Below are positions 1 through 21,665 of a stretch of DNA of 21,665 nt, piece by piece. The stretch is taken from contig JANVYQ010000016.1 of the NCBI GenBank assembly GCA_030059675.1, positions 1 through 21,665 on the forward strand, written 5' to 3'. Below the pieces are notes generated by a model that worked only from the letters and a program-made list of their open reading frames with translations, was not told the DNA's origin and did not search any database. Source of the stretch: Candidatus Pelearchaeum maunauluense. Its GTDB lineage: Archaea; Thermoproteota; Nitrososphaeria_A; Caldarchaeales; Caldarchaeaceae. Positions within the stretch are counted from its first letter, which is position 1. The number at the start of each line of letters is the position of its first letter. The position numbers were made by a program, and so were the translations under genes.

Positions 1-30
1 AACAAAAAATATTATGTAAAAATGTAAAGG
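1..30 (-). terminator. Possible T-rich archaeal terminator downstream of the LAGLIDADG unit
   Basis: The minus strand reads CCTTTACATTTTTACATAATATTTTTTGTT shortly after the AACTCCC end. Confidence 0.35.
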
Positions 31-61
31 GAGGAGGGAGTTGAGTTGGCCGGGCTAAGTT

Positions 62-1102
62 TTAATAATCCTTTTTCTTCTTAATGTTTCTTCCTATTGC
101 TACTCTTAGTTTCTGACATACGCGCCTCCAATCATTGCTGCTTCTTATCACATCAACGTAGCTTTGGATTGTTCTTATGGAAAGTTCAATCAGATATCGT
201 TTCCTGCTTATTGGTGTTCCCACCACCTCTAAGAATCTCTGGTAATCCTCGGGATGAATTAATATCTCGTATACATCTTTCTTTGTATGCATCCACATCT
301 TCTTTTGCGAATTCCAACGTCTTTCACCTTCCTTGGCAATCAACGATGATGGGCTAGCCCGTATTTTTAATTCTTTCAGTAAAGACTCAATGTATGTCAA
401 AAGCTGTTTATTCGAGTTGACAAAGCTTGGAAATAATGCTATTCCATCTCCGTCGAAGAATCCTTTGAGGAGTACGAGTTTGACTTGTTTGTCTGCATTT
501 ATGTATGTTTTCCATTGGTTATATTTTAGTATGTGATAGAGTTCTGCTGTTTGGGCTCTGACTTGTAGTCTGCCATCGGTGAGCTGGTTTATCGCGGGTT
601 TGAGGCCTATCTTGGCTAAGGCTTGTGCGAATGTCTGGGCGTATTCTGTGTCTTTGACGCGTAGTTCTATGTCTGCCTGTTCGGAGTGTTTGGAGAATCT
701 TCCGTCAGATAATATTGTTCCGACGACATAGCCGAACCAGTATCCGTCTTTCTTAACTTGAATGACCTTCCCATTCGGCTTGTGTTTCGCTCTTACCGAG
801 AGGCTTATGATGGATTTGCCTAGCCACTCGTTGAACTCGGCTAGAATAGACCTTTGAATCTCCTTGTAGCTTTTTCCTTCTTTACGTAGCCCCAGAGTTC
901 TTTCGTATATTTTCTGCCTGAGCAGTAGTGGTCTAATGCTTCTTGTTTTTACATTTTTCAGCGTATATATCTGTCTTAGCCGGTAGTCCGACATCATTCT
1001 GGGAATATCTGAGCCGTATCGATACTGTGGTCTCGGCTTAGTCTCTCTCCTATATGATAGTGTCTTTCCTCTTAGCTTTGGTATATTTCTCTGAGTTTTC
1101 AT
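62..1102 (-). CDS. LAGLIDADG homing-endonuclease family protein (two motifs) with N-terminal basic region and HTH-like domain, ~346 aa
   Basis: Motifs YVVGTILSDG and LLKGFFDGDG. HTH-like segment YERTLGLRKEGKSYKEIQRSILAEFNEWLGKSIIS. Start moved from 1294 to the ATG at 1102 (MKTQ), which has GAGGA just upstream; the 1103-1294 extension overlaps RNA hairpins. Confidence 0.85.
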   Translation of the reverse strand: MKTQRNIPKLRGKTLSYRRETKPRPQYRYGSDIPRMMSDYRLRQIYTLKNVKTRSIRPLLLRQKIYERTLGLRKEGKSYKEIQRSILAEFNEWLGKSIISLSVRAKHKPNGKVIQVKKDGYWFGYVVGTILSDGRFSKHSEQADIELRVKDTEYAQTFAQALAKIGLKPAINQLTDGRLQVRAQTAELYHILKYNQWKTYINADKQVKLVLLKGFFDGDGIALFPSFVNSNKQLLTYIESLLKELKIRASPSSLIAKEGERRWNSQKKMWMHTKKDVYEILIHPEDYQRFLEVVGTPISRKRYLIELSIRTIQSYVDVIRSSNDWRRVCQKLRVAIGRNIKKKKDY

Positions 1103-1750
1103 TTTATCCTCTTCTTCGTTGCCCCTTAGGCCTCGACCTCGCAGGAGCGAAGGCTCCCAAAAATTGCAAGGCCTACAAGCCCTTCTTTTACCGCCATCCG
1201 GGGCTTGATGGCGGTCCCGCGTGGACAGGGCCTTCATACTCCCCCATGACAGAATGTTGGGGGAGGCGCCTGCTAGGCCGCGAAGCCCCGCCATGCGGAA
1301 CCACCATCATGGTCTGTTACGTCAGCTATATCCAAAGGCATTAGGCGGAATTATCTGAAAATCGACTAGCCGTCAACAGGGTGTCAATAGCGATCTTTTT
1401 CATCACTTGTCCGGGTTCTCCTCTCTGCGTCTTCTCCGGGAATCTCCTTATGCTCGCCTCGTTCACCACGTGCTCCAGGCATTATTAGCCCTCCACCGCA
1501 CGCTCCGGGAGCAAGCATAAGAGCTATCCGTTCACCGAAGACGCAGGAGGATATCAGCCCTCATATAGGAGATGCGTATGAGATATTGGCTCCAGATTAG
1601 CGCAGCCATTATGGGAGCCTTTCACCACCAGACTCCGGGAAAATCCCTTCACCGCCAAGCTCCGGGCACCCTAAGGCTCACCAACACCAACACTCTCACA
1701 CGGAGAGCACCCATCGGGCAGGCCTCCGAGAGGCTCAGGCTAAAACTCCC
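1103..1750 (-). ncRNA. Large structured RNA (leader of the endonuclease ORF) with multiple kink-turns; family not recognised
   Basis: Long nested stems (1419-1434/1537-1551, 1444-1457/1511-1523, 1578-1590/1686-1699) are interrupted by repeated GGU-GAA / (C)GGA asymmetric loops. G-U pairs and the K-turn motifs work on the minus strand. No convincing protein-coding frame. Confidence 0.7.
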
Positions 1751-3016
1751 AACAGGGCCGCCTCCCTCCTTGTATACGTCGCAGTAGGGGCTGGCATAAC
1801 CAGCTACCTCACATGGTCTTATCTAGGCCTTCCAGACTTTGCTCTAGAGCGCGCTGTAACTGTGATGGTAATAGCATGTCCGCATGCTCTTGGACTAGCC
1901 ATACCGCTGGTAGTAGCAATATCAACTTCTATGACTGCTAAGCGTGGAATATTGATAAGGGATAGACGGGCATTCGAGTCGGCTAAAGATGTTAATGCCG
2001 TGGTCTTTGATAAGACGGGAACGCTGACCGAGGGGAAATTCGGGGTAACGTCTGTTGTTTCCTACATACCTGAAGAGAAACTGCTCATGCTAACCGCTAG
2101 TGTGGAGAAGAATTCAGAACACATAATAGCACGCGCCATCGTAGAATATGCTGCTAGCAAGGGAATAAGACCAACAAGCCTAGCTGAGTTTAAAGCAATA
2201 CCTGGAAAGGGAGTATACGCCCGCGTGGATGGGCGCGAAGTATATGTTGGTGGACCAGCTCTTCTTGAAGAGCTTAATATAGAGATTAATGATGAAGAGG
2301 TGCTTAAACTCCAGAGTCAAGGAAAAACTGTAGTCTTCTCCATAGTGGATGGGAAGCTGGCAGGCGCTATAGCGCTGTCTGACATAATACGCAGCGAGTC
2401 GTATGAAGCCGTTAAGAAGCTCAGGGAGATGGGTGTTAGGACGTACATACTGACTGGAGATGCTGAGGAGGTTGCCAGATGGGCTGCTAAGGAGCTTGGG
2501 GTAGATGAGTATTTTGCGCAGGTTCTACCGCATGAGAAGGCTGAGAAGGTACAGCTCTTAAAGAAGCAGGGATTCACAGTGGCGATGGTTGGAGATGGAA
2601 TAAATGACGCTCCAGCTCTGGTTAACGCTGACGTTGGAATAGCGATAGGCGCAGGCACGGATGTGGCTATAGAGAGCGCCGATATAATACTCGTCAAGAA
2701 CGACCCTAGAGACGTGCCCGTTGTTATAGAGCTTTCGCGGAAAACCTATTCCAAGATGTATCAAAACCTCTCGTGGGCTGGCGGATATAATATATTCGCC
2801 ATACCCCCAGCAGCAGGAATACTGGCCACATACGGCCTTGTTCTAAGCCCAGCGATAGGCGCCCTCTTCATGTCTCTCAGCACGGTAATAGTCGCGATTA
2901 ACAGCCAGACATTAAGGAAGTATATGCCAAAAGCGGAGGAAATCACGATAACGACGGAGGAAGAGAAGAAAGTTGAGGAAGTTCCAGCCCATGCGCATCA
3001 TCACTATAACCACTAA
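1751..3016 (+). pseudogene. copB: 5'-truncated CopB-type (P1B-3) copper-translocating P-type ATPase
   Basis: CPH, DKTGT, GDGINDAP, YN and MSLST motifs, plus a His-rich tail. The frame reads as CopB upstream of the called start (NRAASLLVYVAVGAGITSYLTWSYLGLPDFALERAVT, from 1751). The actuator domain (TGES), N-terminal helices and metal-binding domain are absent. Confidence 0.85.
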
Positions 3017-3022
3017 ACCTTT

Positions 3023-4057
3023 CTATGACCAGCGCCCTGCGTTACCTTCTATTACACGCATGGCATTTCTATAAGCTATGTTCTCAACATCAGCTTCCTT
3101 CATCCCCCTGCTGAGAAGCTCGCTCCAGAGATTACCTATCTTCGTTATATCCTCAAGATTGTACGGCTCGGGTATGTTGATTAGCCCGAAATAATCAGTG
3201 CCCAACGCGATTATGTCGCCGCCAAACCTTTCATAGACATACATCACGTGGTCGGCTAGTGATTTGTGGTCGTAGTTTCTACCTATGGTTGGTGTTATGA
3301 ATGTTATTCCGACAACTCCCTTGTTCTTCTTTACTGCCTCAAGCACCTCATCATCCACGTTTCTGGCGTGGCTATAGATGGACTGTATGTTGGCGTGGCT
3401 CACTATGGCGGGGAGTCTTGATAACTCAAGCGCTTCTATCGTTGTCCTCTTGCTTGCATGAGCCAAATCAATTATAACACCCAGCTCATTACACAGCTTA
3501 ACCAACTCTTCCCCATCTCCAGTTAGTCCATAGTCTTTCTTTGACATGCATGAAGCGGCGAACTTATTGTCAAAGTTCCATGTGAGCTGGAGAGACCTTA
3601 CACCGAGGTTGTAGAAGAGTTCTATGTCCTCTATGTCTTCTAGTGGTTCTGCTCCCTCTATAGCTATTAACAGCCCTATACCTTCACCACGCATAACGTT
3701 TTGAACATCTCCCATCGTCTTAACGTGTTTAAGATGTTCTTTGTGCATTTTTAGGAGATTTAGATAGGTCTTGATATGCTCTAACGTCATTAGGGTTGCT
3801 GCGCGTGTTCGTAGTGCGCCGAGCTGGGCTTTATATCCCCGCGTCTGCTGCTGCAACCTATACTCGTTCAGCGTGTTCACAAGCGGCGCTATTGATGCAA
3901 ACACCAGCTTTACGTTAGCCCTCCTATACTTCGGTATATCACCGTGCCGTTTCTCTAGGTCTTCTTCAAAGCTGGCTAGCGGAAACTTGAATGCATAGCC
4001 GCCAGAGACGTAGTAGAGTGAGATATCTTCATGCAAGTCGATTATAGGAGGATTCAA
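3023..4057 (-). CDS. Membrane dipeptidase family (peptidase M19, amidohydrolase fold)
   Basis: [24 protein letters not shown]...[23 protein letters not shown] and ALGTDY motifs. Confidence 0.9.
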
Positions 4058-4074
4058 AACACATTACCCGTTTT

Positions 4075-4281
4075 TCATGCTACAGCGTGTATTAATATAT
4101 GGTTGGGATGTAGTGTTTGGCGTTTAGATGCAGGAAGGTACATCAGGAAGAGCCGACCCATGGTGCTCTTTCCAGAGCCTGGCCTCCCTAGAACGACTAC
4201 CCAGGAGCCTTTAGGTATTCCCCCGCCTAGTATGCGGTTTAGGCCGTCTATCCCCGTTGATAGTCTCTCCATGCGCAACAT
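4075..4281 (-). pseudogene. N-terminal fragment of a KaiC/RAD55-like RecA-superfamily ATPase
   Basis: ERLSTGIDGLNRILGGGIPKGSWVVVLGRPGSGKST (Walker A); similarity then stops and there is no Walker B. Only 68 aa. Confidence 0.8.
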
Positions 4282-4311
4282 AGCAGGTGGAGATAGTGTT
4301 GATAAGTCTTT

Positions 4312-4704
4312 CTAGTCTGTAAGCTCTATCAACACTCCGTTGGCTGATTTGGGGTGTATGAAGTTGTAGCGATAGCCGCGTGGGCTTGTCCTAGCCTGCG
4401 GGAACACGAGCTCAAGCCCTCGCTCCTGAACATGCCTCAACCGTTGATTCAGGTCTGTAATCCTGAATGATATGTGGTGTATCCCCTCGCCGCGTCGTTG
4501 AATAAACCTAGCAACAACAGAATCTTCCACCGTCGGCTCCATTAGCTCTATATTCACACCACCAGCGTTTATCACCGCGATTTTTATCCCCTCATCAGGA
4601 ACTTGCAGAGTCTCTGAAAGCTTTAGGCCAAGTATATCCGTATAAAGCTGGGCTGCTTTAGGGATGCTGCGCACAGCGATGGCTACATGCTCCAACCCAT
4701 GCAT
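4312..4704 (-). CDS. mce: Methylmalonyl-CoA epimerase (VOC family)
   Basis: HVAIAV, IELMEP, RRGEGIHHI and FIHPKSANGVLIEL signature. Confidence 0.88.
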   Translation of the reverse strand: MHGLEHVAIAVRSIPKAAQLYTDILGLKLSETLQVPDEGIKIAVINAGGVNIELMEPTVEDSVVARFIQRRGEGIHHISFRITDLNQRLRHVQERGLELVFPQARTSPRGYRYNFIHPKSANGVLIELTD

Positions 4705-4749
4705 AATGTTAGCTACTTTATGCTATTCATAAATCCTATGCCTGCTGGC

Positions 4750-6708
4750 TTAACGCTGCTTTACCTGTATACCGCTCCACGTTCTCTTTATCTCTTCAAG
4801 GCTTTCTGGGTTCTCCAGCGCTGAGACATCACCCAGCTCGCCGCCTAGTATGGCTGTCCTAACAAGCCTGCGCATAATCTTTCCAGACCTGGTTCTAGGT
4901 AGGTTGCTCACGACCACCACGCGGCTGGGAGCAAAAGCCTTGCCCAATCTCTTGCTAACATGCTCTATTACATCCCGCTCAAAGCTCTCACCAACCTGAG
5001 CATGTTGTTTTAGTGTAACGAAGCATACTATCTCCTCCCCCTTCACCTGGCTAGGCACCCCAATACACGCCGACTCGGCTATTGATGGATAGCTGTTGAG
5101 GACGGACTCTATCTCGGCAGGCCCTATCCTCTTCCCAGCTACTTTTATCGTGTCATCTGCGCGGCCATGTAGGTACCAGTGTCCGTCCTCATCTATTGAT
5201 GCCCAGTCCCCATGATACCACACTCCTGGAAATCGTGTCCAGTATGTTTCTATGTAGCGCTGGGGGTCTCGCCAGAATCCACGTGTCATGGAGGGTGCTG
5301 GTTTCTTACATACTAGGTAGCCCACCTCGCCGCGGACTGGCCTGCCCAGCTCGTCAAAGACATCCACATCCATACCCAGGCCTGGGCCCCAGAGTGTTGA
5401 GGGCTTGAGCTCAACGACTGGAGAGGGTAGGAGGAAGCAGCCGAACAGCTCCGTGCCGCCAGTGAGGTTTATGATGGGGCAGCGCTCGTCCCCGACGACC
5501 TTCATGAGCCACATCCAGGAGTCTGGGTCTATCGGCTCGCCAGTATTGCCCATAACGCGGAGACAAGAGAGGTCATGCCCCTTGACGAGCTCATCACCAT
5601 AACGCTTGAGCATCCTAACAACGGTAGCGGATAGACCCAAGTGGGTTATGTTGTGCCCTTCTATTAAGCGCCATAATCTATCTGGCTCTGGATAGTCTAT
5701 CGCGCCTTCAAAGATTAGGTGCGTAGCCCCGCGCTGCTGCGCTCCTATAATCTGCCACGGCCCCATCATCCAGCCAATATCTGTTACCCACATCAGTATA
5801 TCGCCCATCTTGAGGTCTAGGTTTAGGTGAATTTCCTTAGAGGGTTGGAGGAGTGCTCCCACGTGGGAGATGACCGCTCCCTTGGGCTTTCCAGTCGTTC
5901 CAGAGGTGTATAGTAGGAGCGCTGGGTCGTTTGAGCCTACTGGTGTTGTCTCGCAGCGTGATGACTGGCCGCGTATGGCGTCGTGAAAGTAAATCTCACG
6001 CTCCTCGTCTAGGGTTGTTTCTTCATCGCTGAAGCGCTGGACTACCACGTTAAGGGGCTGGACGCCAGCCATCTTCTCAGCCTCGTCTAGGCTGGGCTTT
6101 GCCGAAATACGCGCACCCCGCCTAAGATAGGAATCAACAGTAACAACGACCTTAGGCTGTGAGTCGGCTAGACGGGTAGCTACAGCTTGTGGTGCGAAGC
6201 CTGAGAATATGGGTGTGAAGACCGCGCCTAGCTTGAGCGTTGCGAGCATGGTTATTATCGTTTCGGGGAGCATGGGTATGTATGAGGCAACCACATCACC
6301 GCGCGAGACGCCTACATTCTTCAGGAAGTTGGCGAACTGATTAACAAGACGGCTCAACTGCCCATAAGTATATTGGCGTATGGAGCCGTCTTCGCCAGCC
6401 CAGATAAAAGCGAGGTTATTTCTGCGCGGAGAAGGGGCATGAACATCAAGTATGTTATGAACCACATTCACCTCGCCGCCGATGAACCAGTCAGCCCACT
6501 CAACGCCGCGTGAGGTGTCAAGAACCCTCTCATACTCCCTAAACCACTCTACGCCCAGCTCCTCCGTTATTACACGCCAAAACCACACTATATCGCTGGT
6601 TGAACGCTTAACAAGCTCCCTATAATCTGAGGCGCCAACCTTCTCCATAAACGCCTTAACATTACTATTATCCACAAGCTCGCGCGAGGGTCGCCAGATA
6701 TACGTCAT
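4750..6708 (-). CDS. AMP-forming acetyl/acyl-CoA synthetase
   Basis: YTSGTTGKPKG, DIGWMMG, GRADDTIKVAGKRIGPAEIE and LPRTRSGKIMRR motifs; 652 aa. Confidence 0.93.
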   Translation of the reverse strand: MTYIWRPSRELVDNSNVKAFMEKVGASDYRELVKRSTSDIVWFWRVITEELGVEWFREYERVLDTSRGVEWADWFIGGEVNVVHNILDVHAPSPRRNNLAFIWAGEDGSIRQYTYGQLSRLVNQFANFLKNVGVSRGDVVASYIPMLPETIITMLATLKLGAVFTPIFSGFAPQAVATRLADSQPKVVVTVDSYLRRGARISAKPSLDEAEKMAGVQPLNVVVQRFSDEETTLDEEREIYFHDAIRGQSSRCETTPVGSNDPALLLYTSGTTGKPKGAVISHVGALLQPSKEIHLNLDLKMGDILMWVTDIGWMMGPWQIIGAQQRGATHLIFEGAIDYPEPDRLWRLIEGHNITHLGLSATVVRMLKRYGDELVKGHDLSCLRVMGNTGEPIDPDSWMWLMKVVGDERCPIINLTGGTELFGCFLLPSPVVELKPSTLWGPGLGMDVDVFDELGRPVRGEVGYLVCKKPAPSMTRGFWRDPQRYIETYWTRFPGVWYHGDWASIDEDGHWYLHGRADDTIKVAGKRIGPAEIESVLNSYPSIAESACIGVPSQVKGEEIVCFVTLKQHAQVGESFERDVIEHVSKRLGKAFAPSRVVVVSNLPRTRSGKIMRRLVRTAILGGELGDVSALENPESLEEIKRTWSGIQVKQR

Positions 6709-6772
6709 ACATCCTCAAACCCTATACAAGCAAGGATAGGGATATATTCTTTTACGCAGTCCTGGGAGTTAG

Positions 6773-7783
6773 TCATGATACTATCTTCCAAAGCTCGTCG
6801 GTTACTGGCTCCTTTATGCGTTTTGTCTCGCCATTCTCTATTATGTTCATTCCTTCGTTCCGCTTAACCACCTCGCCTATTACTGTGAGCTTGAGCTTCC
6901 TTAGTAGTTTGCTGTTTTTACGCGGTATTGTTGCGAGTAGCACGCCTGAGCTTATGAGCCTTAGCGGGTCTATATTGAGCGCGCGGCATATCTCGTGTGT
7001 CGTTTTTGTTATTGGTATTCTCCTGCTATGGACTTTGAAGCCGCATCCCGAGGCGTCGGCCATCTCGTATAGGCCGCCCAGCACGCCGCCCTCCGTTGGG
7101 TCGTGCATGGAGCTGGCAGCTCCCGCTCGTGCTAGGCTTAACGCCTCCCTGACCACGCTTATAGCGCTGTAGTATCTACGCGCCTCTGTTATCGCTTTGT
7201 TGCTGACACCGCGTTTCCTGAGTAGGGAGGCGTAGTCTGTGGCTAGTATTGCTGAGCCCTCAAGACCCGCCCATTTGGTCATAACTATCCAATCTCCTGG
7301 CCTGGCTCCTGAGGTGGTTATTATGCGCTGGGCTACTAGCTGGCCTGCCATGCTGCCCACAACTAGGGGGGCATCTATGTAGGGAGCTATCTCGGAGTGG
7401 CCTGTGACAACAGCTATTCCAAGCCTCTTGGCGGCCTTATCTATCTGGCCAGCTATCCTCCTGAAGTCTTTTACCGTGCTGTTCTTCGGTAGAAGTATGC
7501 ACGGCGCGAACCATGTCGGCCTAGCCCCGCATACAGCCACGTCATTTGCGTTTATGTGCACAGATAGCCATCCTATTAGGTTCTTGGAGCCTGTTATTGG
7601 GTCGGTCGCGATGACCACCACTCCCCTGCGTGTCTTTACAGCTCCAGCGTCCTCGCCGTAGCGTGGTCTCAGGATTACATCTGCGCGCCTGCTACCTAGA
7701 TATGGTAGGACAGAATGGGTGAGGGCTTGCTTACTCAGCTTCCCTACGGGAAGCCTATTGACAGTGCGGCGCATAATTCTCAT
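6773..7783 (-). CDS. AIR synthase-related (PurM/HypE/ThiL superfamily) protein
   Basis: GEDAG, TDPITG, NANDVA, GHSE, MHDPTEGG and DPLRLISSG motifs. The true start may be slightly downstream (LPVGKL). Confidence 0.88.
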   Translation of the reverse strand: MRIMRRTVNRLPVGKLSKQALTHSVLPYLGSRRADVILRPRYGEDAGAVKTRRGVVVIATDPITGSKNLIGWLSVHINANDVAVCGARPTWFAPCILLPKNSTVKDFRRIAGQIDKAAKRLGIAVVTGHSEIAPYIDAPLVVGSMAGQLVAQRIITTSGARPGDWIVMTKWAGLEGSAILATDYASLLRKRGVSNKAITEARRYYSAISVVREALSLARAGAASSMHDPTEGGVLGGLYEMADASGCGFKVHSRRIPITKTTHEICRALNIDPLRLISSGVLLATIPRKNSKLLRKLKLTVIGEVVKRNEGMNIIENGETKRIKEPVTDELWKIVS

Positions 7784-7818
7784 ACTAAAAGAGAAACATC
7801 CATTAGATATAGCTCAAT

Positions 7819-8433
7819 CTATAGAGGCTCTGACGTTGTGCGCAGCACTTCGGAAACTCGCTTGATGTCGCCTTTACTATTTACGCGCTGCATGAAGCGT
7901 AGCTTTGAGTCAAACGCTCTTAGGCTCTGTGCGTTGATATAGAGTATGTTTCTCATCTTCTTCACAAGCTCGTACATGCCCAGCTCTGGATATGCTTCCA
8001 TGGTCTCTATGAGGGGCTTTACTTGGTATGATGCTGGTATGAACTCTGGCTGGCCTGCCAGCCTCGGTATGGCTGCAGTAAATTTACGCGAGACTTCTAG
8101 GAGGAACGTGGTTATGCTTAGGCTCATTAGCGGCGCGTCGCATGGTAAGACTAGGAGATTGCCGCCCTGCGCATCGTTGAGCGGCTTCCTAAGCTGCTGC
8201 GCCACATCCGTATTATCGGCAGGCGTGGGGAGAGGACGCGCCATATACTTGTCGCACACCTCGCCATAATCATCAACAGACTCCTCGTTCACCGCTATCA
8301 TTATGTCGGATACCTCAGGGGGTATGGCGTCAAGAACATACTCTATCATAGGCCTGCCGTTAATCTCCACCATCCCCTTAGGCTTCCCCATAAGCGGCTT
8401 GACATTAGCCATAACAACAGCAGAGGAATCCAA
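7819..8433 (-). CDS. MobA-like nucleotidyltransferase domain protein
   Basis: MGKPKGMVEINGRPMIEYV, LPCDAP and the C-terminal VNS..D follow the MobA/NTP_transf_3 pattern; the N-terminal glycine loop is degenerate. Confidence 0.75.
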   Translation of the reverse strand: MDSSAVVMANVKPLMGKPKGMVEINGRPMIEYVLDAIPPEVSDIMIAVNEESVDDYGEVCDKYMARPLPTPADNTDVAQQLRKPLNDAQGGNLLVLPCDAPLMSLSITTFLLEVSRKFTAAIPRLAGQPEFIPASYQVKPLIETMEAYPELGMYELVKKMRNILYINAQSLRAFDSKLRFMQRVNSKGDIKRVSEVLRTTSEPL

Positions 8434-8578
8434 CCCAACTCACCACCCTCAGAAGACGTTCATAGATAGCCTTCCTATCCAAGGATAGACGCGCGGCGTG
8501 AATATTATCGTTAGTCTAGGCGCCGTAATAAAATTTAAATTATACAAGCGAGCTTTGGCGGGTTCTCCAGATATTTTT

Positions 8579-9538
8579 CTAGCGTCCAAGTAGTTTCTTG
8601 AGGTTCTCTGTTAGTAGTGGGACTATCTTGTATATGTCGCCGACCACCGCGTAGTCTGACTCGCTCATGATGGGCGCGTTGGAGTCAGTATTCACGGCTA
8701 TCACGACCTTTGAGTCGCGTATCCCTACGAGATGCTGGACTTGGCCCGATATTCCCAGCGCTAGGTAGAGCTTGGGCTTCACACGCTTGCCAGACAATCC
8801 TATATGCCTGTCCTCTGGCAGCCACTTTAGGTCTCCCGCTATCGGCCTTGAGCATCCAATCTCGGCGCCTATGACCTTAGCCAACTCCTCCGCAATGACT
8901 AGGTCTTCACGCTTCTTGAAGCCGCGGCCAACTGATACTATGAGCTCCGCCTTCTCCAAATCAACGCCAGCGCTCTCGGCCCGCGCTATCTCTACCAGCT
9001 CCAGCTTGGGGGCTGTTATCTCCATGGAGACCTTCTCAACACGCGGCTGTGAGCCTCCTCCTTCTGGCTTATAACGGCCAGTCTGCAAGCTCGCCACGTA
9101 TGGCTTCTTCTTAAAGAGTAGTTTCGCCTGGTAGGTTCCGCCCAGCACGCCCCGATATGCTACCAGGCCGTCGCCGCTGGCTTCTAATTGTGTGCACTCG
9201 GCTGCGTAGCCTGTCTTAAGCCTCTGGGCTGTGCGCGGCGCCACCTCACGCCCCAGCCGAGTGGCGGCCACAAGAATCATAACAGCATCAACGTTCTTCG
9301 CCACATTCGCCAGAGCCTCCGCAACGCACGCAGGCCCATGCTTCTCCGCATCAACGTCCTCTACATGGTAGACCAGCTCCGCTCCTCCAGTAGCGTACGC
9401 AGCTAGGTCGTGTTCTGTCATGCTCCCAGTGTGTAGGGCTGCGGTGCTGGCGTTGAGGCTTGGGGCAAGCTGCCGCGCTGCTACCAGCATCTCGGCGGCC
9501 GCGTGCGGGTTCTCAGAATAAACTAGTATGATGCTCAT
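8579..9538 (-). CDS. etfA: Electron transfer flavoprotein alpha subunit
   Basis: VSVGRG, GCSRPIA, IGLSG..VKPKLY.ALGISGQVQHLVG and AVNTD..API motifs. Confidence 0.95.
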   Translation of the reverse strand: MSIILVYSENPHAAAEMLVAARQLAPSLNASTAALHTGSMTEHDLAAYATGGAELVYHVEDVDAEKHGPACVAEALANVAKNVDAVMILVAATRLGREVAPRTAQRLKTGYAAECTQLEASGDGLVAYRGVLGGTYQAKLLFKKKPYVASLQTGRYKPEGGGSQPRVEKVSMEITAPKLELVEIARAESAGVDLEKAELIVSVGRGFKKREDLVIAEELAKVIGAEIGCSRPIAGDLKWLPEDRHIGLSGKRVKPKLYLALGISGQVQHLVGIRDSKVVIAVNTDSNAPIMSESDYAVVGDIYKIVPLLTENLKKLLGR

Positions 9539-10321
9539 CTATTTCTTCACCAGCCCCTCCTGCACGAGTATCTCGGCAAGCTTCTGCGCAAGCTCTTCAG
9601 GCTCGCCCTCAAGCGTTATGCGGCGCCGCTCAACCTTGAGCGCCTTTACTTGCAGCGTCTCCACCGCCGGGGTGAGCTGCTCCTCGCTCAGGCCGAGCTC
9701 CGATAGCTTTACCTCGTGTATCGGCTTCCTGCTAGCTGCTCTTATCATCAAGAGGCTTGGGAGGCGGGGCGTGTTTATCTCAAGCCCAACAGCCAAGACC
9801 GCTGGCAGGCTGGCCTTGACCACGTGTATCCCACCCTCCATCGCCTTCCAAACCTTAATGCCGCCATCCTCAAGCTCAGCCCTGACTGCGTAGGTTATGT
9901 GTGGTATGTTGAATATCTCGGCAAGCCTGGGGCCTGTTTGGTATGCGCTCTCGTCCAGCGACGCCTCGCCGCAGAGTATCAAATCCCACTTGCCTATCTT
10001 CTTGATGAGGGCTGCGAGTGTTTCGGCGGTTACTAGGCCGTCTGCCTTCTCCAGCCTGGGGTCTGAAACGACGTAAGCCTCGTCAGCGCCCATGGCTAGG
10101 GCTTCTCTTATGAGGAGTTGCTGGATGTCATGCCCCACGCATACAGCGACCACGCGGCCGCCGTGCTTCTCTTTTATTCGGAGAGCCTCCTCAAGGGCGT
10201 TTAGGTCAAAGTCGCTAATCTTACGCGGCGCCTGCCCAAGCTGGGGCTCAAGCGTCTCGGGATGCGGCCTGACTTGATTAACATCAGCAGTCTGCTTCAA
10301 ACATACAATAATATCAACCAA
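9539..10321 (-). CDS. etfB: Electron transfer flavoprotein beta subunit
   Basis: IIVCLKQ, FDLNALEEAL, ALAMGAD, DLILCG and NTPRLP motifs; its stop abuts the etfA start. Confidence 0.95.
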   Translation of the reverse strand: MVDIIVCLKQTADVNQVRPHPETLEPQLGQAPRKISDFDLNALEEALRIKEKHGGRVVAVCVGHDIQQLLIREALAMGADEAYVVSDPRLEKADGLVTAETLAALIKKIGKWDLILCGEASLDESAYQTGPRLAEIFNIPHITYAVRAELEDGGIKVWKAMEGGIHVVKASLPAVLAVGLEINTPRLPSLLMIRAASRKPIHEVKLSELGLSEEQLTPAVETLQVKALKVERRRITLEGEPEELAQKLAEILVQEGLVKK

Positions 10322-10374
10322 CGCTACACTGCACCCTTATCAATAGTCTAACCACCGGCACCTAGCTTTAAACG

Positions 10375-12408
10375 CTATTCAAGGGTCTCTGCCACCACTT
10401 CGGAGATGTCTTTCAGCTTTATCTTCTCCTCAGCGCCCACTATCCTGGTGGCGTCGTTGAACATCTGGAGACAGTAGGGGCATTCCACGACCATCGTGCT
10501 GGCGCCTGTGTTCATGGCCTCGTTGAGCCTTATCACGCTCTCCCTATTCTCGCGCTTAACCTCATACCAGTAGTTCGCTCCGCCAGCGCCGCAGCAGAAG
10601 CTCCGCCTACCTATGCGCTGCATCTCCACAAATCTATCGCCAGCGACGGAATTGATTATCATGCGCGGCTCCTCTATTATCCCGTTGATTCTCCCAAGGT
10701 AGCATGAGTCGTGGAGCGTCAGCCTCTCAGCCAGGGGGCGTTTTGGCTTTATCCTGCCAGACCTTAGGAGCTCGCCTATGAGCTGCGTGTGGTGTATCAC
10801 GGTGTAATTGCCGCCTAGGTCTGGGTACTCGTTCTTGAATGTGTTGAAGCAGTGGGGGCAGTGTGTAAGTATCTTCCGCACATTGTAGTTCTTGAAGAGC
10901 TCTATGTTGGTGAGCGCCAGCTCTTGGAACCTTCCCTCCTCGCCTATGCGTCGCGCTGGGTCGCCTGTGCATAGCTCCTCCTCGCCTAGGATGGCGAAGC
11001 ACACACCAGCGGCCTGGAGTATCTTCACCATGCTCCTGACTATTTCGCGGCTTCTGGCATCGTAGCTGGACGCGCAGCCAATCCAATAGAGATACTCAGC
11101 CTCAGGGTTCTCGGCCAGCGTCTTAACACCCATGCTACGAAGCTCCTGCAAAAACTGCTCCCGCTCATGCTGTGGAAGCCCGTATGGGTTATAGAGGCGC
11201 GAAAGGTTGGTGAGCATGGTAGTCTTCCGCTTGTCCAGCTTTCCTTCAAGCGTAAGAGCGCGCCGCATCTCCAGGATGTATTCTAGAGGGCTTATGAGAA
11301 CTGGGCAGGCCTCAACACAAGCCGCGCATGTAGTGCACGCCCATACCTCGTCTTCCTCTATAATGCCAGCGGCGAAGAGGTCGCGTGCCCCGCCATCCAT
11401 CTTATCCTTGCTATACCACATCTCCTCGCGCAGCTTCTGGACAATCATGCGTGGCGAGAGTGGTGTCCCAGAGGCGAAGGCTGGGCAGGCGGCCTCGCAG
11501 CGGCCGCAGTCTGTACAGGCGTCAAGCCCTAGGCGCTGCCGCCAGCTAAAGTCATCCACGCTCCGCGCGCCGAGCTTTATCTCAGCCGTCTCAGGGTCAA
11601 GCTGGTCTATCCTGAATGGGGTTGGCATCTTACCAGGGTTGGGGTCTCTGAGCGCTGAGAAGTAGGCGTTTCCAAACGTGGCGAGCACGTGGAGTAGGCT
11701 GCTGTATGGCAATAACGCTACCATGGTGAATGTTACTAGCGCGTGAGCCCACCAGAGGGCTCTATACGCCCCCAGCGCGGCGCCCAGGTCTAATGAGAAC
11801 GCGGCGAACAGGTCCGATACTGCTTTCCCGACGAAGCTCCAAGAACCCCATGGCCTAGGAGCAATATAGAGCCTAAGCCCCTCCAGTATGTATCCAGTTA
11901 TGCCTAGGAAGAAGAGGCCGAGGAATATGAGGAGATACTCATCCTTCCATCTCAGCCTCCTCTCACGCGCTATGAATCTCCTATAGAGGAGTATGGCGAG
12001 ACCGGCCAAGAGTAGGAGGCCCATGAAGTCAAATATGGCTTCGTAGAAGAGGTAGAATTGGCCACGTAGTATGGATTGGTTGAAGTTGCGGAGGATGTCG
12101 TAATCTATGAAGACGAGGGTTGTGGCAATCAGTAGCGCTATTATTCCAGAGTATATGAGTAGATGCATGGCCCCCGCTGTCTTCTCTCTAACCACCTTAC
12201 GCTGGAGGAGAGCGTACCTAACGAGGTTCCCCATCCGTGTCGGGAAGTCTCGGAAAAGCTCAGGCCACTCCACACCATAAACCCTAACCCTACGGTAAAT
12301 GCCGTAGAGGAAAAGCGCCGCAAAGGGTATGAGGACAATATACATTATGACATCTGTCCCTGGAGGCATCAGCCTGTAAGTCTCCCTAACAGGTATGTCT
12401 GAAGACAA
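10375..12408 (-). CDS. Membrane-anchored Fe-S oxidoreductase (HdrD/FadF-like: TM cytochrome-b-like domain, two 4Fe-4S motifs, CCG domains)
   Basis: N-terminal hydrophobic helices with His (MHLL, WAH), CTDCGRCEAACP, CTTCAACVEACP, CTG..CPHC and CCGAGG..CPYC; lies directly upstream of etfBA. Confidence 0.9.
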   Translation of the reverse strand: MSSDIPVRETYRLMPPGTDVIMYIVLIPFAALFLYGIYRRVRVYGVEWPELFRDFPTRMGNLVRYALLQRKVVREKTAGAMHLLIYSGIIALLIATTLVFIDYDILRNFNQSILRGQFYLFYEAIFDFMGLLLLAGLAILLYRRFIARERRLRWKDEYLLIFLGLFFLGITGYILEGLRLYIAPRPWGSWSFVGKAVSDLFAAFSLDLGAALGAYRALWWAHALVTFTMVALLPYSSLLHVLATFGNAYFSALRDPNPGKMPTPFRIDQLDPETAEIKLGARSVDDFSWRQRLGLDACTDCGRCEAACPAFASGTPLSPRMIVQKLREEMWYSKDKMDGGARDLFAAGIIEEDEVWACTTCAACVEACPVLISPLEYILEMRRALTLEGKLDKRKTTMLTNLSRLYNPYGLPQHEREQFLQELRSMGVKTLAENPEAEYLYWIGCASSYDARSREIVRSMVKILQAAGVCFAILGEEELCTGDPARRIGEEGRFQELALTNIELFKNYNVRKILTHCPHCFNTFKNEYPDLGGNYTVIHHTQLIGELLRSGRIKPKRPLAERLTLHDSCYLGRINGIIEEPRMIINSVAGDRFVEMQRIGRRSFCCGAGGANYWYEVKRENRESVIRLNEAMNTGASTMVVECPYCLQMFNDATRIVGAEEKIKLKDISEVVAETLE

Positions 12409-12420
12409 ACAAGCACCCCT

Positions 12421-12864
12421 CTAGTGGATTGGCTCGAAATAGATTATATCGCTAAGCTCGCCTCTGCGCTCCTCGCTTGGTCTAAACACGGCCTCCACCT
12501 CCATCCCTATTCTGATGTTTTCTGGAGACGCATTTACGCGGTGTGTTATCCCGCCCTTAACGCCGTCAAACGATATTATGGCGTATATCACGGGCTTCTC
12601 AAGCCTATTGCCGTTCTTATCCACGTATGCTACCGTGTATGTGTGTATCCTGCCGCGCGGCTTGATTGGGATAAACTCAATATCGTTAGAGAAGCATTCC
12701 AGGCAGTATATGCGCGGCGGCATCACTGTTGCCCCGCACTTCTTGCAACGCGAGGCCGTCAAGCTCCCCTCCTCCTTCAATCGGCGCAGAAACTCCTGGC
12801 CAGCCACTCCAGGCGAGTAGAGCATCTCAAGCTCGATTCTCCTGGGGTCGTATGTCTGTTGCAT
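12421..12864 (-). CDS. DUF35/ChsH2-family Zn-ribbon + OB-fold protein
   Basis: RCKKCG...PPR.YCLEC, GRIHTYT and IRIGMEVEAVF motifs. Confidence 0.9.
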   Translation of the reverse strand: MQQTYDPRRIELEMLYSPGVAGQEFLRRLKEEGSLTASRCKKCGATVMPPRIYCLECFSNDIEFIPIKPRGRIHTYTVAYVDKNGNRLEKPVIYAIISFDGVKGGITHRVNASPENIRIGMEVEAVFRPSEERRGELSDIIYFEPIH

Positions 12865-12930
12865 CGGTTATTCTGATTCTTGAGACTTTATTAGAATTTG
12901 CTTATGACGGAATGAAAGGAGGCTAGGGCT

Positions 12931-13125
12931 TTGAAGAGGAAGTATAAGGTGGTGGCCTGCCATAGGTGTGGTAATGCGCAGATAACCACAGCCAATACTA
13001 GCTTTACTTGTTTTAGATGCGGCGCTAACAACAGAATTTCGCGCGAGTCTATACTTTATCTAGCCAACAGCCACGAGGAGGCGCGTGAAGAGTTGATTCG
13101 GATTAAGGCGCGGAAGCGCTCATAG
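12931..13125 (+). CDS. Small Zn-ribbon protein (DUF1922-like)
   Basis: YKVVACHRCG and CFRCG, followed by EEAREELIRIK; 64 aa. Confidence 0.7.
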   Translation: MKRKYKVVACHRCGNAQITTANTSFTCFRCGANNRISRESILYLANSHEEAREELIRIKARKRS

Positions 13126-13680
13126 AGGTTTGAAGTATTTTATATCCGTGATGGCTCCTTTCCTCTCTTCCTGCGGAAGCCAGACAGCCCTAACACGCAT
13201 ACCTATATACACATCACGCGGCTCAACCTCTCCAAGAACGTGAAGTATCCCCATACCAGGGCTAGCCCCATCAATCTCTATAACCGCAGGTATCCTAGGC
13301 GTCTCAAGACGCGACGCATCGGTATCAACATAGCATATTGAGAATGTATTCACAGTCCCAGTATCGCTCACATAAACCCACTCATCAGTCTTCCTAAAAC
13401 ACTCCTCGCAGTACATTCTGGGGGGAACCATTATGCGCTGACATCTATAGCATTTCCTAGCGATTATCCTCCCATTCTTCAGCTCTTGGAAGAACCTGCT
13501 CAGCGCCTCGCCCTCACTCCAGCTATACTCAAGCTCCATACGCCTGCTTATTCCAAAGATACGCCTCTCAAGAAAGTCGCTCTGGCTTATCTCAACACCA
13601 GGGTAGCGGCTTATCTTTGAACTCACCGCAGCTCCACCTAACAGGTCTAGGTCATAGAATCTATAAGAGTATTCCGCCAA
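13120..13680 (-). CDS. DUF35/ChsH2-family Zn-ribbon + OB-fold protein (second copy)
   Basis: KCYRCQ...PPRMYCEEC, GTVNTFS and IGMRVRAVW motifs. The start position is uncertain. Confidence 0.9.
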   Translation of the reverse strand: MAEYSYRFYDLDLLGGAAVSSKISRYPGVEISQSDFLERRIFGISRRMELEYSWSEGEALSRFFQELKNGRIIARKCYRCQRIMVPPRMYCEECFRKTDEWVYVSDTGTVNTFSICYVDTDASRLETPRIPAVIEIDGASPGMGILHVLGEVEPRDVYIGMRVRAVWLPQEERKGAITDIKYFKPL

Positions 13681-13699
13681 GCCTGGTGGAAACTACAGC

Positions 13700-13707
13700 T
13701 TATATAA
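13700..13707. promoter_or_regulatory. Palindromic TATA box (TTATATAA) between the divergent DUF35 and malic enzyme genes
   Basis: It is the only clear TATA-like word in the short divergent intergenic gap and can be read on both strands. Confidence 0.45.
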
Positions 13708-13751
13708 CGCCACGATAAGACGCGCCGCTGTCGCGGGTGAAGGCGTGCTAC

Positions 13752-15080
13752 ATGGGGGTTGAGCTGGAGAAGTCGGGAAAAGACGCTGTGCGAGTAGCAC
13801 CATACTATGCGGGGAAGTACGAGATAGTTCCCAAGATACCGATAAAGAGCTTAAGGGACTTTGCGGTATGGTACACGCCAGGCGTAGCCTCCGTTAGTAA
13901 GGCTATCGTAGAATCGCCCAAACTCTCATTTGAATACACGAGCAGATGGAATACCATAGCAGTTGTAACAGATGGGACGCGCGTTCTTGGGCTTGGGGAT
14001 ATAGGCCCTGAAGCAGCTATGCCAGTCATGGAGGGAAAAGCCGTCATCTTCAAATACCTAGGCGGGGTGGACGCCATACCAATATGCCTAAACGCGCGCG
14101 AGCCTGAGAAGTTTATCGAGATAGTCAAGGCGCTTGAGCCGAGTTTTGGCGGAATTAACTTGGAGGATATAGAATCCCCCAAGTGTTTCAGAATTCTTGA
14201 CACTCTGCGCGAGAGTATGCAAATACCAGTATGGCATGACGACCAGCTGGGAACAGCGTCGGCAACCCTAGCGGGGCTGATAAACGCTCTCAAGATAGTC
14301 GGTAAGAAGATGAGTGATGTGCGCATAACTCTGCTAGGCGCGGGGGCTTCAAACGTAGCTACCGCGAGGATACTTGAGAAGGCTGGCGCAGACCCTGGTA
14401 AGCTGATTCTGGTAGACTCGCGCGGAATACTACACGCCGAGAGGGATGATATGGACGAGCTCATGCTAAAAAACCCTTGGAAGTATGAGCTGGCCCTCAA
14501 GACCAACCGCGAGCGCATAACGGGTGGTATAGCGGAAGCACTAGAAGGCGCCGATGTGCTCATAGCGGCGTCAAAACCAGGGCCGGGTGTTGTGAAGAAG
14601 GAGTGGGTTAGGAGAATGAATAACGACGCGATAGTGTTCGCCTTGGCTAACCCAGTGCCAGAGATATGGCCGTGGGACGCCAGGGAGGCGGGAGCGCGCA
14701 TAGTTGCGACGGGCAGGAGCGACTTCCCAAACCAGGTGAATAACAGCCTAATCTTCCCATCAGTATTCAGAGGCGCGTTGGACGTTAAGGCAACAACAAT
14801 AACCGACGAGATGATGATACGCGCATCACAGGCTCTAGCTGAGTATGTCCCAGAGCATAAGCTTAGTGAGGACTACATAATACCGACCATGGACGACTGG
14901 AGGGTGTATATCCACGTGGCGGCTAGCGTAGCTGAGCAGGCAAGCAGACAAGGCGTTGCCAGAACACCACTCAACTACGACGAGGCATACGTGAAGGCGG
15001 TTAAGCTAATCGCCAGGGCAAGAAGCATACTGGAGCGGCTGATGAAGGATAAGTTCATTAAACCATTCCCAGAGGGTTAG
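13752..15080 (+). CDS. NAD(P)-dependent malic enzyme
   Basis: YTPGVA, VTDGTRVLGLGDIG, MEGK, INLEDI, HDDQ, GAGA, FALANP and TGRSDFPNQVNN motifs. The ATG at 13752 is preferred over the GTG at 13737. Confidence 0.95.
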   Translation: MGVELEKSGKDAVRVAPYYAGKYEIVPKIPIKSLRDFAVWYTPGVASVSKAIVESPKLSFEYTSRWNTIAVVTDGTRVLGLGDIGPEAAMPVMEGKAVIFKYLGGVDAIPICLNAREPEKFIEIVKALEPSFGGINLEDIESPKCFRILDTLRESMQIPVWHDDQLGTASATLAGLINALKIVGKKMSDVRITLLGAGASNVATARILEKAGADPGKLILVDSRGILHAERDDMDELMLKNPWKYELALKTNRERITGGIAEALEGADVLIAASKPGPGVVKKEWVRRMNNDAIVFALANPVPEIWPWDAREAGARIVATGRSDFPNQVNNSLIFPSVFRGALDVKATTITDEMMIRASQALAEYVPEHKLSEDYIIPTMDDWRVYIHVAASVAEQASRQGVARTPLNYDEAYVKAVKLIARARSILERLMKDKFIKPFPEG

Positions 15081-15087
15081 AAACGAT

Positions 15088-15567
15088 ATGACGACGGTAA
15101 CGTTTAGAAAAGCAACCCTAAACGACCTAGATAGGCTGGTCGACCTACTCATAAGGCAGAAGCGTCTTAATGAGGAGTTCGACCCTCTCCTAAGGCTTCG
15201 AGAAGACATAGCGGAGACGGGGAGAAAATACTTGGAAGAGGCAATAATGTCGGAGAACTCTCTGGTAGTTGTAGCAGAGGCAGATGGGCGGGTAGTGGGA
15301 TTCCTCAAGGCGGACATAAAGGAAAGGCTCTTCTACTATCCAAAGACTGAGGGAAACATAGTAGAGCTATACCTACTCCCAGAATACCGGCGAAAGGGAA
15401 ATGGAGTCAAACTACTGGAATACGCGGTTAATATACTGAAGGAGAGAGCAGAGATAATAACAGCAGAATTCCCATCACTAAACGAGATAGCAACAAGATT
15501 CTACACAAACCTAAACTTCAGAGCAATAATAAGCACATACGCAAGAGAAACAATAATAAAGAAGTAA
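15088..15567 (+). CDS. GNAT family N-acetyltransferase
   Basis: LYLLPEYRRKGNG acetyl-CoA-binding motif and N..A..FY..L.F; starts 7 nt after the malic enzyme stop. Confidence 0.9.
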   Translation: MTTVTFRKATLNDLDRLVDLLIRQKRLNEEFDPLLRLREDIAETGRKYLEEAIMSENSLVVVAEADGRVVGFLKADIKERLFYYPKTEGNIVELYLLPEYRRKGNGVKLLEYAVNILKERAEIITAEFPSLNEIATRFYTNLNFRAIISTYARETIIKK

Positions 15568-16075
15568 AATCAACCACCAACTTTTTGCGCTCAACCCGCC
15601 TCTTCTCAAGAGCATCAACAACTATCGGTATACAATATGTTGAGCAACGCTGCCTGAAGATTATTATAGGTATAGAAACCATCTCACAGCCACCATACCT
15701 TATCTTCCAAGACACTATCAGTGAGATGGAGATATAGGGTAGAAGCGCCATTAAGAGAAGATCTATGCGATAAACTGTGAAGTGTATGATGAACATTAGG
15801 TAGGGCGGCCCAACTATTAGAAGCGTGTTTATCCATGGTCTATCTCTGGCTAGAACCCTCTTACCCAGCAGCCAGTAGAGAGCCAAGTAAGCCAAAAGTA
15901 TTGCAGCGAAGTATGCCGCAATAGTAATTATGGCGGGAGCTATAGCAGCACCAAACGAAATCCAAGCCTATAAAACCCTGTAGATAACAAAGAAAAAGAT
16001 ACCCGCTCCCAACGCTAGCCTAAACAATCTACCAGCAGTCCCAACGTCAATCCCAACTCTACTCAAAAGAACCAT
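15518..16075 (-). pseudogene. Membrane protein (DUF6410-like, YGGCE...YC motif) interrupted by an in-frame TAG
   Basis: The ATG at 16075 opens MVLLSRVGIDVGTAGRLFRLALGAG..., there is a TAG at 15968-15970, and the same frame continues into the 15518-15895 ORF. The family name is from recall. Confidence 0.65.
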
Positions 16076-16124
16076 CTCCTACAAATCAGGAGAATGGCTA
16101 ACCTAATCACTAAATCAATTTTTA

Positions 16125-16161
16125 GCCAGCCATGTCTGGCAACCTTATATACCTGACAACC
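16125..16161 (+). promoter_or_regulatory. TATA box with flanking putative operator repeats
   Basis: TTATATA at 16145-16151, inverted repeat GCCAG-N6-CTGGC at 16125-16140, and direct repeats CTGGCAACC (16136-16144) / CTGACAACC (16153-16161) bracketing the TATA box. Confidence 0.5.
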
Positions 16162-16172
16162 AAAAAGATAAC

Positions 16173-16822
16173 ATGCTCAAAAAGCGGAACTTGAAATAGA
16201 CTTCACAAAATTCTGGCAGCTCCTCCTAGGCGAGTCTTATGAAAAACTTCAAGTAATAGAGGTGTTAAAATGCATAAAATGTGATATAGACGAGTTTGCT
16301 GCAATACTCAAGATTAAACCCACCGATAAGAAGCTAGACCTAGAAGACCTGAAGAAAAGCACAGCAATAAAAGTAGTCGTCTTAATGCATAATATGCATG
16401 GCATTTTTACGGTCTTCATCAGAGGAAGGTTCAATATCCCAAAGGGAATCAAAAGCCCAGATGTAATCAACTATGAAACCCCCGTCTTCTTAGATTGTAT
16501 GAAACAGAGAATAACACTGGTCGGCGATGATAGTGATATACGATACGCTCTAAAACTAATGCATGAAAACAAAATAGGACACAGGATCCTGAAGCTTACC
16601 AGCTTAAAGCCAGAAGAACCAGACCCACTAGCAAACCTGACACAAAGACAGAAAGAAGCACTAATAACAGCATACCTACACGGATACTACAAAAACCCAA
16701 AAAGAACAACCACAAAAGACATAGCAAAACTACTGGGAATAAACAAATCAACCCTAACAGAACACCTAATAAAAGCAGAAAGAAAGATAATAACCCAAAC
16801 AATAAAACAAAACCATAAATAA
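16173..16822 (+). pseudogene. Bacterio-opsin-activator-type (HTH_10) transcriptional regulator with a 5' frameshift
   Basis: C-terminal LTQRQKEALITAYLHGYY..PKRTT..DIAKLLGINKSTLTEHL.KAERK motif. The frame is open back to 16184 (AELEIDFTKF...), but the ATG at 16173 is out of frame across an A5 run (16179-16183). Confidence 0.75.
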
Positions 16823-16846
16823 AACAACACAAAACACACTACAGAA

Positions 16847-16921
16847 GCTCCGGTAGTATAGTCCGGTCAAGTATGCAGGCCTCTCGAGCCTGCGACCCGG
16901 GTTCAAATCCCGGCCGGAGCA
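16847..16921 (+). tRNA. tRNA-Glu (anticodon CTC), intronless, CCA not encoded
   Basis: Acceptor stem GCTCCGG/CCGGAGC, anticodon arm CAGGC-CTCTCGA-GCCTG, T arm CCGGG-TTCAAAT-CCCGG. Confidence 0.97.
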
Positions 16922-17812
16922 CTATGCTCTACTTTCTTGTAGTATGTTGCGTAGTGTTTTTGGGAATCTTATGGCTGTGCCTGTTATTATTAGGACTGCT
17001 GGTTTGTCTGGCTGTTGGTTTTTATTTAGTTTTTGTAGTGCTGCGAGTGTTGTTGCTGATGCTGGCTCGCATGGTATGTTTTCTTTGTAGAGTTGTTTTG
17101 TTGCGTTGAGTATTTCGTCGTCTGATACTTCTATTAGCGTGCCCTTGGATTCGTTTAGTGCTTTGTTGAGTTCTTGCTCGTCTAGCTTGCTGAAGCCTGC
17201 TATGCTGTCTGCGAGTTTTGTCGTGGGCGCTATGGCTCCTATTAGTTTTGGTCTGTATTTTGTCTTTGTGAATCCCAGCCATATTCCTACGTAGAGTGTT
17301 CCGTTGTTTGTTGGTATTATTACGTGGCTGGGCTCTTCTTCTAATTGATATGAGATCTCAATAGATATCGTGGAGTCTCCCTCTATCTTCTTAAAGTTCC
17401 TGCCAGGATTAGCGTCGTAGATGTTGTGCTGGTTTATGTATTCTATGCATGTTTGGAATGCTTCGCGTAGGCTGTCTCCTGCTAGGTGTAGCTCCGCGCC
17501 TAATGCTTTTATCAACTCTATTTTTTCGCCAGCTATGTTCTCCCGCGCGAATACATGGCATTTCAGGCCGTTTATTCTTGAGAAGAATGAGAGTGAGATG
17601 GCGGCGTTTCCTGTGCTTGCTATAGCTATTTCACGGTATCCGCGTGAGATGGCGTCTTGAATCATCATTAGCGTTTCGCGGTCTTTATGCGAGCCTGTGG
17701 GCTGGGTATATTCAAGCTTGGCATAAACATCCAAACCAAGCTCTCTGCTGATTCTATCCAGCTTTATTAATGGAGTAGTATATGTCCTGGGATGGTCATG
17801 CATATCCGACAA
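16922..17812 (-). CDS. PLP-dependent threonine synthase-like enzyme (fold type II)
   Basis: TPL, AKLEYTQPTGSHKDR (PLP lysine), ASTGNAA, PTNNG and EPASA motifs. Confidence 0.88.
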   Translation of the reverse strand: MSDMHDHPRTYTTPLIKLDRISRELGLDVYAKLEYTQPTGSHKDRETLMMIQDAISRGYREIAIASTGNAAISLSFFSRINGLKCHVFARENIAGEKIELIKALGAELHLAGDSLREAFQTCIEYINQHNIYDANPGRNFKKIEGDSTISIEISYQLEEEPSHVIIPTNNGTLYVGIWLGFTKTKYRPKLIGAIAPTTKLADSIAGFSKLDEQELNKALNESKGTLIEVSDDEILNATKQLYKENIPCEPASATTLAALQKLNKNQQPDKPAVLIITGTAIRFPKTLRNILQESRA

Positions 17813-17845
17813 TAGAAGAGTGATGCATGTTCTTAATTATTGTTT

Positions 17846-19762
17846 TTACATGGATGTCCGCATGACCATCGGCTGGGCTGTAAGCCAGAGGCTGAACATC
17901 GTGTAGAATATCATGAGTGTCGTTATGGGTATTTGGCTTCTGAACGCCTGTGAGTGTGTCGGGTATGTTCTGTGAGCTATCTTCGTTGAGACGTACACCG
18001 CTAGTATGTGGCCTAGTATTATGAGGAATGCCTGCATATACCATACGTAGTCCATGCTTGTTATTGGTGCTACTTGTATGTTTGCTGTGCCGAACAAGTT
18101 CCAGCCGTAGCCGAATGGGTCTGAGAGCGCTTTGATGAATCCCATGAAATCCATGTTGAAGTGTGCTACGTTATGTGCTGCGTGGTAGAAGAGGGCTATG
18201 GGTAGGAATGAGACTGCGAAGTATGTGAAGAGCGTCCTAGTGTTGGGCATCGTGGTTCCCGACATTAGCCTAGCGAGGTAGACGAAGAAGTATACGGCTC
18301 CTATTAGGAATCCTAGGAAGAGGAACATCCAGACGGTGAATGAGCCTATGTAGCCCAGGTATGGTTCTGTTAGTGAGATTAGTAGGCCCCATGTTGGTAT
18401 CATTGTTAGGCCGTGGAATGATGTTAGTGCTAGTATGACTACTGCGAAGAGCGCCCATGCGTGGCTTGGTGTGAAAGAGCTGGTTAGGTCTTTGAGGAAT
18501 GGCCTGAAGTTGAAAGCCACGTTGTCGTATGGGCATGTCTTGACGCATTCAGAGCAGAGTATGCAGCTTAGGCTTGTTGCGCTGTTCTCGGAGCCTACGT
18601 AAGTGTATGTGGGACAGCCGTAGCCTTTCTCATTACCCCTTATGCAGTCCTTCGTCTTACAGTTCTTACAAACCTCTAGGCTCTCGGCCTTAAGCTCCAC
18701 GGGGGACATTAGAGAGTATGCGCCTTGTATAGCTCCTATGGGGCAGCCGTAGCGGCAGAAGTAGTTGCGCTCAAAGAGGAGCATGGAGCCTAGGGTTAGG
18801 CCGAGTATTATCAAGCCTAGATACGCTGTCTGTATAGGGCTCTTGGTTACTCCTATGGCTAGCTCCAGCCATGTTAGGAGTATGAAGAGCGCCGCTGCCA
18901 GGAGTATGGTCTTGAAGCGCGCTGGCCATCGCAGGCCTAGCGTGAATTGCCTCGTCCTTCTTCCCCAGAGGCTTAGCTTCTGTATCCAGTCGCTTATAGC
19001 CAGCCATGGGCACGTTGCGCAGAAGACGCGGCCTAAGAACATGACGGTGAAGATTAGGACTATCCACCAGAATATCCACGTGAGGCTTGTTGCTATGTTG
19101 CTTGACGGGTCTTGAGAGCCGAAGAAGCCCGCTAATATCACGAGGATGAAGGCGGCTACCGTAGGAACCCTAACCGAGAACTGGAATTTCCTACTCTTGA
19201 CTCAGCGCTTGATTATCCTGTTTCTCAAGACGTTGTAGCGTCTATACGGCTTCTCGCCTATCCTCTTACTATAAGCTTCAACAACGAGGAACGACACTAG
19301 GACAGCCATGCCTGATGATGTGAGGAAGAGCCAGTCAGGCATTCCAGGCATCATGTGTTTTGTTGGTTCTCTTGGTGGGAGAACAATAACAGAGAGGGGG
19401 AATACTTCCTTCTCCTCTCCGTCATAAATCTCCACCTCTATGCTATTCTCGCCTGCGTCGGTGAATTGGAGAGTGGTAACATAGTAGCCTGCTTCGTGTT
19501 CTGATGCTTGTTTGGTGATGGTCAGCTTGACGCCTGCTATTGTGACTGAATATCTCACCACCACGTTTAAGCCTCTCACAGGCTCGCCGCTGGCTTTATC
19601 AACTATAGACAAGGTGAGGCGAGCTTCTTCGCCAACCGCTGGGTTGACTGGATAGAAGTAAGCTTCTATGCTGTATTTCTGCGAATCCGCCCCGTAAGCT
19701 GTTGTTAGAAGCGTTATTATTAACAGGGCGGCTAAGAGAGGGAGCTTGGGAGAAGCTTTCAT
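17846..19762 (-). pseudogene. Signal peptide + Ig-like (YtkA/FixH-like) domain fused to a 4Fe-4S polyferredoxin membrane protein, interrupted by one in-frame TGA
   Basis: ORFs 19202-19762 and 17846-19141 share a frame, and the 20 codons between them are open (VKSRKFQFSVRVPTVAAFIL). Motifs GRVFCATCP, FCRYGCPIG, CKNCKTKDC and CILCSECVKTCP. Confidence 0.8.
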
Positions 19763-19911
19763 AACGCTTCTACTCTGTATAAAGATGGTTTAGCGATTTT
19801 ATTCTTTTGGTTGATGATTGTACCATAAACTTTACTAGCCACTCATCGGCTTTGAAACACAATGCTGTTTTACCAAGTTGTAGAGCTCTTAAGGGAGGAG
19901 GATGCAATACT

Positions 19912-20403
19912 ATGGTGATGATGTGGCCTGCTGCTATTCTTCTCGCCGCTTCGCTACTAGCGTCGCTCAGCGCTGTGGCGGCTCACACAGACCATGGTGG
20001 TATAGTTGTAGGTGATTACGTGGTTGCGTTAAGCCCCTCCGTCTACGTGGTGGGGAGAAACTCAACGGTGTATGTGTTGATAGACTACTCAAGCAACATG
20101 ACTGAAGCCAGCGGGCTTGAAGTGTATGCGCGGCTAATAACCCCAGACGGCTCCGAGGTCTTTAGCGAGAAGCTAAAAGAGATACCGCCAGGAATATACT
20201 ATTTCAACTATCTATTCGGTGAGGCGGGTGATTATACGTTGAGGGTTCGCATAGAAGATACAGACGCCTCGCTTACGCTTAGCGTCGTTAGCGCTGGTGA
20301 GCAGGCTTCGCTGGAGGGGATAGTTATAGTTGTGGTGGGACTTGTGGTATTAGCCAGCGTGGCGCTGTATGTTAGGCGTATGAGGCGTAGAGAGTTGGAA
20401 TAA
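19912..20403 (+). CDS. Exported, C-terminally anchored Ig-like (YtkA-like) protein
   Basis: Signal peptide ending AVAA-HTDH, GIYYFNYLFGEAGDYTLRV motif, C-terminal TM helix and basic tail. GGAGGAGG lies upstream of the ATG cluster at 19912-19923. Confidence 0.7.
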   Translation: MVMMWPAAILLAASLLASLSAVAAHTDHGGIVVGDYVVALSPSVYVVGRNSTVYVLIDYSSNMTEASGLEVYARLITPDGSEVFSEKLKEIPPGIYYFNYLFGEAGDYTLRVRIEDTDASLTLSVVSAGEQASLEGIVIVVVGLVVLASVALYVRRMRRRELE

Positions 20404-20411
20404 GCCAGACT

Positions 20412-21119
20412 CTACCTGCCAGGTAGGAATATTATATCGGTGCCGTATATGTATAACACGCCCATACTGAGTAGGATGAGGTATATCCCGACCACTATGA
20501 GCAGTATGCCGCTTACCTTATGCAGCTTAGGGGCTAGGCTCTTCAGCTTGTTTATCGCCGCCGTCTTGGCTAAAGATACGAGTATCGTGGTAGCTATGAG
20601 CGGTGCCGCAACACCAGCGGTATATGAGAGGAAGATGAGCATACTGTATAGTGGGTTTGCAAGAGCAAGCGCGAAAAGAACTATTGTTATGAATATTGGG
20701 AATGTGCAGGCTTGTGCTCCCAGGCCATAGCCTAGGCCGAAGAGGTAGAAGCCTGGTAGCCCAGATATGTTGAAGCGTGTGGCCAGGTTTGATGATAGCC
20801 CAACTACGGGTATGTTGATGTTGAACAGCATAACCACGCCCAGAGATATGACTAAAGCGGCGGCGATATAGCCGAATGATGATAGGTATCTTATGATTAG
20901 CGAGCCTGTAAGCCCAACTAGCGCGCCGATTGCTATATAGACCGTGAGCAATCCCAGAACTGCTGTTAAGCCAGCGAGGAGCGCGCGTCTAACACTTGTC
21001 CTCTCGCCCAGCAGGTATGCCACGTAGCCTGGTAATAGCACATAGCCGCATGGGGATATTAGGCAGAATACCCCTGCTGTAGCAGCGAAGACCAGCGCAA
21101 AACTGAAGGAGACCGACAT
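20412..21119 (-). CDS. ccdA: Cytochrome c biogenesis CcdA / DsbD-type transmembrane disulfide reductase
   Basis: LISPCGYVLLPGY and QACTFP cysteines; about six hydrophobic helices. Confidence 0.88.
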   Translation of the reverse strand: MSVSFSFALVFAATAGVFCLISPCGYVLLPGYVAYLLGERTSVRRALLAGLTAVLGLLTVYIAIGALVGLTGSLIIRYLSSFGYIAAALVISLGVVMLFNINIPVVGLSSNLATRFNISGLPGFYLFGLGYGLGAQACTFPIFITIVLFALALANPLYSMLIFLSYTAGVAAPLIATTILVSLAKTAAINKLKSLAPKLHKVSGILLIVVGIYLILLSMGVLYIYGTDIIFLPGR

Positions 21120-21140
21120 CCTACCCTACCGCGTAGATGG

Positions 21141-21662
21141 TCATCCAGCCTCTATGACAGCACCGCCCTCAAACTCCTTCAGCTTATCATACTCCTTATT
21201 CAGCATAAGCTCTATAATCTTAGGATAGTTATCCTTAACGAACCGAATCTGCCCAGGATTCCTAAAGCGCTCAACACCATTCTCATCAACGAAAATATGC
21301 GTGAAGAGTGTCGGTATGCTCAGCTCTATTATCAAATCACCCTCGCCGAGAGTCATGTATTTCCAATTAATCTTAAACTGGTCGCGATACTCGCGCACCC
21401 AATCTGGCTCCTCGTTCTGGACAAATATGGAGACTATCTCTATCTTATCCTTATACTTGCTGTAAATCTCCTGCAAATAGCCGACGTTATGTAGGATTTC
21501 GCATGAGGCGCAGCCTATGAACGTGAATTCAAGTATGGTTATCTTCCCAGGCTCATAAAGCTCGCTAACCATAATCTCCTTAACACCCTCATCTGTTACC
21601 AGCTTTATCGGAAAATCAATAACATTACCCAACTCCTCCTTTGTTGCGCTTTCTTTCTCCAT
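21141..21662 (-). CDS. TlpA/ResA-like thioredoxin-fold protein (probably 5'-truncated by the window edge)
   Basis: TILEFTFIGCASC (CxxC) and IPTLFTHIFVDENG motifs; adjacent to ccdA. Confidence 0.8.
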   Translation of the reverse strand: MEKESATKEELGNVIDFPIKLVTDEGVKEIMVSELYEPGKITILEFTFIGCASCEILHNVGYLQEIYSKYKDKIEIVSIFVQNEEPDWVREYRDQFKINWKYMTLGEGDLIIELSIPTLFTHIFVDENGVERFRNPGQIRFVKDNYPKIIELMLNKEYDKLKEFEGGAVIEAG

Positions 21663-21665
21663 ATT

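What the first reader, a model, noticed from the sequence alone, without database searches (positions are those of the whole stretch)
36..1750. Candidate new system: LAGLIDADG endonuclease coupled to a large multi-kink-turn RNA in one closed unit
Seen: on the minus strand a ~650-nt structured non-coding segment directly precedes an HTH-LAGLIDADG ORF. The first and last nucleotides of the unit pair (GGGAGUU/AACUCCC), a T-rich tract follows, and the 5' end coincides with the copB break. Known: archaeal LAGLIDADG enzymes usually sit in rRNA introns, inteins or free-standing genes, and I see no rRNA exon or intein here. ncRNA-upstream-of-nuclease layouts are known for IscB/omegaRNA (HEARO). Inference: this may be a selfish RNP element in which an L7Ae-bound RNA scaffolds or guides the nuclease, or an intron-like or circularising mobile RNA. 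The function is not demonstrated.
Basis: partly seen in the sequence, partly recalled or inferred. Interest (0 to 1): 0.93.

Follow-up and report, generated by a model that had tools for sequence, protein, structure and literature searches.

The report
Kink-turn-rich archaeal RNA with endonuclease passengers

Summary
Window 1144-1750 (-) is a non-coding, structured RNA of 607 nt, followed by an I-DmoI-like LAGLIDADG gene (62-1102). Its 5' end lies exactly where copB breaks, as the intact sister-species gene shows.

The RNA has three copies: the window, a second in the same genome, and one in Calditenuaceae archaeon HR02. They are 72-74% identical, show compensatory changes and carry 5-6 consensus kink-turns. 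No Rfam family matches.

The "coupled system" reading is not supported:
- The three copies are followed by different nuclease genes: two LAGLIDADG genes only 27% identical, and an HNH pair.
- The LAGLIDADG family is in 48 of 76 class genomes, up to 29 matches each. The RNA is in 2 of 76.
- The HNH family is common on viral contigs, and none of 79 loci checked had the RNA.

The window copy is a relic. It lacks about 90 nt of 5' sequence kept by the other two, has lost one kink-turn, and joins copB at a GTTGG microhomology. Its end pairing is therefore partly accidental.

Best reading: a new, rare, mobile-DNA-borne L7Ae-type RNA gene whose 3' flank attracts free-standing homing endonuclease genes. 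Its function is unknown. No expression data could be obtained.

The parts
1144..1750 (-). Core of a new kink-turn-rich structured RNA (607 nt). Domain 1 is about 1552-1750, domain 2 is 1417-1554, domain 3 is about 1169-1346. This copy is 5'-truncated compared with the other two.
   Evidence: Homologues found. Covariation. No coding signal. MFE z-score -5.45. No Rfam match. Column-to-coordinate map.
1417..1554 (-). Domain 2: a basal kink-turn (Kt4) plus a double kink-turn module (Kt5 and Kt6) that share a 5-bp C-stem. Kt6 reads GGUGGA in this copy instead of GGUGAA.
   Evidence: Alignment A4, kink-turn table, covariance model R1.
1600..1670 (-). Apex of domain 1: a double kink-turn module (Kt2 and Kt3) that share a 6-7-bp C-stem. 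An 8-nt deletion nearby removes Kt1, which the other two copies keep.
   Evidence: C9 shows U-A and G-C where the window has U-G and G-U in the shared stem; this was read from the alignment.
1160..1183 (-). Hairpin followed by a run of five T at the 3' end of the RNA core: a possible RNA terminator. The T5 run is shared with the C9 copy.
   Evidence: This is weak evidence: the scan found 2 such sites and shuffles give 2.1. T5 conservation is seen.
62..1102 (-). Free-standing I-DmoI-like LAGLIDADG homing endonuclease gene with an N-terminal helical (HTH-like) region. It is 346 aa from ATG 1102. Homologues start aligning near residue 40-60, so the true start may be a later Met. The open frame also runs upstream to ATG 1294 (410 aa).
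   Evidence: Pfam. Alignment with invariant D133, G214, D217, G220 and an acidic residue at 219. AF2 model pLDDT 72.7. Foldseek match to I-DmoI. Family distribution.
1..61 (-). 3' tail of the nuclease cassette: CCCGGCC..ACTCCCTCCTCCC (36-54), then T-rich sequence. A convergent tRNA-Trp gene ends 15 nt beyond window position 1, on contig C7.
   Evidence: The strict motif occurs in the 1.79-Mb genome only at the two RNA units.
1749..1753 (.). Junction between the RNA copy and the copB remnant, with the microhomology GTTGG. That sequence is shared by sister-species copB and by the G032 copy of the element.
1751..3016 (+). copB (CPH-type P-type ATPase) remnant. It corresponds to residues about 261-681 of the intact 681-aa orthologue. 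The N-terminal half was not found anywhere in this assembly.

Best explanation
Two things are joined here.

(A) A new family of large structured non-coding RNA. The core is about 610 nt, or about 700 nt with the 5' extension kept in the other two copies. It is built from long helices and five to six consensus kink-turns, four of them arranged as two 'double kink-turn' modules. It most likely exists as an L7Ae-bound RNP. It is an accessory, horizontally moving gene, probably carried on virus or plasmid DNA of Caldarchaeales (Aigarchaeota). The chromosomes hold only scattered, partly decayed copies.

(B) Ordinary free-standing homing endonuclease genes. These have inserted, more than once and from two unrelated families, into the same slot just 3' of the RNA core. 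They can be expressed there by read-through (a Shine-Dalgarno-like GAGG precedes the ATG) or from their own promoter (G032 copy). From there they spread by double-strand-break repair, co-converting flanking sequence.

The window copy is a relic. It lost the native 5' extension, and presumably its promoter, in a microhomology-mediated rearrangement. That event also removed the first 260 codons of copB and placed the unit beside tRNA-Trp, the usual kind of site for this LAGLIDADG family.

Shown: RNA conservation and structure, kink-turn motifs, modular nucleases, family distributions, truncation, the break point.

Inferred: L7Ae binding, transcription pattern, virus or plasmid origin, homing into the RNA's flank, what the RNA does.
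For: - RNA against nuclease divergence: 72-74% nucleotide identity for the RNA, against 27% amino-acid identity for the two LAGLIDADG proteins. The third copy carries HNH genes instead.
- The slot is the same in the window and C9. Homology runs to just past the T5 run and a small hairpin.
- The RNA is under structural selection and is not coding.
- RNA distribution: BLAST finds real, long matches in 2 of 76 class genomes (G000 and G032, plus one 30-nt match in G024) and in 2 of 401 sampled phylum genomes (plus three short ones). Model R1 finds it in 2 of 76.
- LAGLIDADG family: 48 of 76 genomes, up to 29 matches per genome, many with stops or at contig ends, and 0 in the sister species.
- Three further LAGLIDADG remnants in this genome lack the RNA. 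One lies beside a tRNA that Rfam calls. Another lies beside a tRNA-like sequence read by eye.
- HNH family: 572 confirmed viral stretches, and 0 of 79 loci checked have the RNA.
- All three copies lie among gene fragments: a copB half, glycosyltransferase pieces, an IS fragment and a tRNA-Gly half.
- Break point and microhomology.
- An L7Ae gene is present.
Against: - Only three RNA copies exist, so the covariation statistics are thin and the shuffle control does not correct for relatedness.
- In 3 of 3 copies a nuclease gene follows directly on the same strand. That is more than chance and could mean a functional tie.
- In C9 and G032 the 5' extension is complementary to the tail after the nuclease ORF (21 intermolecular pairs in three runs, and 16 in three runs). 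This brackets RNA plus ORF as one unit and fits a single closed transcript better than two independent genes.
- No empty RNA gene without a nuclease was found.
- No virus or plasmid carrying the RNA was found.
- The terminator-like site is no more than shuffles give.
- There is no expression evidence.
Confidence: 0.55

Rival explanations
1. The RNA is a long cis-acting leader of the endonuclease mRNA. The whole unit is one transcript whose 5' and 3' ends pair into a panhandle. L7Ae binding at the kink-turns stabilises the mRNA at high temperature or throttles translation of a potentially toxic nuclease.
For: - Same strand and direct adjacency in 3 of 3 copies.
- A GAGG 6 nt before ATG 1102, with no AT-rich promoter-like stretch between RNA and ORF in the window.
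- Complementarity between the 5' extension and the tail in C9 and G032.
- L7Ae binding to kink-turns in mRNA leaders is reported to regulate translation in archaea (PMC5539422 and PMC6298567, abstracts seen in the listing).
Against: - Hundreds of family members do without such a leader.
- The RNA is far better conserved than the ORFs it would serve.
- A conserved T5 run lies between the RNA and the ORF.
- The G032 copy has an AT-rich, promoter-like stretch between the RNA and the ORF, and has lost the RNA's last 85 nt or so.
- A 600-nt, six-kink-turn leader is far beyond the single kink-turn leaders described.
Confidence: 0.17
2. The unit is an intron-like or circularising mobile RNA element. 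The RNA core is a ribozyme or a substrate of the splicing endonuclease, and the nuclease ORF sits in a 3' loop, as homing endonuclease genes sit in group I introns or archaeal rRNA introns.
For: - Different nuclease families sit in the same slot of a conserved RNA, the classic pattern of group I introns.
- The nuclease is closest in fold to I-DmoI, an archaeal intron enzyme.
- Flanking complementarity encloses the unit.
- The genome does use BHB splicing on an mRNA: the sod intron.
- Group I introns exist in Aigarchaeota (PMC6125680, passages read).
Against: - No copy interrupts a gene in sense. The window copy is antisense to copB.
- There is no 3' flank homology beyond the short tail.
- There is no group I or II hit at E up to 10. 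The same Rfam model does find the published Caldiarchaeum intron, at 26 bits.
- At the ends, only candidates with 2-bp inner helices (2-5 bp outer) appear, where the true sod intron has a 5-bp inner helix.
- The window copy lacks the 5' arm altogether.
Confidence: 0.12
3. An RNA-scaffolded or RNA-guided nuclease RNP, analogous to HEARO/IscB.
For: The layout is an ncRNA upstream of a nuclease gene in all three copies.
Against: - The nuclease partners are two unrelated small families that each occur widely without the RNA.
- LAGLIDADG enzymes read DNA through their own saddle (established knowledge; fold confirmed).
- The 5' 21 nt are invariant, and the most variable stretch (alignment columns about 380-425) is partly base-paired.
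- There is no HEARO match.
Confidence: 0.03
4. The RNA-like segment is functionless debris of a decayed element. It is conserved only because the copies are young.
For: - Each copy carries its own deletions: 8 nt with Kt1 in the window, 38 nt with Kt3 and the last 85 nt or so in G032.
- All copies lie among gene fragments.
Against: - At 26-28% divergence the helices are still 92.5% paired, with 23 double changes.
- Five or six kink-turn consensus sites are kept in register in three lineages.
Confidence: 0.08

Closest known systems
GOLLD and ROOL RNAs (large bacterial non-coding RNAs, often on phages or prophages and near tRNA genes); this description is recalled, not taken from a call
   Same: It is a large (about 600-800 nt), highly structured RNA of unknown function. 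It has a patchy distribution, lies in mobile or variable DNA, and has tRNA genes next door.
   Different: There is no sequence or structure match to any Rfam family. The host is archaeal. The architecture is dominated by kink-turns. A homing endonuclease gene follows it in 3 of 3 copies.
Homing-endonuclease-bearing introns (group I introns; archaeal rRNA introns such as the I-DmoI intron)
   Same: A conserved structured RNA carries interchangeable LAGLIDADG or HNH genes in one slot. The nuclease has an I-DmoI-like fold.
   Different: No host gene is interrupted in sense. There is no ribozyme-family match and no convincing BHB motif.
HEARO / IscB omega-RNA
   Same: A non-coding RNA lies directly upstream of a nuclease gene.
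   Different: There is no HEARO match. The nucleases are small stand-alone LAGLIDADG or HNH proteins that mostly occur without the RNA. There is no variable guide end.
L7Ae-bound kink-turn RNAs (box C/D and H/ACA sRNAs, RNase P RNA, L7Ae mRNA leader)
   Same: The repeated motif fits the kink-turn consensus: a 3-nt bulge, tandem G.A/A.G pairs, and flanking C and NC stems.
   Different: Only one C-box-like GUGAUGA is present and there is no conserved D box (reading). The two kink-turns of a module share a base-paired stem where a guide would be. The size and number of kink-turns exceed the known small RNAs.
Free-standing homing endonuclease genes of phages (for example those of T4; recalled)
   Same: These are multi-copy, often decayed nuclease genes inserted beside conserved genes. 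Here they lie beside tRNA genes and the RNA gene.
   Different: The host is archaeal and the enzyme is I-DmoI-like with an N-terminal helical domain. The target sites are unknown.

Membership tests
LAGLIDADG homing endonuclease (monomeric, I-DmoI-like) | Two LAGLIDADG motifs, each with its acidic catalytic residue | tested here: met
   Alignment A6: G128 and D133 in motif 1; G214, D217 and G220 invariant, with D or E at 219, in motif 2.
LAGLIDADG homing endonuclease (monomeric, I-DmoI-like) | Profile match above the curated cut-off | tested here: met
   PF14528 scores 30.4 bits against 22.5. There is no sequence match in PDB.
LAGLIDADG homing endonuclease (monomeric, I-DmoI-like) | Two-lobed alpha-beta-beta-alpha-beta-beta-alpha fold | tested here: met
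   AF2 on a 6-row alignment gives pLDDT 72.7. Foldseek finds I-DmoI at E 1.7e-8, TM (target) 0.66-0.70. The single-sequence model was unusable, pLDDT 39.5.
LAGLIDADG homing endonuclease (monomeric, I-DmoI-like) | Site-specific DNA cleavage and homing | not testable with these tools
   Needs a cleavage assay.
Group I intron | Match to the group I core model | tested here: not met
   No RF00028 hit at E up to 10 in any of the three copies. In the own-genome scan the best hit is 13 bits, elsewhere. The control Caldiarchaeum 23S intron is found at 26.1 bits.
Group I intron | Interrupts a host gene in sense, with conserved exons on both sides | tested here: not met
   The window copy is antisense to copB. 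The C9 and G032 copies are intergenic. Flanks are not homologous beyond the unit.
Group II intron | Domain V/VI or D1-D4 model match and a reverse transcriptase ORF | tested here: not met
   No Rfam match. The ORFs are LAGLIDADG or HNH.
Archaeal bulge-helix-bulge intron | BHB motif (3-nt bulges on opposite strands, 4 bp apart) at both boundaries | tested here: not met
   My own script finds the sod mRNA intron as a control: 2-bp outer helix, 4-bp centre, 5-bp inner helix. At the unit ends it finds only candidates whose inner helix is 2 bp (outer 2-5 bp). The stricter run missed the control, so it carries little weight.
HEARO / IscB omega-RNA system | HEARO RNA model match | tested here: not met
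   No Rfam match of any kind at E up to 10.
HEARO / IscB omega-RNA system | Variable guide segment at one end of a conserved scaffold | tested here: not met
   The first 21 nt (GGGAG...) are identical in all three copies.
HEARO / IscB omega-RNA system | Nuclease family restricted to loci with the RNA | tested here: not met
   LAGLIDADG is in 48 of 76 genomes against the RNA in 2 of 76. HNH: 0 of 79 viral loci have the RNA.
Kink-turn (L7Ae-binding) motif | C-stem, 3-nt bulge, tandem sheared G.A/A.G pairs, NC-stem | tested here: met
   Six sites fit the pattern -1b C/U, GGU (or AGU), GA, A opposite C, G, GA, G. Flanking stems are kept in the copies. The consensus itself is recalled from the literature.
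Kink-turn (L7Ae-binding) motif | Binding by L7Ae | not testable with these tools
   An L7Ae gene is present in the genome at 102.5 bits. Binding needs an assay.
Box C/D sRNA | C (RUGAUGA) and D (CUGA) boxes, plus C' and D', with unpaired guides between them | tested here: not met
   One GUGAUGA is conserved, but the candidate CUGA is present in the window only. The segments between kink-turns are base-paired. The only Rfam C/D hit is a chance-level 21 bits inside the ORF.
Type III toxin-antitoxin (ToxIN-like) | Tandem array of short RNA repeats before the nuclease gene | tested here: not met
   TRF finds only a 15-nt hexamer run.

The most novel reading that the evidence does not exclude
The about 700-nt RNA, its nuclease ORF and its tail are one closed, self-propagating RNA-DNA element of a new class. 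The long-range helix between the 5' extension and the tail would define a processed, perhaps circular, L7Ae-packaged RNA. That RNA would both express the endonuclease and be needed for the element's spread, making it an archaeal counterpart of an ORF-bearing intron that no longer needs a host gene. Independently of mobility, the double kink-turn modules could make it assemble into a higher-order RNP, as recently seen for other giant non-coding RNAs.
Probability: 0.12. Interest if true: 0.85.

Novelty: new variant of a known kind. Interest (0 to 1): 0.6.

Why it matters
Large structured non-coding RNAs without a known function are few, and almost all described ones are bacterial. This one is archaeal and matches no Rfam family. 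It is built from an unusual density of consensus kink-turns, including paired kink-turns that share a stem. It always carries a homing endonuclease passenger.

If expressed, it offers three things:
- a natural multi-L7Ae scaffold;
- a test case for how selfish nuclease genes choose RNA genes (tRNA flanks and this RNA) as landing sites in archaea;
- a possible marker for unknown mobile elements of Aigarchaeota.

The finding also corrects an attractive but unsupported idea of an RNA-guided LAGLIDADG system.

Tried and rejected
- Rfam at gathering and at E up to 10 on all three copies gave nothing relevant.
- Group I was tested with a positive control.
- BLAST of the RNA against 41 relatives, 76 class genomes and 401 sampled phylum genomes found only G000 and G032. 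Short matches of 30-42 nt in G024, G130 and G364 were not followed.
- Exact-pattern scans:
  - Genome contigs gave 4 stretches, of which 1 is real (HR02);
  - Metagenome contigs gave 3 stretches, none real;
  - Viral contigs gave 0 and 5 stretches, none real.
- blastn against the phage and plasmid collections found no match.
- Covariance model R1 covers domain 2 only, because the tool takes at most 400 columns. It found the 3 copies in 76 class genomes. In a 151-genome phylum sample it gave one 23.8-bit hit, G207. I judged that hit chance: it lacks the first kink-turn, has no nuclease gene nearby, and its E of 0.017 per genome must be set against 151 genomes.
- nhmmer with the full alignment on the own genome found only the two copies.
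- Sequencing runs: none was listed. Read laying was therefore not used, and nothing can be said on expression.
- The first AF2 model, from a single sequence, was unusable.
- The search for homologous proteins with the window protein found only itself.
- The inverted-repeat probe from the 5' extension gave 10 hits at up to 3 mismatches (9 besides the probe itself; about 4 expected). The two best lie inside an ordinary gene, so this is not a repeat family.
- The strict tail motif was absent from the tails of 10 further family loci. It is therefore a subfamily feature, and blastn-short sees only a 12-nt identity between the tails of C13 and the window.
- The empty site for the C9 copy could not be read. 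The sister-species contig ends right after sod.
- Supplementary files of papers were not consulted.
Full report
WHERE THE WINDOW LIES. The window is contig C19 of a 1.79-Mb, 21-contig assembly (G000). Its first 77 bases repeat the end of contig C7, so C7 precedes it. The only other holder of the RNA is named by its record as Archaeon HR02, or Candidatus Calditenuaceae archaeon HR02. A same-family genome of G000 carries the published Caldiarchaeum subterraneum intron at the published coordinates. I therefore take G000 to be a member of Caldarchaeales (Aigarchaeota). This is an inference.

THE OBSERVATION. On the minus strand the order is as follows.
- 1751 and upward: antisense to a copB-type P-type ATPase fragment.
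- 1750-1144: no long conserved ORF.
- 1102-62: a 346-aa ORF with a LAGLIDADG_3 match.
- 61-1: a C-rich then T-rich tail.

A tRNA with a 29-nt insert at the anticodon loop (anticodon CCA by eye) ends 15 nt beyond window position 1 on the other strand. Rfam scores it at 61 bits; ARAGORN missed it. The 7-nt complementarity GGGAGTT/AACTCCC is there. However, 100 inverted pairs of 7 nt or more exist in these 1.9 kb, so alone it means little.

THE RNA IS REAL.
- A second copy lies at G000:C9:76499-77111 (72% identity). A third lies in G032:C28 (74% identity) and lacks the last 85 nt or so.
- Variable columns are spread evenly over the three codon positions (64/180, 72/180, 68/179). Indels are mostly not multiples of three.
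- RNAalifold predicts 187 pairs in three domains. 92.5% of cells are paired. 23 pairs carry changes on both sides, against 12.0 +/- 2.3 in column shuffles (0 of 500) and 3-11 in slid controls. With three sequences this is modest but consistent evidence.
- The window RNA folds 5.45 sd better than 20 shuffles.

KINK-TURNS. Six sites share one pattern. One strand reads C-stem, GGU (once AGU), GA, A. The other reads C, G, GA, G, C-stem. The closing pair is C-G or U-G. This fits the kink-turn consensus as I recall it.
- Four of the sites form two 'double' modules, Kt2/Kt3 and Kt5/Kt6. In each, two kink-turns face each other across a shared 5-7-bp stem. The two modules resemble each other, which suggests an internal duplication.
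- The motifs GRTGAA and CYGGAG occur 5 and 6 times in the window RNA, 5 and 5 in C9, and 3 and 3 in G032. Genome frequencies predict 0.37 and 0.41.
- The genome encodes L7Ae.
- The window copy has lost Kt1 through an 8-nt deletion and has GGUGGA at Kt6. G032 has lost Kt3 through a 38-nt deletion.

WHAT IT IS NOT.
- No Rfam family matches any copy at E up to 10.
- The Rfam group I model does find the published group I intron of C. subterraneum, at 26 bits, but nothing at these loci (PMC6125680, passages read).
- No tandem repeat array is present.
- No copy interrupts a gene in sense.
- A script for bulge-helix-bulge motifs recovers a true 32-nt BHB intron in the sod gene next to the C9 copy. 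At the unit ends it finds only weak candidates with 2-bp inner helices. A stricter run missed the control.

THE NUCLEASE GENES ARE INTERCHANGEABLE PASSENGERS.
- After the RNA come a LAGLIDADG gene (window), a LAGLIDADG gene only 27% identical (G032, E 1e-18), or two tandem small HNH genes (C9; PHROG HNH at E 4e-5 and 1e-4; a Cys4 plus D-H...N...N pattern in an alignment of 21 sequences).
- The window enzyme has both motifs with their acidic residues. Modelled on a 6-row alignment (pLDDT 72.7), it is closest to I-DmoI (E 1.7e-8).
- A profile of this family hits 48 of 76 class genomes at E <= 1e-5. There are up to 29 matches per genome, many with stops or at contig ends, 3 in G000 and 0 in its sister species. 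The RNA is in 2 of the same 76 genomes.
- In G000, three further LAGLIDADG remnants (C12, C13, C15) lack the RNA.
- One of these abuts a tRNA that Rfam calls. Another abuts a tRNA-like sequence read by eye. Of 10 further family loci, 5 show tRNA-like sequence just downstream, also by eye.
- The HNH family gave 572 tblastn-confirmed stretches in IMG/VR. None of the 79 loci kept has the RNA domain.
- So the RNA always has a nuclease, but the nucleases hardly ever have the RNA.

ENDS OF THE UNIT. C9 and G032 share about 90 nt upstream of the GGGAG with which the window's homology begins.
- This extension holds a small hairpin around an AT-rich, TATA-like stretch. That is my reading, not a test.
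- It also holds a purine-rich run, GGAGGGUGGUCGGGUU.
- After each nuclease ORF comes a short tail: CCCGRCC, 0-6 nt, ACUCCC, then U-rich sequence.
- The strict motif occurs nowhere else in the 1.79-Mb genome.
- Looser versions follow the three LAGLIDADG remnants. Ten family members in other genomes do not have it.
- In C9 and G032 the extension pairs with the tail in three runs: 6+9+6 bp in C9 (a 3-nt and a 1-nt bulge between) and 4+9+3 bp in G032. In C15 both arms lie side by side as a local hairpin.
- This bracket is the strongest point for a single closed unit, and I cannot explain it away. It may be a panhandle of one transcript, a split palindromic target site, or terminal inverted repeats.

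THE WINDOW COPY IS A RELIC.
- The sister species G001 has an intact 681-aa copB, 96% identical over the shared part.
- DNA homology stops at window 1749/1750.
- The missing N-terminal half of copB is nowhere in G000. The neighbouring rtcB sits on another contig beside a different gene.
- On the other side, homology with G001 ends a few bases after the tRNA.
- The junction reads GTTGG. That sequence is shared by G001 copB and by the G032 element. This points to microhomology-mediated joining, not site-specific insertion.
- So the coincidence of the RNA's 5' end with the copB break is real, but it marks a truncation.

READING. I favour a new accessory RNA gene of mobile origin whose 3' flank is a landing site for free-standing homing endonuclease genes (confidence 0.55).

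Ahead of the alternatives:
- a long L7Ae-controlled leader (0.17);
- an intron-like or circularising element (0.12);
- functionless debris (0.08);
- an RNA-guided nuclease (0.03).

Virus or plasmid origin is inferred from four things. The distribution is patchy. The copies lie in gene-fragment islands. tRNA genes are adjacent. The HNH gene is of viral type. No such replicon was found.

LIMITS.
- There are only three copies.
- No sequencing run was listed.
- Only domain 2 could be modelled for remote search.
- Literature: searches for kink-turn with L7Ae and homing endonuclease gave 0 papers. Searches for Aigarchaeota with homing endonuclease and intron gave 3 papers. I read passages of two of them, and they did not describe this RNA; the third I saw only as a listing. 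A listing of L7Ae and kink-turn papers showed no such RNA in titles or abstracts. This is not proof that it is unpublished.

Noticed in passing
L002 about 521-552 (G000:C9, + strand), and L051 in the sister species: The Fe/Mn superoxide dismutase gene is interrupted by a 32-nt insert between ...WEH and AYYLQYK. The insert folds into a canonical bulge-helix-bulge motif: GG GAGC [AUA] CGAGG / CCUCG GCUC [AGG] CC. Removing it at the second base of each bulge restores the frame. It is conserved with two substitutions in G001. This is a likely mRNA intron in a protein-coding gene.
   Followed up: partly
L003 1388-1486 (+), contig C7, ending 15 nt before window position 1: A tRNA (anticodon CCA by eye) has a 29-nt insert at the anticodon loop. 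ARAGORN missed it; Rfam scores it at 61 bits. It converges on the LAGLIDADG gene.
   Followed up: partly
76 genomes of the class; loci L151-L160: The HTH-LAGLIDADG family is a proliferating selfish gene in this class. It is in 48 of 76 genomes, with up to 29 matches per genome, many with stops or at contig ends. By eye, copies often lie just beside tRNA genes.
   Followed up: partly
L005 356-394 and 3405-3443 (G032:C28): Two inverted copies (90% identical) of the 5' 39 nt of a tRNA-Gly gene flank the 3-kb island. The island holds the RNA, the LAGLIDADG gene, an IS fragment (DUF4096) and a zinc-ribbon membrane protein. The left copy is 100% identical to the tRNA-Gly of a relative (G021) and stops in the anticodon loop.
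   Followed up: partly
L062 about 2555-2600 (-) (G000:C15): A local hairpin, GAGGTGGTCAG-ATAATG-CCTGGCCACCTC, is followed by a T-run. It lies after a LAGLIDADG C-terminal fragment and before a convergent tRNA. Its arms resemble the 5' extension and the tail that lie 1.4 kb apart in the RNA units, so it may be an unsplit form of that bracket.
   Followed up: no
L036 ORF 206-1063 (G000:C20) and L062 ORF 2869-3225 (G000:C15): Two unrelated ORFs end with the same peptide, ...LTCVVFHGHT. This hints at a short repeated DNA segment at rearrangement points, one of them at the place where copB used to adjoin rtcB.
   Followed up: no
   Followed up: partly
L064 7627-12001 (G000:C9:77627-82001): A 4.4-kb stretch next to the C9 copy has only two ORFs of 90 aa or more (one a BrnT-like toxin) and no Rfam match. 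Truncated glycosyltransferase genes lie on the other side. This is a decaying variable region.
   Followed up: no
G130:C44:60761-60802 and G364:C8:181914-181955: Two genomes of another family share a 42-nt, 81% match to RNA positions 47-88 of the query (E about 4e-4 per genome). The nature of the match is unknown.
   Followed up: no

Follow-up and report, generated by a model that had tools for sequence, protein, structure and literature searches.

A large conserved RNA stands before a nuclease ORF in several known systems: the HEARO or omega RNA of IscB lies directly 5' of the ORF in a mobile element, and the lariat-capping ribozyme is found 5' of the I-DirI homing-endonuclease mRNA. Kink-turns (K-turns), for their part, usually occur singly, and the only double K-turn module that we know to have been described is that in P12 of RNase P. 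In the published account of this euryarchaeal module, the NC helix of KT2 doubles as the C helix of KT3, with the two K-turns head to tail and overlapping, and the whole is thought to bind two molecules of L7Ae and to fold the helix back; in 2017 it was called unprecedented, and its authors urged that further modules like it be looked for (Lai et al., 2017; PMC5499556). In archaeal 5' UTRs, the binding of L7Ae to K-turns is described as lowering translation (Daume et al., 2017; PMC5539422), and according to the rule put forward for such regulatory K-turns, they should not fold with ions alone and are without G at 3n and C:G at -1b:-1n (Huang et al., 2019; PMC6298567). Finally, an 'a-b' insertion has been reported from Candidatus Caldiarchaeum subterraneum, in which a non-coding 'a' of about 550 bp, considered a putative recombination region, lies directly 5' of 'b', an ORF of about 270 aa considered a possible recombinase (Sugahara et al., 2012; PMC3293823). 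As described there, the insertion is multi-copy, with 'a' conserved in its nucleotides and 'b' not; five of the six 'a' regions are coupled to 'b', and one copy sits at a tRNA-Thr(GGU). The description of the insertion presents neither an RNA structure nor K-turns, and the word 'LAGLIDADG' does not occur in the text of the paper.

How does the locus presented here compare? The window, by which we mean the whole stretch of 21,665 nucleotides analysed from the hot-spring archaeon Candidatus Pelearchaeum maunauluense, carries near its start two K-turn-bearing hairpin arms that the first-pass annotation had read as an L7Ae-coated, sharply bent scaffold. The K-turn arms are real, but they do not make up a free-standing RNA; they form the middle of a folded minus-strand RNA of about 620 nt (window ~1750-1130) with a LAGLIDADG endonuclease gene behind it, and this K-turn-rich RNA very probably represents what is conserved and non-coding in a mobile homing-endonuclease cassette. 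A blastn search with window 1120-1760 (minus strand) matches a second copy in the same genome (G000:C9) over query positions 11-617 at 72% identity, and one in 'Archaeon HR02' (G032:C28) over positions 8-535 at 74% identity. These are the only two relatives found: blastn against 61 related genomes and all 76 genomes of the order returned nothing past the three copies, and a covariance model of arm 2 (R1) found matches in two of the 76 genomes, at the known three loci only. An invariant 19-mer, searched in genome contigs, hit HR02 and three bacterial records, which we take as chance matches, and it had no match in viral contigs or metagenome contigs.

The cassette is inserted antisense within a P-type ATPase gene, of which a congener (G001) has an intact version. 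Homology to the uninterrupted gene stops at the nearly invariant 5' segment of the RNA, which places the insertion junction just upstream, at ~1750-1755; residues 277-654 of the congener's ATPase are found by tblastn at window 1796-2929 with 96.6% identity, and its N-terminal part is found nowhere in the assembly. The second copy in the genome is intergenic, flanked by genes for a superoxide dismutase and an aspartyl protease with at most ~1.6 kb of non-coding-plus-cassette DNA between them; an empty counterpart of this site was not found in the congener, whose contig ends at the 3' end of the superoxide dismutase gene, nor in two further genomes (G004, G002), where the neighbourhoods differ. 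The HR02 copy is followed on the same strand, 405 nt downstream, by a tRNA-Thr(GGU), which recalls the tRNA-Thr(GGU) copy of the 'a-b' insertion; upstream of it, no 5' fragment of tRNA-Thr was found of the kind present in the published clone (Sugahara et al., 2012; PMC3293823). The layout as a whole, with a conserved non-coding stretch 5' of an ORF of ~270-350 aa, in several copies and absent from the corresponding site of related genomes, matches that of the 'a-b' insertion, a likeness drawn from the published description.

The genes behind the RNA differ from copy to copy. In the window, the putative LAGLIDADG nuclease has 346 aa from the AUG at 1102 or 391 aa from the AUG at 1237, with the mechanical ORF reaching 1294, and the LAGLIDADG_3 domain scores 33.1 and 30.4 bits against a Pfam cut-off of 22.5. 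It is only 29% identical to the LAGLIDADG protein of HR02, while the RNAs are 72-75% identical. The second copy in the genome has two small HNH-like ORFs in place of the LAGLIDADG gene (PHROG HNH endonuclease, E 1.2e-4 and 3.9e-5), an assignment with modest PHROGs support whose Pfam E of 0.042 falls short of the cut-off, and a related leader in another genome (G006) is followed by an unclassified ORF of 281 aa. The cassette is thus mobile, and nuclease genes are exchanged behind one type of RNA. Leaders of other subfamilies in the order have only two short blocks and the overall layout in common with this RNA; they are without K-turn arrays and bear different repeated loop modules of 13-17 nt where the K-turns stand here. 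Judged by title and abstract, the literature found on LAGLIDADG proteins of Aigarchaeota concerns rRNA introns; a search for literature joining kink-turn, LAGLIDADG and archaea found none.

Table 1. Features of the cassette and its surroundings in the window. Kt, predicted kink-turn; A2 and A3, three-copy alignments of arm 2 and arm 1.
Feature	Positions	Strand	Basis or remark
C-rich 3' module, then T-runs, directly after the stop codon	1..56	-	contig ends here
LAGLIDADG homing-endonuclease gene (putative)	62..1102	-	Pfam LAGLIDADG_3, E 4.7e-7 to 6.8e-8
Whole conserved structured RNA ('a'-type leader), 5' of the endonuclease gene	1130..1752	-	blastn and three-way alignments
Hairpin CCUCCCCC..GGGGGAG, 3' strand Shine-Dalgarno-like	1239..1266	-	sequence; also in relatives
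Candidate K-loop, C-box-like, CCCGGA-caagu-GAUGA	1400..1414	-	conserved in 3/3 copies
Arm 2, long hairpin with Kt3, Kt4, Kt5	1419..1551	-	alignment A2
Kt4, bulged GGU-GAA, partner GGA 1504-1506	1462..1467	-	alignment A2, core letters
Kt5, bulged GGU-GGA, partner GGA 1474-1476	1492..1497	-	core letters
Kt3, bulged GGU-GAA, partner GGA 1435-1437	1531..1536	-	core identical in 3/3 copies
Arm 1, long hairpin with Kt0, Kt6 remnant, Kt2, Kt1	1557..1719	-	alignment A3
Kt0, bulged UAU-GA-G, partner C-G-A 1714-1716, base of arm 1	1560..1565	-	flanking helices paired in 3/3 copies
Kt6 remnant, non-bulged GGA	1591..1593	-	bulged strand lost in 8-nt deletion between 1686 and 1685
Kt2, bulged GGU-GAA, partner GGA 1661-1663	1621..1626	-	sequence, alignment A3
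Kt1, bulged GGU-GAA, partner GGA 1634-1636	1648..1653	-	sequence, alignment A3
Nearly invariant 5' segment GGGAGUUUUAGCCUGAGCCUC..GGAGGCC, small hairpin GCCUC/GAGGC	1721..1750	-	columns invariant in 3/3 copies
P-type ATPase gene, 3' part, interrupted by the cassette	1749..3016	+	uninterrupted ORF in congener (G001) 681 aa

In each arm, the helices zig-zag by way of predicted Kt-7-type K-turns on alternating strands and end in an apical double unit, whose two K-turns have a C helix of 6-7 bp in common (columns 70-76/107-113 of A3, 56-61/89-94 of A2); further K-turns along the arm have NC helices of ~18-20 bp in common. The two long hairpins themselves were rightly recognized at first pass, for their helices are kept with compensatory changes across the three copies. 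Over the 58 pairs of arm 1, 96.3% of 161 cells are paired, compared to 37-42% with a slid partner, and over the 45 pairs of arm 2, 93.3% of 134 cells, compared to 45-55%. Six pairs have changed on both sides in arm 1, a number reached by 8 of 500 shuffles, and five in arm 2, reached by 9 of 500, a control that is not a probability; the covariation rests on these 11 double changes because only three copies exist. The strand is likewise settled as the minus strand: 30 of the 161 cells in arm 1 and 18 of the 134 in arm 2 are G-U, and in a plus-strand reading only 125 and 113 cells, respectively, would pair. For the 567-nt intergenic stretch as a whole, neither strand has a remarkable minimum free energy (z-scores of -1.45 and -1.55).

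The motifs are more frequent than chance predicts. Within the 281 nt first flagged, GGTGAA occurs four times on the minus strand and not once on the plus strand, the genome rate predicting 0.07; GGTGRA occurs five times, a count reached by none of 2000 dinucleotide shuffles (mean 0.30, maximum 3); YGGAG occurs seven times, with six reached in 3 of 2000 shuffles; and CCGGAG occurs four times against 0.013 expected. Conservation is highest in the columns of the K-turn cores, with 63 of 72 invariant as compared to 143 of 206 paired and 35 of 64 other columns. A strict double-unit pattern, run over the 76 genomes, gave five matches in the genome of the window against one in the control; in the other 75 genomes, 18 matches against 26 in the control are chance level, and the best-looking of them (in G004) lies inside an apparent coding sequence. 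Other GGTGAA clusters of the genome (C8 at ~22.6 kb, C9 at ~150 kb) also look like coding sequence on inspection and are without CCGGAG partners. Our general K-turn finder, which returned 46 candidates in 701 nt, and a K-loop counter, by which leaders could not be told from shuffles, proved too permissive and were abandoned.

Which of the motifs, then, are likely to form K-turns? All five pairs of bulged and non-bulged strands first listed as definite are present on the minus strand and stand opposite each other, as seen both in the sequence and in the covarying helices, and the motifs follow the proposed Kt-7 pattern, with U as the last of three bulged nucleotides, then tandem G-A/A-G, and A-G at 3b-3n. 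Judged from their letters, Kt1 to Kt4 (GGU-GA), and also Kt0 (UAU-GA), should have the 3-nt bulge and the tandem G-A/A-G pairs, and the C and NC helices of a Kt-7 K-turn are found in both arms by the paired cells and the 11 double changes. Every site has G at 3n, and G at -1n with C or U at -1b. The L7Ae-bound Kt-7 K-turn has the same bulge, tandem sheared pairs, 3b-3n, -1n and helices; what sets the predicted sites here apart is their number, seven to eight in ~330 nt, and a C-C or C-U mismatch at 4b-4n of Kt3 and Kt4. Kt1 and Kt2 have a 7-bp C helix in common, and in the HR02 copy the apical unit of Kt1 is missing and Kt2 is a K-loop. The C helix of Kt3 comprises 15 pairs, 95.6% paired, and the helices flanking Kt0 are columns 1-3/181-183 and 7-10/171-174 of A3. 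The GGUGGA variant noted at first pass does occur, at Kt5, and turns out to be a substitution at 2b in the window, G in place of A, the relatives having GGTGAA and AGTGAA; Kt5 is probably defective in the window copy, because 2b is A in both relatives, while in its NC stem (68-71/82-85) all cells are paired (100%) and one pair is compensatory. The possible sixth K-turn proposed at 1677-1682/1590-1595 does not exist in the window: its bulged strand GGUGAA, kept in both relatives, fell to the loss of GGUGAAGG (alignment columns 35-42, a gap in the window only). This Kt6 is canonical (GGUGAA/GGA) only in the second copy of the genome, since the HR02 copy has GAA on the non-bulged strand, with A at 2n. 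Downstream of the arms, what we read as a K-loop at 1414-1400, a motif reading of our own, has two closing pairs only (83% paired); this K-loop and Kt0 are additions to the sites noted at first pass. In total, the intact paralog has eight K-turn or K-loop sites, and in the window copy five are good, one is mutated and one is deleted; seven to eight such sites in ~330 nt of one RNA make this the densest run of K-turn motifs known to us.

Duplication had been suspected for the apical double units, and the whole arms look like duplicates too: in the intact copy, arm 1 aligns to arm 2 with a score of 67 against 27.7 +/- 7.7 in 500 shuffles (maximum 54). The suggested parallel to the tandem K-turns of RNase P P12 is looser. 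In both cases two K-turns lie a few bp apart in one helix; however, in P12 as published, the second K-turn takes the NC helix of the first for its own C helix (Lai et al., 2017; PMC5499556), whereas here K-turns on opposite strands, head to head, have a 6-7 bp C helix in common, and the common helix is the C helix of both. Box C/D sRNAs also have two K-type motifs per unit, and the K-loop at 1414-1400 contains a C-box-like GUGAUGA, but the arms carry GGUGAA/GGA in place of a RUGAUGA/CUGA pair, their strand order is reversed, their spacers are base-paired as C helices rather than free guides, and no Rfam C/D family matches. At gathering thresholds, Rfam finds only a tRNA elsewhere in the window; with E up to 10, one chance-level match in window 1000-1950; and with E up to 1, only a tRNA in four related loci. 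There is no sequence or Rfam match to HEARO/omega RNA or to the lariat-capping ribozyme, and neither a guide nor catalysis is in evidence.

The window copy shows signs of wear. Besides the substitution at 2b of Kt5 and the deletion of Kt6, nine of the 15 unpaired cells of the two arms fall in its row, and its 5' module is replaced by ATPase sequence. It is probably a decaying insertion, 5'-truncated and partly degenerate, a reading based on the missing 5' module and on its having more broken pairs than the relatives.

Between the arms and the gene lie conserved signals for translation. After the Shine-Dalgarno-like hairpin comes an AUG (1235-1237) in the reading frame of the endonuclease ORF; hairpin and AUG recur in both relatives, as they do in leaders from other subfamilies (L037, L053, L057, L054), among which the frame was checked in L037 only. 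The endonuclease's own Shine-Dalgarno, AAGAGGAUAAAAUG, lies at 1115-1100. The K-turns are 130-600 nt away from the start codon that goes with this Shine-Dalgarno, so that direct masking as in the l7ae leader is unavailable, and a K-turn burying the Shine-Dalgarno (1120-1115/1157-1155) was rejected as not conserved in the relatives. In four related copies, two from this subfamily and two from others, the equivalents of the window's C-rich 3' module, at the far end of the cassette, complement a G-rich module at the 5' end. The duplexes in complete copies are predicted at -35 to -43 kcal/mol, as raw energies, and their paired letters vary between subfamilies, with GGUCGGG/CCCGACC in this subfamily, GGCUGGC/GCCAGCC in L037 and GGUUGG/CCAACC in L034. 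A T-run lies at or within ~25 nt past the C-rich strand in three of the four folded copies (C9, G032, L037), as also in the window, and is absent in L034 from the stretch examined.

What can be proposed, from these features, for the function of the RNA? As a whole, they are best explained by a self-folding, L7Ae-decorated leader that would package the message of the nuclease, a reading to which we would give an even chance. The host genome encodes an L7Ae-family protein (102.5 bits), and L7Ae binding to the predicted K-turns is likely. With G at 3n and C:G or U:G at -1b:-1n, the K-turns are, by sequence, of the kind that needs only metal ions to fold (Huang et al., 2019; PMC6298567), for which reason we read them as architecture and not as a switch. 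In our scenario, RNA and ORF would be transcribed as one message; the K-turns would bend the arms back onto the core of the RNA and let the host's L7Ae dock at up to eight sites, so that the endonuclease mRNA would carry at its 5' end a compact particle resistant to heat and nucleases. The G-rich 5' end of complete copies would pair with the C-rich segment just past the stop codon and thereby close the transcript, and the Shine-Dalgarno-like GGGGGAG would be buried in the hairpin adjoining the conserved AUG. Particle, end pairing and hairpin together might stabilise the message and limit translation of the nuclease, a function that we put forward tentatively, at slightly under an even chance.

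A role of the RNA in its own right would, however, fit at least as well as a leader with an RNA that is more conserved than the genes behind it and accepts unrelated ones. It is conceivable, if rather unlikely, that a stand-alone trans-acting RNA or RNP is the real selfish or functional unit, with interchangeable nuclease genes lodged before the 3' strand of its terminal helix, much as homing-endonuclease genes lodge in peripheral intron loops. Self-folding K-turns and variable arms on a conserved core, as large functional RNAs typically have, would suit such a unit, as would the pairing of the 5' and 3' modules across the ORF, the unclassified ORF behind the related leader, and the contrast between well-conserved RNAs and nuclease genes that are unrelated (LAGLIDADG versus HNH-like) or highly diverged; the published count of six 'a' regions with five coupled also speaks for it (Sugahara et al., 2012; PMC3293823). 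Yet a nuclease gene stands behind all three copies and no ORF-less copy was found in the subfamily, the conserved Shine-Dalgarno-like hairpin and AUG at the 3' end of the RNA are features of translation, and neither a trans target nor a catalytic motif was found. Carried further, and unlikely in our estimate, the RNA would represent a new class of self-folding, L7Ae-studded archaeal RNP and would itself be what selection acts on, a mobile chassis recruiting interchangeable nuclease genes between its core and 3' terminal strand. The arms would then be swappable arrays of modules for docking protein or RNA, with K-turns in this subfamily and other conserved loops of 13-17 nt in sister subfamilies, and the RNA would be active in its own right, be it in homing, repair or host manipulation. 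The precedent of L7Ae lowering translation from 5'-UTR K-turns, in archaea and in reporters (Daume et al., 2017; PMC5539422; Huang et al., 2019; PMC6298567), argues instead for a translational switch that senses L7Ae, unfolded without it, and folded, with the nuclease repressed, at high levels of free L7Ae, as in the autoregulatory l7ae leader. In both, a leader 5' of an ORF contains K-turns whose likely ligand is L7Ae; but the l7ae leader is described with one, non-self-folding K-turn adjoining the Shine-Dalgarno, whereas here many K-turns, all of self-folding sequence against the rule for regulatory ones, lie far from the start codons, and we hold a switch to be quite improbable.

Two further readings are very unlikely. 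Varied homing-endonuclease families behind one RNA, a core with variable arms, and the pairing of the ends recall mobile introns, and the RNA might accordingly be a ribozyme or intron (group I, group II or archaeal bulge-helix-bulge) carrying a homing-endonuclease gene. However, no Rfam intron family matches the window or the four related loci with E up to 1-10, the window copy lies antisense to the gene that it interrupts and the second copy of the genome is intergenic, the 5'-3' duplexes are without the motif of two 3-nt bulges separated by 4 bp, and only ~25 nt and a T-run follow the ORF, too little for domains V-VI of group II, so that we consider this the least probable reading. Marginally less remote is conservation at the level of DNA, as a recombination or homing arm or as hairpin repeats, in which the resemblance to K-turns would be incidental or due to a binder other than L7Ae. 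The designation of 'a' as a putative recombination region (Sugahara et al., 2012; PMC3293823) would agree with this, and so would the other repeated loop modules of sister-subfamily leaders, which imply that the repeated unit need not be an L7Ae site. Against it stand the 48 G-U cells, which the opposite strand or a DNA cruciform would turn into A-C mismatches, the 11 compensatory pairs, unpaired K-turn cores more conserved than the helices, and a motif found four to five times where 0.07-0.3 are expected.

With up to eight sites in ~330 nt, regularly alternating, and a different kind of double unit built on a common C helix, the RNA lends itself, as found in nature, to the study of how K-turns and L7Ae molecules, several at a time, give a large RNA or an RNA-protein particle its shape. 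By the likeness in layout, our analysis also interprets for the first time, in structural terms, the non-coding half of the 'a-b' insertions, which break genes and tRNA genes in Caldiarchaeum-like archaea, and links these insertions to homing endonucleases. If the RNA controls or protects the message of the nuclease, as the leader reading proposes, it would represent a new way for a selfish gene to make use of a universal RNA-binding protein of its host.

What kind of RNA carries the K-turn array at 1419-1699? The region is free of any credible gene and lies between two mechanical ORFs, 62-1294 (-) and 1862-3016 (+). Read on the minus strand, it holds four GGUGAA and one GGUGGA, each facing a (C/U)GGAG, and all five definite motif pairs of the first-pass annotation fall exactly where it had placed them; the array is confirmed here and extended by two further elements (see the table). 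Within these 281 nt, GGTGAA occurs four times on the minus strand and never on the plus strand, with 0.07 predicted from the genome-wide rate, and the count of five GGTGRA was reached by none of 2000 dinucleotide shuffles (mean 0.30, maximum 3). Two further GGTGAA clusters in the genome were rejected, being apparently coding sequence by inspection and lacking a CCGGAG partner. Across the 1.79 Mb of the genome, both strands counted, CCGGAG is found only 161 times, whereas length alone would predict roughly 870; it is strongly avoided, perhaps as restriction avoidance, and yet is used four times in the region, against 0.013 expected. Folding energy gave no support for structure in a 567-nt stretch (z-score -1.45 on the minus and -1.55 on the plus strand).

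Support for the fold comes instead from comparison. By blastn, the RNA has only two relatives, a second, intact copy in the same genome (contig C9; 72-73% identity) and one in genome G032, on the contig of the public record 'Archaeon HR02' (74-75%). A covariance model of arm 2, run on 76 genomes of the order, hit two of them, at the three loci already known; an invariant 19-mer found no additional copies in genome, viral and metagenome collections, and Rfam held no matching family. In alignments of the three sequences, arm 1 comprises 58 pairs, with 96.3% of 161 cells paired, compared with 37-42% when the partner is slid, and arm 2 comprises 45 pairs, with 93.3% of 134 cells paired, compared with 45-55%. 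Pairs changed on both sides number six in arm 1 and five in arm 2, values reached in 8 and 9 of 500 shuffles, respectively. Both arms are well supported despite the small number of sequences, and the paired helices with their compensatory changes place the motif strands opposite each other, as the annotation had assumed. Its minus-strand reading also stands: there are 48 G-U cells and the plus strand would pair only 125/161 cells in arm 1 and 113/134 in arm 2, and the RNA is therefore read from the minus strand. Conservation is highest in the unpaired K-turn cores, as expected of a protein- or fold-determining motif: 63 of 72 core columns are invariant, compared with 143 of 206 paired columns and 35 of 64 others.

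Positions of features in the window and, for the last row, in a related cassette locus
Feature	Position	Strand	Remarks
P-type (HAD-domain) ATPase gene	1749-3016	(+)	cut by cassette
Arm 1	1557-1719	(-)	base to tip: NC - Kt0 - C helix (4+19 bp) - Kt6 - NC helix (~18 bp) - Kt2 - C helix (7 bp) - Kt1 - NC stem-loop
Arm 2	1419-1551	(-)	base to tip: C helix (15 bp) - Kt3 - NC helix (~18 bp) - Kt4 - C helix (6 bp) - Kt5 - NC stem-loop
Kt0	1565-1560 / 1716-1714	(-)	added here, absent from first-pass annotation
K-loop, C-box-like	1414-1400	(-)	added here, absent from first-pass annotation
SD-like hairpin	1266-1239	(-)	then AUG 1237-1235, in frame with LAGLIDADG ORF
G-rich 5' and C-rich 3' modules of L004	~1900-1990 and ~440-480

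Along each arm, C and NC helices take turns and the bulges switch strand. In the RNase P P12 double unit, as described in the sections of PMC5499556 on this element, a single helix serves as NC helix to the first K-turn and as C helix to the second, whereas the two K-turns of a unit here have a C helix in common. The proposed duplication of the apical units is supported in the intact paralog, where aligning the arms to each other scores 67, compared with 27.7 +/- 7.7 in shuffles; the idea therefore covers whole arms. What did not hold is the possible sixth site, which forms no K-turn in the window, owing to an 8-nt deletion of GGUGAAGG there. Both relatives retain the bulged strand of Kt6, GGUGAA; the site is canonical in the C9 copy only, the non-bulged strand of the G032 copy reading GAA, with A at 2n. 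At Kt5, the window has GGUGGA against GGUGAA and AGUGAA in the relatives, differing at position 2b, and arm 1 of the G032 copy lacks the apical unit, Kt2 closing as a K-loop. The window copy appears to be decaying: its 5' module is absent, one K-turn carries the 2b substitution and another is deleted, and of the 15 unpaired cells in the two arms it accounts for 9. Its 3' module (1-56) is present and its LAGLIDADG reading frame still open.

The conserved RNA extends from about 1750 to about 1130 (-). In the window it is followed by a LAGLIDADG gene (Pfam LAGLIDADG_3), in C9 by two small ORFs with modest matches to an HNH endonuclease (PHROG, E 1.2e-4 and 3.9e-5; against Pfam, the HNH score was below the cut-off), and in G032 by a LAGLIDADG protein 29% identical to that of the window. 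Thus, one RNA type precedes exchangeable nuclease genes. In genome G006 (L051, 493-1338 (-)), a related leader precedes a 281-aa ORF that fits neither a Pfam nor a PHROG family, which adds a third kind of gene to those found after RNA of this type. Upstream of the window RNA lies the antisense strand of the ATPase gene. In the congener G001 this gene is an uninterrupted 681-aa ORF, its homology to the window stopping at ~1750, so that the cassette is inserted DNA that broke a gene; since it lies antisense to that gene, an intron of the ATPase gene is ruled out. The N-terminal 276 codons (residues 1-276 of the G001 orthologue) have no match in the 94% complete assembly, and the gene is therefore probably dead in this genome. 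The contig stops 61 nt past the LAGLIDADG stop codon, placing the far junction outside it. A congener contig (L063, G001:C105:1-636) stops at the 3' end of a superoxide dismutase gene, the site of the C9 cassette in G000, the window's own genome.

The cassette belongs to a wider family. Of the 76 genomes, 44 have LAGLIDADG relatives, and in some the family is strongly expanded (at most 32 scored matches, in G038, then 22 in G039, 20 in G040 and 15 in G024); since many of the matches lie at contig ends, the cassettes seem to break assemblies. Several complete copies have long leaders rich in G and C; 650-790 nt ahead of the ORF stands a 5' module, made up of two hairpins and a G-rich strand, and a complementary C-rich strand lies at or just past the stop codon. 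Folded for L004 and L018 of this subfamily and for L037 and L034 of others, all complete cassettes, the duplexes are predicted at -35 to -43 kcal/mol (raw energies); from one subfamily to another, the paired letters covary. In three of the four folded copies (C9, G032, L037), and also in the window, a T-run is seen at or up to ~25 nt after the C-rich strand; none was seen in the examined stretch of L034. An upstream C-rich copy can pair locally with the G-rich strand too, hinting at alternative pairings or at direct repeats on the flanks. Apart from common features, this RNA aligns with the leaders of other subfamilies in two short blocks only, and outside G000 the strict double K-turn pattern occurs at chance level. 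Instead of K-turns, the arms of those leaders carry repeated 13-17-nt loop modules; in the 750 nt that follow the 5' module, the leaders L053, L057, L060, L054, L055, L056 and L059 each have their own, four to seven times (for example GGCCGUGCUACGCAUGAC, UUGCCCGUG(A/U)GCG, UUGCGCAUGUGC and GGUGCCAUGCGCC), on hairpins with variable stems at the place of the K-turns.

What, then, could the RNA do? The interpretation in the first-pass annotation is supported in part. We propose that the K-turns would kink the arms so that these fold back on the core, with the sites predicted to be filled by host L7Ae, whose gene is present in the genome. The transcript would span the G-rich module to the T-run, so that its ends would pair, and the particle may stabilise the nuclease message and limit nuclease translation. 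The main rival is an RNA with a role of its own, the nuclease genes being passengers: the RNA is more conserved than these genes and tolerates unrelated ones behind it. However, a leader is favoured by the absence of ORF-less copies in this subfamily and by the SD-like hairpin, CCUCCCC..GGGGAGG, which is common to several subfamilies and followed within a few bases by an AUG; in the one other-subfamily leader checked (L037), this AUG shares the frame of the endonuclease ORF. At window 1235-1266 (-), in L004 and in L006, the conserved AUG behind the hairpin opens a short frame starting MKAL. In the window this frame continues into the LAGLIDADG ORF, but it ends after 44 codons in C9 and 26 in G032; differences between copies are mostly non-synonymous, which makes its conservation look RNA-level. 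An array acting as an L7Ae-sensing switch is less likely, because the K-turn sequences belong to the self-folding class. According to the portions of PMC6298567 on K-turn folding, 3n = G with -1b:-1n = C:G allows folding in metal ions alone, and the regulatory K-turns of l7ae leaders have neither; all sites here have 3n = G, -1n = G and C or U at -1b, and from these letters they look like constitutive architecture.

We found no link in the literature between homing endonucleases and L7Ae or K-turns. A precedent for the leader-and-gene cassette is the 1,868-bp insertion at tRNA-Thr(GGU) of Caldiarchaeum subterraneum, which consists of a 545-bp non-coding region 'a', present in six copies, and an 813-bp ORF 'b', present in seven, and which its authors considered a possible transposable element carrying a recombinase (Sugahara et al., 2012; PMC3293823). 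Our cassette has the same layout, and the G032 copy has a tRNA-Thr(GGU) 405 nt downstream; the passages of that paper on the insertion mention neither RNA structure, K-turns nor LAGLIDADG. The element adds a new, K-turn-rich form to a kind of archaeal mobile cassette RNA that is still poorly understood.
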